The position numbers and the translations under genes were made by a program. From a virus: DNA of 64,000 nucleotides. Each line of letters starts with the position of its first letter. The first letter of the stretch is position 1. The DNA lies in the IMG/VR virus record IMGVR_UViG_3300045391_002864, positions 30,059 through 94,058 of that record; one strand, written 5' to 3'. This document shows positions 1-64,000 of the stretch, one piece after another. Below the pieces are notes generated by a model, which saw only the letters and a list, made by a program, of their open reading frames with translations, was not told the DNA's origin and ran no database searches.

Positions 1-159
1 TGAGGGCGAGTTCGCCTGGGGCGCGACAGAGCCCGGCACGAGCACGACGGAGTGCGCGTTTACGGCCGGATGCGCGATCACGGGCGGGGTATAATCAGGG
101 TGATCCTCATCGATCGTAGGGACATCGATGTGCGGAACTTCAACGAAGACGTCGACCAT
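1..159 (-). CDS. Hypothetical protein, runs off window edge (head module)
   Basis: ATG at 159 just after portal stop, open to window edge (MVDVFVEVPHIDVPT...). Confidence 0.6.
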   Translation of the reverse strand, partial: MVDVFVEVPHIDVPTIDEDHPDYTPPVIAHPAVNAHSVVLVPGSVAPQANSPS

Positions 160-163
160 CTTG

Positions 164-1837
164 CTAGCTCTTTCCTTTTTCAGATGCAGAATCACGCCGG
201 ACACCGCTCACGGCACCGTGCGCCTCTGACTTCGCGGGATCGCGCTTCTCGCCCGTTTTGGCTCCACGGTCCTTCTCGTCATCGGCATTGCCGCTATCGT
301 CTACGCCGAGCGCGGCCTTCAGTACAATGCTTGCAAGGGTGGTGAAGGCGCCGGTCTGATTGGAGTCGGTCGGGCATAGGCCCATCAGCTTGCCGAGCAG
401 CTTGAACTCTTTCGGGTACAGGCTTTCGGTGGGCGGAAGATCGGCCATGGCGCGGCGCTCGTCCTGCGTCTGCGCCTGGGAGCGGGCTTCGTATTCTCGC
501 GCATCTTCTTTGGGGTTTTTGCCGCAGAAGGTGAAGCGAAACTCCGGCCACCGGCTCCACAAGATGGGGTTGATGTGGTTTTCAAGCGAGATCAGCAGAG
601 GAGACAGGCCGGGATCGTCGTCGCCGATCATAGCTGTGCTCTGGTCCGGCGGCGGAGCGGAATCAGTCGTGCCGCCGGACGGATGATAGCCGAGGCGCTG
701 TGGCGGGAAGTTCCAAGTCGCGCAGAACACGCCGGCGACGAGGTTCATATGATCTTTGTAGAAAATATCGGTCCCTTTGAGGTCTTTCAGCGACATGATC
801 TCCATGTTGCCGTCCTTCGGGACATTGATCGCAGGGAAGGTCCAGGCTTTGGAAATCCCCTTCTTCATGTTGTTCCAGGCGCGCGTCAGAAGATCGACTT
901 GGCGCTGCGTCCAGTAATCCCCCTTCAACAGCAGAATGCCTTGCGGCAGCGTGGATTTATCGAACGTGTCGCTGTTGAAGTTCAGGGCGTTCTCGAACGC
1001 GCCAATCATCTTGATTGACTGCCCGGCCTCGGGGTAGCCGTAGCCGGCGACTTCCGGGTCGGTGCGCGGGTTGCGGACGCTCCAGTTCAGTTCGCCGCGC
1101 GTGAAGGACTCGCGAGGGTTGTTCGTGTCGTCGATCAGCACCGCGAATTTTGATGGGTCGCCGTTGAAGCCCTCGCGCGTGCAGAGGCGGATCAGGTAGG
1201 AGGGCAGGGCGGCAAATGCGACGACGCGGCCGGCGTTGTCGCGCTGTGTCCATGTCGCCATGCCATCGAAGCGCATGCTGTCGCGGACCAGCATGCGCAG
1301 ATAAGTGTCGAACGACGAGAGATGCATTTCATCGCGCTCGACCGTCTGCGTCATCCCGGTCTCGATGTTGCAGTTCAGAAGAAACGCTTCGGCTTTCCGC
1401 ATCTCGCGCCGCTGCGACTCCGTCATGTGCGCGCTGCCGTCGATCATCTCCAGGCGCCAGCCGGGTTTCCAGGGCTGAGCCGAGATACGGCTATAGCGCA
1501 CCACGTCATTGACGCGCATCTGCACGATCATCTTCGGCGCGAAATTCTCGTCGCAAACTTTCTTCAGGGAGCGTGGATCAATGCCGGGCCACTCGACGAT
1601 GTTCTTGCCGGAAATCGTCGGCATGTACGAAATGGTGCCGTAGGACTGCGCACTCGGAACTGCCTCGACGGCTTTGGAAAGCGCATCGGCGTGTCGGAAG
1701 AATGAATCCTCGTCGAAAATCGTGCTGCCCATCAGGGACGACTTGAACGTCGGGAGTTTTGCCGAGGTATGGACGACGCCAGACATCGCGTCGACATCCC
1801 ATCCGTTCGGATCGTATGGTTCCCGGTATTCGCTCAT
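164..1837 (-). CDS. Phage portal protein
   Basis: Follows TerL with TGATG overlap (start MSEYREP at 1837); NPRTD..GYGYP, LPQGILLLKG, F.P.RLG portal-like motifs. Confidence 0.85.
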   Translation of the reverse strand: MSEYREPYDPNGWDVDAMSGVVHTSAKLPTFKSSLMGSTIFDEDSFFRHADALSKAVEAVPSAQSYGTISYMPTISGKNIVEWPGIDPRSLKKVCDENFAPKMIVQMRVNDVVRYSRISAQPWKPGWRLEMIDGSAHMTESQRREMRKAEAFLLNCNIETGMTQTVERDEMHLSSFDTYLRMLVRDSMRFDGMATWTQRDNAGRVVAFAALPSYLIRLCTREGFNGDPSKFAVLIDDTNNPRESFTRGELNWSVRNPRTDPEVAGYGYPEAGQSIKMIGAFENALNFNSDTFDKSTLPQGILLLKGDYWTQRQVDLLTRAWNNMKKGISKAWTFPAINVPKDGNMEIMSLKDLKGTDIFYKDHMNLVAGVFCATWNFPPQRLGYHPSGGTTDSAPPPDQSTAMIGDDDPGLSPLLISLENHINPILWSRWPEFRFTFCGKNPKEDAREYEARSQAQTQDERRAMADLPPTESLYPKEFKLLGKLMGLCPTDSNQTGAFTTLASIVLKAALGVDDSGNADDEKDRGAKTGEKRDPAKSEAHGAVSGVRRDSASEKGKS

Positions 1838-3726
1838 CAAAAACCACGTCCTAGCATCTGGAGTGCGCCCCGCTCGCGATAATCCCAACAGGAGTCGAAC
1901 GGGATGGCCGCGCGCTTGTGAAGGCCACACCAGTTCCTTACACCGGGTTGCCCAGGTTTCCCGTGACCATGCCACATCTCACATGTGCCGCAGGCGTTAT
2001 AGAGCGGATGTTCGGATAGATCGGAGCCGAGCTTCGCGATCTCCTCCAGCACATTCACCGGCCTGCCCTCTTCAATCTCGTCCGGCGATGCAGCTGCCAG
2101 AGCATCGCTGCTGGGTAGTCGAGCCATGCCGACACCGGCCTCGATCGCGTGTGCGATCAGGTAGACGGTGGCGTCGACTTGGTCTTTCCTGCCGGCACGT
2201 GTGCCGGAGAACTCCAAAAACTCTGTCGTGTACGCCTTGCCCCAGGCAGCGCCGTCCAGAAGCACGACGCGGTGCTGACGGAACCAGCCTTGCACAGAGG
2301 CGTGGGAGCCGCCCACGGCGTCGACAGCGCGGTCCATTTTGCCGTCCTTGGCTGTCACACCACGGATCGGGATGCCGCTGCTGATGAAGGACTGTAGCAG
2401 CTGAATGCCGGACGATCTGTTCTCGACAAGGACCAGCTGCGGTTGCCATAGCCCGTTCTGCTTTCGGAAGGCATTCGATAGCTCGCCGAAGTCGAGCTTT
2501 TCGCGCAGTACGTCGACGACGTACACGCGGTTATGGCGCTCGCATTGGCCGACGACCTTTTCATCCTCGCCGCGCCACCATTGATCAGACGGGACGAGAA
2601 TGCCTGTCACACAGACCGAATAGGCGCTGTCGGACGACTTACCGGCCGCCGTATCCCATACTTGGATCACTGTGCCCTGCGTGCGCTCGATAAAGCCGCG
2701 CACGGCCGGCGAGTGGATGCCGAGGGCTGCATCCGCTGGGCTGACGTCGCGGAACGTGATAAAGTCGGCGTCCTCGAAAACCGGATTCTCTCTGACGTTC
2801 GGGTTGCACTGATACACGGCTTCAGCGAGGGCGGGTGTCGCACGCTTGATGCTCTCGAACTCGCTCCGCTTTGACTTAGACCCAGGCCAGTAGAAGCCCT
2901 TCCCAGTGTGGTCGACGCCGTAATACGCCTTGTATTTGACGTACGGTTTGTCCGGGTCTTGGCCGGGAAGTGGTGTCAGATTCTCGCTGAACCAACACGG
3001 CATCGGCGAGCCATCTTCCAGCTTCGGCACTTTGACGTCATGCCATAGCTCATGCGAGCCCTTGCGCTCCGCCGGGCACTCCAGCACGACCCAGTCGCCA
3101 GATTCGATCAGCGCACCGTACACGTCCGCGCGGTTGAAGCGCCGACCGGACAGGACGTACCGGGCGCCTCGCGGATCGGCGCGGCCGAGGATGGTGTTAT
3201 AGAACGTGTCGACGACCTTCTGGCACTGCTCCGCTGACGCCGAGTTGTCCTTGTTGTGCAAGTCATCCATGATGATCTCGCGACCATGGAGACCCGTGAG
3301 CGTTCGGCTATCGATGCCGACGCCGATAAAACTGGCGTCCGGGTCGCCCGCCGCATGCCCGGTGACGTAGAGGCCCTTTTCGGTCGACCAGCCGCGCTTC
3401 TTGTCTGGCGTGACTTCTGGATAGAGCTTACGGAATGCTTTGTCCGTCTCGATGATTTCGCCGATGGCCTCTTGGAAGCCCTTAACGAGTCCTTCGCCCG
3501 CGCTAATGGCGATGATCGTGGTATCGGGCTGCTCGCCCAGGCGCCACGCCGGATATACCTGAGAGGTTATGGTGGACTTACCCGTGCCCGGCGGGCCAAT
3601 CAGGATCAGCTTGTTGATGCGGAAATCTTCAAGCGCGAGGCAGACATGGATGTGATGCGGCGCGATCGAGAAGCCGCGATCCTTGTAAATCGCATTGTAG
3701 AAGCCGGACAAGCTGTTTTTGAGCAT
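1837..3726 (-). CDS. terL: Terminase large subunit
   Basis: Walker A GPPGTGKS, Walker B IIMDD, nuclease motifs WDTA, VENRSSG, DQVDA. Confidence 0.93.
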   Translation of the reverse strand: MLKNSLSGFYNAIYKDRGFSIAPHHIHVCLALEDFRINKLILIGPPGTGKSTITSQVYPAWRLGEQPDTTIIAISAGEGLVKGFQEAIGEIIETDKAFRKLYPEVTPDKKRGWSTEKGLYVTGHAAGDPDASFIGVGIDSRTLTGLHGREIIMDDLHNKDNSASAEQCQKVVDTFYNTILGRADPRGARYVLSGRRFNRADVYGALIESGDWVVLECPAERKGSHELWHDVKVPKLEDGSPMPCWFSENLTPLPGQDPDKPYVKYKAYYGVDHTGKGFYWPGSKSKRSEFESIKRATPALAEAVYQCNPNVRENPVFEDADFITFRDVSPADAALGIHSPAVRGFIERTQGTVIQVWDTAAGKSSDSAYSVCVTGILVPSDQWWRGEDEKVVGQCERHNRVYVVDVLREKLDFGELSNAFRKQNGLWQPQLVLVENRSSGIQLLQSFISSGIPIRGVTAKDGKMDRAVDAVGGSHASVQGWFRQHRVVLLDGAAWGKAYTTEFLEFSGTRAGRKDQVDATVYLIAHAIEAGVGMARLPSSDALAAASPDEIEEGRPVNVLEEIAKLGSDLSEHPLYNACGTCEMWHGHGKPGQPGVRNWCGLHKRAAIPFDSCWDYRERGALQMLGRGF

Positions 3727-3759
3727 GCCCGGCTATTACGGCCGGTCTGTGAAGTGCCC

Positions 3760-4572
3760 CTAGACCACGGATGAGAATCGCGTCGTCGCCGTCGCACCGA
3801 ATTTCAGGAGCTTCTTCATCGCGGCTTGGTGGAGTTGGGCGACACCCTGCTTCGTGCCGCCGAGCGCTGCCGCGATGACCGAAAATGGCTCCTCTCTGAA
3901 ATCGTGCCGGATGACGATGTGGCGCTGGCGCTCGGTTAGTGTGCCGAGGGCTTCCTGCACTAGCCGGCGTTGATCTTCCGCATAGACGGCGTCCTCTGCG
4001 GACTCATCCTCTGATGGAATCTCGTCGCAGACGGTCGTGTCGCCATCTGCAGCTACCATTTCGCTCGCGGATGTCTCATTTTGCGCGTTAAGCGCACTGC
4101 GCAGATCGCTTTCTGCGACCCCCAGCACTGCAGCGATCTCGGCGTCTGTCGCGGCATCGCCGAGTTTCTCCCGTGCCTTGCTGATGTTTTTGAGCGTACG
4201 CTGATAGGCGCTGGCCAGCTTCACAGAAAGAGCGGATGAGTTCTGTATCGCGTATTCATGGATCGATGTTAACGCCCATCCGATGGCATACGTGCCAAAC
4301 CCCGAGGCATGCTCTTTGGTGTGTGTATCGAGAGCGCGCAGTATCCCGGCGATCCCGGCCTGCACGAAGTCCTGCACCTCATCATGGCGCCCGTAGCGCT
4401 TGTGCTGGAGTCGTGCAATCCTCACGACGGCGGGCGTATAAGCCTTCACGATTTCGCCTTGCGCTCGCTTGTCACCGCTCGTTTGCCACTTCTCGACGAG
4501 GGCTGATATCTCGTATGCTTTGTAGTTTCGGGTTCGCTTCGAAATCGATCGGATGTAGGTGTCATCAGACAT
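3760..4572 (-). CDS. Sigma70-family RNA polymerase sigma factor
   Basis: Region 2 DFVQAGIAGILRALD..FGTYA.GW; region 4 LTERQRHIV..IAAALGGTKQGVAQL. Confidence 0.88.
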   Translation of the reverse strand: MSDDTYIRSISKRTRNYKAYEISALVEKWQTSGDKRAQGEIVKAYTPAVVRIARLQHKRYGRHDEVQDFVQAGIAGILRALDTHTKEHASGFGTYAIGWALTSIHEYAIQNSSALSVKLASAYQRTLKNISKAREKLGDAATDAEIAAVLGVAESDLRSALNAQNETSASEMVAADGDTTVCDEIPSEDESAEDAVYAEDQRRLVQEALGTLTERQRHIVIRHDFREEPFSVIAAALGGTKQGVAQLHQAAMKKLLKFGATATTRFSSVV

Positions 4573-4591
4573 GTTGCAACTTCATCAAAGT

Positions 4592-4625
4592 AAAAGGGCC
4601 GGGCGCGTGATAGCGACCGGCCCTT
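4592..4625 (-). terminator. Hairpin plus U-tract immediately upstream of sigma gene
   Basis: aagggccgg / ccggccctt stem with a T run on the minus strand. Confidence 0.45.
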
Positions 4626-4655
4626 GTTAACGTCAATAGCGCTAGCAGAAGTTTT

Positions 4656-4820
4656 TTAAGCCACCTCGACGCTAACCCCATAGATGTCACGCAATGTCGC
4701 GACGATCTCGGGCTCGCGCGCCCGAAGCCGCTCCAGTTCGAGGCGCAACGCATCGATTTTCTGCTCGCGCGTCATCTCGGGCACTTCGGGGACGGTGTAT
4801 GCAGTGCGTCGGCGCCGCAT
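4656..4820 (-). CDS. Small hypothetical protein (54 aa)
   Basis: Manually read ORF MRRRRTAYTVPEVPEMTREQKID..., directly after GapR stop. Confidence 0.6.
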   Translation of the reverse strand: MRRRRTAYTVPEVPEMTREQKIDALRLELERLRAREPEIVATLRDIYGVSVEVA

Positions 4821-4822
4821 AG

Positions 4823-5287
4823 TCACATGCCCAGCGCGCGGCGATAGACGTCCAGAAGCGTCTCCTGTTCCTCGATCTCGGCCGGGTCTTTCCCGCGCAA
4901 CCGCAGGAGAGCGCGAAGCACCTTCACATCGAAGCCGGCAGACTTCGCTTCCGAGAAAATATCCTTGATATCCGAGCCGAGGGCCTTGCGCTCCTCTTCC
5001 AAGCGTTCGATGCGCTCGACGATGCTGCGCAGGCGGTTGGCCGCAACATTGGTTGGCTTCTCGTCGGTGGTGGTGTCGATCATGGGCTTCGTGTCTCCAG
5101 AGTTATCGCCGATCGCGGCGGCGGGTACGCCCAGTTCTTCCATTGTCACGGCGCCTTTCAGCGGCTTCATGGTCGAGGTCTGGATGAGGTAGTAATAGGC
5201 GTCGTACTCGGAATCCGCCGGGCGATACTCGATGTGAGTATCCTCCTCGCGGTTGACGAACCGGCCATTGATGCGTTGCCAAGCCAT
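4823..5287 (-). CDS. gapR: GapR/DUF2312 nucleoid-associated protein with N-terminal extension
   Basis: LRSIVERIERLEEERKALGSDIKDIFSEAKSAGFDVKVLRALLRLR..EQETLLDVYRRALGM. Confidence 0.92.
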   Translation of the reverse strand: MAWQRINGRFVNREEDTHIEYRPADSEYDAYYYLIQTSTMKPLKGAVTMEELGVPAAAIGDNSGDTKPMIDTTTDEKPTNVAANRLRSIVERIERLEEERKALGSDIKDIFSEAKSAGFDVKVLRALLRLRGKDPAEIEEQETLLDVYRRALGM

Positions 5288-5544
5288 TATGCTGCCATCC
5301 TCATTGCAATGGGTGTTCCGCCTGTCGGCGGGGGCGGGGCGACCGGGCTCGCCGGCTCCATGGCGAGGACGCGCGCGGCGAGGCCGTTGATCTCCGCCAG
5401 CCGGCCGAGAGTCAGGTCCGGGTACTCCCGGCAGAACGCGGACAGGCGCGCCACGTCGCGGGCGTTGACGTGCCCGTGGGGCTGGGTCGGGGCCTTGGCG
5501 ACTATGTCAGCAAGGGCCACGTCCCCGTTTTCCCGTGCATCCAT
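5287..5544 (-). CDS. Hypothetical protein
   Basis: Translationally coupled ORF in operon. Confidence 0.65.
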   Translation of the reverse strand: MDARENGDVALADIVAKAPTQPHGHVNARDVARLSAFCREYPDLTLGRLAEINGLAARVLAMEPASPVAPPPPTGGTPIAMRMAA

Positions 5545-5814
5545 TTACCGGCCGACGCCCAGGTGGATCAGCAGCCACGTAATGAAGAGCAAGATTGTCC
5601 AGGTGAATGCCTTCTGGCCTTCACTGAGCTTCGAATCAGCCTTGGGGTGCTGAACGACGATCCCCAGCAGGCCGATAATCATGAATAGGCGCCAGAAGCC
5701 GAAGTGGAGCCCCAGGTAGTCGAACAAGCCCAGCTGGAGGATATACACGCGGAAGAACGAGTTGAAGACCTGCAACGCGAACGCGGTCAGGCAGGCGACG
5801 AAGCGGATAAACAC
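5545..5814 (-). CDS. Small membrane protein
   Basis: Three hydrophobic segments; coupled to neighbours. Confidence 0.7.
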   Translation of the reverse strand: MFIRFVACLTAFALQVFNSFFRVYILQLGLFDYLGLHFGFWRLFMIIGLLGIVVQHPKADSKLSEGQKAFTWTILLFITWLLIHLGVGR

Positions 5815-6581
5815 TATGCGAATTCCTTTTGGTGGATGGAGTTGACGGCGGCCAGGACCGCGTCGACGCTGATCTCGCGCATTGTCGGGCCGCGCACATG
5901 GACGCCATGGCGGGTCTCCGCGAACATCGGCGGCACGGTGCCCGGATAAAGCAGGACGTGCTCGCGCTTCTGTAGAAGCTGAGCGAGATGGCTGATCCCG
6001 GTATCGATCGTGATGAGCGCGGCAGCATTGACGACGATATCGGTAACGTGCCCCATGTTGAAACCCACGATCGCAGTCGCGCCGGCTTCCTCGTACGGCG
6101 TGGTGTCGTCCTCGTGCGCACCGAGTACGAGCACGCTGCCGTCCAGCCGCGAGATCAGTTGCTGCCAGTGCTCGACGGGCCAGACCTTATTGCCGGCGAT
6201 GTCTGTGCGGCTGAACGGCGCAACCGCGTAGTCGAATAAGTACGCAAATTCCGAGTGCTTGGCAGGGAAAGGGAGATCGACGGGCATTTCGAGCCCGTTG
6301 TAGGTGAAATGTGCTTCAGACATGTGCAGGCGCCAATCGGAATCCTGAGCAGCCCCCCATGCGCGCGTCGGGCTCACTTCGACGGTGCGGGCGCAGAAGG
6401 GCGCACCATCCTGATCGAATTGGAACTTTTCAGGCCACCAGACGCCCTCGCGCACCCAGGCGTTGAAGCCTGGGCCGACGAATGCGTACTCGCCGTCCTG
6501 CTCCTGCGCATGAATCATGAACGGAACTGCAGCGAGGGCGTCGCCGATCAGGCCGCAGCTTTTAGCATCGAAATAGATCAT
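5814..6581 (-). CDS. Glycosyltransferase family 9 (heptosyltransferase-like)
   Basis: IGDAL.A.P, K.WP.EHWQQL, ITIDTGISHLA..L....VLLY motifs. Confidence 0.75.
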   Translation of the reverse strand: MIYFDAKSCGLIGDALAAVPFMIHAQEQDGEYAFVGPGFNAWVREGVWWPEKFQFDQDGAPFCARTVEVSPTRAWGAAQDSDWRLHMSEAHFTYNGLEMPVDLPFPAKHSEFAYLFDYAVAPFSRTDIAGNKVWPVEHWQQLISRLDGSVLVLGAHEDDTTPYEEAGATAIVGFNMGHVTDIVVNAAALITIDTGISHLAQLLQKREHVLLYPGTVPPMFAETRHGVHVRGPTMREISVDAVLAAVNSIHQKEFA

Positions 6582-6587
6582 AGGTGC

Positions 6588-6836
6588 TCAGTGCAGCGCT
6601 GGATCGACGTCTTGATCGGCGTCATTTCCGGTGTCGATCACGTAGCGGAGAACCTTGCACATGTCCTCGGCCTTTTGCTTGCCGATGATGAATGTCCCAT
6701 GCACCTCGAAATTCCCCGGACTGATGACTTCGGTTAAGACGATCTTCACCTCGCCATCGGGCATACGGAGCAGCAGGAATCCGTTTACGAAAATGGCCGG
6801 CTCTGCCAGCAAATCACTCGGGTCCATCTCAGGCAT
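6588..6836 (-). CDS. Hypothetical protein
   Basis: ORF in operon orientation. Confidence 0.65.
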   Translation of the reverse strand: MPEMDPSDLLAEPAIFVNGFLLLRMPDGEVKIVLTEVISPGNFEVHGTFIIGKQKAEDMCKVLRYVIDTGNDADQDVDPALH

Positions 6837-6924
6837 GCCTTTCAGTTACTGACAATGCCCTTAACGCTAGCCGGCAGGTGACGTCAAGGCGTTGCTTCCC
6901 GCAGCGCCTCGACCGTCATCGCGC

Positions 6925-7152
6925 TCATTGCGAAGCGCGACCTACACTCAGGTTGTCGTCGGCATCGCCGATCAGGGCGGCATCGAGCACGTCCAGAAGA
7001 TCACAGGCTTTGGTGTGAATCGCCTTGACGTCCGCCCCTTCAGAAAGGGCCTCAAACGACCCTTGGATATGACCGGCCGATTCCGCGTCTTGAACCGCCG
7101 AAAGGAATCCAGCTGTGGCTTTCGCAACCGTCTTAATCTGATTGATATTCAT
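6925..7152 (-). CDS. Hypothetical protein
   Basis: Start MNINQIK with AAGGA RBS. Confidence 0.6.
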   Translation of the reverse strand: MNINQIKTVAKATAGFLSAVQDAESAGHIQGSFEALSEGADVKAIHTKACDLLDVLDAALIGDADDNLSVGRASQ

Positions 7153-7287
7153 AGAACGTAGTGATCCTTTTAGTGACAATAGCAGTATTGAGGTCGCATG
7201 CCTGTGCACAATAGTCAACGCAGTGTGGAGACCTGCTCACATAATTTTATAGGTTGTGCCTGTGAAAAAGAAATTATTCCGGCTCCC

Positions 7288-7331
7288 TTGACGGAGCGCG
7301 GAAGGAGTCTTATGGCAGCGACATTGTCGCT
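7288..7331 (+). promoter_or_regulatory. Sigma70-like promoter TTGACG-N17-TATGGC overlapped by perfect palindrome AGCGACATTGTCGCT
   Basis: Read directly; points into the ORF-free structured region. Confidence 0.55.
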
Positions 7332-7605
7332 AATGGTGCTGTCAGGTTGGCGTAAGGATTACTAGGCTTGGATACGGGTTACTCCGCCGCCTGCACGTCC
7401 GCAGGCGGTGCCTTGTTACTTCAAGACTGGGCTTTTGCTGCACTGCAAGCAAAAGAGGCCGGAGTGAATGAGAAAATATACTGACCCTCACGTTTTGGGC
7501 CGAATGCCGCGCTAGATTGCGACGAGAGGAACAGACTCTCGTACTAGCGTCGGCCCATTTTTCGGTGGCGGACCCCGATAATCTCTATCTACAGTGCCGC
7601 CGCGT
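7325..7605 (+). ncRNA. Candidate structured non-coding RNA (~280 nt), family unknown
   Basis: Eight nested stems; G-U pairs favour the + strand; no ORF; upstream promoter. Confidence 0.55.
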
Positions 7606-7619
7606 TAGTGTCAATGTCG

Positions 7620-7988
7620 CTAAAACTCCCATACAGGAACGCCGGCCGCCCTAGCTTTTGACACCATATCGGCCGTGCCACGCCCGCCAGCGAATGCAGC
7701 AACTGCGTCCGGCCGCTCCTGGCGTAGCATGAGACTGTTCCTGATAGGGCCGGCGGCATTGCCGTGTGTACTCCAGTCAGCAGTATATGGCCGCACGGAT
7801 ATACCGTTCAGCCGTGCCCAGGTATCCGCAATGATATCGGCACTCACCGTTCCGTCATCACCGAAGCGCGGCCGTGCATCTCCGTGAATGATGATACTGA
7901 TCGGAAACAGCGAATGCGTGAAGTCGAGCGCCCGGTGGAGGTATCCCCAGTCGGCATACGCCCGGCCGCCGCAGACGAGGAGCTTCAT
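7620..7988 (-). CDS. SLOG-family protein (DUF2493/YspA-like)
   Basis: KLLVCGGR.Y.D, IIIHGDA, ADW..HGNAAGPIRN..ML, AFAGGRGTADMV. Confidence 0.88.
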   Translation of the reverse strand: MKLLVCGGRAYADWGYLHRALDFTHSLFPISIIIHGDARPRFGDDGTVSADIIADTWARLNGISVRPYTADWSTHGNAAGPIRNSLMLRQERPDAVAAFAGGRGTADMVSKARAAGVPVWEF

Positions 7989-8272
7989 GGCGACCGCCAT
8001 AGCTCCGGCCACTCCACCAAATCAGCCCTGGCAACGATCGTGGCGCGGTCCCGATCAGCGAAAGCGAGTGCTGTCAGTTCGCCGTGCCCTGCCACGTGGC
8101 CCATAGGTCCGCACAGCTGCGCTAGCAGAGATGCCTCGATCTCCCGCTCGCATGTCTTGAATGCGGCATAAGTTACTCGATAAACGACGTCGTCCGTGAC
8201 CGGCATGCCGACGAACGGCTCCAGAGCGGCCTCCAGCCGCCCGACGATACCGAAGATATCATCCATCCTCAT
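7985..8272 (-). CDS. Hypothetical protein
   Basis: ATGA overlaps on both sides. Confidence 0.65.
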   Translation of the reverse strand: MRMDDIFGIVGRLEAALEPFVGMPVTDDVVYRVTYAAFKTCEREIEASLLAQLCGPMGHVAGHGELTALAFADRDRATIVARADLVEWPELWRSP

Positions 8273-9159
8273 GCCGCGTGCCGCGCTAGGACGTCCTGCA
8301 TGTCGCGGATCAGGCGTTCGACGGATGGCTCACGCCGCACCGCGTCCTGAATCGACCCGAAGTGCATCTCCAGACAGTTCATCAGGATTTCCTTCAGCGC
8401 GGCCTCATCTGGCGAGTGCGGCAGCGTCGAGGAGGCGTACGTGTTCTCCAGATGACGCTCTTTCTCCTCGAAATGCCGCTCGATCTGCTCCATCGTCCAT
8501 TCGCCGCGCCGGACGCTTTTCAGCTGCTCCCGATTACGCTCCAGATCTAGGTTGCCTTCGACCATGATCTGTTCGATTTCGTCGAGAAGCCGGACGACGT
8601 GATAGGCGAACTTGACGTCATAGCCGTACTTCGCGATGGACTCCGCGCGCGCAGGGTTCGTCGAGTTCGTCTTCGCCTTGATCTTATGCATCTGCGAGTA
8701 GGCATAGCCCCGGAACTTGTGCCACGCGCCTTTGTGTAGGAACTTGCGCCGGCTCTCGCGCACGATCTCCCCGACTGCCGTCGAGTGCATGACGCAGCGG
8801 CGCGGCGTGAACAGGCTGTCGATCATGTTCGGGTTGCATTCCATGCACAGTTGGAAATACCGAACGATGCTGAAGACCTGAATGTCGTACGTGATGTCGC
8901 GACCGTCCGGCGCCGGGATATGGTGTTGCTGCCACTGATTGAAGCGCTCCGGCTGGCGACCAAATCCGAAGATTTCGCCGGCCAGATGCGGGAACACGAC
9001 GTCCTTCGGCGGGATGCAAAAGCCGTACAGATCGACGTCGGAGCTATCGCCGGATACGCCGTACGAGACCGATCCCATGACCGTCAGATACTGACAGCTG
9101 TCGACGAGCCAGCGCGGCGTCTGGATAGCATTTGCGGAGCGCAGCTTCTGTAGGATCAT
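8269..9159 (-). CDS. Pol-beta superfamily nucleotidyltransferase (RlaP/PF10127-like)
   Basis: MGSVSYG....SDVDLYG, CNPNMIDSL, F.GYA..Q, YDVK.AYHVVRLL, L..VRRGE; start MILQK at 9159. Confidence 0.85.
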   Translation of the reverse strand: MILQKLRSANAIQTPRWLVDSCQYLTVMGSVSYGVSGDSSDVDLYGFCIPPKDVVFPHLAGEIFGFGRQPERFNQWQQHHIPAPDGRDITYDIQVFSIVRYFQLCMECNPNMIDSLFTPRRCVMHSTAVGEIVRESRRKFLHKGAWHKFRGYAYSQMHKIKAKTNSTNPARAESIAKYGYDVKFAYHVVRLLDEIEQIMVEGNLDLERNREQLKSVRRGEWTMEQIERHFEEKERHLENTYASSTLPHSPDEAALKEILMNCLEMHFGSIQDAVRREPSVERLIRDMQDVLARHAA

Positions 9160-9326
9160 TTGCACACCTCTCTGACGACGGTTGCGATGTCGTCCGGGTC
9201 CATGTCCGGCCAGCGCTCCAGGGCCTGCGCCATCGCAAGCGGCCATGTCGCGGCCTTTCCATTGGCCTCGCGCCGGGCTTTCCAGCCCCGGAGCGTGTTG
9301 ATGGCGCTTTTGACCTCCGGGCTCAT
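9156..9326 (-). CDS. Small hypothetical protein (56 aa)
   Basis: Manually read ORF MSPEVKSAINTLRGW..., ATGA overlaps on both ends. Confidence 0.6.
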   Translation of the reverse strand: MSPEVKSAINTLRGWKARREANGKAATWPLAMAQALERWPDMDPDDIATVVREVCK

Positions 9327-10072
9327 AGCTTCTTCTCGATATCGCTGAATACATCTTCGGCGACGAACGTGAAGGAGTCACCAACCGGCGTACTCTGGGC
9401 ACGGGAGTCTTTCATGCGGAAGGGGCCGTTGCTGAGGAGCAGCGACACATCGGCGTTCAGGTACATCTCCCTGGCGCACGGATGCAATGGCTTCAACTCA
9501 TGAATGGGATATATGATCTCGCGGAGTGGCCGGCGCGATGCGAGCGCGACCTGGGCCATGGAGCGGTTGATCTGTTCATCGGCGATCGCCCATAGCTGCG
9601 GGTCGCCCTCGCGCAGCACCTCCAGCAGCAGTGCCTTCTCGCGCAGGTACGTGCGGGCGAACTCAGGGTCGTGCGCGACGATCGACCGCGTGTTGTCGAT
9701 CAGGTCGGCGAGTTTGATGGTCTTCGCTGCCGCGCATGCTAGGGCAGTGTGCGCGCGGTCGATCGCTTTGCGCTCCGCACGGTTGCCGTCTTCCAGCTTC
9801 GACACATCCGTCAGCTGGCGCACGAGCGCGGCCACGTGCCATCCGAACTCGGCCTTGATTGCGTATTCGTCGACTTCCGTGTCCTCGACGACGTCGTGCA
9901 GCCACGCGGCGGCAAGCATTTCCTGCGTGTGATCGACTGAAGCGACGATCCTCGCGACCGCTTCGGGATGCACGATGTAGGGATCGTTCGTGTATTTTCG
10001 GGTCTGGCCGATCGCGGCGTGTGCTACTGTCGCGAACAGGCGGGCTTTTTCAACGAGGTCTATCATGGTCAT
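9323..10072 (-). CDS. HD-domain protein, RelA/SpoT hydrolase-like (small alarmone hydrolase type)
   Basis: AH..Q.RK....PYIVHP..VA, AAWLHDVVEDT, IKLADLIDN. Confidence 0.87.
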   Translation of the reverse strand: MTMIDLVEKARLFATVAHAAIGQTRKYTNDPYIVHPEAVARIVASVDHTQEMLAAAWLHDVVEDTEVDEYAIKAEFGWHVAALVRQLTDVSKLEDGNRAERKAIDRAHTALACAAAKTIKLADLIDNTRSIVAHDPEFARTYLREKALLLEVLREGDPQLWAIADEQINRSMAQVALASRRPLREIIYPIHELKPLHPCAREMYLNADVSLLLSNGPFRMKDSRAQSTPVGDSFTFVAEDVFSDIEKKL

Positions 10073-10339
10073 TGACGCTAAGGCGCGCCGTGGCGGCCGT
10101 CAACGCGCCTCATGGCTTGTAAAGACGTTTTCGTTTTAGAATCAAAAATTTTTTGGAAGGGGCAGGGCGATACGAGACGCAAAATGCGGAGTAGTAAGGA
10201 GTTGTAAAGGGAAATAGCATTTTGGCTAAAAACCTCGCGTGGGTAAGCCGTTATAGCGGAGGGTCATTGAGCCGCCGCCCTCACCTGCGCCGGGGTCAAA
10301 GATGCAGAATAAACCTACAACAAAGCAAAAATACGATAG

Positions 10340-10426
10340 TACGCGCTTCACGTATACGTAAAGCGCGTATTTTCGTCTGATTTGCTATCTGTGGTGCTTG
10401 ACGTACATACGTCAAGTGCGTATAAG
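10340..10426 (+). promoter_or_regulatory. Early promoter TTGACG-N17-TATAAG with three TACG-N7-CGTA sites
   Basis: Sites at 10340, 10355 and 10408 read directly. Confidence 0.7.
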
Positions 10427-10459
10427 AATGACAGTGCAAACGAACATAGGTTTAGGCAG

Positions 10460-10843
10460 ATGGCTAAGGCGATAAAATACGACGCGGTTGCGACTCTTCA
10501 GAAGCTTGGAATCACGTATGACGACGCGGTAGCATTGCGCCGCGTGTCTATGACGCTGCATCGCTGGCATGAACATGAGTGCAACGGCGCGATTCAGCGC
10601 GACGAGGAGTCGGGCGTTGCTTTCTGGTATTCAACGAATAGCGGCAAGAAACTGAGCAAGGCACCTGACCGCGAGAAAGGCGCATTGAAGCGCTTGGCGG
10701 AGATTATCGCGCGCTATCCAGGGCTTTCCTCTTACGTCCAGGGCGACCCGCGCGGCGCTGCTCTGTACGTTTTGCGCCCTGGCGACGTTCCGGACGGTTG
10801 CGACGCGGGCGCGTATTATTCACGCGGAATCGTCGTTTACTAA
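10460..10843 (+). CDS. Hypothetical early protein
   Basis: First ORF after promoter; YVQGDPRGAALY motif seen in phage early proteins. Confidence 0.7.
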   Translation: MAKAIKYDAVATLQKLGITYDDAVALRRVSMTLHRWHEHECNGAIQRDEESGVAFWYSTNSGKKLSKAPDREKGALKRLAEIIARYPGLSSYVQGDPRGAALYVLRPGDVPDGCDAGAYYSRGIVVY

Positions 10844-10868
10844 CTCACGAAATACAGCGGAAAGGTTA

Positions 10869-11111
10869 ATGATTATGGCTAAGAAACCGTACAACGGACA
10901 CGAGTCGCATGCGGCTTGGAATGTTTCCCTGTGGATCGGTAACGATGAGGGGCTTTATCGCATGGCGCGGGAACATATCCGGCGCGCCAGCAATCGCGAC
11001 GAGGCTGCACGCGCCATGTTCGACGATCTGGCCGGCATGGGAATCCATGCCACGCCAGACGGGACGAAATACAGCCAGCACACGATCCGCCTTGCCATGC
11101 GGGGCTTATAA
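10869..11111 (+). CDS. Hypothetical early protein
   Basis: YNG....AWNVSLWIGNDEGLY phage-type motif; RBS GAAAGG. Confidence 0.7.
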   Translation: MIMAKKPYNGHESHAAWNVSLWIGNDEGLYRMAREHIRRASNRDEAARAMFDDLAGMGIHATPDGTKYSQHTIRLAMRGL

Positions 11112-11356
11112 TGTCGGCGGACTGGTTCAAATTACGCCTTGTTGCATGGCGCGCCCGCATGGGATTCACGCAGAAAGCTGGCGCGCAAGCGCTGAAAGTG
11201 TCATTGCGTACGTTGCAAGGCTGGGAAGCGGCCGGACGCGTCCCACATCAATCAAATCTGGTACTTCTAGAAATGGACCGGATAGAGAATCCTGTAAAAG
11301 AGCCGGACATGTCGCCGCCAAGAAGGCGCAACAAAGGCCCCTTTGGGCCTCTCTAG
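11111..11356 (+). CDS. XRE-like helix-turn-helix protein
   Basis: WRARMGFTQKAGAQALKVSLRTLQGWE. Confidence 0.8.
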   Translation: MSADWFKLRLVAWRARMGFTQKAGAQALKVSLRTLQGWEAAGRVPHQSNLVLLEMDRIENPVKEPDMSPPRRRNKGPFGPL

Positions 11357-11361
11357 ACGAT

Positions 11362-11396
11362 AGAAGGGCGGCCCCGATATGTGGCCGCCCTTTTTG
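11362..11396. terminator. Intrinsic terminator between convergent genes
   Basis: aagggcggcc / ggccgccctt stem plus T run. Confidence 0.75.
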
Positions 11397-11437
11397 TATG
11401 TCCGCCCTGTAGCGGCTTCTGAAGGGATTAGGCGCCC

Positions 11438-12109
11438 TTACGGGCGCGCTAGTACCTTTCTCACCGCTTCATGTGACAGTTTATGCCCTTGCGCGCTGAT
11501 ATGCGCCGCAATGTCGCGCAATGATGAACCAGCCGCGCGCATTGCCTTCATTTGGATGATTGCGGATTGTTGCTCTGGAATCTCCTCTAGTCGCCTATTG
11601 TCTGCTACTTTCCAGCCATACGGCACGGCGCCCCCTAGATACATTCCGCGCTCTTTTTGGTCTGCCTTAACTGTCGCGATTCTTTCGCGGATTCTGTCGC
11701 GTTCTGCCTCTGCTACAGCTGACAGAATCGTAAAAACTAGCTTGCTAATCCCGTTCCCTGTCACGTCTCCGCCTAAATCGATCATGTGCAGCGCCACACC
11801 GCGCGCTTGCAGATGCCCGAGCACGTCTAGGGCGTTCAAAGCACTGCGAAACATGCGGTCTAGTTTGGCAGTAATGACGATATCACCGGGCTTTAGAACT
11901 GACAGCAGCGCCGCGCCCTCTGGCCTATCGGCGAGCGGCTTAGACCCGCTAATGCCACGCTCCACGAAGATACGGCTAATGAGTAGGCCATTCATCATTG
12001 CGTAGCCTTTGATAGCGCGCTGCTGTACCTCTAGACTTTCGCCCTCGTCCGCCTGTCGCGGTGTCGACACGCGTGCGTAGCCATAAACTGCCATCTTATC
12101 CTCTGTCAT
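11438..12109 (-). CDS. Serine recombinase (resolvase catalytic domain plus short C-terminal domain)
   Basis: YGYARVST..Q, SGS...DRP, KLDRMFR, AEAERDRIRER, GGAVPYGW. Confidence 0.92.
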   Translation of the reverse strand: MTEDKMAVYGYARVSTPRQADEGESLEVQQRAIKGYAMMNGLLISRIFVERGISGSKPLADRPEGAALLSVLKPGDIVITAKLDRMFRSALNALDVLGHLQARGVALHMIDLGGDVTGNGISKLVFTILSAVAEAERDRIRERIATVKADQKERGMYLGGAVPYGWKVADNRRLEEIPEQQSAIIQMKAMRAAGSSLRDIAAHISAQGHKLSHEAVRKVLARP

Positions 12110-12455
12110 GTTGTCACTGTGCTTAACGGGTTAGACAGTGGCATTGTCGCTGTCAATGTTCACATGCACTGTGACAAAAACAAGCCAAAAATAAAGGTAG
12201 AATCAGCAGAAACGGGGATTGACTCGTGCCGCTGTATGTGACTCGCGTTCGATTCGGCAGAACATTTCGGTATCGTAAACGTACGGATTCGGCAATAACG
12301 AGGCTGTCAACGAGTGTTTGCATGTCGCAATAACCGCGCGATGTGCGAATCATTTTTGAAAAGTTTTTCGAAAAAATTTCTGAAATTCCGCGCGCGGGTT
12401 AGCAGAATCAAGGGAATTCCGCGTTTTCAGGTCGACCGGCGCCCTTTCGGCAGGC

Positions 12456-12500
12456 TTTACAAGCTACGCAAAGCGCGTATAACAGTGACATAGACATTAA
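12456..12500 (+). promoter_or_regulatory. Early promoter TTTACA-N16-TATAAC with TACG-N7-CGTA site in spacer
   Basis: Read directly. Confidence 0.6.
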
Positions 12501-12524
12501 TGCTAACGACGAAGGGCTAGACCG

Positions 12525-12932
12525 ATGACAAAGCCTCTTACCATGCTCAAATCTGTCGACGACAAGGCAGACTGCCCGGCCAAGCGCGGGGACTTGTATC
12601 TTCTGGCGTGCGGCACGCGCAAAAACACGAAATTGAAATTTTGCCTTGTGTCGTCCGTTGCGCGTGACGGATATGCCCGTGAATTGCGTACGCCTAATAC
12701 CGCGAACACATGCGAGACGATCAAGCGCGAACCTAGCGAGGTTTTCGCGGGATATATCATCTCGCAAGACCGCTTTCCGGCCGGCACGGGTGCCGAGCAA
12801 ATTTTGCGCGCTTTGCCGCGTGAGTTCGAGCAGCACGAATGGCTGAAGGAATACGACTCGGCGGAGCAGGCAAAGCGTGACCTTGTAGCTGTCATTGAAG
12901 CGCAAGCGGTGCCGACCGCGAGGGCCGCATAA
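12525..12932 (+). CDS. Hypothetical protein
   Basis: ORF after promoter. Confidence 0.65.
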   Translation: MTKPLTMLKSVDDKADCPAKRGDLYLLACGTRKNTKLKFCLVSSVARDGYARELRTPNTANTCETIKREPSEVFAGYIISQDRFPAGTGAEQILRALPREFEQHEWLKEYDSAEQAKRDLVAVIEAQAVPTARAA

Positions 12933-13120
12933 TGGTCGACACTTTCGCATTCAGTGTTCGCGGTTGCCTCGGAGTCATGGAATCCTACGAGTTCAGCGAC
13001 GGCGACATGATTAAGGTCATGAAGGGCTTGAAAGCGGCCGATAAAATCCGCTCCGATGGCTACGTGATTCAGACGGACCTAGACGCAGCCATCCGCGCGC
13101 ACCGCGAGGAAGGAAAATAG
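12932..13120 (+). CDS. Hypothetical protein
   Basis: TAATG coupling. Confidence 0.6.
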   Translation: MVDTFAFSVRGCLGVMESYEFSDGDMIKVMKGLKAADKIRSDGYVIQTDLDAAIRAHREEGK

Positions 13121-13129
13121 GAGTCGATC

Positions 13130-13363
13130 ATGGCGGATTTTTCTTACACGACGGATGGACTCTTTGTGCGGTTGCTGCCGAATGACAATGGGCAGGCCGC
13201 CGACGCGTGGCGCAAGGTTGCGGAACATTTCCCCAGCTGCGTCATTCCGGTTAGCGCATGGGACGGGACGAGGCGCCAGCTGAAGGCCGCCGGCTTTACC
13301 GTCCAGAAGCACCGACCGGAACGCGTCGACGATGACGATCTACTAGCAGCACTCACCGCCTAG
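13130..13363 (+). CDS. Hypothetical protein
   Basis: GGAG RBS. Confidence 0.7.
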   Translation: MADFSYTTDGLFVRLLPNDNGQAADAWRKVAEHFPSCVIPVSAWDGTRRQLKAAGFTVQKHRPERVDDDDLLAALTA

Positions 13364-13434
13364 CCGTTACCAGATGATACAGCGTCGCGCGCGGCGCTGC
13401 GTCACCTAGCAACGAATCAATGGACAATAGAACC

Positions 13435-13593
13435 ATGACCATCTCGCTTACGAATTGCCTGTTTTACGGCGCCGCCGCGTTTGCCACGCTGTCGGTCGTC
13501 ACCGGCCTTGCGGTGCATGCCGCACTCTTCGCCCTCGTCGCTGCCACCTACGGCATGCTTGTCGACAGCTATCATAAGGGAGAATTGCGCTAG
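13435..13593 (+). CDS. Small membrane protein
   Basis: Manually read hydrophobic 52 aa ORF. Confidence 0.5.
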   Translation: MTISLTNCLFYGAAAFATLSVVTGLAVHAALFALVAATYGMLVDSYHKGELR

Positions 13594-13639
13594 CTCCTAC
13601 GGCGCTAGGCGTAGCTCTAAAATTCTTCTCTTCGGCACG

Positions 13640-13682
13640 TTGACTCTATACGTGCTTTGCGTAGAACAGTGACATTGTCACT
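13640..13682 (+). promoter_or_regulatory. Promoter TTGACT-N16-TAGAAC with TACG-N7-CGTA site and perfect AGTGACATTGTCACT palindrome
   Basis: Read directly. Confidence 0.65.
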
Positions 13683-13705
13683 AGAGTAAGTTGAAAAGGT
13701 TGCAC

Positions 13706-13891
13706 ATGACCATCCAAGAATACGGCGCCTACCGGCGCGGACAGACGGCTTTCAAGCGGGGCAAGGCCGCTCCAGACTGCAACACGCGCGACGCGCTGCA
13801 ATGGGCGTTTTATCTCGGCTATCAGGCTGAAAAGCTGAAGGCACGTGATGCCGAGCAGCGCGCCGCTAGCACTACCGCCGCTAGCGCTTAA
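13706..13891 (+). CDS. Hypothetical protein (weak Rmf-like pattern)
   Basis: AYRRG..A...G......W..YLGY. Confidence 0.55.
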   Translation: MTIQEYGAYRRGQTAFKRGKAAPDCNTRDALQWAFYLGYQAEKLKARDAEQRAASTTAASA

Positions 13892-13916
13892 CTCTCTTTT
13901 GAAAAGGTTGCCTATT

Positions 13917-14543
13917 ATGTTCACCGCTAAAATGTTCTCCGCCAATGTCTATGACCGCCAGCGCGCCGAGTTTGCCGTGACGCTGGACAATGGCGCCGAA
14001 TTGCGCGCCGTCGCGACTATCTTCCATGACGACGACAGCGAGGCGCCCTGGGAACGGTGCGACGGCCACGGACCAGTGTCCGACTGGACGACGCGCGACA
14101 AGCGTCCGGGGGAGCTTGTGCTAAGCCGCGACGGGCACAGCAAGCGCTTCTATGACTATGCGGAGGCGTGCCGCATTGCGCGCGCTGAAGGCTGGGGGCA
14201 CGGGCCGGATATCGAAGGCGAGAGCGCCCGCCAGAAGGCCGCGCGCGCCGCGCTGGCGGACTATGAGAATTTGCGCGCGTGGTGCAATGACCAGTGGAGC
14301 TATGTCGGCGTCGCGGTTCGTATCTGGCTCGACGATATGCCGCTGACAGGTGAATACGACGCGGCTTTGTGGGGAATCGAGTCAAACTCCGGAGAGGACT
14401 ATATCGCCCAGGTTGCGGGCGAGCGGCTGCACGGGGCTATTTTCCTCGCGAAAGCCAAACTCAGAAAGCTCGCAGCGCTCGCTAACGAACAGACGCTCGA
14501 AGCGCTGGACTCGCTCGCAGCTGAAGAGAAAGTGACCGCGTGA
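13917..14543 (+). CDS. Hypothetical phage protein
   Basis: RBS GAAAAGG; W.YVGV and ALWGIES motifs. Confidence 0.75.
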   Translation: MFTAKMFSANVYDRQRAEFAVTLDNGAELRAVATIFHDDDSEAPWERCDGHGPVSDWTTRDKRPGELVLSRDGHSKRFYDYAEACRIARAEGWGHGPDIEGESARQKAARAALADYENLRAWCNDQWSYVGVAVRIWLDDMPLTGEYDAALWGIESNSGEDYIAQVAGERLHGAIFLAKAKLRKLAALANEQTLEALDSLAAEEKVTA

Positions 14544-14676
14544 CCGATCGTTAAGGGCAATGCCACTAAGATTGCTTTACTTTACATGGCGCGCCCGCTC
14601 GCCGGAGGCGAGACAGGCTAAGCCTGTCCGCAAGGGCGCCCCGTGCGAAGCAACGCAATTTACTGGAGCTAGATCG

Positions 14677-15000
14677 ATGCTGAAGTTTAACGTTTACTAC
14701 GAGATCGTCACGCCCGAGTCTGCCGAGCAAGGGGACGTCGACGAACGGGGCGAGATTGCGACCGGACTGTCGCTTCGTGAAGCGATTGCAGCGGTAAACG
14801 AGACGCGCACCAGCCTTGTCGGGGGCGTGGAGTGCATCGAAGCGAGCGACAGCCGGGTAGGGGACGCGCGCTGGTTCACCGTCACGAACGGGATGGAGTT
14901 CGAGACGGGCGCGGTTGAGTCCCGCTCGCTACACATTCCGGACCATGTCACGCCCGCATCGCGCCGCCGCATTGCCCGCCTGCTGGGAGTCCGCGTCTAG
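14677..15000 (+). CDS. Hypothetical phage protein
   Basis: GGAG RBS; YEIVTPESAEQGD motif. Confidence 0.75.
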   Translation: MLKFNVYYEIVTPESAEQGDVDERGEIATGLSLREAIAAVNETRTSLVGGVECIEASDSRVGDARWFTVTNGMEFETGAVESRSLHIPDHVTPASRRRIARLLGVRV

Positions 15001-15002
15001 CC

Positions 15003-15212
15003 ATGCCCGGACCTAACGCCACTGCTAAGACTTGGTTTTGTGACGGGTGCAACAAGACACACCCTATCAGCCGGGACATTGAAGGAGCCTGGGAAGCGCG
15101 CTGCTGGTGCGCCGCATCGATCGTGAGAGGGATTAGGGCGGGCGCAAATTTTCTTCCTCCTCAAGCCGAGCACTTTCGCCGCCACCTCCCCGATTATGCC
15201 CACATTAAATAG
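15003..15212 (+). CDS. Small Cys-containing hypothetical protein
   Basis: CDGC..H, CWC. Confidence 0.55.
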   Translation: MPGPNATAKTWFCDGCNKTHPISRDIEGAWEARCWCAASIVRGIRAGANFLPPQAEHFRRHLPDYAHIK

Positions 15213-15303
15213 CCTTGACCGGGACAGGCGGGTCCTGTCTCTAGCCGAGGTTGACCGGGCTACGCGATACACGCACTAGATTGTATTCAAAATTTACAGA
15301 AAG

Positions 15304-15714
15304 ATGACAACTATGGAAAACAAAACGCTCGCTGACTTTATCGCCGCGCACCGTATCCGGATGACTGCCGAACGGACGGACTCGAATCCAAACATGGAAA
15401 GCGAGCAACCGATGAACCATTGGCGTGTTACGTTCCGCATGGGGCGCAAGCGCATGACGACTTACTTCAGCATGGGTCTTGGTCGCGAGGGGCGTGAGCC
15501 GCGCGCCGACGAGGTTCTGGACTCTCTCGCTAGCGACGCTGCTGGAGTTCAGAACGCGGCCGACTTCACGGATTGGTGTGCGGAGTATGGATTCGACACG
15601 GACAGCCGCAAGGCGGAGACTGTATTCAAAGCCTGCTGTGCCGGCGCCCGGAGGTTGCGCGCCTTTATAGGGGAAGATTACGAAAAGCTACTGTTCGAAA
15701 CTGACCGGCTCTAG
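15304..15714 (+). CDS. Hypothetical phage protein
   Basis: VLDSLASDA....F..WC.EYG.D.DSRKA motif. Confidence 0.75.
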   Translation: MTTMENKTLADFIAAHRIRMTAERTDSNPNMESEQPMNHWRVTFRMGRKRMTTYFSMGLGREGREPRADEVLDSLASDAAGVQNAADFTDWCAEYGFDTDSRKAETVFKACCAGARRLRAFIGEDYEKLLFETDRL

Positions 15715-15743
15715 CTATCGCCTCTCATCCGAGTCCACTGAAC

Positions 15744-15767
15744 AAAAAGGGCTTTGTGCCCTTTTTT
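15744..15767 (+). terminator. Intrinsic terminator
   Basis: aaaaagggc-tttgt-gcccttttt. Confidence 0.75.
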
Positions 15768-16032
15768 CGTTCCCGCCCTCTGGAGCACAGTTAGAGGGCC
15801 TATCAGGCTGGAGTCTCACTGGCTGGAGCCCGCCATAAAGCAGCGCTGCCCTGTGGTTAGAAGCGCTGTCGTGCCGCCCCTATTTACCAATAGGTTACTA
15901 AAGATTTTATTATCGCTATTGTCGCAGGCGGGTTTACAATCTCTGTTGAATTATATAGACATTGTCGCTATCACGTACCGCGTGGTTACTTTGAACTAAT
16001 GTCAACTAATTTGAGAAAGGTCGATCTTAAAT

Positions 16033-16461
16033 ATGCCCCGCACTTCTTCCGCTATACCTGCTAAGCGCACCGCGCAGCCTTCGAAGTCGGCTCCGGCGTT
16101 GCGCTCGCTCCAAGAGTTCGAGAAGTCGCCACGCGCTGTAAAGACGACTGACACTGACGAGGGCGAGACGACAATCCTAGTCCGCCTGTACGCTTCTGCC
16201 CCGGACGAAGCGCCGCGCCCCTTGATCGTCTTCCCCTTCGCGCCCTGGGGCGACTCTCCCGCCGAGTGCATGGCATACTATGACGGCGCCTTTATCGGCA
16301 TTGACCCTGCCATGATCCGCATCACGACGGCGGGCAATCCGCTGGCGGAGGACGTCGCTAAGGTTCTAAACAAGCTGCAGCGCGCGCCCCATAACTATAA
16401 ATTCGAAGTGGGCGTCCGCATGCCGCGCTCGGCCTACGCGCGCCGTAAGGCCGCCTTCTGA
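16033..16461 (+). CDS. Hypothetical protein
   Basis: ORF after operator-bearing promoter region. Confidence 0.65.
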   Translation: MPRTSSAIPAKRTAQPSKSAPALRSLQEFEKSPRAVKTTDTDEGETTILVRLYASAPDEAPRPLIVFPFAPWGDSPAECMAYYDGAFIGIDPAMIRITTAGNPLAEDVAKVLNKLQRAPHNYKFEVGVRMPRSAYARRKAAF

Positions 16462-16528
16462 GCCCCTTGCGCGCGATAAAGCGCGCGGCTGGGACTTGGC
16501 TCTTAGGCCAGTCGCACAATCGCGCAAG

Positions 16529-16551
16529 AGGGGGCTCCGGCCCCCTTTTTT
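16529..16551 (+). terminator. Intrinsic terminator
   Basis: agggggc-tccg-gccccct plus T run. Confidence 0.75.
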
Positions 16552-16693
16552 GTTGTCTTTTTTCTGTCTCGGCTATTGCCATTAATTCAGCGATAGGTAT
16601 TAATGGCAATGTCGTTGGCCCTTTGGGGTCAGACGCCGCGCCTCGGGGCTTGTCGGGGCTTGAGCCTTCTGTGGCTTACACAAGGGAAAAAAC

Positions 16694-17062
16694 ATGGTGA
16701 ACCATCCGAATAGACGCAACACGCGCGACCGCGTGAAGTCTGTCTTCGTGGCGCCTCACATTCTGAACCTCTGCTTCGTCAAAGCAGCGCGCGCCGACGA
16801 ACTGACGCGGGACGAGGTCGCTGGGCTCATGCGCTGGTGCGACTGCCAGCGCGAAGACCTTTGGGACGGCATGTCCCTTCAGGAGATTCTGAACGTCTAC
16901 CGGCGCTCGGCCGAGTTCGAGACATGGGAGTCCTGGGAGCAGGAGGAGCCGGGCGCCGCGCGCGACGCCTGGAACGAGGTTGTGAAGCTTGAGAATCAGC
17001 TGGTGCGCGCGTACACGCTCGCCGGGCAGGAGACGGCCGACCGCGCAGTGCAGGGGGGCTAA
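16694..17062 (+). CDS. Hypothetical protein
   Basis: RBS; MVNHPNR start typical of alphaproteobacterial phage proteins. Confidence 0.7.
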   Translation: MVNHPNRRNTRDRVKSVFVAPHILNLCFVKAARADELTRDEVAGLMRWCDCQREDLWDGMSLQEILNVYRRSAEFETWESWEQEEPGAARDAWNEVVKLENQLVRAYTLAGQETADRAVQGG

Positions 17063-17066
17063 GGAC

Positions 17067-17282
17067 ATGACCGAGCAGTTTCTTCTCAACTGGCTATCGA
17101 AAGAGGAAAGCTCCGCTTACGGCGAGTGCAGAGGTGCGGTTCTGGACGGCTTGATAGCCAAAGGGTTTGCCGAGGTCGCGGCGCCGCCGCCAGGGCGCGA
17201 CAAGGATTATGCGCGTGTACGGCTTACAGATGCCGGGCGCGCTGCGCTCGCTGACCGCGATGACGGCGCGGCGGCCGGCTGA
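17067..17282 (+). CDS. Hypothetical protein (possible winged helix)
   Basis: AAGGA RBS; L.AKG.AEV....VRLTDAGRAAL. Confidence 0.6.
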   Translation: MTEQFLLNWLSKEESSAYGECRGAVLDGLIAKGFAEVAAPPPGRDKDYARVRLTDAGRAALADRDDGAAAG

Positions 17283-17543
17283 CGCCTTGGGAACGAGTGT
17301 CACGGATGGAGATGCGTTTTAAGCGTGCTGGTCGATCATCCGTTGCTCGTGACCCGTTTTAAGCACTCTGAGTCATTCTTTCTCCCGTCTGTGTGAATCA
17401 TGCGGGAGCGGTGCGGACGGCGCAAGGCGCCCTAGCGCCGCCGCGCAGGGAGCAGCGCGTTCATAAGCCAGTTTGCGACTCATGTGTGGTCGCACGGGTA
17501 TGTATGTATTAAACGCTATTCTTGCTTCGTAAGAAGCATAGGG

Positions 17544-17782
17544 GGTTTTTGGTAATGACAAACGTCCTTTTTAACCTGCCAAAAACCGACTTTTACCCTG
17601 TAATTCGTGGTTTCTACCCTAAAAACGAGAAACCAAAAACCGCCTATATATGGTTGGTTTTTGGCGCGGTAGAAACCAAAAACCACCTATATGTAGGCCG
17701 TTTTTGGTTTCTACCGGAACAGTGGATGGATTACCACATTAGCGTCCCCAGGTAAGTTAACGGCATTGACCGTAACCAAAAA
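17544..17782. repeat. Direct and inverted repeat cluster (GGTAGAAACCAAAAAC units), origin candidate
   Basis: 17 bp perfect IR 17667-17683/17700-17716; 9 bp IR 17633-41/17656-64; 22 bp DR 17628/17671; AT-rich. Confidence 0.75.
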
Positions 17783-17845
17783 TATACTTACCAAGCGACT
17801 ATATACTGGCAATGACGCTAGAAGCTCGGCTTGAAAGAATCATGA

Positions 17846-18745
17846 ATGCGCCCTGGAGACAGTTTTACCCTTCCGTCAGAAGTAGACTTTGGATGCGAAG
17901 GCAGCTTAGCGTCCGGCACGGTCTGGCGACGCTATGAGTGCACGGGCACTGAGATCGTGAAGGACAAGAAATACCGTAAAAACGAACTGGCGGTCGTAGA
18001 GGGCCGCTGTCTCGCGTCCGGGTGCGAGACAGCGATCCGCGTGCTCGTGCCGGCGGTATGGCCCTCGTCCTATGCGCCCGGATTTGTCTTCGACGGTAAG
18101 AGAAAGGTATTCCGGCCGAGCCGAACGTATGCCTTCCTGCCGTTCTGCGCCGCGCACAGCCGAAACATGATTGATTCGAAGAGGGAACCGACCGGCATGT
18201 CTCCGGGGCGGCCGGGCTTCAAGCTGGAGCGCCTGGAGCTTGCCATCCTCTTGCGGGCCGCGCTGGTCCCTCAGACCTACGCTGACGTCCTGGCGTGGCT
18301 TCCGCAGTTGCCGCCTGACGTGCTCGATGAGAGCGGCTATGTGGCGGAGCGGGACAACTCGCGCTGGCTGCAGCGCATCGCCGTGGATATGGGGGAGACG
18401 ATGCGCGCCGGGAAGAAAGTCGGAAAGGGTCTGCTCTGCGATATCGCGCAGTCTCGGATGCGCACGTTTTACACGCGGCCGGGCTCTGCCGTGTACGACG
18501 TGCCGCTGGCGAACCGCCTTACGCAGCGGATGTATATGGAGGAACTTGCCGACGCGCCCGGCGCCGACGAGGTCATGTTCGCGATGGAGGGCCTATCTGA
18601 CAATCCGACCGACGACGAGATTGCAGCGTCCACTCCGCTTATCGAGCAGGCGCGCGGCATCAACATGATCCGCGTAGCCGAAGGTCTGGCGCCCCTACCA
18701 TTCTGGAGCGACGAGCGCTACGCTGCTCTCGCCCCTGGCGCTTGA
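17846..18745 (+). CDS. Hypothetical protein (299 aa)
   Basis: Long ORF downstream of repeat cluster; Cys/His pattern in N-terminal half. Confidence 0.7.
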   Translation: MRPGDSFTLPSEVDFGCEGSLASGTVWRRYECTGTEIVKDKKYRKNELAVVEGRCLASGCETAIRVLVPAVWPSSYAPGFVFDGKRKVFRPSRTYAFLPFCAAHSRNMIDSKREPTGMSPGRPGFKLERLELAILLRAALVPQTYADVLAWLPQLPPDVLDESGYVAERDNSRWLQRIAVDMGETMRAGKKVGKGLLCDIAQSRMRTFYTRPGSAVYDVPLANRLTQRMYMEELADAPGADEVMFAMEGLSDNPTDDEIAASTPLIEQARGINMIRVAEGLAPLPFWSDERYAALAPGA

Positions 18746-18747
18746 AC

Positions 18748-18894
18748 ATGAGTGCTGACGGTATGATCGCCTTCAAATGCGGTACACGCGAGCAGCTTGT
18801 CGCCTGGCTCAACGCTGGCGAGATGCGCCCGGACGTCATTGACAAGGACGACGTGCAGGAAGAAAAAAACGTCCATATTCGTGCTGTCGGCTGA
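18748..18894 (+). CDS. Small hypothetical protein
   Basis: Manually read 48 aa ORF. Confidence 0.45.
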   Translation: MSADGMIAFKCGTREQLVAWLNAGEMRPDVIDKDDVQEEKNVHIRAVG

Positions 18895-18925
18895 ACAGCA
18901 ACTATACCCCGGAGCCTGAATGTAG

Positions 18926-19204
18926 ATGCCCCGTTCTCGTGCGGAAATGGAAGATGTCTTGGCGCTGTCTTTTGTCCGGTTTGTCGCCTTCCGCGACAAC
19001 GCGCCAGGGCCGGCCCAGCGAAAGATTGCAACCGAGGCGGCGGGGCATTGCCTTTGGGCGCTTGGGGTCGAGGAACACAGTGGGATTGTAGCTGTGGAAC
19101 CGGAGCCTCTCGGCAAAACCATCGACGGCATAGCTTCGCCGCTACTCGATTCAAGCGAGGTCTCGCCGCGCGCAGTTCTCGCGGTAACTGCCACGCCAAC
19201 CTAA
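18926..19204 (+). CDS. Hypothetical protein
   Basis: ORF track. Confidence 0.45.
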   Translation: MPRSRAEMEDVLALSFVRFVAFRDNAPGPAQRKIATEAAGHCLWALGVEEHSGIVAVEPEPLGKTIDGIASPLLDSSEVSPRAVLAVTATPT

Positions 19205-19224
19205 TCCCGATTTTTGAGTCTCGC

Positions 19225-19404
19225 ATGACGCGCACAGCCAGAACCCGCGAAGAAAGAATGGTTGAAGCGGAGGTGCGCAGCACCCGCGCACTGGCCGATG
19301 CCAACGAGGCTTCGGAAAAAGGGCAGAAGGAGAAAGCGGAGCGTCTTTATGATCGGGCTCAATACTGGCTCGATGTTTATAACAAACTCGCCGGTAATGC
19401 GTAA
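19225..19404 (+). CDS. Small hypothetical protein
   Basis: AERLY.RAQYWLD.YNKL.GN helical hairpin. Confidence 0.65.
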   Translation: MTRTARTREERMVEAEVRSTRALADANEASEKGQKEKAERLYDRAQYWLDVYNKLAGNA

Positions 19405-19502
19405 TCTTAACCTCCGTATCCGCCACGAGGTCGGCGGCAGGAGCTTGACCGGCCGCTCGATCCTGGGATGTTAGAGCTACCTAACGTCTCAGGATTGAAA
19501 GA

Positions 19503-19829
19503 ATGCGCATAGCCTTACTCGCCGCCGCTCTCGTCTGCCTGCCCTTAATGGCCCGCGCGGAGCCTGCCCCTATCAGCTGCACTTCCGCCGTGGAGATGGC
19601 GACGGCGCATCAGGATCAGGCCCTGGTGAACTATGCCACGGACCTGTACTCGACGTGGGACGCGCAGGCAGAGGCGAACGGCCAGCCTCCCGTGGGAATC
19701 CCTCTCGGCGGCTTCGGCGACGCACAGATTAACTTCTGGCTGAACAGTTGCTTAGGAGACATGAGCCTGCCGCTGGCAGCCGTGATTCACACTGAATACA
19801 ACGTCGCGCGCGCCATGGAAGGCGGATGA
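19503..19829 (+). CDS. Exported hypothetical protein
   Basis: Signal peptide MRIALLAAALVCLPLMARA. Confidence 0.7.
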   Translation: MRIALLAAALVCLPLMARAEPAPISCTSAVEMATAHQDQALVNYATDLYSTWDAQAEANGQPPVGIPLGGFGDAQINFWLNSCLGDMSLPLAAVIHTEYNVARAMEGG

Positions 19830-19844
19830 CCTGAAGGAAGAAGC

Positions 19845-20123
19845 ATGAAAACGATTTGGAAGTTCGTTCTCGATCCCGAGGACTTAGAAGTATCGATGCC
19901 AGCTGGTGCACAAATACTGACTGTGCGCGAGCAGGGGGTCGACCGCATTTGCGCCTGGGCACTCGTCGATCCGAACGAGGGTAAAAAGGAGCTACGGTCT
20001 TTCAATGTGTACGGCACCGGGCACGTAGTCGAAGGGTGTCCTGGCCGGTATCTTGGAGCGGCGATGCTCAATGGCGGCTCGCTTGTGCTCCATGTCTTTG
20101 AGGCAAGCGAAGGCGCGACCTAG
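19845..20123 (+). CDS. Conserved phage hypothetical protein
   Basis: MKTIWKF, MP.GA.ILTV, WALVDP, GTGH, LVLHVFE. Confidence 0.8.
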   Translation: MKTIWKFVLDPEDLEVSMPAGAQILTVREQGVDRICAWALVDPNEGKKELRSFNVYGTGHVVEGCPGRYLGAAMLNGGSLVLHVFEASEGAT

Positions 20124-20151
20124 CGCTGCATCACGCAGTTTTGAGCTTTTG

Positions 20152-20182
20152 AAAGGGCAGGGGGTCTTCTCCTGCCCTTTTT
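20152..20182 (+). terminator. Intrinsic terminator
   Basis: aaagggcaggggg / ctcctgcccttt plus T run. Confidence 0.75.
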
Positions 20183-20321
20183 CGTGCTCCGGAGGGGATC
20201 AGACTCCTTCAGCACCCATGAAATTCTCGTAAAGCTCTTTTATCCTCGCTAGCGTCATTGACCTTGTAAAGTGCTAAGGGCATTAACAGTGACAATGACG
20301 CTAACTTGGAAGGGTGACTAA

Positions 20322-20660
20322 GTGACTGAGAAGTGGACTCCTGGCCCGTGGAAGAGGTTCGAGGGCTTGTTTGACGACCGCCCCGGCATCGAGCCGCTTG
20401 GCGGCGACCTGACGATTGTCGTTTGGGGCACGAACAGCGCGGATGACGACGGCGGCGAATGCGCAGCTGATCGCGGCGGCGCCGGACTTGGCGGCGGCCC
20501 TGGCACCGTTCGCGGCATTCTGCGACGCCATGGAGGCCCGTTGAAGGAAGGCGATGCCTTCTACACGCTCATGGTCAGCGGCGGCCCGGTAGCGATCACG
20601 AACGACGACTTCAAGCGCGCTCGCCACGCCCTACTCTTTGCGCGCGGAGAGGTCGCATGA
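20322..20660 (+). CDS. Hypothetical protein (TPGPW family)
   Basis: KWTPGPW N-terminus. Confidence 0.65.
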   Translation: MTEKWTPGPWKRFEGLFDDRPGIEPLGGDLTIVVWGTNSADDDGGECAADRGGAGLGGGPGTVRGILRRHGGPLKEGDAFYTLMVSGGPVAITNDDFKRARHALLFARGEVA

Positions 20661-21124
20661 GCGTCATCGTGAAAAGCGAGTGCCGGGAACTCGATCTGCC
20701 GGGCAATCCGGATGTCTACTACAGCCCCGAGATGGATAACTTCTACAGCCGCAAGGATAAGCGCGGTATGGGGAGCAAGTTCTATGTCGAGAACATCGCA
20801 GCCATGGGCGAGGCGGGGAGGCGTTGGCGCCCTGTCGCTCCGCTAGCCGGCGGCACCGACTCACTGCCTGCGGTTCTGCCCGGACACTGGGCTACCGAAG
20901 AGGGCCGTGAAAAGGCGCTGGCTTATGCCGGAAAGGCGCGCGCCGATCTGGCACATGGCCAGATGTCGGACCTTGCACTTGCCAATAGGGTTTTCATGGC
21001 AAGCCGCAACGATCTTGACCTCATCGTGTGGCAAACGGCGGCGAAGGACCGCATCCGGTGGCTGTCGGTCCAGCTGGCAATCGCGAATGCTGCCCTGGCC
21101 GCCGCGCGCGGAGAAGGCGCATGA
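20657..21124 (+). CDS. Hypothetical protein
   Basis: ATGA coupling. Confidence 0.7.
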   Translation: MSVIVKSECRELDLPGNPDVYYSPEMDNFYSRKDKRGMGSKFYVENIAAMGEAGRRWRPVAPLAGGTDSLPAVLPGHWATEEGREKALAYAGKARADLAHGQMSDLALANRVFMASRNDLDLIVWQTAAKDRIRWLSVQLAIANAALAAARGEGA

Positions 21125-21336
21125 GCGTGAAATCCTTCAAAATGCTGGCGGACAGCAAGATCAGGCCCGAGGTCAAAGCCGGCACGACCGTCTACGACTG
21201 CCACATGTACGACTACGGTTGCGCGAACGACGACACGCGTTTTACCGGAATCGAGCACACGTCGGTCACGCTGGACCCGGCCGGAGGCTATCCGTTCTTC
21301 ACCGTCCCGGTGACTGATCTGGAGGAAATCAAGTGA
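21121..21336 (+). CDS. Hypothetical protein
   Basis: YDYGCANDDTRFTGIEH.SVTL..GGYPFFTVP. Confidence 0.75.
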   Translation: MSVKSFKMLADSKIRPEVKAGTTVYDCHMYDYGCANDDTRFTGIEHTSVTLDPAGGYPFFTVPVTDLEEIK

Positions 21337-21629
21337 GCACGCCCTGGAGCAAAGGCCCGTGGCGCCGCCGCGACAGCAGCGACGTTGTCGACGCGACTGG
21401 CGAGCGCGTTCATTTTGCCGGGCTTCGGCTCCTCATGAACGCCGGCCCCGAGGACAACGCACAAGCCGAGGCGAACACGCGCCTTGCCCTGGCGGCACCG
21501 AGGCTGGTCGACGCGCTTGAAGCTGCGTTGGCCGTCATCCGCATGACAGCCAACGAATCATCCATTCCCAAAGTGGTGCTGGAGTTCGGCGAATTGGCGC
21601 TGGCCGAGGCACGAGGAGAAGTGAAGTGA
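21333..21629 (+). CDS. Hypothetical protein (GPW / AN.RL..AAP family)
   Basis: SKGPW; EANTRLALAAPRLVDALE. Confidence 0.75.
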   Translation: MSTPWSKGPWRRRDSSDVVDATGERVHFAGLRLLMNAGPEDNAQAEANTRLALAAPRLVDALEAALAVIRMTANESSIPKVVLEFGELALAEARGEVK

Positions 21630-21985
21630 AGAAGTTCGATCCCACGAAACCTGTCCAGACCCGCGAAGGACAGCCGGCGCGCATCGTCGCTAGCGATATG
21701 AAAAACGACGTCTATCCCATCGTGGCGATCGTCACAATGCTGGACGGCGAAGAGTGCGTCAGTACGCACACGTCGGAAGGGAAGTTCGAAGCTACATGCG
21801 GTATCAGCATGGGCGATCTGGTGAACATTCCGGAGCGACGGAAGGTCTGGCTTGATATTTGGGCGGACGGCTTTGCTTCCGGCTTCCCGACAGAGGAGTT
21901 GGCGCGCCAGTACGCGTCCCGCACCAGCGGACGTATTATCGCCGTCGCTGTGCCCTTCGAATACGAGGAGCCGAACCATGACTAA
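21626..21985 (+). CDS. Paralog family member 1 (FDPTKPVQTRxG)
   Basis: Aligns with five nearby ORFs. Confidence 0.85.
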   Translation: MKKFDPTKPVQTREGQPARIVASDMKNDVYPIVAIVTMLDGEECVSTHTSEGKFEATCGISMGDLVNIPERRKVWLDIWADGFASGFPTEELARQYASRTSGRIIAVAVPFEYEEPNHD

Positions 21986-22334
21986 GTTCGATCCCACGAA
22001 GCCGGTTCAGACGCGCGGCGGCTTGCCCGTCCGCATTATCTGCTCTGACCGAAAGGATAGCGAGATTCCGATCGTCGCGCTGATCGACAAAGGGGATGGC
22101 GGCGAAGCGGTCGAGTGCTACCGGGCGGACGGCACTGCGTTCAGCAGGTGCAATTCTGACAGAGACCTTGTCAATCTTCCCGAGCGGAAGCGACTCTGGC
22201 TGAACATCACCAAGGGCGGCGCCTCAGTTTACCGACACAAGACCGAGGAGGAGGCCCGGCGCAACGCGTCTCTCTCCATCGTCTATGACCATATTGCATT
22301 TATGATCGAGTACGAGGTGCCGAACCATGGCTAA
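21978..22334 (+). CDS. Paralog family member 2
   Basis: Start MTKFDPTKPVQTRGG. Confidence 0.85.
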   Translation: MTKFDPTKPVQTRGGLPVRIICSDRKDSEIPIVALIDKGDGGEAVECYRADGTAFSRCNSDRDLVNLPERKRLWLNITKGGASVYRHKTEEEARRNASLSIVYDHIAFMIEYEVPNHG

Positions 22335-22677
22335 GCTGAAGCTCGACTGGCCGGTGAAAACTCGCGCCGGCCGCGACGCGATTATCATTGCGACGGACCT
22401 GAAAAACCCGACGCATCCGGTTGCGGCGCGCGTCATGACTGCCAGCGGCGATGAGATCGTTCATCACTTCACGGTCGACGGCCAGTTCAACGCATACAGG
22501 GAGAGCGACGATGACCTCGTCAATGTCCCGAAGCGCAAGCAAGTCTGGCTGAACGTCCATAAGAACTGTGCGGTCTATCACTTCGGCTCTGAGGCAGACG
22601 CACGCGATGCAGTTTTCGAGATGGAAGATCAATATGACGTGATCGCGCGCCTCGTCGAGTACGAGGTGCAGCCGTGA
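22327..22677 (+). CDS. Paralog family member 3
   Basis: PVKTRAGRDAIIIATD..DLVNVP..WLNV. Confidence 0.85.
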   Translation: MAKLKLDWPVKTRAGRDAIIIATDLKNPTHPVAARVMTASGDEIVHHFTVDGQFNAYRESDDDLVNVPKRKQVWLNVHKNCAVYHFGSEADARDAVFEMEDQYDVIARLVEYEVQP

Positions 22678-23027
22678 AGAAGTTCAATCCGGCGCTGCCG
22701 GTGACGACTCGCGACGGGCACCCCGCGCGCATCCTGGCAACGGACCTGAAAAACCCTGCTTTCCCGATCGCGGCTGTCATGACTGACGAGGACGGCGTCG
22801 AGAAGGAGGTTTGCACCTTCACGGCCGAAGGGCGTTTTGCTCACGACGGGCACGAGCGCGACGCCGACCTTGTCAATCCGCCGGCCATCAAGAATCTCTG
22901 GCTGAACATCACGGACGCCGGCCGGGTCTACGCCTATTCCGATAAGGACAATGCCCTTAGCGTTGCAAAATCCGGCCCGCTCGTATATGACGCGGTCGCA
23001 ATTCTTTTTGAATACGAGGCACAATGA
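22674..23027 (+). CDS. Paralog family member 4
   Basis: PVTTRDGHPARILATD..DLVNPP..WLNI. Confidence 0.85.
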   Translation: MKKFNPALPVTTRDGHPARILATDLKNPAFPIAAVMTDEDGVEKEVCTFTAEGRFAHDGHERDADLVNPPAIKNLWLNITDAGRVYAYSDKDNALSVAKSGPLVYDAVAILFEYEAQ

Positions 23028-23392
23028 TGCAGATTAAGAAGTTTGATCCGACCAAGCCCGTGCAGACCCGCGCCGGCCAGCCTGCGACGATTCTCGCGAC
23101 TGATATCGACAATCCGAGCTATCCGATTGCTGCGCGCGTTCGGCGCGAAGACAACAGCCTCGAAGTCATCATGGGATACCGCGCGAACGGGCAGCGTTTT
23201 CCGTTCGCCCATAACGACCACGATCTCGTCAATATGCCGGAAAAGCGGACGCTTTTCATGAATGTCCCGAAACCAGGCGCTGGGTCCATTCGCCACTATT
23301 CCACGGCGGAGAATGCGAAGGCGGCGGCATCTATCCGCCCCGACTTGTTCGAGGCCATCGCGGCGCCGTTCGTGTACGAGGTGCACGAGTGA
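23024..23392 (+). CDS. Paralog family member 5
   Basis: FDPTKPVQTRAGQPATILATD. Confidence 0.85.
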   Translation: MMQIKKFDPTKPVQTRAGQPATILATDIDNPSYPIAARVRREDNSLEVIMGYRANGQRFPFAHNDHDLVNMPEKRTLFMNVPKPGAGSIRHYSTAENAKAAASIRPDLFEAIAAPFVYEVHE

Positions 23393-23607
23393 GCCCGCTC
23401 GCCGAGCCCCGCGCTGAAGTCCAGTTCCAAGTCTATGCCGCCGCCGTGGTACTGTCGCGCGCGCATGGAACGCCGGCCGGTACGCTAAGGGCAATGCCGC
23501 AAACTGACCTCCAGCGCATCGTGGCAGCCGCGAAGAAGTGTCCCTGGCACAATGGCGCGGCGACGTGCCGGAAGGCGGCGGAGCGGCTTCTGGCGGGCCG
23601 GGCGTAG
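23389..23607 (+). CDS. Hypothetical protein
   Basis: GTGA coupling. Confidence 0.55.
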   Translation: MSPLAEPRAEVQFQVYAAAVVLSRAHGTPAGTLRAMPQTDLQRIVAAAKKCPWHNGAATCRKAAERLLAGRA

Positions 23608-23610
23608 GCT

Positions 23611-23958
23611 CTGAGACCGTCCGAATGTCTGACAAGGGCTAAGGCCCTTGTCACGGCTCCGGAGCGCCTAACGAAAGGCGTGCTAGCGCGGGATGCCTCC
23701 GGCGAGCGAGTGTTCCCGCTCGATAAGAGCGCGGTGTGCTTCTGCGCCCTCGGCGCCATTTTCCGCACGCAAGGGAGCCACGATCAGTCCGATGCAGTCC
23801 GCTTTTTGGAGTCGGTAGTCGATGACATGGACGTAGGCGAGTTTAACGACAGCCACACGCACAAAGAGATTTTAGCTCTGTTCGACAGGGCCATCAAAAT
23901 AGCGAGGAGTTTTGAGGATGAGCAGAATGCCTTCCGAGGTTTTGCAGGCGGCGAGTGA
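23611..23958 (+). CDS. DUF6197-like protein, copy 1 (probable CTG start)
   Basis: ARDASG..AVCFCALGAI..FNDSHTHKEILALFDRAI. Confidence 0.7.
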   Translation: MRPSECLTRAKALVTAPERLTKGVLARDASGERVFPLDKSAVCFCALGAIFRTQGSHDQSDAVRFLESVVDDMDVGEFNDSHTHKEILALFDRAIKIARSFEDEQNAFRGFAGGE

Positions 23959-24244
23959 TCTGATCCCGACGCCGGAGAAATGGACGCAGGGCGCGTACGC
24001 GCGCGACGCAGATGGAGAAAGCGTGTCCTGGGATGATCCTGCGGCGGTGTGCTTCTGCTCACAGGGAGCGATACGCAAGGCGAGCGGTGCATCCTTCAAC
24101 GGAGCCGTATTCTTAGCAGAGCGGTATCTGTCGCGAGCGTTCGGCGACGCCGGAATCATCACGTCAAACGATACCAGCAGCCATGCGCGCGTGCGCCGGG
24201 CGTTCAGCGAAGCAATCGAAATGGCGCAAGCCGCAGGAGAGTGA
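23918..24244 (+). CDS. DUF6197-like protein, copy 2
   Basis: WTQGAYARDADG..AVCFCSQGAI..NDTSSHARV. Confidence 0.75.
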   Translation: MSRMPSEVLQAASDLIPTPEKWTQGAYARDADGESVSWDDPAAVCFCSQGAIRKASGASFNGAVFLAERYLSRAFGDAGIITSNDTSSHARVRRAFSEAIEMAQAAGE

Positions 24245-24246
24245 CC

Positions 24247-24606
24247 ATGAAGTTCGACCCCACGAAGCCTGTCCAGACGCGTGACGGGCGCCCGGCGCGC
24301 ATCATCATGACTGATGCGCAAAACGAAAGCTACCCGATCGTCGCCCTGGTGCTGGATGGCGATCAGGAATCGCCAAATTCCTTCACTGCCGAAGGGCGTT
24401 TCTATGTCGAAGAGGACGAAGACGATCTCGACCTCATCAATGTGTCCGAGAAGCGGCGCTTTTGGGTGAACATTCCTCCCGACGGCAGATTCAGCAAGGG
24501 ACACGACAGCGAGGACGCCGCTCGCGCCGCAGTGAAGGGGATTGAGTATCGTTTCGAAGCCATCGCGCACCTCGTCGAATACGAAGTGCCGGCGAAGGGA
24601 GAGTGA
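24247..24606 (+). CDS. Paralog family member 6
   Basis: MKFDPTKPVQTRDGRPARII; GGAG RBS. Confidence 0.85.
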   Translation: MKFDPTKPVQTRDGRPARIIMTDAQNESYPIVALVLDGDQESPNSFTAEGRFYVEEDEDDLDLINVSEKRRFWVNIPPDGRFSKGHDSEDAARAAVKGIEYRFEAIAHLVEYEVPAKGE

Positions 24607-24608
24607 GC

Positions 24609-24755
24609 ATGGAGGACATGGTCACGATTCCGAAGAAGGAATACGACGAGTTGCAGGCCACCAGCCGCAAGCTGGCAGCGCTTGAAGCTGGCGGCGTCGA
24701 TAACTGGGAGGGATACGACTTCTCCATGGAAAGCCTCCGTGGAGAGGACGAATAG
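24609..24755 (+). CDS. Small conserved phage protein
   Basis: VTI.K.EY..L....LAALEAGGVDNWEGY. Confidence 0.7.
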   Translation: MEDMVTIPKKEYDELQATSRKLAALEAGGVDNWEGYDFSMESLRGEDE

Positions 24756-24757
24756 CC

Positions 24758-25138
24758 ATGGCGATGAACAAAAAGGAGCAGGCGGAGTTCGCGCAGATGG
24801 CGCGCGACCTTCGTGCCGCCAAGGCCCTACGCTACTCGACTGAGCCGGCGCCGAAGTTGATACCGCCTCCCAGCGACGGCAGCTACGTTCAAGGCTGGGT
24901 AATCAACAGCTACTCGGTGACGGTCGATAAATGCACGACGTCGAGTGCTTACCACTTGCGCGGTTATCACGTCGAGGGGCGGGAGCAAGGCATAAGGAGC
25001 ATTGCGTGGTCGCAGAATGGTATCTCTATGTACGCGACCGAGCATGACGCCTGGGCAGCGCTTCGCAAGGCGAAAGAGGCGGAGTTCGCCCTGAAGCTGG
25101 CGGAGATCGACGCCAAGATCGAGGAGCTTCGCGAATGA
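24758..25138 (+). CDS. Hypothetical protein
   Basis: ORF track, coupled. Confidence 0.7.
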   Translation: MAMNKKEQAEFAQMARDLRAAKALRYSTEPAPKLIPPPSDGSYVQGWVINSYSVTVDKCTTSSAYHLRGYHVEGREQGIRSIAWSQNGISMYATEHDAWAALRKAKEAEFALKLAEIDAKIEELRE

Positions 25139-25641
25139 CGGCACGGCAAAGAGTCTGTACCGTTCACGGGCTGCTGGCTGAAGGTGAGTTCTACGCGTCG
25201 GTTCGCGGCTCCGGGTGCATCCGGTGCATCCGGCAGAAGGCCAGGGAGTATAATGCGAGCCGGCCCGAGGAGCGGCAAGCCTACAACAAGCGCAGGCAAG
25301 AGGAGCGCCGGGCGCGCGCAGCGGCCGAGCAGGGCAGGGCGCAAGAGGAAACCCGCGTCTGCGAGGTCCATGGCGTTCTGGCCGCAGGGCAGTTCTTCCC
25401 GTCGTACAAAAGAAGCACGGGCTGCATTGCGTGCCACATGGCGCGCATGAAGGAAATTCAGGTGCGCCGCAGGGCTGCGCAGGCCGCAGTCCGGGCAAAG
25501 AAGAAAGCGGACGAGCAGCAGGCCGTGCGGCCGAAGGTGGCGGAGCACGCGCCGAAGCCCGAGGACGGGCACGGGCCGATCTACGCGGCCACGGCCGACA
25601 AGAGCGCGCTCTGGTTCCGCTCGATGAGGCCGCAGCCGTGA
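25135..25641 (+). CDS. Protein with two Cys/His zinc-binding repeats
   Basis: VCTVHG..F....GCIRC and VCEVHG..FF....GCIAC. Confidence 0.7.
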   Translation: MTARQRVCTVHGLLAEGEFYASVRGSGCIRCIRQKAREYNASRPEERQAYNKRRQEERRARAAAEQGRAQEETRVCEVHGVLAAGQFFPSYKRSTGCIACHMARMKEIQVRRRAAQAAVRAKKKADEQQAVRPKVAEHAPKPEDGHGPIYAATADKSALWFRSMRPQP

Positions 25642-25874
25642 TCTGCGGTCTGACCGTCCTGGGCATGCTCGCCCTTCAGGCAGCATCGAACATGATCCCG
25701 GCCCTGCAGCTGGCCGACGTGCGGGTCGAGCAAGTGGCTGCGCCGCGCCCGGCCGGCGCATTCTGCGCGGCGCCTGTCCGCCTTAGCGATGGGCAGACGG
25801 GAATCCTGCGCTTCAGCGTCGACGGCAACCGCAATGACGTCGATTACGTATATCTGACGGGTATCAGAGATTAA
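25638..25874 (+). CDS. Hypothetical protein
   Basis: GTG start overlapping previous stop. Confidence 0.5.
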   Translation: MICGLTVLGMLALQAASNMIPALQLADVRVEQVAAPRPAGAFCAAPVRLSDGQTGILRFSVDGNRNDVDYVYLTGIRD

Positions 25875-25885
25875 CTGGAGACGAA

Positions 25886-26065
25886 ATGAAAGTATGGACC
25901 GTTGTTCGCTTCCCAAACGGGAGTTGGAGTTACGGAGGGCGCCCCGACAGTCCTGATTACGCGGAATGCGAGGTATGGGAAATCGAGGCTGAGACAGCCG
26001 CTAAAGCGGTGAGAAAGGCCCAAGGGAAGCGCCGCCGCGAACAGAAATCCATTTGGTCTGCTTAG
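25886..26065 (+). CDS. Small hypothetical protein (59 aa)
   Basis: GGAG RBS; MKVWTVVRFPNGSWSYGGRPDSPDYAECEV. Confidence 0.7.
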   Translation: MKVWTVVRFPNGSWSYGGRPDSPDYAECEVWEIEAETAAKAVRKAQGKRRREQKSIWSA

Positions 26066-26123
26066 CCCCGAAGAAGTAGGGTCGTTCTCTAAGAGCCGGC
26101 GGCGCGGAAGGGTAGGATGAGGC

Positions 26124-26918
26124 ATGCCAGCCTCGTTCAACCCGACCATGCCGCCGTTTCCGTTGGAAGCGGTAGTTATCAGTGCGCAGCCGCCGGGCCA
26201 GCTGATCGTCTACCTCCCGATGCATGGCACCGGCATGCGCGTTCCTGTACGCGTGATGACGTCGGGGCCGGACGATGCCCTCCGCACGAACCAGAAGCCC
26301 TTGCCGCAGCAGGGCACGCACGGGCTTGTCGTGTTCGCCAACGGCGATAGCCGGAACGGGTTTTGGCTAGGATCGTATCCGCCTGGGCTCCTGTCCGCCA
26401 GGACGACCGTGCAGAACGAGCCCGACATCACGTACGAGGCGGCGGACTCCGGGTACTGGCACTACCGAGATTTTACCGGCGCCACGACCACGGCATATCC
26501 GGACGGCACGACGATCGTCGTCTCGCCGACTGGCGCCCCAGGCGCTCCGAACCGGACGATCGTCGAGAACAATAAGCCGGTGCAGCAGACGGTCGAGCAG
26601 ACGCAGCGCGCGCCCTTGGCAGCGCCGTTCGTCATCAATGTCAAGACTGCCGGCGGCGTGACGATCGCCATCAACGGCGACACGGTCACTGTCGACGCGT
26701 CTCAGGTCATGCTCGACTGCACTCAGGCCACCGTCACGGGCAACTTGCAAGTCGACGGCAATATCATGTGTGACGGCAATATCGACGCGGCCGGGTCCAT
26801 GGTCCAGGGCTACGGCACGGACAACGAGATCAATCTGGCCGAACACTACCACGAGGTCGATGGAGTCCAGGGCGGCAGCAGCACGCTCGACACGACTCCG
26901 CCGGTCGCGAACACTTGA
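26124..26918 (+). CDS. Baseplate central spike (gpV/gp5-like)
   Basis: OB-fold LP..GT.GLV.F.NGD...GFWLG, beta-helix VTGNLQVDGNI, apex HxH (EHYH) plus GV.GG. Confidence 0.8.
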   Translation: MPASFNPTMPPFPLEAVVISAQPPGQLIVYLPMHGTGMRVPVRVMTSGPDDALRTNQKPLPQQGTHGLVVFANGDSRNGFWLGSYPPGLLSARTTVQNEPDITYEAADSGYWHYRDFTGATTTAYPDGTTIVVSPTGAPGAPNRTIVENNKPVQQTVEQTQRAPLAAPFVINVKTAGGVTIAINGDTVTVDASQVMLDCTQATVTGNLQVDGNIMCDGNIDAAGSMVQGYGTDNEINLAEHYHEVDGVQGGSSTLDTTPPVANT

Positions 26919-26968
26919 AGCAGTTGTAAAGTTCGGTTAGTGACATTGTCGCAAAGGAGTTTACGACA

Positions 26969-27154
26969 ATGTCACTAACGAAAGATACCGCGCGCGATCA
27001 GGAGATCGAACGCCTGAAGGGGCTAGTAAAGGAAGGCCGCGAGCTTCTGCTTTCGGTGCTTGAGCCGGAATCAAAGGGTAACGCAGCACTCGGGCGCCGC
27101 GTCCTGGCGTTCGATCAAGAGGCCCGTGCCGTGCTTGAAGGAGAACAGGCATGA
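26969..27154 (+). CDS. Hypothetical protein
   Basis: AGGAG RBS. Confidence 0.65.
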   Translation: MSLTKDTARDQEIERLKGLVKEGRELLLSVLEPESKGNAALGRRVLAFDQEARAVLEGEQA

Positions 27155-27837
27155 GCCCGCGCGCTGCCTGGGAAACCGCGAAAGAGTCGGCCGCCGCCAT
27201 CTGTGAGCAGCTGAAGAGGTGGGGCGATAACACCCCTGGAACTGGCAACACGAAAGCATGGGCACGCGCGGCCGAAAGCCTCGCACATCAAATTCGCTCT
27301 ATGAGGCCGCCCGAAGATTTGCCGGCTGACCCGCGCGACGAGGAGATCACAAAGCTGCGCGGGCTCCTTCAGGAGTTTTGCGACCGCGTCGAGCGCGGCG
27401 AGGTTCGCAGCGTGCGGACGTACGCCAAGGTCAAAGAAGCGCTCGCAAGCAGCACGTCGCCGGACGCTACCGCCCCTGCACACAATCAGGAGATCAATCG
27501 CCTGACGCACCACCGCGATCTGCTGGCGAAAGCCCTCGGCGATCTCCTCCAGGCGGCTGGCTTGGTCCGTTCCGACGAGCCCGTGTTCCTTACCGGCCCG
27601 GAGCTTATCGCGATCGCCGAAGCCGCTACGGAACATTTCAAGAAGCAGCCCCCGGCCGCGCCCGCAGCGCAAAAGCGCGTGCCGGTGAAGGTCGTCGACA
27701 GTGGCACCGATGAATATGCCTACGCGTGGGTTCTGTGCAACGACGGCACGATGTTCTTTTACGATCACGAGGACAAAGAATACAACGAGTTGCCGCCGAT
27801 TCCGCAGCCCGGCGTGGCGAAGGAGTGCGCAGCATGA
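27151..27837 (+). CDS. Hypothetical mosaic protein
   Basis: Coupled ORF; C-terminal LCNDGTMF..ELPPIPQ. Confidence 0.7.
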   Translation: MSPRAAWETAKESAAAICEQLKRWGDNTPGTGNTKAWARAAESLAHQIRSMRPPEDLPADPRDEEITKLRGLLQEFCDRVERGEVRSVRTYAKVKEALASSTSPDATAPAHNQEINRLTHHRDLLAKALGDLLQAAGLVRSDEPVFLTGPELIAIAEAATEHFKKQPPAAPAAQKRVPVKVVDSGTDEYAYAWVLCNDGTMFFYDHEDKEYNELPPIPQPGVAKECAA

Positions 27838-28298
27838 AGCTCGAAGCGACAATCCGCCGGCTGAAGCTCGGCATCGCGACCCTGGAGAGAGCCATCGCCG
27901 AGGAACGGCCGTTCAGCATCCGCTGGTGGAGGCTGGACCGGGCGAACGTATTTGACACATCAGTTGTCTCCGGAAGGGAAGATCACCCCTGCGGCACCGT
28001 ATGCTGCGCAGTCGGCCTTATGATGGAAGACCCCGCACATCATAGGCAGGGCCTTCGTGAGCGCGATAACTGGCCGGCTTTTGGAAGGCGCGGAGTCGGA
28101 TTCGAGTCGGTCGCGGCATATTTCGGAATCACTCATGACGAGGCGATGAACCTGTTCCATTCGGAGAGATATCGCGACGATGACAAAGTCAAGCTCCCGA
28201 CCGTGCTGAACAAGCTGAAGCGGTTCACGCGCGCCAAGGAGAAGGCGCTGAAGCAGATGCGGCAACAACAGGCCGACGCGGCGGAGAGTGCACAATGA
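27834..28298 (+). CDS. Hypothetical phage protein
   Basis: CGTVCCAVG motif. Confidence 0.7.
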   Translation: MKLEATIRRLKLGIATLERAIAEERPFSIRWWRLDRANVFDTSVVSGREDHPCGTVCCAVGLMMEDPAHHRQGLRERDNWPAFGRRGVGFESVAAYFGITHDEAMNLFHSERYRDDDKVKLPTVLNKLKRFTRAKEKALKQMRQQQADAAESAQ

Positions 28299-28657
28299 TG
28301 CCGATCACGACCAGCCCTGGCGCGCTGCTGATCCTGCTGCTGGCCGGGCATTTCCTGGCGGACTTCCCTTTGCAGGGAGAGTTTCTAGCCCTTGGAAAAA
28401 ACCGGAATACGGATATCGGCCGGCAGTGGTGGCCGTGGGCGCTCCCAGGCCACGCCATGATTCATGCCGGCTTCGTCCTCGTCATCACGGGCTCCGCATT
28501 GTTCGCCCTCCTTGAGTTCGTCCTGCACACCCTGATCGACTGGGCCAAGTGCGAGGACGTAATCGGCATGCATGCCGATCAGGCGTTCCATGTCCTGTGC
28601 AAGTTCGGTTGGTGGATCGGCGTGCTTGCCGCCATCGCTCTCGGAGCGCAGGCATGA
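28295..28657 (+). CDS. DUF3307-family membrane protein
   Basis: GHFLADFPLQ, HAMIH, HTLIDWAK, DQAFH. Confidence 0.85.
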   Translation: MMPITTSPGALLILLLAGHFLADFPLQGEFLALGKNRNTDIGRQWWPWALPGHAMIHAGFVLVITGSALFALLEFVLHTLIDWAKCEDVIGMHADQAFHVLCKFGWWIGVLAAIALGAQA

Positions 28658-28851
28658 GCCAAAACCCATTGACCGAGATGCTTCGTCCGCATGTGGCTGA
28701 ACTGAAAAGGCAGTCAGACGCGGGGGACGAGAGTGCGAGACAGGTTATTACCCTCTACCAGATGTATGTTAGATGCCCAGGCGACCCAGGCGCACCGGCC
28801 TTGTGTGAGGAGGCGTTTAACGCTTGGCGCGCAAGGGAAGCCAGCAGATGA
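28654..28851 (+). CDS. Hypothetical protein
   Basis: ATGA coupling. Confidence 0.6.
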   Translation: MSQNPLTEMLRPHVAELKRQSDAGDESARQVITLYQMYVRCPGDPGAPALCEEAFNAWRAREASR

Positions 28852-29045
28852 GCGAAGAGAAACCGAGCGCGCCGTTCCTCGACGGATGGCACGCGCACCG
28901 GACGGGCCTGAAGGGCAACTCCAACCCGCACCATGAGGAGAGACAGCCATACTCTCATAATCAATGGCAGGCGGGTTTCAGCGCGCGGCACAGTGCAGTC
29001 AAGCACGAACTCAAACCCGAATGGGACCATGAGTTCGGGCTATGA
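28848..29045 (+). CDS. Small protein with Rmf-like pattern
   Basis: DGW.A...G....NPH......QWQAGF. Confidence 0.55.
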   Translation: MSEEKPSAPFLDGWHAHRTGLKGNSNPHHEERQPYSHNQWQAGFSARHSAVKHELKPEWDHEFGL

Positions 29046-29482
29046 CCGGAGCATGTGAAACCATCCTGTGCAACAGCTGCTCGATGCCGGGCCGTTGCTG
29101 CTCCGGCTTCAATCTAGGCCGGAAGGACGGGACGTTCCTCGAACAGCTTGTGTGGCTTGCGACGATTCAAACTTCCTTGGACGAGAGAGGTGTGTCTCGC
29201 AGCGGAGAGCCAGGAGAGAGCGACACCCACGCCATGGTCGGCCTGCCGTTTCTTCCTCTCTTTCAGCATTCTTGCGGGGACTGGATGTTCTGGTGCCCGC
29301 TCCTCGATATCAAGACAGGGCGCTGTTCTGACTATGAGAATCGCCCGGCCTTATGCCGGTCGTATAAGGCCGGGTCGGACTACCTGTGCATTATGAAGTG
29401 GCGCCAGGACCGCGAGAGCGGCAGCTACGTTGTTCGCGACTTCGACGGGAACGAGAGGGCGCGTATTCCAAGCCCGGACTAG
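29042..29482 (+). CDS. YkgJ-like cysteine-cluster protein
   Basis: CNSC...GRCC, CPLLD..TGRCSDYENRPALCR.Y. Confidence 0.8.
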   Translation: MTGACETILCNSCSMPGRCCSGFNLGRKDGTFLEQLVWLATIQTSLDERGVSRSGEPGESDTHAMVGLPFLPLFQHSCGDWMFWCPLLDIKTGRCSDYENRPALCRSYKAGSDYLCIMKWRQDRESGSYVVRDFDGNERARIPSPD

Positions 29483-30120
29483 ACCGCGCCCTCGACCTGA
29501 TACCGGCGGCGGACGGGGCGGCGCCGCACCGCGCTTGCCCCGGCCACCTCCTGCCAGACGTCGAGATAATGGTTCCCATGCACCGCACCGCCGGCACCGC
29601 TCTTGAGCCCGACCACCGAGACGCGGCGCACCAGGGCGTACGGGAAGCCCTCCGCCCCGCTTAGCGCGCCAAACACCGCGTCCAGAACGCCGGAGCGGCC
29701 CCAGGCGGCCAGTGTGCGGGAAGCCGATGGCTTCACTCCGTACTCGGCCGGCACCTGGGAGAGCGGCACGTTGAAGCGCGCCATGTAGAGGACTGCGTCG
29801 AGGAAGCGGCGGTTCCTGATCGCGTCGGTAGGGCGCGGGAACAGATCGCGCACCAGGGCGAACTCCTCGTCCGTCAGATCGCGGGCTTCGCGCTTGTATG
29901 CGACCCGCGTCGTGCGCGCATGCGGGAAGCGTGGTGTAAGCTCGCGCTCGCGCGCCCACTCCTCCAGATCGTCGACCGCGTAGTGGTAGCGGTTGCGACC
30001 GTCGTGCAGCTTGCAGAACGGCGGCCCTTTTCCGGCCCGGCGCCAGCGGTTCAGAGTCTCGACCGTCGTCCCAAGAAACGTTGCTGCTCCCGTGGTGTTA
30101 AGAAACTTGCGCAGAGCCAC
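29479..30120 (-). CDS. Xis/MerR-type HTH fused to IS5 transposase N-terminal (DUF4096-like) domain
   Basis: AATFLG....TLNRWR..GKGP.F; DLTDEEFALVRDLFP..FLDAVLYMAR..VPAEYG..W..SGV. Confidence 0.7.
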   Translation of the reverse strand: MALRKFLNTTGAATFLGTTVETLNRWRRAGKGPPFCKLHDGRNRYHYAVDDLEEWARERELTPRFPHARTTRVAYKREARDLTDEEFALVRDLFPRPTDAIRNRRFLDAVLYMARFNVPLSQVPAEYGVKPSASRTLAAWGRSGVLDAVFGALSGAEGFPYALVRRVSVVGLKSGAGGAVHGNHYLDVWQEVAGASAVRRRPVRRRYQVEGAV

Positions 30121-30132
30121 TATAATTCCTTC

Positions 30133-30339
30133 ATGTCAATTGAAAAATCCCTCGTCCCTGACGCGGACGAAGCCAAACTAATCGAAGCTGCCGCGCTCGT
30201 TGTAGAGCGGATAGCGTCGATCGCAAACAACACCGATGCGCCCGCGTACATGCGCGCGAAGGCGGCGAACCATCTGCTATCCCTTGGCTTCGGCCCGGTG
30301 GCTTCCGATGAAGCGGACGAAAACGAGGGAGATGAATAA
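30133..30339 (+). CDS. Hypothetical protein, related to downstream gene
   Basis: RAKAANHLLSLGFGP resembles RVAAATAILDRGYGKP. Confidence 0.6.
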   Translation: MSIEKSLVPDADEAKLIEAAALVVERIASIANNTDAPAYMRAKAANHLLSLGFGPVASDEADENEGDE

Positions 30340-30722
30340 TGGCGAACGCTGAAAAATTTCTGGCCGGCATGCCCAAGCGTAGTACCGCCCTGGCTGATCC
30401 CTTGGAGCTAGCCTGCCGCGAACGCATGCTCTCGATGGTGGCTGTCCTGGAGACCATCGCCCTCGATACGGCTAACGACGTCAAGGCGAGGGTAGCGGCG
30501 GCGACGGCAATCCTCGACCGGGGCTACGGCAAGCCGGCCATCCGCGCGCAGATCGAGGTCAACGGCGGCGGCAACGACAGCGATATCGAGGGGACCATCA
30601 TCGACGCCAACGAAGCGGCCGACAAGATGATGCTTATTGCTCAGTACGCAGGAAAAATTCCGTTCGATTTGTGGCCGGACGAGATCAAGGAGATCTCTAA
30701 AATGATCGCGCCTCCGGTATAA
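30339..30722 (+). CDS. Possible terminase small subunit
   Basis: RVAAATAILDRGYGKP motif common in TerS-like proteins. Confidence 0.5.
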   Translation: MANAEKFLAGMPKRSTALADPLELACRERMLSMVAVLETIALDTANDVKARVAAATAILDRGYGKPAIRAQIEVNGGGNDSDIEGTIIDANEAADKMMLIAQYAGKIPFDLWPDEIKEISKMIAPPV

Positions 30723-30833
30723 ATCAAAGGCTTAGAAGAATAGGCGAGTACCTTATGGACAATGTCGCAGACGGTTGACAGTTCGACGGCCGCCTGCTTA
30801 GAAATGCTACCGTCATTAACATTGTCGATAAGG

Positions 30834-31079
30834 ATGAGTTTTTTGAGTAACGCCGAGAAAAGGAAGCCGTTCACTTACAGAGTCCCGAATATCGGTGAAC
30901 TCGCGGCTTATATCGACGAACTGGCGAGTGACCAGCGCAAATTCGCTGAGCAGGCGAATACCGTGTCCCATAAGAAAGAGTGCTTGGCCCGTGCCGGTGC
31001 GTATGACGACACGGCGAAGATTCTGCGCAACACCGTCATCGATGTCCTGCCGACTGCGCGACTCGGAGACGCGGCGTGA
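30834..31079 (+). CDS. Hypothetical protein
   Basis: ORF track. Confidence 0.6.
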   Translation: MSFLSNAEKRKPFTYRVPNIGELAAYIDELASDQRKFAEQANTVSHKKECLARAGAYDDTAKILRNTVIDVLPTARLGDAA

Positions 31080-31214
31080 CGCCCTTGCTCGTCGTCTGCG
31101 GGACGATGGTGGCCGTCTCTTTCTTTGCGGCCATGATCGCTGAGGAAGCCTGTTCCGCCTGGAAGGATGTTCAGTTGGCGAAGATCAACGCAGGCTACGT
31201 GAAGGACGAGACGA

Positions 31215-31445
31215 ATGAACCTCAATGAGTTGGCCCAGCGTCTGTACGAGGCGCACCAGCATCGCGGCGAGGAGGTCGACCGTGATATCACGGGCGACTG
31301 GCTTGCTGTTGCGCATGCCGCGCAGGCAATCCTCCAACCGACCGTGATCTTCGCATGCAAGGCCGAATCCGGCATCGAAGTCTGGTACAGCGACGGCCGG
31401 GTCGAAATCATGAAGGCACCTGCAAATGCCCCCGTTCCCGCGTAA
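31215..31445 (+). CDS. Hypothetical protein
   Basis: ORF track. Confidence 0.6.
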   Translation: MNLNELAQRLYEAHQHRGEEVDRDITGDWLAVAHAAQAILQPTVIFACKAESGIEVWYSDGRVEIMKAPANAPVPA

Positions 31446-31581
31446 GAAGGCCGCGCAGGCGGCTCTTTATATTCTGCTCTCGTTTATTGCAGCGAGCACA
31501 GTGATCTCCCTCCCGTGGTGGGCGGCTCTGCCGTTCCTGACCATCGTGTTTTCGGGAACCTTGGCTGCGTGCTTACAGTAG
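31426..31581 (+). CDS. Small membrane protein
   Basis: Manually read, two hydrophobic segments. Confidence 0.5.
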   Translation: MPPFPRKKAAQAALYILLSFIAASTVISLPWWAALPFLTIVFSGTLAACLQ

Positions 31582-31591
31582 GTGAAAGCGC

Positions 31592-31768
31592 ATGGCTAAG
31601 TTCGTAAGGCACTTGAAAGTTGCCGCTGCGGCGGGCGCCGCAGTCGTAATTTCTCTAACGGTTGCTTTCGTGGTCGATCACTTTCGCGAACTTGAGTTCG
31701 CGACGATTGCCGGAGCGGCCGTTTTTCTCTTCGCAATTCTCTATGCAACATTGAAAGATTTTTTCTAA
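31592..31768 (+). CDS. Small membrane protein
   Basis: Manually read, TAATG coupled to exonuclease. Confidence 0.55.
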   Translation: MAKFVRHLKVAAAAGAAVVISLTVAFVVDHFRELEFATIAGAAVFLFAILYATLKDFF

Positions 31769-32337
31769 TGGCCCAGATCATGTTGGACCTCGAAACGTTC
31801 GGGACGCGCCCCGGCGCTGCCATCTGGCAGATCGGCGCATGCGAGTTCGACCTTCAGAGCGGGCGTCTCGGCCGGGCTATCCAGATCGACGTTGATCCGG
31901 GTACATGCCAGCTGATCGGCCTCGGCATCGACGCGGAGACGGTCAAATGGTGGATGCAGCAGAGCCAGTCGGCTCGTGCCCGCATGGCGAATGCGACGAA
32001 GCACGTCAGCGTCGCGCTTAACGAGTTCAGCGAGTGGGTTAAGGAAGACTCCCAGGTTTGGGGAAACGGCGCCGGTTTCGATCAGGTGCTCCTGCGCGAA
32101 GCCTATTTGCGCGCCGGGCGGCCGACGCCGTGGCAGTTCTGGAACGATCGCTGCTTCAGGACCATCAAAAACCTCTACGGCGTCGAAGCACCGAAGCCGC
32201 TGACTCTGGATCAGTACCGGGCACATGGCCTCGTCCTCGACGGCGATATCGCCTGCGAGTTACATGTCGCGGCATGGGATTCGATCGTCCAGGCGCATTG
32301 GCTCCTGAAGATTTTTGGCAAGGATTTGACAGGCTAG
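31768..32337 (+). CDS. DEDDh 3'-5' exonuclease (ExoVIII/DUF5051-like)
   Basis: MLDLET, TVKWWMQQ, WGNGAGFD, RCFRT, H.A.WD...QA. Confidence 0.88.
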   Translation: MAQIMLDLETFGTRPGAAIWQIGACEFDLQSGRLGRAIQIDVDPGTCQLIGLGIDAETVKWWMQQSQSARARMANATKHVSVALNEFSEWVKEDSQVWGNGAGFDQVLLREAYLRAGRPTPWQFWNDRCFRTIKNLYGVEAPKPLTLDQYRAHGLVLDGDIACELHVAAWDSIVQAHWLLKIFGKDLTG

Positions 32338-32409
32338 TTTCCCGCTGGGCAGAGGGGTTTTACGGCTCCTCTGCGTCATGTTATTAGTGACAATGCCACT
32401 AACGTTTTT

Positions 32410-32566
32410 CGGGAGGGGATATCCTCCAGACTTGCCGGGAGCGCTGGTCTTCAACACTTTTCCTCTCTAACCGCGAGCGATCCCAAAAGGCGTTCGTTAC
32501 GTTCGCGGCATGGGTAAAAACGATCCCCTTAAAAGGTATAGCGTTTAAGGAAAAGACGCTCCCGCC
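32410..32566 (+). ncRNA. Candidate structured RNA or leader upstream of GcrA-like gene
   Basis: Closing stem 32436-43/32557-64 enclosing further hairpins; no ORF. Confidence 0.4.
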
Positions 32567-32593
32567 GTTGGCTCAACTGAAAGTTTAGATGCC

Positions 32594-32872
32594 ATGACTG
32601 AATACTTTCCCGAGGGCTGGACGGAAGCGCAATTCCATCTTGCCCAAAAGCTGTATCAAGAGGGGCTGTCGCTCCGGCTGATCGGTATTCAGGTCGGAAA
32701 AACCGGCGACATCGTCAAAGGAGTTGCACATAGGGCGGGATGGCCGCGCCGCGTGCCGCCGGTCTGCCCCGCCGGTAAGGCACGCGGCTATGACGCGCTT
32801 CCGCCCGGACATCCTCTTACCTGGGGCGTGATCTCGAATGAATCCTTTCCAACAAGGCGCATTTTCGCATGA
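32594..32872 (+). CDS. GcrA-like regulator (N-terminal HTH)
   Basis: WTE......KLYQEGLS...IG..VG.T...VKG.AHRAG resembles GcrA N-terminus. Confidence 0.7.
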   Translation: MTEYFPEGWTEAQFHLAQKLYQEGLSLRLIGIQVGKTGDIVKGVAHRAGWPRRVPPVCPAGKARGYDALPPGHPLTWGVISNESFPTRRIFA

Positions 32873-33411
32873 CCCGCATCGTTTTTCTTAACGGACCGCC
32901 GAGGAGCGGGAAAGACACTGCTGCCCGGCTCATCATGAACGCCTTCCACGGCGTACAGCGGCTCGGTTTCGCCGATCATCTGAAGCGTGCCACACACGCT
33001 GCGTACGGGATGTTCGACATCCCGTTCGATCACTTCGAAGCCGTCAAGGACGATCCCCGCGAGGAGTTCTTCGGGCTTGCGCCCCGGCGTGCCTACATCG
33101 AGCACTCCGAGACCTATATGAAGCCGCTACACGGCCCTCTCGTGTTCGGTCATCTTTGGCTGCGCGATGCACGCCAGCGCAATGCATCTGCGATCTGCGT
33201 ACCGGATAGCGGCTTCGCTCCCGAGGCTGGGCCGGGCATCGAGCACTTCGGCGCCGAGAACTGTACGCTTATCCGTCTGCACCGGCCGGGGCATGACTTC
33301 GGCAATGACAGCCGAAGCTATGTCGAGCTTCCAGTGCGCACGTTCGATATCGCCAATGACGATGACACGGGGCGCTTGCGCGCGCGGCTGATGGAAGTGC
33401 TAGCAGCATGA
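32869..33411 (+). CDS. Deoxynucleoside monophosphate kinase
   Basis: LNGPPRSGKDT, FADHLK, PR.AYI..SE..MKP..G, DSGF.PE. Confidence 0.88.
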   Translation: MTRIVFLNGPPRSGKDTAARLIMNAFHGVQRLGFADHLKRATHAAYGMFDIPFDHFEAVKDDPREEFFGLAPRRAYIEHSETYMKPLHGPLVFGHLWLRDARQRNASAICVPDSGFAPEAGPGIEHFGAENCTLIRLHRPGHDFGNDSRSYVELPVRTFDIANDDDTGRLRARLMEVLAA

Positions 33412-33749
33412 AGCTCGTCATTCTGGAGAGCCCATTCGCGGCGCCGACTGACGAGCTGATCGAGCGCAATATCGCATTCGGACGGGCCTGCGTACGCGAT
33501 AGCCTTCTTCACGGTGAGGCCCCGATCGCATCGCACCTTCTCTACACGCAGCCGGGCATCCTCGATGACCGCGTGCCGGCCGAACGGAAGCGTGGAATCG
33601 AAGCCGGGCTCGCGTGGCGGAAGGTGGCCGAGGCCAGCGTCGTCTACACGAACCTTGGCATCTCGGAAGGCATGCGCCTCGGCATTGCGTACGCAGAGGC
33701 GAGCGACATACCCGTCATCTACCGGACACTGCCCGAGGGCAGCTGGTGA
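33408..33749 (+). CDS. Conserved phage protein (deoxyribosyltransferase-like fold)
   Basis: VILESPFA, GEAPIASHLLY, ER..GI.AGL.W, GIS.GM..GI. Confidence 0.75.
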   Translation: MKLVILESPFAAPTDELIERNIAFGRACVRDSLLHGEAPIASHLLYTQPGILDDRVPAERKRGIEAGLAWRKVAEASVVYTNLGISEGMRLGIAYAEASDIPVIYRTLPEGSW

Positions 33750-33949
33750 GTGATCCTGCGGCCCGAGAGATACCCGACGAGGAGCTTCTTCGCCGGGCCG
33801 TTCTGAATAGTCGCTGTCGGAATTACCGGCGCGGCTTCCGCCACCCCCGATGGGCCGCAGTCATGCGCACCTTCGGGCTTGGCTCCTCCTATGCGCGGGA
33901 GATGTGCGAGCGCTTCGGGATCGATCCCGACGAGATGGTGTGCCGGTAG
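33746..33949 (+). CDS. Hypothetical phage protein
   Basis: RWAAVM.TFGLGS.YA..MC.RFG.DPDE. Confidence 0.75.
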   Translation: MSDPAAREIPDEELLRRAVLNSRCRNYRRGFRHPRWAAVMRTFGLGSSYAREMCERFGIDPDEMVCR

Positions 33950-33978
33950 TCGGCGCACCTAAACCCCAAAGGAAACAC

Positions 33979-34989
33979 ATGACTCTGACACGAAACTATG
34001 GTGCGACGCCGCGCGGGCTGTTCCCAGACCTGCTTGGCATTTTCGCCTTTATGCTGCTTCTCTTCCTTGCGCTCCCGATCGCCGCATCAGCGCAAGTTCT
34101 GTCGGCGCCCGTCGTCTCGCCGGCAACCGTCGTCGCCGAGATTCAAACCGGCGATCTCAACGTCGCGCACGGCGATCTACTCGCCATCGTCCAGGCACAT
34201 CCCGACAGCGCCAAGGCATGGTTCCTACTCGCTGACGTCGACGCCAGGATGGGCGACCGCATCGGCGCGGCAACCTCCCTCGCAAATGCGCGGCAGATCG
34301 ATCCCACGCTGACGATCGCGAACCGGCAGGAACTGGAGCGCGTGGAACAAATCGTAAACCGCCCCGTGCTGAGCGCCCAGGCCGTGCCTGCCGTGCAGGT
34401 TGTCCATGTCATGCCGGTCCGTCACTCGTCGCTTGGCCACGCTCTGGTCCTAATCCTGATCGTGGCACTCGCTCTCATGATGGTGACGTGGATTATCCGC
34501 TCATGGTCGCGGCCTGTGGAACGGGAGGTTCACTACGTCGGCGGTGGCCGGGGCGGGGCGGCACCGACGTTCGCAAGGGCCAGTGCGCCACTGTCTCCGG
34601 CTCCCGGCGGCAGCACGGTCTACGTCGAGGCGGCGCCGCGCTATCCGGGGGCCGGATATGTCGGGCCGATGCCTGGTTACTATCCCGATCCCGGTATGAG
34701 CATGGTTGAAGGCATGATGATCGGCGAGATGGTCGCGGGTGCAACGCAGCCCAACGCCATCATCGAGGAGCCAGTGGTTGAGGTCGATCCGATCGTCGAT
34801 ACGTCCAGTGGATGGAATGGCGGCGGAGGCATGAACAGCGTTCTGTCCGATGTCGGCTCCCGGTCAGATAGCTGGTCCGGAAACTCCGGCGGCGGTTGGT
34901 CCGGTGGCTCCAGCACTTCCGGCGGTAGCAGCGGATGGTCCGGCGGCGGCTCCAGCACTTCCGGCGGAGGAAGTGGGGGCGGCTGGTGA
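33979..34989 (+). CDS. TPR-containing membrane protein with Gly/Ser-rich tail
   Basis: Hydrophobic leader, HPDSAKAWFLLA TPR, TM helix, GGWSGG repeats. Confidence 0.75.
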   Translation: MTLTRNYGATPRGLFPDLLGIFAFMLLLFLALPIAASAQVLSAPVVSPATVVAEIQTGDLNVAHGDLLAIVQAHPDSAKAWFLLADVDARMGDRIGAATSLANARQIDPTLTIANRQELERVEQIVNRPVLSAQAVPAVQVVHVMPVRHSSLGHALVLILIVALALMMVTWIIRSWSRPVEREVHYVGGGRGGAAPTFARASAPLSPAPGGSTVYVEAAPRYPGAGYVGPMPGYYPDPGMSMVEGMMIGEMVAGATQPNAIIEEPVVEVDPIVDTSSGWNGGGGMNSVLSDVGSRSDSWSGNSGGGWSGGSSTSGGSSGWSGGGSSTSGGGSGGGW

Positions 34990-35008
34990 CGCCCGGCGGA
35001 TGAATACG

Positions 35009-35038
35009 AGAAAGGCGCCTTACGGCGCCTTTTCTTTT
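35009..35038. terminator. Bidirectional terminator
   Basis: aaaggcgcc-ttac-ggcgccttt between convergent genes. Confidence 0.8.
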
Positions 35039-35056
35039 ACCCGGACGGCACACTCA

Positions 35057-37297
35057 TCAGGCACCTTTCAGCGCCCATCCAGAGCCCTTGCCCCGGCCAA
35101 TCCTTTTGATGGCGCCCTGGCTATGCAGGTCAGTCGTGACGCGCCGTATTTTCTCATCTGCCTGACGCGGCGTGGCCCCCTTGAAAACAGTAGCGCTCGT
35201 TTGTCTCGTCGCTATCGAAACCAACTGCGCGCCCGTCAGCTGCGGGCATAGACGCAACAGGCCCAGTACGAACAGATCAACAGTTGCTGCGGTTTCCGCT
35301 ACATCAAGGATTGCCGGTGTGATAGGCACGATCCTTTCATCGGCATCATCGTCCGCGATGGGCAGACGCTCCACCGCATCCTCCGCTTCGTCGCCATACA
35401 GCAGGCGCACAGAGTCATCTTTTACCGACAGCATCATCCGGAACGGGGCAATCGGGTTCCACGACTTGTTGCGGATCATGCTGACGCGCAGCGACGTGTA
35501 AGTCCAGCCGTTGATGTCCGGCCTGGAGCGGTGCGGCTTCTTCTCTGCCGACGCCTCTTCAAAATCTACCCCATTTTTGATGTGGCAGATATTCATCATG
35601 ACTTCAGCAAGACCTTCAAGACGGTTCGTACCGGAAGATGATTCCGGGTCGCCTTTCGGGCTTTGGTGAATCAGGATTACGACTGCGCGCGGCCAGCGGC
35701 GCTTCAGGCGATCAATCTGCGTCTGGACAGGGATCATGGCATTGTCCTCGTTCACGCTGCCTGCGGTGATGGCGCGCAGCGTGTCGAGGACGATAAGGTC
35801 AGGTCCTTCGGCGCCGTCCCATCGTCCGCCGTTGATCTCGGTGTCGACCGCAGCCATCAGACGGTCAGTATCAGAATCGATAATGAAGCCGCTGACGAGC
35901 GTGAGAATCTGCGCATCGAGTATCCCGGCGATCTCGCGCTTGGACGTGTTTTTTGCGTCGTACTCGGCCTCGAAACGGTTCAGCGCGAATTGCGGCAGGT
36001 TCTGCGCGGTCTGGCTATGGGATTCGCCGGCCACATATAGGACGCGGCCTCTCTGCACTGCATTCCCAGCCCACGGCATTCCCAGCGCAACGCAGGCGGC
36101 CAAGTCTTGGCACATGGGCGACTTGGCCGTCCCCGGCAGGCCGGAGATCATGCAAGTGCTGCCGCGCGGCAGCACGCCCTCGACCAGAAATTCCGGGCGA
36201 TGGCCGTGCCCATCATAAAGCTCCAGCGTGCTTAGAAGGGACAGCTTCTCGGTCCCCAAGGGCTGCACAGGCGTCGTCGCTGGGTCAAAGCCATCCGCCG
36301 GCCCGAACATCGACACGACCTGCTCGAATTTGTTAATCGCAGGCTGGTCCTGATCGGCGTAGTTCCACTTCCGCCGGCCGCCGTCGATCATCGTTTGCAT
36401 CTCTGCAATCGTCTGATCGACTGTGAATCCATCCAATGTGAAGCTCGGCGCCGAAAGCAATATCTCCGCGTCGGAGTATCCGCGTGCGACCCAAATGCCG
36501 GTCAGCTGAACTAGATTCGTATGCCAGTTCTCGCCCGCCTGGATCGCCGCGATGAGCCCGTTCATCGTATCGGTGCCAGCGCGAGTGCGAGTTTCCGCGC
36601 CTTCAACTGCGGCCGACGTCACGTCATCAGGGGGCGGCAGCGACGATAGAGCGAGCGCCAGAGTGTGCTTTTCGGACCGACCGTCAGTGGGGTGCGCCCA
36701 TGACGTCATCTCCAAGATGCGACCCTTCTTCTTCGGCCACGCGATCGTGCCAGGGAGACGCATCAGGCGTGACGGATTAACTGCGGTCTTATCGCCCTTG
36801 TAGAGCGCCAGGAGCCGTCTCAGGCCATCCTTCAGTACCTCCGGGCTAGAGACAGGCGCGTCCAGCCGGAAGTACATCTGGCGGCGCGGATGCGGATATA
36901 GGCCCGTGTAGACGGCGCTCGTCGGGAAGAACGGATGCTGGACAGTGTCCGCATACAGGACGTGCTCGTGCTCATCCTGATCCAGCCAGAAGCCGGGCGC
37001 TTTGATGAAATGCTCGTCTTTTGCCCGTCCATCATCGGTCTTCGACAGGGTTACGGGCGTGAAGTAGCAGTTGTGCCCGTCGCGGCTGTTGACGTCGACC
37101 GCGAACTCGACAAGTTGATCGATTTGGCTGACTTCAAAATGGCGGGCCTTATTGACGGCATCGTTCTGGTCGTTGTTCCACGCGACCTCGATCATGCCCT
37201 CTGGCGTCGTCTCAAACCACCACCGTAGGAAGCCGCGCATGATCTCCGCCTCGGGACGAAAAGAGGCGGACTGTTCCTCGTTCAATGTAGCAGACAT
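35057..37297 (-). CDS. Primase-helicase (RepB-like primase plus AAA_25/RepA helicase)
   Basis: WLDQD, NPSRLMRLPGT; GLPGTAKS, LYVAGES, LIVLDTL, ILIH. Confidence 0.85.
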   Translation of the reverse strand: MSATLNEEQSASFRPEAEIMRGFLRWWFETTPEGMIEVAWNNDQNDAVNKARHFEVSQIDQLVEFAVDVNSRDGHNCYFTPVTLSKTDDGRAKDEHFIKAPGFWLDQDEHEHVLYADTVQHPFFPTSAVYTGLYPHPRRQMYFRLDAPVSSPEVLKDGLRRLLALYKGDKTAVNPSRLMRLPGTIAWPKKKGRILEMTSWAHPTDGRSEKHTLALALSSLPPPDDVTSAAVEGAETRTRAGTDTMNGLIAAIQAGENWHTNLVQLTGIWVARGYSDAEILLSAPSFTLDGFTVDQTIAEMQTMIDGGRRKWNYADQDQPAINKFEQVVSMFGPADGFDPATTPVQPLGTEKLSLLSTLELYDGHGHRPEFLVEGVLPRGSTCMISGLPGTAKSPMCQDLAACVALGMPWAGNAVQRGRVLYVAGESHSQTAQNLPQFALNRFEAEYDAKNTSKREIAGILDAQILTLVSGFIIDSDTDRLMAAVDTEINGGRWDGAEGPDLIVLDTLRAITAGSVNEDNAMIPVQTQIDRLKRRWPRAVVILIHQSPKGDPESSSGTNRLEGLAEVMMNICHIKNGVDFEEASAEKKPHRSRPDINGWTYTSLRVSMIRNKSWNPIAPFRMMLSVKDDSVRLLYGDEAEDAVERLPIADDDADERIVPITPAILDVAETAATVDLFVLGLLRLCPQLTGAQLVSIATRQTSATVFKGATPRQADEKIRRVTTDLHSQGAIKRIGRGKGSGWALKGA

Positions 37298-37420
37298 AGG
37301 TAACTTTCGAGAGTTAAGCAGGGCAAACTAAGACCGAGCGTTCAATTTACCTAGCGCACGAATCCTCGCATACGGCACCTCTTGGCTAATCCGGAAACCG
37401 ATGGCACGCCGTTAACTACA

Positions 37421-38005
37421 ATGTCAATGACGGTAATCGGCCTGGACCCAGGCGTCGCCCCATCCGCCGCAATCTACAGCGGCCCCGAAGACATGCCTGC
37501 GGTTTTTGCGCCGATGGGCGTCGCACGGCAGGCCACGAAAGACGGAAAAAAGGTCGTTCGCACAGACCCCGATACCGCCGCGATCATTGAGCTTTTCGAC
37601 CGCTACAAGCCTGACGTGGCCGTCGTTGAGTTGGTCGGTGTCATCAGCGGGCAGGGGCTCTCCAGCGGCGCGCGGTTCATGCACGCGGCCGGGCTGCTGG
37701 AGGGTATCGCCCTGGCGCGCGGTTGCCGACTGTTGCTGCCGAGACCGCAGCTATGGCGCAAAGCCTGGGGACTTCCCGAGGGCAAGGATTTTAGCCGGCA
37801 GACATGCCTCCGGCTGTTCCCCAACATGGTACGGGATTTCAAGCTGAAGAACTCTCATAACCAAGCCGACGCGTTGCTTCTGGCAATATGGGGGTGGGCT
37901 AGCGTCAATGACCTGAGCGTGCCAAAACTCACGCATGATCCCGGACTACCAGCGCCTACCGCCAGACCCAGCGCAAATAGAAGGCGCAAAATTCCTCGCA
38001 TCTAA
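37421..38005 (+). CDS. ruvC: RuvC-like Holliday junction resolvase
   Basis: IGLDPG, AVVE, P..W.K, K..SR, QADALLLA. Confidence 0.8.
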   Translation: MSMTVIGLDPGVAPSAAIYSGPEDMPAVFAPMGVARQATKDGKKVVRTDPDTAAIIELFDRYKPDVAVVELVGVISGQGLSSGARFMHAAGLLEGIALARGCRLLLPRPQLWRKAWGLPEGKDFSRQTCLRLFPNMVRDFKLKNSHNQADALLLAIWGWASVNDLSVPKLTHDPGLPAPTARPSANRRRKIPRI

Positions 38006-39248
38006 CGACAGTGCTCTCGTCTTCGACGAGGCCGGCTTCGGAAAATCACGGCAGGCAATCATGGCGCTCGACGATGCCGGCCTGCGCCGCGTAGTCATCA
38101 CTTGTCCGGCGGCGGCGAAGCGGCATTGGGCGGTCGAGTTCGGCAAGTGGTCGCGGTACGAACGGACGGTCAAGATTATCGATGGCGTGCCGAAAGAGCT
38201 TCCGACCGAGGACATCCTGATCCTCAGTCATGAGTCCCTGGCGCGCGAGCGCTATATTGCCATGCTCCAGCAGTGGGGCCTCATCGATGCGCTGATCGTC
38301 GACGAGGCGCACGAGTTTCGCGGCACGAGCAAGCGCCGATACGCCGTTTTCGGGTACGAGCCGAATGCCCTCTGGCGCCGGGCCGGCGCCGTCTGGCCTA
38401 TGACTGGGACGCCGATCGTCAACTCGGCAAACGACCTGTTCCCCTTTATCGGCTCCAGCCTGTCGCGGCGCCTATCGCGGCAGATAACTGAATGGGATTT
38501 CCAGAACGAGTTCTGCCACATGAAGCAGAACTTCCGGGGCGATCTCATTCCGACCGGCGTCAAAAACGAGGCCGTGCTTCAGGAACTGCTTCGGCCATTC
38601 AAGCTGCAGCGCAGGGCGCCGGAAATCCCGCTGCGCATCAATACGTTCCCACTTGCTATCGCGGACGAAGCGCTGAAGCCGATCATCCTCGCGCTCCAGG
38701 GCTTCGACCCGGCCACGATGGAGCAATGGGTCGTCGACGAGATGGACGTGGCGGTCGAGCAGATTTCACGCGTCCGCCACGCAATGGGTCTCGCGAAAGC
38801 CGAGACCGCTGCGCAGTATATCGTGTACCTCATCAAGACGGTCATGGACGGCCCGGTCGTGGGCTTCTTCATTCACCGCGAGGTGAGGGTTCGCATGATG
38901 GCGGTTCTGGAGAAATTCGGGCTGCGCGTCGCGTACCTCGATGGTACGACGGCAGGGAAGGCCCAGCAGGTTCAAGACGACTACGCTGCCGGAAAGCTCG
39001 ATGTGGTGCTGATCCAAACGAGAACCGGCGGCACGGCACTGACTTTCACGCGTGGCCGGCGCGTCGTCGTGGTTGAATCTCCCTGGACCGCCGTTGAACT
39101 GGAGCAGGAGATCAAGCGCGTTCGGCGCAAAACGCAAACCCAAAGCGTGATAGCCGATCTGCTGTACGCGGATGGTTGCTGGCTGGAGGAGGTTCAAGCC
39201 CGCATCATCGCGCGGAAGGCAGAGACAGCATCGAGAATCCTGGGCTGA
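37935..39248 (+). CDS. SNF2-family helicase
   Basis: DEAGFGKS, VDEAH, MTGTPI.N, GTALT, PW....EQ...RV.R. Confidence 0.9.
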   Translation: MIPDYQRLPPDPAQIEGAKFLASNDSALVFDEAGFGKSRQAIMALDDAGLRRVVITCPAAAKRHWAVEFGKWSRYERTVKIIDGVPKELPTEDILILSHESLARERYIAMLQQWGLIDALIVDEAHEFRGTSKRRYAVFGYEPNALWRRAGAVWPMTGTPIVNSANDLFPFIGSSLSRRLSRQITEWDFQNEFCHMKQNFRGDLIPTGVKNEAVLQELLRPFKLQRRAPEIPLRINTFPLAIADEALKPIILALQGFDPATMEQWVVDEMDVAVEQISRVRHAMGLAKAETAAQYIVYLIKTVMDGPVVGFFIHREVRVRMMAVLEKFGLRVAYLDGTTAGKAQQVQDDYAAGKLDVVLIQTRTGGTALTFTRGRRVVVVESPWTAVELEQEIKRVRRKTQTQSVIADLLYADGCWLEEVQARIIARKAETASRILG

Positions 39249-39335
39249 TCGCTAGCGACAATGTCACTATTGACGGCGAGTCGAACCGGAGTTAGCGGCA
39301 ATGTCGTTAACGGATATTTCCCAGGAGACCCGACT

Positions 39336-40262
39336 TTGAAGATCACGATTGAGATTGATACCGCGCTGGAGCCGGCTGAACGCACGCTCGCCCTCGCGGC
39401 GGTTCTCGCCAGCGGCCATGCACAGAACGCGTTCTCCCAGCCCGCCATCGTGCCGTCGGCTGGCCCGCAGAGCGCCATCACGTCGCATCAGTCGGGCTCC
39501 CTCGATGATCTGCATGATGCGCTGAAGCTCGATGGTGCCGAGATGGAGGAGCGCGTCGAGACGTTATCCAAGGCCGTCACGGTCCAGCTGCCCGAGGGCA
39601 CCGTGGCCGATGCGCCGATCGACACCGCCGCCGCTGAGCCGGCGGCCGACCTGACGCCGCCGCGCAAGACGCGCCGCTCGCGCAAGTCGGCCGAGCCCGA
39701 GTTCACGCCGGAGCAGGCCAAGGCCGCCACGGATGCCATGATGGCAGCGGCCCTGGCGCAGCGCTCCGCGCCCGAGGCCACGGAACCGGCCGCGCCCCAG
39801 GCGCCGGCCCTCCCGTCGCTGCCCGCCACCGAGCCTGCTGTTGCCACTGCTGCGCCTGCCGCGCCCATCGCGCCGGCCCTCCCGCCGCTGCCCGGCACGA
39901 CTGCGCCCGCGCTGCCGCCGCTGCCCGGCGCGGCCACTGCGCCGGCCATGGCCCTCCCGCCCGTGGCTCCGGCTGCTGCCCCCGCGCCGGCAGCGCCAGA
40001 CGCGACGACCGCTGCGGCTCAGGCTGCGTCCTCTGCGTCACTCCCGGTCATGCCGATTGACGGCCAGATGACGGAATCAGATTTCAATGCCCTCTGCCGC
40101 CGAGCAGCCGGTAAGTCCGTGGGCGCCGTCTTCAAGGTTCTGTCCGCGCCGCCTTACAAATACGCGACGATGCAGATGGTTCCCGCCGAGCATCGCAACG
40201 AACTGGCGCTGGCGGTCATCGCCGAAGTGGGATTCCAGGCCGGCGTGGACTTCACGCACTAA
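39336..40262 (+). CDS. Pro/Ala-rich replication-module protein
   Basis: TTG start with GGAG RBS; position before DUF2800; PALPPLP repeats. Confidence 0.7.
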   Translation: MKITIEIDTALEPAERTLALAAVLASGHAQNAFSQPAIVPSAGPQSAITSHQSGSLDDLHDALKLDGAEMEERVETLSKAVTVQLPEGTVADAPIDTAAAEPAADLTPPRKTRRSRKSAEPEFTPEQAKAATDAMMAAALAQRSAPEATEPAAPQAPALPSLPATEPAVATAAPAAPIAPALPPLPGTTAPALPPLPGAATAPAMALPPVAPAAAPAPAAPDATTAAAQAASSASLPVMPIDGQMTESDFNALCRRAAGKSVGAVFKVLSAPPYKYATMQMVPAEHRNELALAVIAEVGFQAGVDFTH

Positions 40263-41548
40263 TGGCTCGTGAAATCTATTTCCGCCCCAGCGCAGCTGGG
40301 CGCTGGACGAACTGTTTCGCGTCCGTAAAGCTGAACGCGCACGCGCCGAAGCAGAAGGCCGGCTACGCCGCGACCGAGGGTACAGCCGCTCACACGGTCG
40401 CTGAAATCTGCCTTCGCGAAGGAAAGCAGGCGCACGAGTTCATTGATCGCGGTATCAAGGTAAACGAGGACGGCGTCGAGATTTCGGTATTCCTCGACGA
40501 AGCGGACTGCGAAGCGATCCAGTTGTACGTCGATACGGTGCGCGAGTACGGCCGGGGTGCCGATGCCGAGTTTCTTGTCGAGCAGAAGCTGCGAATGGAC
40601 GTGTTCGCCACCGACAAGGAGGGCGAGGCGCTTTTCGGCGAGTGCAGGGGCACGGCGGACTCCGTCATCCTCGACCGCAAAAACCGCATCCTCACGATCG
40701 CGGACTTGAAGTTCGGCCGTGGAGTCATGGTCGATGGCGACAGCCCGCAGCTGAAAGTGTACGCGCTGATGGCCCTCGGCACGTACCACGTCGACGGCGG
40801 CTGGCAGAAGATCAGGACGACGGTTGTGCAGCCTCGCACGCCACATGAAGACCAGCACGTTAAGGAGGTTTGGCACGAGCCGGCTGATCTCCAGGCGTTC
40901 CTCTTCGAAGTCTACAGCGTCATGCGGGCCGCGATGGAGCCAGAGCCTGCGTTCGCGCCGAGCGAGAAAGCCTGCAAGTGGTGCGCGCTGCGCGGGACAT
41001 GCCCCGCCCTCGCGCAGCGGACACTCGACCTTGTGCGAGACGCCTTTGCTGCGGAGCCATCGGCGACGCCGGCACTCCCTGCAACGCTTTCGACGCCGCT
41101 TCCGCCGCCTCCCATGCTGCCGACCAAGGACACGATCGATGCGGTGATCGCAGCCGCGCAGCCGGCCACGATCGAGCGCTGGATGGACGCCGAAGACCTC
41201 ATTGATGCGTTCTTCAAGGGCGTGAAGCAGCGCGCGGCGACGATGCTTCAGGCTGGGGTGAAATTCGAGCACTACGAGATGAAAGCTCGCAGCGGAAATC
41301 GGCGCTGGAGAGACCCGGAGGCGGTGAAGAAGTTCATCGCTGAAAACGGCATCTCGGTCGAAGACGCCTTAACTGTTCCAAAGTTGAAGTCCCCGGCCCA
41401 GCTGGAGAAAGTTACGGGCATTGACGTTAACAAACTGAAGGCGCTATGGGAGAAGCCTGAAGGCGAACCGACTCTTGTCAAGATCACGGGCAGTAAGGCG
41501 GCGCCGCCTCGTGACATCCCCAAGTTGCCGCCATTAACTTTGTCGTAG
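40262..41548 (+). CDS. DUF2800 Cas4-like PD-(D/E)xK exonuclease
   Basis: PSAA.RW.NC, EGTAAH, GTAD, ADLKFG, QLKVYA, CKWC..C, LKSPAQLEK. Confidence 0.9.
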   Translation: MAREIYFRPSAAGRWTNCFASVKLNAHAPKQKAGYAATEGTAAHTVAEICLREGKQAHEFIDRGIKVNEDGVEISVFLDEADCEAIQLYVDTVREYGRGADAEFLVEQKLRMDVFATDKEGEALFGECRGTADSVILDRKNRILTIADLKFGRGVMVDGDSPQLKVYALMALGTYHVDGGWQKIRTTVVQPRTPHEDQHVKEVWHEPADLQAFLFEVYSVMRAAMEPEPAFAPSEKACKWCALRGTCPALAQRTLDLVRDAFAAEPSATPALPATLSTPLPPPPMLPTKDTIDAVIAAAQPATIERWMDAEDLIDAFFKGVKQRAATMLQAGVKFEHYEMKARSGNRRWRDPEAVKKFIAENGISVEDALTVPKLKSPAQLEKVTGIDVNKLKALWEKPEGEPTLVKITGSKAAPPRDIPKLPPLTLS

Positions 41549-41558
41549 GAAGAAAGAG

Positions 41559-42323
41559 TTGGCAGAATTTACCTCTGTTTTGCTGAAGTCCCCCATTGGG
41601 ATCGTGTCGTATCCGATGCTCATCAAGCCTCGCGCTGCCCTTCCCGGTAGTTCGAGCGGGCCGAAGTTCGACATGAACCTCATCATCGACCCGGCCGAGG
41701 TCGGGGAGATTTGGGAGACCATCGTGAAGGTCGCTCGTCTCGCCTTTGGCGATATGGCCGACACGATGCTTCAGGACGGCCGGCTGAAGAATCCGTTGAA
41801 GAACGGAAACACTCAGACCCGCAAGCGTGCGGACGGTCAGCCGGAGCAAGACCCGCTGTATGCCGGCAAATGGTTCATCACGCCGCGCGGGGAGAAGCAG
41901 CCGCTGATCCTGGGTGCCGATGGTGCGACCGTCATTTCGCCGGAAGCCATCTACAGCGGTTGCTACGCGCGGGCGCTGGTCAGCGTCTTCGCATTTCCGA
42001 AGCCGGGCAAATCGGTCCCGAACAAGGGTGTCTCGCTTGGGCTGGAGGCGATCCAGTTCATTCGTGATGGTCAGCGCATCGGTGGCGGCCCGCTCACGGC
42101 CGAAACCGCCGCTGCTGCATTCGGCGCCGCTCCTGGCGCTGCCGCACCGGCTCCGGCCGGCTACGGTGCCGCTCCGGGTGTTGCCCCGGCAGGCTATGGT
42201 GCGGCTCCGGGCGCCGCTGCTCCGGCGGGCTTCGGTGCGCCGGCAGCTGCTCCCGCCGTGCCGGCCGGTGCCCCCATGGCGCCGGGCGCCGTGTCGGGCC
42301 TCCCGCCGCTGACGCCGCGCTAA
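41559..42323 (+). CDS. DUF2815 single-stranded DNA-binding protein
   Basis: SYP.L..P, IYSGCYARA, NKGVSLGL..IQF.RDG.RIGG. Confidence 0.88.
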   Translation: MAEFTSVLLKSPIGIVSYPMLIKPRAALPGSSSGPKFDMNLIIDPAEVGEIWETIVKVARLAFGDMADTMLQDGRLKNPLKNGNTQTRKRADGQPEQDPLYAGKWFITPRGEKQPLILGADGATVISPEAIYSGCYARALVSVFAFPKPGKSVPNKGVSLGLEAIQFIRDGQRIGGGPLTAETAAAAFGAAPGAAAPAPAGYGAAPGVAPAGYGAAPGAAAPAGFGAPAAAPAVPAGAPMAPGAVSGLPPLTPR

Positions 42324-42343
42324 GCGTTACCGGCAATGACGTT

Positions 42344-42371
42344 AAGAAGGCGCTTTCGGGCGCCTTCTTTT
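42344..42371 (+). terminator. Intrinsic terminator
   Basis: aagaaggcgc-tttcgg-gcgccttctt plus T run. Confidence 0.75.
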
Positions 42372-42396
42372 CGTTTGGCTTCAGGAAGGGGAAGAG

Positions 42397-42957
42397 ATGA
42401 ACACCGCGAAGGCAAACCTCGCCGCTCGTGAAAAGGGCTATATGGAGTCGGAAGACTTCTACGAGACGCCGGTCGAAGCCGTCGATCGCTTCCTGGCAAA
42501 ATGGACGCCGCCGAGCAAAGAGATTTGGGAGCCGTCTTGCGGCGCCGGGGCGATATCGAACCGGCTGATCCAGCACGGCTACCGCGTCACGTCGACCGAC
42601 CTCGTCGACCGTGGGTACGGCGAGAGCGGCGTCGACTTCTTCGCGCAGACGGAAATGCGCGCGCCGGTAATCATCACGAATCCGCCTTACAACATCTCGA
42701 CACAGTATGTCGCGCACGCGTGCAGCATCGCGCCGGTCTCCGCCTTTCTTCTCCGCCTTGCGTGGCTGGAGGGAAGAAAGCGCCGCAAGCAGGTTTTCGA
42801 GCGCTTCAACCTGTCGAAAGTCTTCGTGTTCTCCAAGAGAATACCTCGCATGCACAAGCCCGGATACGAGGGCGAAAAGTTCACCAGCACAATTCCGTTT
42901 GCGTGGTTCGTGTTCGACTTCGCGCACAACGGCAGACCCGAGATCGAGTGGATTTGA
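42397..42957 (+). CDS. Amino (probably N6-adenine) DNA methyltransferase
   Basis: DFYETP, WEPSCGAG, ITNPPY. Confidence 0.85.
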   Translation: MNTAKANLAAREKGYMESEDFYETPVEAVDRFLAKWTPPSKEIWEPSCGAGAISNRLIQHGYRVTSTDLVDRGYGESGVDFFAQTEMRAPVIITNPPYNISTQYVAHACSIAPVSAFLLRLAWLEGRKRRKQVFERFNLSKVFVFSKRIPRMHKPGYEGEKFTSTIPFAWFVFDFAHNGRPEIEWI

Positions 42958-45099
42958 ATGACTGAAGTTTGCTCTGTCGACTTTGAAACGTGGGCGCGCG
43001 TTAACATCAAACTCGGCTCCTACCGCTACCTCGTCGATCCCGCCACGCGCTTTCTGATGATGGCCTGGGCGTTCAACGATGGCATGGAGCCGGAACTATG
43101 GTGGCCGGGCCAGCCTCTGCCGGAGCGTATCGTCGATCACGTCCGCAGTGGCGGGATAATGTCCGGCTGGAACGCCATGTCGTTCGAGCGCATCGCCTGG
43201 AGACACATGGGGGCGACGCGGCACGGATTTCCGGAAGTGCGCGATGAGCAATGGTTCGACCCGATGCTCCTCGCCGTCGCGCACAACATGCCGCGCAGTC
43301 TGGAGCAGGCCGCCTCGTTCGTGGGCACGCCGGTCGCGAAAGACAAAGAAGGCCGCCGGCTGATGCTAAAGCTGACGAGCGCAAAGACGACGCCGGACCC
43401 GGATAAAATCAATCCGGCGGAACTCGTCCGCCTCGGCGAGTATTGCCGCACCGACGTCAGAGTCGAGCAGGCCGTGGCGACACGAATGCTGCACTGGCCA
43501 CAGGTCTATCCGTGGCCGCAGATGGTGGCGATCGACCGCGCCATCAATGACCGTGGAATCGCGATCGACGTCAATCTGGTGCAGGGCCTGTATCAAGCGG
43601 CAGTCGACGAGACAGCTAAGATCGACGCCGACATGAACCGCCTGACGAACGGACGCGTGCGCAAGGTGAGCGACATCCAGCGTCTGAAGGACTGGCTCCT
43701 TGAACTCGGCGTGCCGCTGCCACTGAAGCCGGAGAAGCGCACGAGCGAGGACGATGAAGACCTTGCCGACGAGGACGACGGCGGTGTTGTGCTACCCGGT
43801 GCGAAGCTGTCCTACCAGCTGGGCAAGCGCGACATCATGGACCTGCTGGCGCGCCGGGACATCCCCGACATCGCGAGACAGGCCATGGAGTGGCGCCTGG
43901 AAGCGGCGAAGGCTTCCACGAAGAAGCTGAAAACAATGTTGGAGGCAGTCGGCCCGGACGGGCGCGTCCGTTGGATGCTGAAGCTATTCGGCGCGCAGCA
44001 GTCCGGCCGCTGGTCGGGCGCCGTGGTGCAGCCGCACAACTTCGTCCGCGACACGGTCGGCAACGATGACGACGCCGAGAAGGCATTTCAGCGCCGGCAT
44101 GGCCGCAAGCCGGAGAAGGCCGATGCGGACGAAGTGCATCACATCGGCGAGGAGCTAGTCGACGGCGCAGTCGCGGATGCGATGACCGGCAGCAATGAGA
44201 TGATTCGTCTGCTGCAAGGGCCGGTGCTGCCGTTCATCTCCCGCATGATGCGGCGCTGTCTGACGGCCAGGGCGGGCTACACGCTGATCCAGGGTGACTA
44301 CAGCGCCGTCGAGGCTCGCCTGACCGACTGGTTCTGCCAGAACATCGGCACGCTGAAGGCTTACGAGGAAGGCCGCGACGTCTACCGCCTGTTGGCTAGT
44401 ATGATGATGGGCGTGCCCCCGGAGCAGCTGACTCGTGAGCAGCGCCAGCGCGGCAAGGTCTCGAAACTGGCCCTCGGCTTTACGGGCGGGAAGGGAGCGC
44501 TGCTGGCAATGGGCCGGCAGTACGGCATGGAGATCACCGAGGACGAAGCGAAACTGACGGTGAAGCAGTTCCGTGACGCGAATCCCGAACTCGTCAAGTT
44601 CGGCCAGGACATCTACTGCACGGCCTGTCTCGCGGTCACGATCCCGCAGCGCGAATTTCCGATTCCGCCGCTGAATGTCGCGACGTTCCATTTCGACGGA
44701 CAAGCACTGCGCATGAAGCTGCCGAGCGGTCGCAACATCACGTACTGGGGGCCGAAGATTGAAGGCGAGGACGACTTTGGAAGCCCGATCCTCACATGCT
44801 GGCAGATCAAAGGCGGCATCGCCGTCCGGCGCAAGCTATGGAGCGGAATCCTGATCGAAAACCTTGCGAGCGGCAGCGCGGTCGACATGCTGGCCGGCGC
44901 GCTGGTCCGCATCGAGGGTGCGGGAATCCCCGTCGTACTCCATGTCCATGACGGCATCGAGGGCGAAGTTCCTGTTCATGACGCCGAGCGCCTGCTTCCT
45001 GTCTTCCGTGATTGCATGCTGGAGGCGCCGCCGTGGACCCGCATCGGCCATCCGCTGCCGATCGGCGCCGACATCCATATCGGAAATCGGTTCGGTTAA
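42958..45099 (+). CDS. Family A DNA polymerase (APSE/SPO2-like)
   Basis: VDFET, WNA.SFER, YC..DV, SGRWSG, DYSAVEAR, R..GK...LALGF, LHVHD. Confidence 0.93.
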   Translation: MTEVCSVDFETWARVNIKLGSYRYLVDPATRFLMMAWAFNDGMEPELWWPGQPLPERIVDHVRSGGIMSGWNAMSFERIAWRHMGATRHGFPEVRDEQWFDPMLLAVAHNMPRSLEQAASFVGTPVAKDKEGRRLMLKLTSAKTTPDPDKINPAELVRLGEYCRTDVRVEQAVATRMLHWPQVYPWPQMVAIDRAINDRGIAIDVNLVQGLYQAAVDETAKIDADMNRLTNGRVRKVSDIQRLKDWLLELGVPLPLKPEKRTSEDDEDLADEDDGGVVLPGAKLSYQLGKRDIMDLLARRDIPDIARQAMEWRLEAAKASTKKLKTMLEAVGPDGRVRWMLKLFGAQQSGRWSGAVVQPHNFVRDTVGNDDDAEKAFQRRHGRKPEKADADEVHHIGEELVDGAVADAMTGSNEMIRLLQGPVLPFISRMMRRCLTARAGYTLIQGDYSAVEARLTDWFCQNIGTLKAYEEGRDVYRLLASMMMGVPPEQLTREQRQRGKVSKLALGFTGGKGALLAMGRQYGMEITEDEAKLTVKQFRDANPELVKFGQDIYCTACLAVTIPQREFPIPPLNVATFHFDGQALRMKLPSGRNITYWGPKIEGEDDFGSPILTCWQIKGGIAVRRKLWSGILIENLASGSAVDMLAGALVRIEGAGIPVVLHVHDGIEGEVPVHDAERLLPVFRDCMLEAPPWTRIGHPLPIGADIHIGNRFG

Positions 45100-45117
45100 A
45101 ACCTGAAAGGAAAGAAA

Positions 45118-45456
45118 ATGGGCACTCATCCGAACGCCGTCCTCGTCCTCGCGCTGAAGCCGACTGGCGACGCGGTCGAGACCTATGATGCCATTACTGG
45201 AGACGATGACAAGATCGACATAGGAGGCGAGTCTTATCGTGCCCAACTGATGGAAGACTCCTACGATGAGGACTATCAGATCGCGGCGAACGACGGGGAG
45301 ATCATTGTCTTCAACTTAGTTACGTACGGGTACGGCGATACCATCGACTGGGACAAACTGGAGGCGCAGAAGAAGGCACTTGAACAGTGGGCAGCTGACA
45401 TCTGCGCGCGACACGGATGCTCGCACCGTATCTTTGTCACCGCAAATTATTGGTGA
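45118..45456 (+). CDS. Hypothetical protein
   Basis: RBS, acidic ORF. Confidence 0.7.
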   Translation: MGTHPNAVLVLALKPTGDAVETYDAITGDDDKIDIGGESYRAQLMEDSYDEDYQIAANDGEIIVFNLVTYGYGDTIDWDKLEAQKKALEQWAADICARHGCSHRIFVTANYW

Positions 45457-45465
45457 CGCCGCGAG

Positions 45466-45879
45466 CTAGACCGTCTTGTAGAACCTCTGGCCGGCGATCT
45501 CGACAGTGAACGTCGCGGTCGCCGCCCAAAACGGCGGCTCTGGCATCGAGACTGCATAGTACGAATCTGCGCCGCCCGTGATGTCGGCGAGCGTGCCAGC
45601 GACGGCCTGCTCGGCAAGGCGCATCGCAATCGCAAAGTCCGTGTCCGCGACCGTCACATCGAGCATCTTCGGCCGGTTCGGGTCGTTCGCATTCCACGAA
45701 GAAAACTGCTCCGGGCACAGGCAGACGGTGCGAATGCTTCCGCCCCACCAGCCCGGATGCTTGACGCGGTTCATGATCGCGTTGATAACGCTCTGCATGC
45801 CGGGCGCGCCGCCGCTACGATTTTCGCCCCAGGCGGTGCGGGCCAGGATGGCAGTCTGGTCGTTCACATCAAACGGCAT
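45466..45879 (-). CDS. Cell wall hydrolase (SleB/Hydrolase_2), endolysin candidate
   Basis: LARTAWGE.R, V...IMNRV, QFSSWN, GADSYY, P.WA, I....FY. Confidence 0.88.
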   Translation of the reverse strand: MPFDVNDQTAILARTAWGENRSGGAPGMQSVINAIMNRVKHPGWWGGSIRTVCLCPEQFSSWNANDPNRPKMLDVTVADTDFAIAMRLAEQAVAGTLADITGGADSYYAVSMPEPPFWAATATFTVEIAGQRFYKTV

Positions 45880-46321
45880 GTTCGGGCTCCTTGACCGGCG
45901 CACGGATAATCTCGACGCCATCCTTCGCGACCTTCTGCGCAATCCAGATCGGCATGGTGATCGTATGAACACCGAAGTACGGCGCTCGGTGGTGTTTCTC
46001 GCAGAGCACCATCAGGTTGCGCGCATCATCCGGGCTCGCGATCGGCGCGTTAGGGTTAAGGGCGGTGAAGCCGTAAGGGTCGATCAGGCGTGTCGTTTTG
46101 AGCACCTTGGCCGGGTCGGCGTCCTCCCATAGCGCCCACTCACAGGCGAAGTGGTGAACCTCTAGCTGCGTGCGGCCGGCGCATATCCAGCATCCCAGCT
46201 GCAACTCATGAACGAGATGATGCTTGTTCCGGCGAAATTCCTCGGATTCCGTGCGCTGGACGTGCTCCGGGTAGAGCACGTCCTGATGCAGAGTTTCATG
46301 CTGCTCGTGAGCAGCGGTCAC
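45869..46321 (-). CDS. HNH-like Zn-binding protein
   Basis: CWIC..LEVHH; NLMVLCEKHH; GTG start. Confidence 0.65.
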   Translation of the reverse strand: MTAAHEQHETLHQDVLYPEHVQRTESEEFRRNKHHLVHELQLGCWICAGRTQLEVHHFACEWALWEDADPAKVLKTTRLIDPYGFTALNPNAPIASPDDARNLMVLCEKHHRAPYFGVHTITMPIWIAQKVAKDGVEIIRAPVKEPEHAV

Positions 46322-47103
46322 GCCGCCGCTCCCAGGCCGAGTTGGCCGCGCATGGAGAGGATGCGGGAGTCCAGTTCCTGCAGGGACAGGCCGGAAGGAG
46401 CGAGCCCCTTCGTGCCGATCCAAGAGCGCCGTAGGAGGGCGTAGGACTCGGACGAGTATTTCTTCCACCACGCCCAGGAGAGGCGCTGTACGCGGCCCCA
46501 GGTGACGCAATAGATGCCGTCCGCGTCGTACCCGACGAGCGGAATGCAGTGGCCGCCTTCGGAGCCCTTGGTGCCGGTAAGGTCCGTCCATGCTTGGCCG
46601 TCCTCGAACTGCGTCATCGCCTCGACCGGAAGCTCCACGCCAGCGTCGACGGCGCCGAACATCCAGATTGCGGCCTTGATCTGCGCGATGTCGCCAGGAT
46701 CGATCTCGGCAAACCCGTCCAGCACGTCGAGCGCGCCGCCACTGGTGACGGCGAGGCCGGTGTGCATCCAGTATTGCAGGATCGAGATGATGAAGGCGCC
46801 ATTGTCGTTCGCGCCCGTTGCCGGATTGTACCCGGTCGTGACGGCATAATCGTCGATCGCGCATTCGTCGGATGGGATGATCTGGCGGCCGTTATCGGCA
46901 GTCCACAGCTGGACGGCATGCAGCGGGCAGGCGATGGTGCAGTCACCAACCCGGTCGTTCCCAAGCATCGGCCACATCGATACGGGCGTCGTCCAGTTCA
47001 CCTTGTCCGGCGCTTTGATCGGCGCGACGCCGTGCATCAGCCCGTGGTATTGCGGCGTATTCTGGTAGGAGAGTTTCGGTAGCTTGCCAGTACGAAACTT
47101 CAA
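46318..47103 (-). CDS. Papain-like cysteine peptidase
   Basis: ND.VGDCTIA (Cys), GGHCIPLVGYD (His), TWG; TTG start. Confidence 0.75.
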   Translation of the reverse strand: MKFRTGKLPKLSYQNTPQYHGLMHGVAPIKAPDKVNWTTPVSMWPMLGNDRVGDCTIACPLHAVQLWTADNGRQIIPSDECAIDDYAVTTGYNPATGANDNGAFIISILQYWMHTGLAVTSGGALDVLDGFAEIDPGDIAQIKAAIWMFGAVDAGVELPVEAMTQFEDGQAWTDLTGTKGSEGGHCIPLVGYDADGIYCVTWGRVQRLSWAWWKKYSSESYALLRRSWIGTKGLAPSGLSLQELDSRILSMRGQLGLGAAA

Positions 47104-47462
47104 AACAAATACCTCACTAATTCGAGGAGGGAGTTCAGAATCGCGACGACCGCGCCGATGCCGACAGCGAAGCCGATGGCGGCGCGGACGTAAGTCTCGA
47201 TGGGAGAGGGCGCGCTGCTGAATTGCAGGCGACAGTGGCCGCGCTGGACGGCTATCGAGAGGAAGCGGCAGAAGAGACACCAGCCCGGCTTGCGCGGCCC
47301 GGTGCGCCCTTCTGCAGTCCAGCCGGCGCCGATGGCGGCGCGCAGGCTAAGGGTCTGGCCCGGCTTGCCGCCCAAGAGGCCGTTGATCGTCACATCGAAG
47401 TTGACGGCATTGGCCTCTAGGTAGGCTTTGAGCCAGATGGCGGCGTCAGCGAGCCACGACAT
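47100..47462 (-). CDS. Hypothetical membrane protein
   Basis: D...N.LLGG.P.QTLS.R, C..C..L, HC; C-terminal TM. Confidence 0.7.
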   Translation of the reverse strand: MSWLADAAIWLKAYLEANAVNFDVTINGLLGGKPGQTLSLRAAIGAGWTAEGRTGPRKPGWCLFCRFLSIAVQRGHCRLQFSSAPSPIETYVRAAIGFAVGIGAVVAILNSLLELVRYLF

Positions 47463-47520
47463 CAGACGCCTCTCTCCTCGGCACGGATGATGCCAAGCGT
47501 CTCTTTCGAGAAGGCGCCGA

Positions 47521-48012
47521 TCATTCGACGATCTGCCAGTCATCGGCGAGCACGTCAGACTGAGACGCGAGCCAGGGCACGACGTCGCCCTGCGCGGTCT
47601 TCATGTCGATATGCGCGTGGTAGCTGATCTCGTGCCCCTCGGGATAAATCCCCAGCAGAGGCGGCCGGTTCACTTTGAAGCGCGAGCCCGGCACGAGGAA
47701 CAGAAACATGCCTTTGCCGTTCCAGCCGGCGCGCGCGACGCGCTTACCTGCCTTCAGGGCGGCAACAGCGTGGCCGAAGGACATCGCGGTCGTCGGCTGG
47801 TAAGACCGCTCGAACACGTCCTTGGGCGACCACGAGATGTAGCCTTTGTGCGACGGATGGTTGGACGGGCCGCCGTCTGCGTACTCGACGAGGAAACCTT
47901 CGTCCGCGCCGTTCTCGTCGGCCGGCAATTGCCAGCCGCGATAGTCGTTGTACTCCTGGCGCGTCATGGAGCGCGCCAGGATTTGCTTGGTGCCAAAGTA
48001 GCCCTGTGTCAT
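47521..48012 (-). CDS. tad2: Tad2/DUF2829 domain fused to an N-terminal domain
   Basis: MSFG.A..ALKAGKRVARAGWNGKGMFL..VPWLASQSDVLADDW. Confidence 0.8.
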   Translation of the reverse strand: MTQGYFGTKQILARSMTRQEYNDYRGWQLPADENGADEGFLVEYADGGPSNHPSHKGYISWSPKDVFERSYQPTTAMSFGHAVAALKAGKRVARAGWNGKGMFLFLVPGSRFKVNRPPLLGIYPEGHEISYHAHIDMKTAQGDVVPWLASQSDVLADDWQIVE

Positions 48013-48491
48013 TTGGCGGCGTCCACCTTCAGGACCAGCAGGGCGGCGTCGGGAGCCATGGCCGGATGCAGCGCGCCGCCGGCAGGGACGAACAAATTGA
48101 CGCCCGCCTCGATGACGGGAAGCAGAGCCTGCGCCGCCTGGAGCGCGATCGTCACCTGGGCCGGAAGCCCAGGAATGTCGCTGGCAGCGGCCACGGCGCC
48201 GTTAACATCGGTCTCGATCGACTGAACGGTCGGCTGTGCAGCTGCCGCCGTCATCGTCGTGGTGATCTGTCCGGACAGCTTCTCGATGTCCGCGACGTCC
48301 GCTTCCAAAGCAGAAACCTGAGCGGCCGGCGCATTGGCGACAGATGTCGCGGCCGGAAGCTCGGCGGACAGGGCCGCCGCCAGCGTGTGAACGTCGCTCG
48401 CCACGGCAGCAGTCACTTGTGCGGACGTCTGCCCGGCGCATCCGGCGAGAAATAGGGAGGCGGCGAGGGGAGCAGCTAACAGAATGCGCAT
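48009..48491 (-). CDS. Lipoprotein (lysis-associated)
   Basis: Lipobox LAGC. Confidence 0.7.
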   Translation of the reverse strand: MRILLAAPLAASLFLAGCAGQTSAQVTAAVASDVHTLAAALSAELPAATSVANAPAAQVSALEADVADIEKLSGQITTTMTAAAAQPTVQSIETDVNGAVAAASDIPGLPAQVTIALQAAQALLPVIEAGVNLFVPAGGALHPAMAPDAALLVLKVDAAK

Positions 48492-48495
48492 GCGC

Positions 48496-48708
48496 TTAGC
48501 CCTCCGCCTTCGGCGCCGCAGCGATGGACTCGCTCGCCGGCAGGAACCGGGAGGCGTAGTGGAACGCAGCCGTCAGGACGAGCGTCAGCGCGGCCACGAC
48601 TTGGTCGGGCATCGCGACGTTCCAGCGGGACAGCGCCCAGTTCAAAAGGATGGTGGCAGCGCCACCGAGGCCGACAGATGCGACCGACGTGGAGACAGTG
48701 GTGTTCAT
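48496..48708 (-). CDS. Holin-like membrane protein
   Basis: 70 aa, two TM segments, upstream of hydrolases. Confidence 0.55.
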   Translation of the reverse strand: MNTTVSTSVASVGLGGAATILLNWALSRWNVAMPDQVVAALTLVLTAAFHYASRFLPASESIAAAPKAEG

Positions 48709-48732
48709 TTTCGTCCTGTTAATGTCAATGCC

Positions 48733-48749
48733 GCTATTATAGGGCTAGC
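48733..48749 (-). repeat. 17 bp direct repeat copy 1 (GCTAGCCCTATAATAGC on minus strand)
   Basis: Identical to 50315-50331. Confidence 0.85.
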
Positions 48750-48779
48750 CCGCACTGACCCGCAGGGCATCGGCGATGC

Positions 48780-49301
48780 TTATGCGATCGTCACCGCATT
48801 GACAGGAAGTGTGCCGCTGTTGGAATCGATAACCATCTGCAGCGCAGCGACGTAGTCCGCGACGGCGGTTGCAAATGCCTTAAACTCCGCCGTGCTGGGG
48901 AAGACGACAGCGCCGGCCCCGCCGAACAATTCCCACGGCATCTCCGTCGCACCTTCAGGAAACTCGCCGTTCGTGTCGACGTAGAGTTCAGTGGAGTCGA
49001 TGTTCTCTTGCGCAGTTTGGTTGACGTTATACGTGCCATTAAGGGAGGGCGTGCTAGTCGACGTGATGGTTAGTCCCGCGTCAAGCGCCGCCTGCGCCTG
49101 CTGCGCAAGCGTAAGCGGCGTAGGTGTCGGCACAGCAGGAGCCGTGAACACGCCGTTTGTGTAGGTGTAGCCGATCCCTACCGTCTGTCCTGATGGAATC
49201 TCAATGGCAGTCGAACCAGAAGGCGGCGTGTATGCGGCTGTGCTGTCCCAAACGATAACGTTTTCGACGGTGCCCATTACGATGATTGCATAGTTCGCCA
49301 T
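48780..49301 (-). CDS. Tail fibre assembly-like protein
   Basis: YAII..G.VEN.IVWD, IG.TY.NGVFT.P; C-terminal half paralogous to 60423-60953. Confidence 0.75.
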   Translation of the reverse strand: MANYAIIVMGTVENVIVWDSTAAYTPPSGSTAIEIPSGQTVGIGYTYTNGVFTAPAVPTPTPLTLAQQAQAALDAGLTITSTSTPSLNGTYNVNQTAQENIDSTELYVDTNGEFPEGATEMPWELFGGAGAVVFPSTAEFKAFATAVADYVAALQMVIDSNSGTLPVNAVTIA

Positions 49302-49312
49302 CTTCGACCTCC

Positions 49313-50311
49313 CTAATTGAACTCGTAGACGAGGATTTCAGATGGGCTTCCCGGCTGGCCTGCTATCGCAGACATTGAAGCCGACAACACTGGACCGGAT
49401 GCACCGGAGCCATAACCAGTGCCCTCCCATCCTGTATTATAACTGGGCGTGTACCCAGGGGTTCCCCCGAATCCTAAAGGAGAGTTGCCGCCAGCACCAC
49501 TAGCACTCTGGGATACCCCGTAGCCGCCAGTGGCGCCAACGAAACCAGCAGACCCCGCAACAGATTCGAGTGTGATGGCGCCAGTAACCGTACAAGCCGC
49601 CGCTCGTGCGGCTGGAACACCTGCTACGACGTATAGTGTTTGATCTTCTACAGGAGCGCCTGGGGAATAATTTCCTCCGGGGCAAGATATAAACGAACCA
49701 AAAATGGACGTTCCGCCCGTCGTTCCTGGGTACTCTCCTGCGCTCCCTCCAGAGCCTGGAGCGCCGATAGTAACAGTTGCACCGGAGAATCCGGATAATA
49801 TAAGTGCTTCTGCGTAAGAACCGGCTCCGGAACCTCCGACTACGCATGCGGTAGTAGACGTTGTGGCCTCGCATCCGCCTGTGCCGCCGCCGGGAGCCTG
49901 ATCTACAACTATGATTTTTTCGGTGCCAGGGTCGGGTGTGTATGTGCTGCTCGCGGTGAAGGTCTGAACACCGATCAGCCCTGGCATCGCCAGAATCTGA
50001 TTCTGAACAAACTGCGTGTTCGCGATCTGCGCCGTGGCGGTCCCGGTCGCAGCTGTCGGCACGGTTGGTATACCTAGCAGCGCCGGGGACATGGCCAGCG
50101 TGATTGCGCCAGTGCCCGTCGTCCCGTTCGACAAGTTTGAGGCGGAAAGCGCAATGCCGCCGACCTCATACCCGTTGAGCGCGTCTGCATAGCCCGCCGA
50201 AGGGGCGGGCGTTCCGAGCCCAACGGACGAGAACGCAGGAGTCTGCATCTGCGTCTGCGCGACAGCGACAGCTGGGAGCAGAAATAGGGCTAGGGCGAGG
50301 GCTTTCTTCAT
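49313..50311 (-). CDS. Gly-rich tail fibre-like protein
   Basis: PTVPTA.......QIANTQFV, QTFTAS.TYTP..GT..I.V...PGGG. Confidence 0.7.
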   Translation of the reverse strand: MKKALALALFLLPAVAVAQTQMQTPAFSSVGLGTPAPSAGYADALNGYEVGGIALSASNLSNGTTGTGAITLAMSPALLGIPTVPTAATGTATAQIANTQFVQNQILAMPGLIGVQTFTASSTYTPDPGTEKIIVVDQAPGGGTGGCEATTSTTACVVGGSGAGSYAEALILSGFSGATVTIGAPGSGGSAGEYPGTTGGTSIFGSFISCPGGNYSPGAPVEDQTLYVVAGVPAARAAACTVTGAITLESVAGSAGFVGATGGYGVSQSASGAGGNSPLGFGGTPGYTPSYNTGWEGTGYGSGASGPVLSASMSAIAGQPGSPSEILVYEFN

Positions 50312-50314
50312 CGT

Positions 50315-50331
50315 GCTATTATAGGGCTAGC
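50315..50331 (-). repeat. 17 bp direct repeat copy 2
   Basis: Identical to 48733-48749. Confidence 0.85.
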
Positions 50332-50729
50332 TCGTACTGCTCCGCAGGGCACGAAGCAGGATTAGCTTCGCTCTCGCTTTCGCGAATCTGTAAAGCAACA
50401 GTCGCGTCGGAAGCGTCTTCCAGAACGCCGATGTGCGCATTCAGAGCCTCCATAAGATGGAGCATGTAAAGAAGCTGCCTATTGAGCTTTTCTTCCTGGC
50501 GCTTGTTGATGACCTCATTTTCGCCTTGCAGGATCATGATGACGATGTTCTGCAGGTAGGCGAAGAACGTCAGGATGAGCGTCAAAAGGACAAAGGGGAA
50601 CGGATCGAACTTGGACGGCGACAGCGTGTTAAAAATCACATACCCAGCACAGAGGCCAGCAGTGCCCCAAAAGCCCGTCCAGCTGCGTGTGGTCCAGTAA
50701 AGCGCTTGGGAGAGGGCAGGGTTAGCCAT
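50319..50729 (-). CDS. DUF1003-like membrane protein
   Basis: SW.GF, FDPFPFVLLTLIL...AYLQ..VIM..Q. Confidence 0.8.
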   Translation of the reverse strand: MANPALSQALYWTTRSWTGFWGTAGLCAGYVIFNTLSPSKFDPFPFVLLTLILTFFAYLQNIVIMILQGENEVINKRQEEKLNRQLLYMLHLMEALNAHIGVLEDASDATVALQIRESESEANPASCPAEQYELAL

Positions 50730-51045
50730 GGTAGATGAAGGCAACAGTCACGGCGGCCAGCGCTCCGGCGAACACAGCGGACAGCGCAATAGATGCGTTG
50801 AGTACGATGTTCTTCCTCTCTTGCGCCTCGCTAGCCCAGCGCGGCATCGCGTCCATTGCGACCGAGACGACGTGATTGATGGAGACTTGAATGCTATCGA
50901 GCTTGCTGCTCGTTTTCGCCAGATCAGCCTTGATCGACGCGATATCTTGTTCGAGGGTCCGCCTCGCGTCCTCCAGAATCGAGACGCGGACTTTCGTGCG
51001 CTCGTGGTCGGAGTAAAGATCGTTCAGGCGGATATCATCTGGCAT
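50722..51045 (-). CDS. Coiled-coil protein with C-terminal TM (lysis-associated)
   Basis: Heptads plus TM anchor. Confidence 0.65.
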   Translation of the reverse strand: MPDDIRLNDLYSDHERTKVRVSILEDARRTLEQDIASIKADLAKTSSKLDSIQVSINHVVSVAMDAMPRWASEAQERKNIVLNASIALSAVFAGALAAVTVAFIYHG

Positions 51046-51124
51046 TAGCGGGGCCTCGTCGGCAGGTAGAAGACCGACGAGGTATAGATCGAGTTGCTAG
51101 AGCGCCCTAAACCACGGGTACAAT

Positions 51125-52534
51125 TTACACGCTGAACACGCGACGGCGCTCCGGCGGCATGTAGACGGCCCCGGCGCCGTAGGCGCGGACGATGATGTCC
51201 CTGATCTCCTTAATCGGCAGAACGCGCCGCCCCACCTCGCCGTAAGTACGGCTACGGTCGACACGCGTTAGGCTTTGCAATGAGCGGTAGCCGGAGTCGT
51301 GGTGCCACTTGTCTTTCTCGGCCAGCGTATTCCACATCTCGATCACGCAGCCCCAGTCTTCGCGGGCCGCCCACTTATGATGTAAATGCCCGACGTCGAC
51401 ATAGTGGTATTCGGTCTCTCCCCAGTCCTGGCGGTAGTCATGCGCCATGATGGAGATCAGATTCTCTGCCTTGGTTTTGTGCGAGTGATGCACAAGGACG
51501 AAGGTGTTTCCCATGCGGTATGGGACGAACAGGCTTGTATTTGGGAGGACGTTGACGCGGTCGGTGTGGCTGTAAACCTGCCGAAGAAGCTCGGCCATCC
51601 AGATATCGTTCGTCTCCGAGTGATTCCCGCGATTGATGAGGACATCCACGATCCTGTACTTCTTCAGCATGCGTTCGATGATGAAGCGCATGACACGGAC
51701 GTAGACGCCGATCATTTTCGGGAACCGGCCGTCTGCGTCGAGAAGATGACCGCTATGCTCGGTCGCGGCACGCATATTTTCGTAGTGCGTCGCATCTCCC
51801 AGGTCATTCAGAACGGCGCGCTCTCGGGCCGGGCTCTCGTCGATCAGGGCGGCGAACGCCGCGCATAGCTCGCGCTCCGCAATCTTCAGATCGAAGTTGG
51901 CGCCGGTCTCTGCCTCGTGTGCGAGCATGCCGAGATGTGCATCGCCCATTTGGAACCAGGGGATCACATCGGAATCGAATTTCGACGGGCCTTCGGGGAT
52001 CGCGATCGGCTCCCGGTCTTCGAAAAACGCCTTGAAAGCGCCCTCGATGAGTTCGGCTACCGGAACCTCGCCTGCCTTCTCGGACACGCCTTGCGTGATG
52101 ACTTGCCCCTGCTGGTCATACAGTGTGTACGTCCCGGTGACGCGGCCATTCGGCACTTTGATACGCTCGTCCGGGTCGCGGCCGGCGAGCCGCGTTTTGT
52201 TCCAATACTGCCCGACACCGCCATCGCGGTCATATCGAATAGAGGTGCCCTTCAGCGTCAGTCCATCAGGAACAGCACGCCTCAGATCGAAGTCTGGCGC
52301 CCAGCCCTGTTGTGCCTTCAGGCGGGCGATGTCGTCTTCCAAGACAAGCTCGCCCTGCGGGCTGATTCGCACGCGCGCGGTGATGCCACGGGCCTTGGCG
52401 TCGCGGACGCGCTTGCGCGCCGTATTCCGATCGACGCTGAGTGCGCGGGCAGCGGCATGGTAGCTGCCGAGGCGATAGAAGGTTTCAAGCGCTTCTCGAA
52501 GAACTTCATCAGATGTTGGGGCGGTCATAGGCAT
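51125..52534 (-). CDS. HTH plus calcineurin-like metallophosphoesterase
   Basis: GSYHAAARAL.V.R HTH; GDAHLG, LGD..H, RGNH, HHSH, GHLHH. Confidence 0.82.
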   Translation of the reverse strand: MPMTAPTSDEVLREALETFYRLGSYHAAARALSVDRNTARKRVRDAKARGITARVRISPQGELVLEDDIARLKAQQGWAPDFDLRRAVPDGLTLKGTSIRYDRDGGVGQYWNKTRLAGRDPDERIKVPNGRVTGTYTLYDQQGQVITQGVSEKAGEVPVAELIEGAFKAFFEDREPIAIPEGPSKFDSDVIPWFQMGDAHLGMLAHEAETGANFDLKIAERELCAAFAALIDESPARERAVLNDLGDATHYENMRAATEHSGHLLDADGRFPKMIGVYVRVMRFIIERMLKKYRIVDVLINRGNHSETNDIWMAELLRQVYSHTDRVNVLPNTSLFVPYRMGNTFVLVHHSHKTKAENLISIMAHDYRQDWGETEYHYVDVGHLHHKWAAREDWGCVIEMWNTLAEKDKWHHDSGYRSLQSLTRVDRSRTYGEVGRRVLPIKEIRDIIVRAYGAGAVYMPPERRRVFSV

Positions 52535-52648
52535 TCCTTACGGACATTGTCGCTACCTCGTCTCTCTTCGGTTCGAAAACCTGTCAAGAGTAGCGCCATT
52601 GCCGTTAAGGTCTGAAGACCAATGCCGACGTCGTGTTACTGCCAGTGA

Positions 52649-54280
52649 ATGACGACGTTTTTCGTAGCACCGGCAATATCAGCGAACGCCCGCACGCAGC
52701 AGATCGTGGGTTTCGGTGGTTCCGGCATCGCCATTCCGGTTTACGATACCTCTCTGGCATCGGGGCAAATCCTTTTGTTCGGGCCGACCGGGGCGTACGA
52801 GAGCACGGTTTACACGTCGGAACCGCAGACCGTCGCAGCAGCCGCCGATGACGACTATGGCTTCTTCGCGGTTGGACCGACCGGCTACGCTGAACAGATC
52901 GATGCGTCCGGCGTTCAGACTTTTGCCGCGCAGCTGCCGGCCATGTACCAGCCCTATGTCGGCGCGGCGCACTGCAGCGGCGTCGGGTACTTCCTATCCT
53001 CCAGCGGCGAAGTGGTGACGCAGCATGGCACCCCGATCGGCTCGTTCTCGGGGGTAGGCCCTTACACCCAGTTTCGATCCTATGACTCTGCCTATTTCGC
53101 TTCCGTATCATATGGAGCCGCCGTCGCGCTTTTATCATTGGATGGTGTACCCGAGCCGAATGTCCCGCTCCCAGCAACCGGGTTTGCTCCGTCCTGTCTG
53201 GCGTCGAGCGGCGCGGACCTCCTGATAGGCGGCTGGAGCAATGCCACGTTTCCAGTGGACTCTGTTACGACGTTCGCGGAAAACCCGGTTAACGACCTCT
53301 TGCTGTTCGGAGCCGGCAACGGCTTCGCCTATGTCTTCCAGAACGCGTCTGCAACCTCCTATTCATGGTCGACCTACGGCTACGCCAGCGGCACGACGGG
53401 CGCGCCGGCCTATAGCGCGTGGACTCCAAATGGCACGCAGATAATCCTAACGGACCCGACGAACGGGACAGTGCAGGTTTTGAATTTCTATCTTGGCGCG
53501 CTGACGATCGGGCAGACCCTAGCGCTGACCGATGCGTCTGGCGTTCAGGTATCACAGGACGGGCTCTACGCCATCGTGTGCCAGCCATCGCAGAACCAGA
53601 TCACGGTCTACGTGTATGCTGGCGGGACTTGGGCGCCAAGCTACACCATCGCCGTTCCAGGGGCACGCGCTATCGCTATGCTTGGCGAGCAGATGGTTGT
53701 CGCTGGAACGAACGGCCTGACATACCTGACTGAGAACTCCGGCGCGTGGTCGGTCTCTGCAACGTGCGCGCTGGATTTCGCGCCGACCGCAACTGCTGTC
53801 GACGCGTATGGCATCGTCTATGCCGCGAACGCATCCGACTTCGCGGTCGTGTTTAACGGTGTGCTTATCGGATCGGGGGAGATTTACCTTTCATCTGCGA
53901 CGACCATTGTTCCATATCAGTCTCAGGTTCTCATCGCTGATACTGTCGGCGGCGAGATCGCCATAGTCGGCCCTCTAAGCACCTCTTCCGTAGATATGGC
54001 CGCTCTATCCAACAATGGCGGCGTCGTTTGCGTAAACGCAGAGGCCGGCTATCCGACAACAGACGCTGGCCTAAGCAATGGAGCGGTATTCAGTAACGGC
54101 GGCGTTGTGTGCGTTGTCGGAACGACTGATCCAAACCCGGATGCGCCGCCTGTGTACTTCGGCGACATCACGCCGGCTTACCTCCTCGCGCTAGGCGGCG
54201 CGAACCTTCCGCTAACCGACCCAGGGCAAGGGAAGGGGCAGCTTTACCTCAACGGCGGAGTCGTGTGCATCGATGAGTAG
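52649..54280 (+). CDS. Virion structural protein, beta-propeller-like
   Basis: AWTPNG, VSQDG repeats; three C-terminal NGGVVC repeats. Confidence 0.65.
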   Translation: MTTFFVAPAISANARTQQIVGFGGSGIAIPVYDTSLASGQILLFGPTGAYESTVYTSEPQTVAAAADDDYGFFAVGPTGYAEQIDASGVQTFAAQLPAMYQPYVGAAHCSGVGYFLSSSGEVVTQHGTPIGSFSGVGPYTQFRSYDSAYFASVSYGAAVALLSLDGVPEPNVPLPATGFAPSCLASSGADLLIGGWSNATFPVDSVTTFAENPVNDLLLFGAGNGFAYVFQNASATSYSWSTYGYASGTTGAPAYSAWTPNGTQIILTDPTNGTVQVLNFYLGALTIGQTLALTDASGVQVSQDGLYAIVCQPSQNQITVYVYAGGTWAPSYTIAVPGARAIAMLGEQMVVAGTNGLTYLTENSGAWSVSATCALDFAPTATAVDAYGIVYAANASDFAVVFNGVLIGSGEIYLSSATTIVPYQSQVLIADTVGGEIAIVGPLSTSSVDMAALSNNGGVVCVNAEAGYPTTDAGLSNGAVFSNGGVVCVVGTTDPNPDAPPVYFGDITPAYLLALGGANLPLTDPGQGKGQLYLNGGVVCIDE

Positions 54281-54716
54281 CACCCTTGCGTGGTCCGTTC
54301 AGCAGGTAATCCCATTCAAGGGCCTGACCGCAGTAGCGATGGAGAATTACTCGGTGATCGCATCGGGGACAATATCCTATATCTACAGGTGGACGGCGCC
54401 CTACACGATCGAGAACATTCTGGTCGGCGGGGTATGCATCTGGAACGGCACGGAAATGTCGATGTCGGCATCATTTGGAATCGACGATCCCGTATCTGCA
54501 GTCGGTATCGATGAGGACGGAGATTTTTGGGCTGCTTGTGTAAGCGGAGCCTATTACCAGTTCGACTCTGCAGGGACGATCCTGACGTCAGGAATACTTC
54601 CAGTCTACACGGGCCAGTCGCCAACGATCCCTGTCGGCCCGTCGAGCTTCCTGTTTCAAGGCGGCCACGTCTACGTCGGATATTCGATGGCGCCGTATTC
54701 AATCGAGTTACTGTAA
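54273..54716 (+). CDS. Structural protein (propeller-blade-like)
   Basis: AVGIDEDGDFW; in tail operon. Confidence 0.6.
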   Translation: MSSTLAWSVQQVIPFKGLTAVAMENYSVIASGTISYIYRWTAPYTIENILVGGVCIWNGTEMSMSASFGIDDPVSAVGIDEDGDFWAACVSGAYYQFDSAGTILTSGILPVYTGQSPTIPVGPSSFLFQGGHVYVGYSMAPYSIELL

Positions 54717-55409
54717 ATGAGTGGCCAATCTTTCCGCACCATCCCTGTTCCGAACCTTATGCCTGCGGTTTACGGGATAGCGATTCAGCGCGGCGCGCTG
54801 CCATACATCATGTTCAATTTTCCACTGACGCCGACATCGATCCGCAAGGAATTTCCATCGATGTCGAACGTCTATAACGTCGCTGGACCGTCCTCGCAGC
54901 AAGGCGTTCAGCGCGTAGCCGACCTCTACGGCATTGCACCTCCGGACTACATCATCGAGGGGACGACGGGCTGGCAGCGGCACTTGTCCGATGGCTATAC
55001 GCTGACCGGCCTGGAGGCGATTCAGACCCTTGAATCCATCCTGAAGCAATATGCTAACCTGAATGCGCTTGCAGCACAGCAGAACACGCAGCCGTACGAC
55101 CTAGAGTTCTTCGACTATTTCAGCAACAGCTTTTGGGCCGTGGTCCCGGTCGGCCCGCAGGGCTTCTATCAGGATGCATCGAAGCCGCTTCTGACGAACT
55201 ATCGCTTCCGCCTGTCCGCGACGCGCCCTCTCGATGGCCCCACGGTGGCGCTTGGCGAGGCGGACGCGCTGCTTCAGGTATTTGGAACGCCGGCCGTCCA
55301 GGCAGCAGCCAATGCGGTAACATCGATAGCTGGACTCGCGAACCTGTACGCGCCTGCCGTGCGGGCAACGGCTAGCGCCGCAGTATCTGCCGTGGAGACG
55401 ATTGTATGA
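54717..55409 (+). CDS. Baseplate/tail tube initiator-like protein
   Basis: F..PLTP.SI..., I.IEGTTG, PLL.NY.FRL; context. Confidence 0.6.
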   Translation: MSGQSFRTIPVPNLMPAVYGIAIQRGALPYIMFNFPLTPTSIRKEFPSMSNVYNVAGPSSQQGVQRVADLYGIAPPDYIIEGTTGWQRHLSDGYTLTGLEAIQTLESILKQYANLNALAAQQNTQPYDLEFFDYFSNSFWAVVPVGPQGFYQDASKPLLTNYRFRLSATRPLDGPTVALGEADALLQVFGTPAVQAAANAVTSIAGLANLYAPAVRATASAAVSAVETIV

Positions 55410-56875
55410 GCGGGACCATTAGCGGAAGCGGGTTCACCGGATACCCGAACCAAATTTTCCAAGTCTGCGCCCTCTCGCTGTCCTGGCTGCAGGAGCAGAT
55501 CACGTCGTCGTCACCGGCCGCCACCGCGCAGCAGACAATTAACGTGTTCGACACTCTGCGATACGCGCAGCAGATCATCGCCGCATGGCAAACGGCGAAC
55601 GCGTGGCAGACCGAGTTTACGCTGCTTCAACAGGTACAGGCTATGCCGCTGACGATCGACGCTACCGCTTCGGCGACGTTCATCGGCCGGATCAATGCTC
55701 TGACGTCAGCAATACCAGCTCTCAATGCGCTGCTGCCGATTCCGGCCCTTAGTACGGTCGTGCCAATGCTCCAGGCGGGCAACCTGCCGCTGGCATATCC
55801 CGGTATCCTCGAATTTTACATGGGGTTCGAGTACGAGACACCGCCTGTCGGCTATGCGACGGCGGACACCGCCGCCTATGCAGCACAGTCGGCCGCTGAC
55901 TGGGCCTCGATCGCCAACGCGGTCCTGACCTACCAGTCGTACGCCGGGCTGACACAAGCCTATGATGAGGCGGCGAGAAGCGGCGCCGCGATGAACGAGA
56001 TTTCGTCGACCATCAATGCGCTTGCCGAAACGCCGTTCATGTCGACTTTCGCCGATGTTCCGGCAGCTGATGCAGCGTATATCTGGAACCAGAATGTGAC
56101 GGTCCCGGCGCTGCTTTTCAGCGCGTCGTCGATCTACGGCGCGCCATCCACGTATTTTAATCAGATGTGCGGTGTCATCCGCTATGTACTCGGCGTCGCG
56201 ATTAGCTCGCTCGCCCTGTATATCATGTCTCTGCGCCAGCCGCAGTTTGGTCAGGCCAATACCGGCGTTCTGCTCGGCGGCGACAGCCTCATGGATTTCG
56301 CCGCACGCAATACGGGCAATTTCGAGCAGTGGACACAGATCGCCGCGCTGAACGGCCTCTCGGCGCCATGGGTCGGCCTGCCTAACAGCGAGCCGGGGGC
56401 GAACCTGCTCATCCCGACGACGACCGGGACCGCACCAGCGACGGGCCTTCCGACTCCGTCCTACGCAGAAAACGTGCTCGGCACGGACTGGAATTTCGGA
56501 CCGATGAAAACGGCGATTCAAGCGTGGACCGGCGACATTCCGACGATTTCGGGATCGTCGAATCTGCGCGCAGCGCTCTCGCGCCGGATCATGACCACGC
56601 TCGGGACGCTGATCTATCACTCGACGTACGGTAGCCGCCTGCCACCGATGGTCGGCGAGGTTCAAGACACCACGACAGCAAATCTCGTCACGGCTTTCGG
56701 CAAGTCCGCGATCCTTTCTGATCCACGAGTTCAAGCCGTGCTCTCTGCTTCTACGACGCTGAACAGTAATGGTTATGGCGTCGACGCCTTCCAGGCAGAC
56801 GTGCAGCCGATCGGCACGTCCGGACAGAGCAGCGTTGATGTTTCCGCCAACTTCATACTGGGGCCGGCAGCGTAG
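55406..56875 (+). CDS. Baseplate protein with LysM-like and gp25-like domains
   Basis: GDSL..FAAR..G....W..IAALNGL; NLR.AL.RR..T..G.L.YH..YGS.L, L.DPRV. Confidence 0.72.
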   Translation: MSGTISGSGFTGYPNQIFQVCALSLSWLQEQITSSSPAATAQQTINVFDTLRYAQQIIAAWQTANAWQTEFTLLQQVQAMPLTIDATASATFIGRINALTSAIPALNALLPIPALSTVVPMLQAGNLPLAYPGILEFYMGFEYETPPVGYATADTAAYAAQSAADWASIANAVLTYQSYAGLTQAYDEAARSGAAMNEISSTINALAETPFMSTFADVPAADAAYIWNQNVTVPALLFSASSIYGAPSTYFNQMCGVIRYVLGVAISSLALYIMSLRQPQFGQANTGVLLGGDSLMDFAARNTGNFEQWTQIAALNGLSAPWVGLPNSEPGANLLIPTTTGTAPATGLPTPSYAENVLGTDWNFGPMKTAIQAWTGDIPTISGSSNLRAALSRRIMTTLGTLIYHSTYGSRLPPMVGEVQDTTTANLVTAFGKSAILSDPRVQAVLSASTTLNSNGYGVDAFQADVQPIGTSGQSSVDVSANFILGPAA

Positions 56876-58047
56876 TGTCCGCATCGATCTCCTCGACTCT
56901 TCCAGCCGCCCCGACGACGCTCGATGTCGCACAGAGTATTCTTGCGAATATGCAGGCGATGTCCGGCGTTGCCACGGACTACAACATCGGATCGCAAATC
57001 CGGACAGCGGCGGAATCACAAGGCGCCGTCGTCGAGATGCAGTCCGTGGCCGCGCAGCAGCAGGCGTACTACGGCCTCACGTATGGCTCGATCAGTGCGT
57101 TCGGAATTACGCCACTTGGCCCGCAAGTCGCCGCAGGCTATGTTACATTCAGTACGACATCTTCCGGAACTCCGGTTCCCGCGACGCAGTCGATTACGAT
57201 CCCGCCCGGCACACTGCTTCAGACCGCTGGCGGCATTCAGTTCCAGACCTCAGTCGCCGCGACGCTTGTAGCGGGCTCGACATCGGTCACAGTGGCCGTC
57301 CAGGCAATCGTGGGCGGTACGACTGGCAATGTCGGTGCCGGCCAGATTACGCAGATTATCACGGGTCTCGGCTACGCGCTCTATGTCACGAACACGACCG
57401 CAACGTCTGGCGGCGCGGCGGCAGAGACGCCCTCTGCCACGCTCTCGCGCTTCGCCGCCGCCGTGGGCGCCCTAGGCCAGACATCGCCCTATGCTGTCGC
57501 GAACGCGGCGATTGGCGTTACCAATGGCGCGGAAGTGGTGAAATACGCCGCTTGCTTCGAGCCTTGGATTCTCTGTGGCGTCGCGAGCGGGCAGCTGGGG
57601 TTCACGCTCTATATCGATAATGGGACCGGCGGGGCTTCCGCGCAGCTGATCGCGAACGTGGTGACGAAGCTCACAGGCAATCAGAGTCAGGCAATGCCTG
57701 GTTATCGCCCGGTCGGCGTACCGTTCAGCGTTCAAGCTGTGACTCCGATCTATGCGAACGTGATGGTGACGGGCTCGTTGCTTCAGTACATCCAGTCCTC
57801 CGCTGTCGAAACAAACATCAGCGCCGCGATCTCGCAGTATTTTGCCCAGCAGGGCATTAACGGGTCCGCGTACCAAGCGAATCTTAGTGCATCTGTCGGG
57901 AATGCCGGCGAGGGGTATTTCACGGCGCTGACTGTCGGCCTCTACTTTGCATCTGGCGGATCGGCCGTGACCTCAATCACGGCCGGCTACGGGCAGCGCA
58001 TCATCCCGCAGACGATCACGCAAAATATCACGACCACGACGGCCTGA
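56875..58047 (+). CDS. Baseplate J-like wedge protein
   Basis: TDY..GS..RT, A.G.VTF, IP.GT, G..GNV..G.I, GG...ET, YRPVGV. Confidence 0.88.
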   Translation: MSASISSTLPAAPTTLDVAQSILANMQAMSGVATDYNIGSQIRTAAESQGAVVEMQSVAAQQQAYYGLTYGSISAFGITPLGPQVAAGYVTFSTTSSGTPVPATQSITIPPGTLLQTAGGIQFQTSVAATLVAGSTSVTVAVQAIVGGTTGNVGAGQITQIITGLGYALYVTNTTATSGGAAAETPSATLSRFAAAVGALGQTSPYAVANAAIGVTNGAEVVKYAACFEPWILCGVASGQLGFTLYIDNGTGGASAQLIANVVTKLTGNQSQAMPGYRPVGVPFSVQAVTPIYANVMVTGSLLQYIQSSAVETNISAAISQYFAQQGINGSAYQANLSASVGNAGEGYFTALTVGLYFASGGSAVTSITAGYGQRIIPQTITQNITTTTA

Positions 58048-58694
58048 TGAACCTAACCGAAGTCATTTCTCAGCTTAACGACCTTCCAGATACGTTCAAG
58101 CGTCCGGGTACGATCTACGCGCAATTGACTCAGTCGTTCGCGACGGGCCTGACGCGATACACGGACGCCACCGACGAGATCGGAAATGAGTCGACGAGCT
58201 TCAGCGAAGCCCGGTACGGCTGGCTCGACGTATGGGGTCTTCTGTTCGGCATCACACGCAATAGCGGAGAGGCTGACTATAGCTACAGCCTGCGCGTCGA
58301 GCAGGTTCTTATGGCTTGGGTCGGAACACTGCCTGCCATCGCGAACTGGGCCGAAGTCATCTACCAGACCACAGTCACGATAGCCGAGAATTTTCCTGCC
58401 CCCGGCTACGTGATTCAGCTTCCTGGCTCGCTGACGATCGCACAGGTAGATGCGTTTGTGGCGAGCCTAAACCGTATTCGTCCTGCCGGTGTCCCCTTTC
58501 AGGTCGGTATGCAGTCGAGTGGGCTGTACCTCGATACGATCAACTATTGCGGAGCCGCGCGCGTCACAGGTGCGTACCTGACGAACGCCCTCACTTATGT
58601 TCCTCTTGCTATAGGGCCGATCACCATAAACGCAGTACCTTTGCTTCCTAGCCTCTACCTGACTGATCCTACCCTCAACCCTTCGATGGCATAG
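58047..58694 (+). CDS. Baseplate wedge (tail protein I-like)
   Basis: A.YGWLD.WG..FGI.R..GE.D..Y..R, RPAG. Confidence 0.8.
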   Translation: MNLTEVISQLNDLPDTFKRPGTIYAQLTQSFATGLTRYTDATDEIGNESTSFSEARYGWLDVWGLLFGITRNSGEADYSYSLRVEQVLMAWVGTLPAIANWAEVIYQTTVTIAENFPAPGYVIQLPGSLTIAQVDAFVASLNRIRPAGVPFQVGMQSSGLYLDTINYCGAARVTGAYLTNALTYVPLAIGPITINAVPLLPSLYLTDPTLNPSMA

Positions 58695-58700
58695 ACTCGT

Positions 58701-60407
58701 ATGGATACTCCCAGCTTCGCAATCGGTCAGTACATTGACCAGAATGCATTGAACAGCGCCGGCTCTGTCCTATCGCAGTCGACTGCCACTGGCTTTTCGA
58801 ACTTGGTAGGGCAGGGGCTCATCAATTTCGACGGCGTCGAGTTCTCGGCCACGGATATGACCGTCGATATCAAGTTCCCGACTAATTTCGTCGCGGTGTT
58901 CAATAGCAGCACCGCCCTCGGACTTAGCTGTGCGCACGGCACGACGCCCGGCTCTGACACACAGGAATACAGTGTAGACCTTGCGTCCTATGTGCCAACG
59001 ACCGGGTCACAGACGGTCTATATCTACGCGACGTATTTCGCGCTTGGTATGGCGCCACAGGTCAATCCAGGTCCGCCTATTGGCCATCCGGACTGGAGCC
59101 CAAACTACCGGCCTACTTCATCCTACACCTACTATCGCGACAGCTTCAGCGTCAGCGCAGGTACGGAAATTCCGGAAGGCTCCCTTGAGCTTGCACGTAC
59201 GACGCTGACCGCAGGTCAGGCGACGGGCGTTGCGCTTGTCTACAACTTCATCGTTCCGGCAAGCGCCTTTAACACAGGCTTTGCTACCAGTTCGCAGATG
59301 AGCACCGCGAATTACGCCGCTCAGGTTGCCGACGCCGGATCGACGTTCTTCATCGAGACGACGGGCACCACGCAGACCCTGCCGGAGCCGATCACGATGC
59401 CCGGAAAGACGCTGTTCTACATTACCGCCTACGGTATCTCCGCCACGCTAACGACGGAATCTGGAACCTTCCAGGGCGGCGTTTACTCAAACGACACTTC
59501 GATCGTTCTGGCGAGCAGCAGCTTCGTTGGTGTCCAGTCCGACGGCGTGAACTGGAGGGTTATCACCAGCAGTCGGCCCGGTCTGACCGCCGGAGGGTCA
59601 TTTAGCGCAGCTGCAACTCTTTCGGTAGCGAATAGCGGCGCTCTGATTGAACTAGCCGCGACAACCGATGTCACGACAACCCTGCCCACCCCCGTTGGCA
59701 ATCCTGGACTGACGTTTTTCTTTCTTGCGATTGCCACCGCGCAAACTCTTGTGACACCGGCTGGCAACTTTTACGGCCCTTCCGGTAGCAATGAGGCGAC
59801 GCAACCAATCGTCGATGGTCCGCTTTACAAAGTCGTGTCAGATGGAAACAACTGGGTTGTCAGCGGAAATTATGCGGCGCTCAATGGCTCTGCGACTGAG
59901 GAGTTCGCAGCGTCACAAATTCAAACCTCTAGTGTGCAGAATCCTAATACTGCGGAGCCCCTTCTTCTTGAGTCGGATCAGTACGTAGCCGCCGTAAACA
60001 ACACTGATGGCAGCTATGTGCCGGTTCTCTGCTTGCCGAGCACTAACGCTAATTCAGCCGTTACGCTCGGCCAAATGTTACGGCCGATGGCTGCACAAGC
60101 ATACGCCGGAGGTAACGATAGTTCGACGTCCGTAACGGTTAGTTTTACCGCGCCCGGACCCGGCGTTCTTTTGGCGTGGGGCTCAAGAAACGTAGCAATC
60201 GCGAATGCGGCCGCTGGCGATTATGTAGCACTTTACATAAACGGTGCAGAGGTAGCGACCGACGACACCCAAACATCGACCTCGCATTTCGGCTGGCAGG
60301 CGACCGGCGGGGGCACGGTAACTGCGGAGTATAGCGGTCAATACGGGTACTCTTTTAGTCTATGGGTAATGCTTGTTTACATCCCGATCATTTCCTCCGC
60401 CACGTAG
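58701..60407 (+). CDS. Tail fibre protein
   Basis: Follows wedge genes; two TLP...SDG.NW repeats; AVTLGQ. Confidence 0.8.
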   Translation: MDTPSFAIGQYIDQNALNSAGSVLSQSTATGFSNLVGQGLINFDGVEFSATDMTVDIKFPTNFVAVFNSSTALGLSCAHGTTPGSDTQEYSVDLASYVPTTGSQTVYIYATYFALGMAPQVNPGPPIGHPDWSPNYRPTSSYTYYRDSFSVSAGTEIPEGSLELARTTLTAGQATGVALVYNFIVPASAFNTGFATSSQMSTANYAAQVADAGSTFFIETTGTTQTLPEPITMPGKTLFYITAYGISATLTTESGTFQGGVYSNDTSIVLASSSFVGVQSDGVNWRVITSSRPGLTAGGSFSAAATLSVANSGALIELAATTDVTTTLPTPVGNPGLTFFFLAIATAQTLVTPAGNFYGPSGSNEATQPIVDGPLYKVVSDGNNWVVSGNYAALNGSATEEFAASQIQTSSVQNPNTAEPLLLESDQYVAAVNNTDGSYVPVLCLPSTNANSAVTLGQMLRPMAAQAYAGGNDSSTSVTVSFTAPGPGVLLAWGSRNVAIANAAAGDYVALYINGAEVATDDTQTSTSHFGWQATGGGTVTAEYSGQYGYSFSLWVMLVYIPIISSAT

Positions 60408-60422
60408 CATGGTTCAGAAGTA

Positions 60423-60953
60423 ATGGCTCCTGCAATTCAGTATCTCGTTCTCAACTCATCTGGCACGGTCATCGGCGCCGGCGCGTCTCCAGACGGCACC
60501 CTGCCTCCGGCGACCTCGACGAGATCGTATGTTCTTTGCTCTGCCACAGAAGCACAAAACTGGAGCCTCTGCACAGTCTATGATGGCGTAGTGACGCAGG
60601 GTGCTCCGATGCCGCCGACCCTGGCGCAGCAGGCGGCGGCTCTCCTTGCCGGCGGCATCACGATCACGAGCACTCAGTACCCATCGCTGAACGGCACGTA
60701 CTCGACGGCGGCGGCAGCGCAGTCGAACGCTGCGTTCATTGCAGGTTACATCGCAAACTTTGGCAAGTTCCCAGGTGCATCGCCTTCCGCTGCACTGACG
60801 TACCTCGATGCGACGGGAAATCCGCACGTGTTCCCGACCACGGCCGAGTTCCTAGCATTCTATCAGGCGGCCGGCGACTTCGTGGCCGACTGCCAGACGA
60901 TTATCCTCACGAACTCGGGCACGCTGCCGCCGAACACTGCGGCAATCCCGTAG
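60423..60953 (+). CDS. Tail fibre assembly-like protein
   Basis: TLAQQA.A.L..G.TITST..PSLNGTY..VFPTTAEF shared with 48780-49301. Confidence 0.75.
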   Translation: MAPAIQYLVLNSSGTVIGAGASPDGTLPPATSTRSYVLCSATEAQNWSLCTVYDGVVTQGAPMPPTLAQQAAALLAGGITITSTQYPSLNGTYSTAAAAQSNAAFIAGYIANFGKFPGASPSAALTYLDATGNPHVFPTTAEFLAFYQAAGDFVADCQTIILTNSGTLPPNTAAIP

Positions 60954-61019
60954 CGCTATTGACAATGGCGCAACCGAAGGTACGCAAAAGTTAAGAGGCT
61001 CTAGACTGAGAGGATTGCC

Positions 61020-61289
61020 GTGGACCCGCGTACTGAATTTTCGACCATTGTCACAAGCGAACTGAAGCGCCGGAGCCTGAGTCAGAAGTGGCTTGCTGAG
61101 AAGATCGGCGTTTCCGAGCCGTACATGAGCCTTTTTCTGAAGGGCAAGCGTACGCCGCTGATGAAGCACTTCACGGCGATCAGTGCCGCTTTTGTGTTCA
61201 GCGGGTCGGAGCAGGCGGCGTTCGAGCGCGTTGCCGAGCGCATGCTGCGCCTGGAGCCCGTCGCTAAGGACAATGGCGCTAGCGCTTGA
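61020..61289 (+). CDS. XRE-family HTH repressor
   Basis: SQKWLAEKIGVSEPYMSLFLKGKRTP. Confidence 0.85.
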   Translation: MDPRTEFSTIVTSELKRRSLSQKWLAEKIGVSEPYMSLFLKGKRTPLMKHFTAISAAFVFSGSEQAAFERVAERMLRLEPVAKDNGASA

Positions 61290-61344
61290 CGGGCGCCTCT
61301 AAGGACAATAACGCTAAGGAACCTCCATATGAAAGGTTCCTATT

Positions 61345-62697
61345 TTGTCCAGAAAGCCAGGGTCCGTTGAACTCCGCGCCCGAGAGTTAGCCAAACAAGC
61401 GGGCGTCGACCCCGATAGCCGTATCGAGAAGTTCGGGAGCGAGCGGGGCATGCCGGCATGGTGCGCCTTCCGCGACGATGCGCAGCGCGAGATCACGCAC
61501 AACGAGATCACGAAAGCGGCCATGAACATTGCGGGCATGCGCGCCCAAGAGCCGCAGTATCAGAATAGCCCCTTGACTGTCCTCGGCGAGCACGAGGAAG
61601 CCACGATTCAGCAGATGAAAAACTGCATGAGCGTCGGCAACGTGGTCGGCGGCGTGATCTGCGCGGACGGCCACCTCGGGTATGCGCAGCCTGTCGGCGG
61701 CGTCACCGCGTACGAGCGCCAGATCAGCATCAGCGGCGTCGGCTTCGATATCGGCTGCGGCAACATGGCCGTGCGCCTGGATGTCCCGTACTCACGCATT
61801 GCGCCATGGACCGACGCTCTGCTCCACGACATTAAGCGCACGATCTCGTTCGGCATCGGGCGGGTGAACGACGAGCGGGCCGAACACGAGCTTTTCGACG
61901 ATGACGAGGCATGGCGTGCGGCCGACATGGAGGGCTATCGCAATAAGGCCCGCCAGCAACTGGGCACGGTCGGGTCCGGCAATCACTACGTCGACCTGAT
62001 GTACGACGAGGCCGGCTTCGTCTGGATCGGCGTGCATTTCGGCTCGCGCGGCCTCGGGCACACGACGGCGACGAAATACCTGAAGCTGGCCGGCGGCAAG
62101 GACGGCATGCACGTCCCTCCGGCGATCGTCGACGAGGACAGTGAACTCGGCCAGCGCTACATCGCAGCAATGGAGTTGGCAGGCCGCTACGCCTACGCCG
62201 GCAGGGAATGGGTCGTCGAGCGCGTGCGCCGGATGATCGGCGGCGCGGTGCAGGATACGGTCCATAACCACCACAATTACGCCTGGAGAGAGACGCACGG
62301 CGGGCGCAGCCTATGGGTTGTGCGCAAGGGCGCCACACCGGCCTTTCCCGGCCAGAGGGGCTTCGTAGGCGGCTCCATGGGCGATGACGCGGTCATCATC
62401 GAGGGTGTCGATAGCGAGCAGGCGAGGGCGGCCCTGCATTCGACCGTGCATGGCGCCGGCCGCACGTTCGGCCGCCAGGAGGCGAAGCGCCGCTTCACGC
62501 GCCAGGAGATGGACCAGTGGCTGCGCAAGCGCGGCGTGCGGCTGGCCGGCGGCGATCTCGACGAGAGCCCGATGGCTTATCGCCGCCTTCCCGACGTCCT
62601 CGCGCACCACACCGATAGCGTCAATGTCGTTCACACGCTGCGTCCGTTTGCGGTCGCGATGGCCGGCAGCGACGATTTCGACCCGTTCAAAGACTGA
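61345..62697 (+). CDS. rtcB: RtcB RNA ligase
   Basis: DGHLGY, GFDIGCG, LGTVGSGNHY, HFGSRG, HHNYA, VRKGAT, GSMG, HGAGR, DESP.AY. Confidence 0.95.
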   Translation: MSRKPGSVELRARELAKQAGVDPDSRIEKFGSERGMPAWCAFRDDAQREITHNEITKAAMNIAGMRAQEPQYQNSPLTVLGEHEEATIQQMKNCMSVGNVVGGVICADGHLGYAQPVGGVTAYERQISISGVGFDIGCGNMAVRLDVPYSRIAPWTDALLHDIKRTISFGIGRVNDERAEHELFDDDEAWRAADMEGYRNKARQQLGTVGSGNHYVDLMYDEAGFVWIGVHFGSRGLGHTTATKYLKLAGGKDGMHVPPAIVDEDSELGQRYIAAMELAGRYAYAGREWVVERVRRMIGGAVQDTVHNHHNYAWRETHGGRSLWVVRKGATPAFPGQRGFVGGSMGDDAVIIEGVDSEQARAALHSTVHGAGRTFGRQEAKRRFTRQEMDQWLRKRGVRLAGGDLDESPMAYRRLPDVLAHHTDSVNVVHTLRPFAVAMAGSDDFDPFKD

Positions 62698-62709
62698 GAG
62701 ATAGAGAAA

Positions 62710-63204
62710 ATGCGATCACTCACTGACGAGTATCTTGCCAACACCAGCAATGACGCACTTATCGGGCTTATCGAAGGTGCTGTGAGGTTTGGCGAAGTCT
62801 GCCTCGACGTGCGCACGCCTAGCGGCGAAAACATCCACATTGATCGCGCGTCGGCGCGCGCCATCCTTAAACGCGAGATAGCTTGGTTCAAGGAATATGA
62901 GCATGATGAGAGCGGTACAGACGAGGAGCACACCGTCGCCTACTGCCGAGAGAAGATTGCGCGATTCCAAGATGCGCTTGATGCAGGCGCCGATAGCTCT
63001 CTCCGCCTCTCAAACGAGACATCCGAGGCTTACTCCCGATGGGGCGAAGGCAAAGACTCAGACACTCGGGAATACTGGCTCAACGTCTACAAGGACTTGT
63101 TGCAGCGCGACCGCGAGCGGTGCGATGCGACTCTCCTAGCCGAAGAGGCAGATGGAGAGACAAAATTGCGGATGGCAGAGGCCCGCAAGAAAGCTGCCGC
63201 GTGA
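62710..63204 (+). CDS. Hypothetical protein
   Basis: ORF track. Confidence 0.65.
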   Translation: MRSLTDEYLANTSNDALIGLIEGAVRFGEVCLDVRTPSGENIHIDRASARAILKREIAWFKEYEHDESGTDEEHTVAYCREKIARFQDALDAGADSSLRLSNETSEAYSRWGEGKDSDTREYWLNVYKDLLQRDRERCDATLLAEEADGETKLRMAEARKKAAA

Positions 63205-63533
63205 CGAATCACGACGAGGCGTTCAAGGCGGCCACGGAGAAGAACCGGAACATGATGGTTCCGTGGTATCTCATGGCCGCCTGGGCCTATTACTGTGCGG
63301 ACGAGCCGATCATCACTGACGGCTCGTTCGACTTCCTGTGCTTCCGGCTCGACATTGAATGGGGTCAGATCGAGCACTGGCACAAGCATCTGGTCGATCG
63401 GGAGCAGCTACAGGCCGGCACATGTCTGAAGGCCGAAGGCGACTACCCGGAGATCATCAAAGGCGCGGCGCGCAGCCTTATGACTGGCTTGAAGCGGCCC
63501 GATAGCCTCGCCAAAAGGAGAGCGGATAAATGA
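63201..63533 (+). CDS. Stand-alone NAD-dependent ligase domain Ia-like protein
   Basis: AYY.ADEPIITD.SFD.L resembles LigA YY..D.P.ISD.EYD.L. Confidence 0.65.
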   Translation: MTNHDEAFKAATEKNRNMMVPWYLMAAWAYYCADEPIITDGSFDFLCFRLDIEWGQIEHWHKHLVDREQLQAGTCLKAEGDYPEIIKGAARSLMTGLKRPDSLAKRRADK

Positions 63534-63745
63534 GCCTTGAAGCGGAGAACGTACGACTGCGCGAGGCGTTAAAAATCTCATGGGAGCACGCCAAGGCTAT
63601 GCGGAACGCTAGCCGCGTTCAAGGTCCGCACGCAGACCGGAAAGACAATATTGTCTGGTCACGAGCCCTGTATCACGAAGGGAAAGACCTGATGTCGAAA
63701 CTCAAGACGTACCGCACTGATATGAAAGATGAGGATGTGGCATGA
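63530..63745 (+). CDS. Hypothetical protein
   Basis: ATGA coupling. Confidence 0.6.
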   Translation: MSLEAENVRLREALKISWEHAKAMRNASRVQGPHADRKDNIVWSRALYHEGKDLMSKLKTYRTDMKDEDVA

Positions 63746-64000
63746 CCCAGGATTACAGCGAGTTGTTGAAGCTCATAGATGGATTGGCGGCAATTACGAA
63801 ACAAAGGATTGCCCGAGAAGCAGCAGAAGCCATCCGCGCGCTTGTGGCGGAGAATGAGAGGTTGCGGCTGGCGTTGCGGCCGTTTTCCGCCTTTTCGGAT
63901 GCCAACTGGTACTTAACGGCTTGGCATCCTGTTCAAGAAGATTCGCAGATCATGGTGGATAATTCTGCTGGAATCGCGATTACGTATGGCGACCTATGCC
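63742..64000 (+). CDS. Hypothetical protein, runs off window edge
   Basis: ATG at 63742, open to end; REAAEAIRAL.AENERLR. Confidence 0.6.
   Translation, partial: MTQDYSELLKLIDGLAAITKQRIAREAAEAIRALVAENERLRLALRPFSAFSDANWYLTAWHPVQEDSQIMVDNSAGIAITYGDLC

Follow-up and report, generated by a model that had tools for sequence, protein, structure and literature searches.

The locus considered here raises a simple question, namely whether the 468-nt gap (7153-7619) that separates two minus-strand genes of a phage gives rise to an RNA of its own. The source record is a complete 94,058-bp IMG/VR phage genome with direct terminal repeats and a GC content of about 60%. The window, by which we mean the whole stretch of 64,000 nucleotides that was analyzed, corresponds to bases 30059-94058 of that record. 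Intergenic gaps of 300-600 nt are numerous in this genome, so the size of the gap is by itself unremarkable. A sequence-only reading of the window had proposed that the gap encodes a novel, independently regulated and structured RNA. We lean slightly toward the existence of a plus-strand transcript at 7323-7562. We also propose, more tentatively and at a little less than an even chance, that this operator-controlled unit plays a cis-antisense or transcriptional-interference role at an operon junction. The features used in the argument are collected in Table 1.

Table 1. Coordinates of the genes, operators, promoter-like elements and RNA modules in and around the gap (positions in the window).
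Feature	Position	Strand	Remarks
g75, 75-aa ORFan	6925..7152	-	left border of the gap; ATG at 7152, AAGGA upstream
Weak operator copy	7170..7188	.	PWM 14.0 bits; just upstream of g75
-35-like TTGACT	7213..7218	-	candidate proximal promoter of g75; no good -10 visible
A/T-rich tract	7264..7279	+	about -59 to -44 of the rightward promoter candidate, putative UP-element position; genome 60% GC
Promoter-like TTGACG-N17-TATGGC	7288..7316	+	faces right, against the flanking genes; operator-linked geometry
Operator palindrome GCAGCGACATTGTCGCTAA, perfect 15-bp core	7315..7333	.	PWM 26.5 bits, zero mismatches; covers the predicted transcription start
Predicted non-coding transcript, about 240 nt	7323..7562	+	putative start 7 nt after the -10; putative end at the T5 run
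Module A, closing stem and three hairpins, four-way junction	7379..7467	both strands fold	
A-rich linker between modules A and B	7468..7496		unpaired in the centroids of both strands; partly paired in the MFE
Module B, irregular 60-nt hairpin (7497-7556), then A-TTTTT	7497..7562	+	terminator-like on (+) only
Hairpin C, G-U pairs on (+)	7563..7602		z -1.79 (+), -1.42 (-), not significant
Promoter-like TTGACA-N17-TAGATA	7586..7614	-	faces left; putative -35 within the palindrome
Operator palindrome TTAGTGTCAATGTCGCTAA	7605..7623	.	PWM 28.6 bits; overlaps the SLOG stop codon
SLOG/YspA gene	7620..8012	-	right border of the gap; PF10686, Pfam E 5.8e-14; phrog_289
RlaP nucleotidyltransferase	8269-9402	-	PF10127
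HD_4 hydrolase	9323-10072	-	

All the genes from 164 to 10072 lie on the minus strand, so that a rightward promoter in the gap does face opposite to all flanking genes, as had been claimed. On the right side, transcription runs through the HD, RlaP and 95-aa (g95) reading frames before reaching the SLOG gene, whose TAG stop codon is found at 7620-7622 on the minus strand. On the left side, the only match of g75 among 5.8 billion proteins was itself, a called 75-aa protein, and its single-sequence model consisted of three helices predicted with low confidence (pLDDT 62). Beyond g75 come an 82-aa ORF (g82), a GT9-like gene, a GapR-like gene, a sigma-70 family protein and TerL. An RtcB gene is located at 61612-62658, i.e., 54 kb from the gap. 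The GapR-like domain (4823-5287, minus strand) is 76-83% identical to copies from Asaia, Roseomonas, Acidocella and Gluconobacter and, judging from this identity, the host of the phage is probably a member of the Acetobacteraceae.

The region had been described as free of open reading frames, and this description holds for 7153-7619, where the codon score of every ORF was negative. The GC content of the gap ORFs is flat over codon positions, with a GC3 of 0.46-0.56 vs. 0.75 ± 0.05 in the 59 confident genes, and Pfam and PHROGs searches with these ORFs gave no match. Neither gene-like codon-position GC or codon usage nor homologs were found for any of them. Recoding of stop codons was ruled out, as mixed stop codons are present in every frame.

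Copies of a palindrome common to the whole genome were said to lie at both ends of the element. Both copies were recovered, and the genome-wide character of the palindrome was confirmed by a position weight matrix, which found 45 sites of at least 13 bits in the 94 kb vs. 0-1 in shuffled sequences. The consensus is TTAGCGACAATGTCGCTAA; with at most 2 mismatches it has 22 matches in the window, when 7.0 ± 2.5 are expected. The sites are mostly intergenic and close to promoters, often with a TTGAC box at fixed distances ahead of them. Four copies are gathered within 800 bp (6846, 7170, 7315, and 7605, of which 7170 is weak); the last two belong to the best five of the genome, and the one at 7315-7333 is among only a few perfect copies. 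We ruled out that the palindrome works as an RNA hairpin, as the outer positions of one half change independently of those of the other. This independent variation fits a dimeric DNA-binding protein.

The core of the palindrome, G[C/T]GACAWTGTC[G/A]C, includes the exact matS consensus of E. coli, GTGACATTGTCAC (PMC8669397), which is present at window positions 13669-13681 and belongs to the set of about 45 sites of the genome. No homolog of MatP (PF06303) is encoded by the phage. Acetobacteraceae, the likely host family, are not known to use MatP.

The rightward promoter announced by the sequence-only reading is correct with regard to its hexamers, as TTGACG (7288-7293) and TATGGC (7311-7316) are indeed separated by 17 nt, and incorrect if taken as a consensus promoter. 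Under the sigma-70 criterion that we used (TTGACA-N16-18-TATAAT, at least 9 matches out of 12 and a T at the last -10 position), the element reaches 8 of 12, ends in C, and was not called by the scan. Support for it is confined to its relation to the operator, as TTGAC boxes recur at a few distances from the palindrome. A distance of 26-28 nt is shared by the rightward element (7288/7315, 27 nt) and by two elements located upstream of plus-strand operons, at 13640(+) (26 nt) and 20258(+) (28 nt). A distance of 30-31 nt characterizes the gene-proximal sites at -157 and 52538, upstream of a 1167-aa gene and a 469-aa gene, as well as the box at 7218(-) upstream of g75, which lies 30 nt upstream of the weak palindrome at 7170 on the minus strand. 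A third class, at 22-23 nt, groups 6887(-), 10103(-) and 39270(+). Finally, at three sites the TTGAC motif is located within the palindrome, with TA after a spacer of N16-18; two of them, 17766(+) and 60959(+), precede co-oriented genes, and the third is 7614(-). Most of the other elements combining TTGACG and the palindrome (-157, 6846, 10063) are found directly upstream of the start of a co-oriented gene. By analogy with these sites, the gap appears to hold three promoter-like elements, i.e., one proximal to g75, the rightward one at 7288-7316 and the leftward one at 7614-7586; the predicted starts of the latter two are about 256 bp apart. In the element at 10063-10103 (minus strand), the ATG of the HD gene (10072) forms the center of a palindrome copy whose start is 16 nt past the TTGACG box. 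No ribosome-binding site is found upstream of this gene, and its mRNA may be leaderless.

Module B is closed by a 7-bp GC stem (7497-7503/7550-7556) and followed by an A and a T5 run ending at 7562. This hairpin is long and irregular (60 nt) and was missed by a simple terminator scan. With -31 kcal/mol, it is one of the six strongest among the 44 hairpin-plus-T5 sites of the genome, which are enriched about four-fold in intergenic DNA. Two of these six are located inside genes, on the antisense strand, so a chance origin is possible for such sites. On the minus strand, no U-run was found after the hairpins of the gap, and no canonical terminator was found past SLOG. In this genome, consensus promoter and terminator scans showed no enrichment over shuffled sequences, thus no signal of the gap is strong on its own. 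At 4600-4640, on the minus strand, a canonical hairpin followed by TTTT contains a palindrome copy (4627) and lies just upstream of the start of the sigma factor (4572), whose expression may depend on regulated read-through at this site.

The reading that we favor is the following. The gap would be a regulatory junction, governed by the genome-wide palindromic operator, between the minus-strand unit to its right, HD-RlaP-g95-SLOG, and that of g75 to its left, with g82 and the later genes lying beyond g75 behind their own promoter-like element at 6887. The operator-covered promoter at 7288-7316 would fire rightward, against the flow of the neighboring genes, and give a hairpin-rich non-coding RNA of about 240 nt. 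This RNA would end at the hairpin followed by U5 (7497-7562), just short of the facing leftward element at 7614-7586. It would act most likely in cis, since its sequence would be the exact complement of whatever leftward transcript passes through the gap, be it SLOG read-through or a leader made from the 7614 promoter. Since no canonical minus-strand terminator follows SLOG, leftward read-through, which is the proposed target, is plausible. Synthesis of the plus strand may then decouple or dampen leftward expression, either by antisense pairing or by transcriptional interference, and the regulator that binds the palindrome would shut the plus-strand promoter off. In this scheme, the signals with their spacing, the lack of coding character and the moderately unusual local folding are observed, while promoter firing, termination at the hairpin, the two transcript ends and antisense action are what we infer. 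An independently regulated plus-strand unit is plausible in view of the spacing shared with 13640 and 20258, the A/T tract, and the hairpin with its T5 run, whereas the other part of the original claim, a discrete and specifically folded RNA, is unsupported, with neither an Rfam family nor a homolog found for it.

The fold itself was compared on both strands. The eight stems listed in the sequence-only reading do pair at their positions. The whole element (7288-7623) folds at -131.3 kcal/mol on the plus strand (z -3.19) and -114.7 kcal/mol on the minus strand (z -2.26). The closing helix of this fold is formed by the two operator copies pairing together, which partly accounts for the z of -3.19. 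When the operators were left out (7334-7604), the z-scores were -2.81 (+) and -2.32 (-), and the predicted transcript (7323-7564) had a z of -1.99 on the plus strand. The comparison of folding energy with controls thus leaves a modestly unusual fold, whose z weakens at each of these steps (-3.2, then -2.8, then -2.0). As a background, the phage genome was sampled in 837 windows, each 336 nt long and folded on both strands, and the MFE was regressed on GC and G+T; after this correction, the element stood at the 4.7th percentile (+) and the 9.4th percentile (-). When the initial 41 kb of the genome were scanned in 90-nt windows, a z of -3 or lower was obtained for 3.7% of the strand-windows, and the three best windows of the gap fell between the 2nd and 5th percentiles among 500-nt blocks, one of them being driven by the DNA palindrome itself. 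In the left third of the gap, folding was not significant. The local structure of the gap is therefore moderately unusual, to a modest degree. The nested structure of about 280 nt survives in its local hairpins and not as a global fold, as the centroids retain the local hairpins only. The case for a stable, specifically folded RNA at the gap is weak. The 90-nt scan also revealed far more structured windows (z -5 to -8 on one or both strands) at 10308-10397 and 4593-4682, as well as at distances of about 23.9 kb and 27.5 kb ahead of the first base of the window, and 17431-17880 stands out in the 336-nt scan with a z of about -4.

Also, the fold does not point to one strand. G-U pairs had been taken as favoring the plus strand, which was not borne out: the strand difference of 16.6 kcal/mol for the element is accounted for by the G+T content, and a difference of at least this size was found in 16% of the 336-nt windows. 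Module A folds at -41.6 kcal/mol (z -3.18) on the plus strand and -41.9 kcal/mol (z -4.24) on the minus strand, and module B (-31.8 kcal/mol) has a z of -3.94 (+) and -3.65 (-). The MFE frequencies of modules A and B are 0.13 and 0.30 on the minus strand vs. 0.04 and 0.12 on the plus strand. Neither of the predicted transcripts includes hairpin C, which speaks against the favored reading.

These comparisons bear on the main alternative, which we consider unlikely but worth weighing. In this view the plus strand yields no product, and the hairpins are part of the minus-strand mRNA, where they would form the end of the SLOG operon transcript (3'), an intercistronic spacer, or a g75 leader of about 425 nt. 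The hairpins would then be stabilizers, processing sites or non-canonical terminators, and the palindromes and TTGAC boxes would regulate leftward transcription only. The orientation of the flanking genes agrees with this explanation, and so does the finding that the modules are equal or better, and better defined, on the minus strand, the energy difference between strands being one of base composition. The leftward element at 7614-7586, arranged as at two gene-proximal sites, would fit as well. However, none of the minus-strand hairpins has a U-run behind it, and a 425-nt leader would be unneeded for g75, which has its own proximal -35-like box and operator. Also, the explanation does not account for the rightward geometry of TTGACG and operator or for the T5 run after hairpin B.

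It is improbable that the gap is simply spacer DNA, with functionless hairpins and hexamers and only the operators having a role, for example in the looping of sites 290 bp apart. The background of the genome itself, among which the structure ranks just at the 2nd-5th percentile, speaks for such a spacer, as do the many long intergenic gaps and the windows elsewhere that are far more structured. Nevertheless, a functionless spacer leaves as a coincidence that promoter geometry, a perfect operator, and a hairpin with T5 occur in the right order and orientation.

Known families and relatives of the region were then sought. The sequence-only reading recognized no signature of tRNA, tmRNA, RNase P or hammerhead, and we reached the same result with Rfam 15, whose 4227 models include 6S, tmRNA, RNase P, Y RNA/YrlA, pRNA, ribozymes and riboswitches. 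There was no match at gathering thresholds in the whole window, including to ribozyme and RNase P models, and none at E<=10 on 7280-7630; the only hits were two chance fragments outside the element (E 1.6 and 8.6). ARAGORN detected no tRNA or tmRNA gene in the window. When its default thresholds were lowered to 80% for 7100-7700, it still called nothing, and at 70% only spurious intron-containing calls appeared there. The arms of module A, of about 9, 4 and 8 bp, do not have tRNA geometry. Ro/TROVE (PF05731) is absent from the complete 94-kb genome, in a search to which control genomes responded. A tRNA-like or Y RNA-like element was thus rejected on the basis of ARAGORN and of the absent Ro/TROVE.

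The region had no match in 50,697 phage records by megablast or blastn, exact 22-23-mers from it were absent from IMG/VR and metagenome contigs, and there is no paralogous copy elsewhere in the phage. Blastn and nhmmer searches of loci carrying homologs of SLOG, RlaP and other genes did not find the RNA region. No related phage was found in IMG/VR through RlaP, SLOG, TerL, the sigma factor or GapR. The SLOG and RlaP matches were only 39-55% identical, with no shared synteny, and none of the loci compared had two genes in common with this one. The nearest SLOG among 5.8 billion proteins, that of Bordetella phage PHB04, is 55% identical and not syntenic, and among cultured phages the closest TerL reaches an identity of about 24%. 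A TerL pattern search of IMG/VR and GTDB genomes returned nothing (TerL being the only query for GTDB), and in 401 Acetobacteraceae genomes TerL gave only partial matches of 27-37%. In the same 401 genomes, blastn with the region produced short matches in 95, mostly on one GC-rich arm, CTCCGCCGCCTGCAC; these were not retained as homologs and are read as an effect of base composition, and the eight that were inspected all lie in coding-like DNA. As judged from these searches, the phage is a singleton without sequenced relatives. On a 188-kb IMG/VR contig (L003:5001-7016), an RlaP homolog is interrupted, with about 1.1 kb separating the parts that match the query up to residue 262 and from residue 256, which could correspond to an intron, an intein or an inserted gene.

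That 7323-7562 would be a new, family-less structured RNA acting in trans, e.g., as a decoy or scaffold in RNA processing or repair, is very improbable in this context. In such an RNA, the four-way junction would be joined by an A-rich single strand to the long hairpin at its end, and the whole would be switched by the global palindrome-binding regulator. We are still more doubtful of the narrower proposal of a specifically folded trans-acting RNA (decoy, scaffold or substrate) working with SLOG, RlaP and HD or with RtcB. In its favor, module A forms a compact four-way junction, RtcB is encoded by the phage, and RlaP acts on RNA 3' ends, where it is reported to extend damaged RNAs, tRNA among them, by one or two nucleotides (bioRxiv 10.64898/2025.12.29.696909). 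The abstract of the same preprint mentions no dedicated partner RNA. Against it stand the results from Rfam and ARAGORN, the lack of a Ro/TROVE partner, and the centroids, which consist of separate hairpins and not of a global architecture. The link that had been drawn between the RNA and the SLOG, nucleotidyltransferase and HD genes is unsupported, as it consists of adjacency alone and no other SLOG/RlaP locus shares a similar RNA or synteny. The candidate resembles the Y RNA/YrlA systems, which in bacteria and in certain phages go together with Rsr (Ro) and RtcB, in that it occurs in an RtcB-encoding genome. However, it has no TROVE/Ro, no Rfam match and no tRNA-like module, and RtcB is 54 kb away. 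It also resembles pRNA of the phi29 type (about 120-170 nt) as a phage-encoded multi-helix candidate with a helical junction, but it has no Rfam match to this RNA and belongs to a 94-kb genome of an unrelated phage with a TerL of another family.

The least probable alternative is a small plus-strand protein gene. Its main candidate is the 38-aa ORF 7368-7484 (+), which has a TTG start with AAGGA 9 nt upstream and was the sole gap ORF with a plausible ribosome-binding site in that search. This ORF could be coupled to a 17-aa ORF (7312-7365, +) opened by GGAAGGAG-N4-ATG, which includes its own ribosome-binding site. AAGG(A/G) is the usual ribosome-binding motif at the starts of the inspected genes of this phage, the order of promoter, operator, ribosome-binding site, ORF and terminator is gene-like, the 17-aa ORF stops 2 nt ahead of the TTG start, and hairpin B with its T5 run begins 13 nt past the 38-aa ORF. 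The AAGGA of the 38-aa ORF sits within the 17-aa ORF, a layout which resembles translational coupling, with no coding signal. This gene is most unlikely, since the 38-aa ORF has a GC3 of 0.51, flat GC over codon positions, a codon score of -2.1, no relative among 1.84 billion representatives and a 10-bp GC hairpin 17 nt inside it, and the 17-aa ORF contains the operator and begins upstream of the predicted transcription start.

The operator-controlled plus-strand unit can be compared with known phage systems. Temperate phages produce short cis-antisense RNAs with mapped targets, such as oop of lambda, sar of P22 and c4 of P1/P7, of about 70-80 nt, which have their own promoter directed against the neighboring genes and a hairpin terminator at their end. 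In P1, the antisense promoter is under a repressor whose operators are scattered genome-wide. The candidate is likewise non-coding and oriented against its neighbors, with its own putative promoter and a hairpin end, but it is longer (about 240 nt), has no sequence similarity to these RNAs, and both its transcript and its target are putative. Face-to-face promoters are known in coliphages 186 (pR/pL) and P2 (Pe/Pc), where tens of bp separate the two starts and each promoter reads into an operon of protein-coding genes. Here also two promoter-like elements face each other, each overlapped by an operator, and interference is possible. The distance between the predicted starts is larger than in 186 and P2, at about 256 bp, and the unit read rightward is gene-free and seems to terminate before the other promoter. 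Then, with about 45 copies of one site, mostly intergenic and near promoters, the palindrome recalls the C1 operators of P1 and the stoperators of cluster A mycobacteriophages; these are asymmetric, whereas the site described here is a 19-bp palindrome.

The candidate is single and unreplicated and opens no long-standing question. The useful outcomes are a cleaner map of the junction and the result that neither the thermodynamic argument nor that from G-U pairs distinguishes the plus strand. If the transcript exists, it would be an antisense RNA that is controlled by a regulator and made where two operons meet, in a lineage of phages without cultured or sequenced relatives, and it would help to decode the network of about 45 operator sites in this phage.

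Follow-up and report, generated by a model that had tools for sequence, protein, structure and literature searches.

The closest catalogued relatives of the proteins discussed here belong to PF26890, founded on orf9 of Haemophilus phage HP1 (86 aa), and to phrog_4466 (70 aa). A literature search on PF26890, HP1 YO09 and phrog_4466 found no papers. The window, a 64,000-nt stretch of viral DNA (positions 30,059 to 94,058 of IMG/VR record IMGVR_UViG_3300045391_002864), encodes six proteins of this kind (c1 to c6), against one for HP1 orf9 or phrog_4466. They share with these relatives an N-terminal barrel with the same motif (PV.T/L..G.kA.I..D......YPi.a) and an early-gene position adjoining replication genes. 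By contrast, the window proteins carry an extra β-α-β C-terminal domain of ~50 aa, which HP1 ORF9 and phrog_4466 lack.

In gene accordions the copies are nearly identical, stem from recent amplification and change quickly in number; poxvirus K3L is one example. Another, from a phage, is tifA of T4, which is amplified against toxIN (PMC9391042). The array resembles an accordion in that a small accessory gene appears to have been tandemly multiplied by repeat recombination, and a repeat is still common to junctions c1/c2 and c2/c3. However, its copies are only 34-48% identical, and for several of them the closer relatives are found elsewhere. The array thus appears to be a long-established cluster of paralogs from a catalogued but uncharacterised family, and neither a new type of system nor an active accordion.

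In T7, the interval from gene 1 (RNA polymerase) to gene 2.5 (SSB) encodes the small class II takeover proteins, among them Gp2, an inhibitor of the host RNA polymerase. A gene of the present family lies at the same position in ten T7-like loci, flanked by the T7-type RNA polymerase gene on one side and by those for SSB, RusA and primase-helicase on the other, and the proteins are likewise small and acidic. The C-domain of P0168, a fused homolog, aligns with Gp2 at Z 4.6 (2wnm; 51 of 59 residues) and 3.7 (2lmc), which is noise level for such small domains. By contrast, there is no sequence similarity to Gp2 (Pfam: no match), and Gp2 does not contain an SH3-like barrel; it is also absent from the top 50 fold matches of the c6 model.

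Organization of the Array

As described in the earlier note, five overlapping paralogous genes occupy positions 21626-23392 and a sixth lies at 24247-24606, all with complete reading frames on the + strand and products of 116-122 aa (Table 1). Each of them matches the joint six-copy profile at E 1e-51 to 3e-54, and the same profile finds no seventh copy in the whole 94,058-bp genome. The overlaps at c1/c2, c2/c3, c3/c4 and c4/c5 measure 8, 8, 4 and 4 nt, respectively, the last being ATGA, and the 3′ end of c5 shares 4 nt with the next downstream gene. At the c1/c2 junction a GAGG Shine-Dalgarno sequence is located within the conserved EYE codons. The repeat noticed previously, in which 23 of 25 nt agree (21962-21986 and 22311-22335), is real and sits within a longer stretch of lower identity (Table 1). 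A scan for promoters and terminators gave no signal exceeding shuffled controls.

Table 1. Coordinates of the six paralogous genes, their junction repeats and neighboring genes in the window. Bit scores refer to a family HMM built without the window copies.
Feature	Position	Strand	Description
Upstream gene	21333-21629	+	98 aa; phrog_1273, uncharacterised; 4-nt stop/start overlap (GTGA) with c1
c1	21626-21985	+	119 aa; GTG start; canonical; 120 bits
c1/c2 junction repeat	21957-22022	+	66 nt; codons EYEEPNHD-stop overlap ATG-ACT-AAG
c2	21978-22334	+	118 aa; ATG start; 123 bits
c2/c3 junction repeat	22306-22371	+	second copy; 73% identical over 66 nt, 23/25 in core
c3	22327-22677	+	116 aa; most divergent copy; 92 bits
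c4	22674-23027	+	117 aa; GTG start; divergent; 95.5 bits
c5	23024-23392	+	122 aa; divergent; 101.5 bits
72-aa ORF	23389-23607	+	first of three genes between c5 and c6
DUF6197 tandem pair	23680-23958 and 23912-24244	+	between c5 and c6; 36% identical mutually
c6	24247-24606	+	119 aa; most canonical; 126.5 bits

Six copies per phage is unusual and is the highest number observed. About 100 other loci contain 1-3 copies, and the gene is found in 3 of 401 alphaproteobacterial genomes, with 1-2 copies each.

The array (21.6-24.6 kb) belongs to an extended series of small, overlapping genes on the + strand that separates a regulatory region from the replication module (35-52 kb); packaging genes occupy 0.2-3.7 kb and tail genes 55-64 kb. 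In HP1, orf9 immediately precedes rep. We infer that the array region is early and non-structural, the early timing being read from gene position alone. A role as virion proteins was also considered, but in each of three phage types the gene has early, non-structural neighbors, and this reading was therefore rejected. The sole structural hints in the neighborhood (26124-26918) are sub-threshold. The phage itself has no close relatives in viral, metagenome or cultured-phage collections: its DNA polymerase shows ≤32% identity to those of cultured phages, and a metagenome scan for relatives returned identities no higher than 49%.

Divergence of the Copies

The six proteins display pairwise identities of 34-48%, with 18 invariant columns in their alignment, and the hydrophobic core, glycine and proline positions are retained by all of them. 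Even the best-conserved 96 nt show a nucleotide identity of merely 63-76%. At such divergence, synonymous sites between the paralogs are saturated.

The copies adhere unequally to the common motif quoted in the earlier note. It reads LKLDWPVKTRAGRDAIII in c3 and FNPALPVTTRDG in c4, while in c5 ATI replaces ARI and FMN replaces WLN. The changes at near-invariant family positions comprise D4K, T6D, K7W and R18I in c3, D4N, K7L and E41K in c4, and R18T and W73F in c5, and these three proteins score 92-101 bits against the family HMM, versus 120-126 for c1, c2 and c6. The canonical motif appears to be retained by c6, c1 and c2, whereas c3, c4 and c5 would have drifted at positions that are otherwise nearly invariant, which suggests either relaxed constraint or a new specificity. 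The copies also differ in charge. Four of the six carry a net charge of -5 to -10, whereas c2 and c5 are at 0 and +1; c5 is the sole basic copy (pI 8.1) and c6 the most acidic (pI 4.6), and the family is mildly acidic overall (median pI 5.5).

The tandem family on a single fold, with conserved and variable blocks, is borne out. By contrast, the proposal that its surfaces have been specially diversified is not supported: variability among the six copies tracks the per-column variability of the whole family (Spearman 0.66, p 7e-16). The same columns vary in both, and the pattern can be explained without any special diversification.

Age of the Array

The phylogeny of the copies rests on 118 alignment columns. 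In the careful maximum-likelihood tree, which lies ~18 log-likelihood units above a tree constrained to one clade, the six copies fall into four groups. The only sister pair is c1 and c2 (support 91/79). c3 and c5 cluster with the outside homologs P0035 and P0085 (96/94), the closest relative of c4 is P0017 on a different contig, and c6 clusters with proteins from other contigs; the nearest outside homologs of the copies are P0017, P0035, P0085 and P0036. None of 200 bootstrap trees places all six in one clade, whereas an AU test against the quick tree does not reject the one-clade constraint (p 0.72). The terminal branches are 0.7-1.5 substitutions per site long, with the maximum in c3.

The earlier description of the locus as a gene accordion is not sustained by this degree of divergence, by the single sister pair, by the bootstrap trees or by variation that tracks that of the whole family. 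Judged by their sequences, the copies are long-diverged paralogs and not the products of a recent amplification. The array would have grown by homologous unequal recombination among adjacent copies, with c1/c2 as the youngest duplication, in which the junction has been retained. This expansion is probably ancient, and the c3/c5, c4 and c6 subtypes may be older than the phage lineage or may have been acquired separately.

Predicted Structure

The AlphaFold model of c6 (m713a67d5d3bb) has a pLDDT of 90.4 and comprises two domains, an SH3-like β-barrel (residues 1-66) and a small β-α-β domain (residues 67-116). The barrel carries the near-invariant motif FDPTKPVxTRxGR.ARI..D...YPI.A...E...G...DLxNxP, and the C-terminal ~50 aa are more variable than the N-terminal ~66 aa. 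Its near-invariant positions include D4, K7, R12, R18, D23, E41, D62 and N65. The charged residues among them could be structural salt bridges and not a binding site.

The best matches of c6 are SH3-like barrels (NusG/Spt5 KOW, Tudor, the CarD N-domain and SPbeta YorP), which are five-stranded and ~60 aa long. The c6 barrel aligns with NusG KOW, Spt5 KOW and Tudor at Z 3.4-4.3, with an rmsd of 2.3-3.3 Å over 46-67 residues. However, the motif of the family is its own, far more conserved than in these barrels and without sequence relationship to them, and the Z-scores are too low for a homology claim. The wide fold search with c6 (VIA) returned nothing above Z 4.3 and no convincing solved structure, while the best Foldseek match to the PDB has an E of 0.3, the top rows being eIF5A-like two-domain noise. 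The BFVD matches of the model are uncharacterised phage proteins throughout (E down to 1.6e-7). On the evidence of the model, the fold matches of c6 are weak (Z ≤4.3), and small barrels and β-α-β units are generic. To approximate a dimer, P0168, a natural N-C-N-C fusion, was folded (pLDDT 76), with homologs that all aligned to its second half; no fold match to this model covers both C-domains.

A Widespread Viral Family

Searching public phage and metagenome data with the six-copy profile yields 7,113 representatives of 50%-identity clusters at E ≤1e-3, and 2,215 at E ≤1e-10. PF26890.1 is annotated on about a quarter of the near-length matches and on nearly all longer ones. P0010 and P0012, homologs made up of two N-domains and nothing else, both carry PF26890, which maps this domain to the N-terminal barrel. 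In the Atlas the family is named Phage_HP1_YO09; its clusters are 91-100% viral, and those around c6 have the PF26890 label on 12-18% of their members. Both the N domain and the N-C unit turn up in many architectures, among them N-N, N-N-C and N-C-N-C proteins and membrane-anchored multi-N giants, and they are also fused to a Cys-rich module, DUF4406 or RyR. Among cultured phages, tblastn finds c6 in only 2 records and a T7-like-locus homolog in 1. Besides HP1, culturable carriers of a homolog include Ralstonia phage GP4 and a T7-like sphingomonad prophage, in which the gene is located between those for RNA polymerase and SSB.

The phrog_4466 profile matches c2 (E 4.8e-5), c6 (E 9.5e-5) and c1 (E 9.1e-3), and does not match c3, c4 or c5 at E ≤0.1. 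An hhalign comparison of A2 with HP1 ORF9 covers 27 columns over the motif at 37% identity but is not significant (E 0.068, probability <1%). Neither the copies nor their fused relatives have a meaningful match in Pfam-A or NCBIfam, the Pfam-A copy apparently being without the PF26890 model, and the best hit of a PDB sequence profile search is at E 0.86. The earlier statement that no characterised function is recognisable therefore stands: the family is catalogued, through PF26890 on relatives and phrog_4466, yet the matched families are themselves uncharacterised, so that the copies have no match to a characterised one.

Possible Functions

On balance we favor, with modest confidence, a reading of the six ancient tandem paralogs as predicted early, soluble cytoplasmic binders of a conserved partner. 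Expression of each copy would most likely fall in the early phase of infection. Through its conserved barrel, the protein would bind a partner common to very different hosts and phages, candidates being nucleic acid or part of the machinery for transcription or replication, and the variable loops and the C-domain may tune the activity of each paralog. A more ambitious version, to which we attach little weight, is that the barrel and the β-α-β unit constitute a major unrecognised class of early host-takeover proteins in the T7 gene 1.x-2 position, docking on a universally conserved host machine, for example RNA polymerase, and that the six paralogs form a graded or hetero-oligomeric set which widens the range of targets or defence systems.

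Several features could instead be accommodated by an anti-defence panel, in which each paralog inhibits or sponges a different host immune component and an arms race drives duplication and divergence. All six proteins are small and non-structural and most are acidic, they are encoded in an accessory region in six copies versus 1-3 elsewhere, and c3, c4 and c5 are altered at otherwise invariant positions. The C-domain of P0168 is also weakly similar to T7 Gp2 and to an entry for type I-C CRISPR-Cas3 inhibition (Z 4.6-4.8), although the latter match (Z 4.8) is a single row obtained with P0168 only. This explanation is nevertheless unlikely. Unlike arms-race proteins, the family keeps its barrel motif nearly invariant over thousands of phages of unrelated hosts; the divergence of the six copies follows the generic family pattern, the copies are old and without recent amplification, and a location conserved next to genes for RNA polymerase, SSB or rep is indicative of core phage processes. 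In PDB profile, Foldseek and fold searches, no known anti-defence protein (Acr, Ocr/Ard, Tad, Acb and similar) is matched above noise in sequence or fold, and no result points specifically to anti-defence, sponge or hetero-oligomer roles as the earlier note had proposed.

Barrels of the KOW, Tudor and PWWP type can bind DNA or RNA. The paralogs might accordingly be nucleic-acid-binding or regulatory factors of phage transcription or replication that recognise different sites or structures, and the resemblance of the barrel to NusG/Spt5 KOW, Tudor, PWWP and CarD-type domains, the conservation of K7, R12, R15 and R18 on the first hairpin, and the proximity to rep in HP1 and to the RNA polymerase and SSB genes in T7-like loci would all agree with this. 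We consider it rather improbable, as the Z-scores reach merely ~4, Pfam and NCBIfam reveal no helix-turn-helix or other DNA-binding signature, and the net charge is negative or near zero in every copy; the mild acidity of the family argues against a general nucleic-acid coat. Least probable of all are redundant leftovers, that is, old duplicates which weak selection or the coupling architecture would maintain, with no separate function for each copy and with c3, c4 and c5 in decay. These three copies do have lower scores and lack residues that are otherwise near-invariant, and the C-terminal EYE codons also serve as the Shine-Dalgarno sequence of the next gene, so that part of the conservation could reflect a constraint other than on the protein. 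However, all six frames are intact despite a divergence able to destroy unconstrained ORFs, every copy keeps the core hydrophobic, glycine and proline positions, and phage genomes are strongly size-constrained.

Within phage dark matter the family is one of the larger groups, with >7,000 clusters at 50% identity that are almost all viral and share a strikingly invariant motif. The analysis adds three testable leads. The two-domain model is confident, the gene repeatedly lies between transcription and replication genes in unrelated phage types, and the six copies form a natural series from canonical (c6, c1, c2) to drifted ones (c3, c4, c5). Together these supply clear constructs for a partner search.

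Organization and Age of the Array

The window covers bases 30059–94058 of the source phage record, an IMG/VR entry of 94,058 bp that carries direct terminal repeats and is rated complete. Its six paralogous genes, copies c1 to c6, encode products of 116–122 aa whose full-length alignment has 18 invariant columns and pairwise identities of 34–48% (36–52% in the N-terminal two-thirds vs. 26–43% in the C-terminal third). Searched with a profile of the six, the whole genome yields six places and no more (E 1e-51 to 3e-54), which with the gene coordinates and alignment bears out the tandem run of five and the sixth paralog described in an earlier note. That note describes the feature correctly, except that c3, c4, and c5 depart from the shared motif it quotes.

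Consecutive genes of the run overlap by 8, 8, 4, and 4 nt, the coupled layout proposed earlier; c1 also overlaps the stop of the upstream gene and c5 the start of the downstream gene. The reported junction repeat is real, with 23 of 25 nt matching inside a 66-nt stretch of 73% identity. Since the codons of the conserved C-terminal E-Y-E (GAATACGAGG) hold a GAGG whose spacing suits the Shine-Dalgarno sequence of the next gene, protein and translation-signal constraints coincide at the copy ends. The last strand is more conserved among the six copies (entropy 1.0) than family-wide (2.3).

Features of the window discussed in the text
Feature	Position	Strand	Remark
Portal and large terminase genes	0.2–3.7 kb	−	
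W-x-x-G-P-W-K/R-R motif gene	20322-20660	+	
W-x-x-G-P-W-K/R-R motif gene	21333-21629	+	product matches phrog_1273
c1	21626-21985	+	head-to-tail run of five
c2	21978-22334	+	head-to-tail run of five
c3	22327-22677	+	head-to-tail run of five
c4	22674-23027	+	head-to-tail run of five
c5	23024-23392	+	head-to-tail run of five
E-Y-E codons	21950-21985, 22300-22334, 22650-22677, 23000-23027		GAGG Shine-Dalgarno for next overlapping gene
DUF6197 gene 1	23680-23958	+	PF19698, E 2e-9
DUF6197 gene 2	23912-24244	+	PF19698, E 3e-13
c6	24247-24606	+	sixth gene, apart from run
264-aa protein gene	26124-26918	+	sub-threshold structural-type matches
Replication genes	35–52 kb		
Family A DNA polymerase gene	42958-45099	+	
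Baseplate genes	from 55 kb		

The array is a tandem set of six old paralogs, all of them intact as first noted; the end branches of c1 to c6 measure 0.7–1.5 substitutions per site. In a careful maximum-likelihood tree the sole sister pair is c1 and c2 (support 91/79), which fits their adjacency and common junction. The other copies cluster with outside relatives: c3 and c5 with P0035 and P0085 (96/94), c4 with P0017 (96/79), and c6 with P0119, P0054, and P0083 (81/66). None of 200 bootstrap trees unites all six; an AU test against a quick tree (118 columns) does not reject a single clade (p 0.72). Whether or not the six form one clade, copies of this age do not make a recently amplified array, and the "gene accordion" of the earlier note is not supported.

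No close relatives of the source phage were found in viral, metagenome, or cultured-phage collections. Its DNA polymerase shares no more than 32% identity with that of any cultured phage, and the source phage is therefore without a close cultured relative.

A Large Viral Family

The six proteins are members of a catalogued, very large, almost exclusively viral, and uncharacterised family, and the array is no new kind of system. A word-indexed search returns 1,299 relatives of similar length, and an exhaustive profile search 7,113 representatives at E ≤ 1e-3 (2,215 at E ≤ 1e-10), for which "hypothetical protein" is the only name that any source offers. The annotation PF26890.1 is present on many relatives; it is named Phage_HP1_YO09 in the Atlas, where the surrounding clusters are 91–100% viral. 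This Pfam family corresponds to the N-terminal module, as P0010 and P0012, relatives made of two such modules only, are also annotated PF26890. In its founder, ORF9 of Haemophilus phage HP1, the same motif is visible, but similarity in a direct comparison falls short of significance (E 0.068). The 70-aa phrog_4466, of unknown function, matches c2, c6, and weakly c1. No paper was found under the names PF26890, YO09/HP1, or phrog_4466.

Six copies are unusual within the sampled loci and genomes. About 100 viral and metagenome loci were surveyed, with flanks of at most 10 kb either way: a single family gene is usual, two occur in a few loci, and three in one 4-kb fragment; five whole viral records have one to three each, and 3 of 401 sampled alphaproteobacterial genomes have a match, with one or two copies. 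Elsewhere the N-terminal (N) and C-terminal (C) modules multiply within single polypeptides, as N-N, N-N-C, N-N-N(-C), and N-C-N-C. Relatives reach 994–1114 aa and up to five barrels; P0123 (994 aa), P0194 (1114 aa), and P0131 (675 aa) combine two to five barrels with one C-domain. On inspection, P0123 and P0131 start with a hydrophobic, membrane-spanning-looking segment and have an unrelated repeated middle region; these hydrophobic starts suggest that the module can work membrane-tethered. Among relatives with N-terminal fusions (P0200, P0204, P0285, P0267, P0226, P0301, P0280, P0257), the N-C unit follows a Cys-rich module (MERKIGEIFEYNGEWYQC...) in low-GC metagenomic proteins of about 250 aa, and DUF4406 (PF14359) or a RyR domain (PF02026) in others.

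Predicted Fold and Divergence

A two-domain fold is confidently predicted by the AlphaFold model of c6, built with 105 sequences (mean pLDDT 90.4, pTM 0.70): residues 1–66 form a small five-stranded barrel and residues 67–116 a strand-helix-strand unit. Against solved structures Foldseek, suggested as a check in the earlier note, gives nothing at E < 0.3; in a viral model library, matches are significant (E down to 1.6e-7), all to uncharacterised phage proteins, with hosts including Ralstonia, Achromobacter, Burkholderia, Pseudomonas, Acinetobacter, and Escherichia. In an exhaustive structural search the barrel resembles KOW, Tudor, and other SH3-like barrels and the C-domain PII-like and other β-α-β units, only at Z 3.4–4.3, which names the fold type and is too low to tell kinship from a common arrangement.

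Conserved and variable blocks, as described earlier, are real and alike in the family and the six copies. In c6 numbering, 1–23, 30–35, G50, and 62–67 (DLxNxP) are conserved, and 24–29, 36–49, 51–61, and the C-domain except W73, N75, and A92 are variable; near-invariant family residues include D4, K7, P8, V9, T11, R12, G14, R18, I19, D23, E41, G50, D62, L63, and N65. Column entropies of the six and of the other 99 sequences correlate (Spearman 0.66, p 7e-16); the paralogs diverged where the whole family does. Scored with an HMM built without the window copies, c6 (126.5 bits), c2 (122.8), and c1 (120.1) are typical of the family (central range 119–144, from sequences the model itself includes). 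Lower scores are reached by c5 (101.5; R18T, W73F), c4 (95.5; D4N, K7L, E41K), and c3 (92.4; D4K, K7W, R18I), all substituted at near-invariant positions. The family is mildly acidic (median pI 5.5), and the copies span pI 4.6 (c6) to 8.1 (c5).

Genomic Context

An early-gene position recurs across phage types. The array sits in a ~24-kb run of small plus-strand genes, mostly unannotated. In ten T7-like loci (L018, L019, L048, L055, L061, L063, L084–L087), among them prophages of Novosphingobium and Stakelama, the family gene directly follows the T7-type RNA polymerase gene and precedes the T7-type SSB gene and the RusA-type endonuclease and primase-helicase genes; in six of the ten it adjoins a recurrent unknown gene of ~100 aa. 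In T7 this region holds the small class II host-takeover genes. HP1 orf9 lies in the early operon, directly upstream of rep. In three unrelated phage types, the gene thus keeps to an early or middle, non-structural neighbourhood next to the transcription and replication machinery. All the prophage homologs found come from Alphaproteobacteria, a hint as to the class of the host.

Between c5 and c6 lies a second tandem paralog pair, of DUF6197 (36% mutual identity); gene 1 covers only profile positions 34–110 and may be N-terminally truncated or mis-started. Upstream, two genes share an N-terminal W-x-x-G-P-W-K/R-R motif; BLASTP aligns 12 residues of their products (E 7e-4), leaving their paralogy uncertain. 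Downstream, a baseplate-assembly PHROG (E 3e-4) and a Phage_spike trimer domain (E 0.004) match the 264-aa protein below threshold, which is odd in this early-looking block.

Possible Functions

On balance, the copies are probably small binders, in which the conserved barrel would dock on a partner shared by widely differing hosts or phages, and each copy would be tuned by its variable parts. That they form an anti-defence panel seems unlikely; the C-domain of one relative resembles T7 Gp2 and an entry on type I-C CRISPR-Cas3 inhibition (Z 4.6–4.8), a modelled likeness that is only a lead and is absent from the search with the window's own model. A nucleic-acid-binding regulator is rather less probable again. 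Largely redundant leftovers, in an array whose copies are all intact, would be the least expected.

As small binders or otherwise, the copies represent an unusually high, yet ancient, copy number of a catalogued family, and what makes them valuable is how large and obscure that family is, together with the concrete handles they give for experiment.
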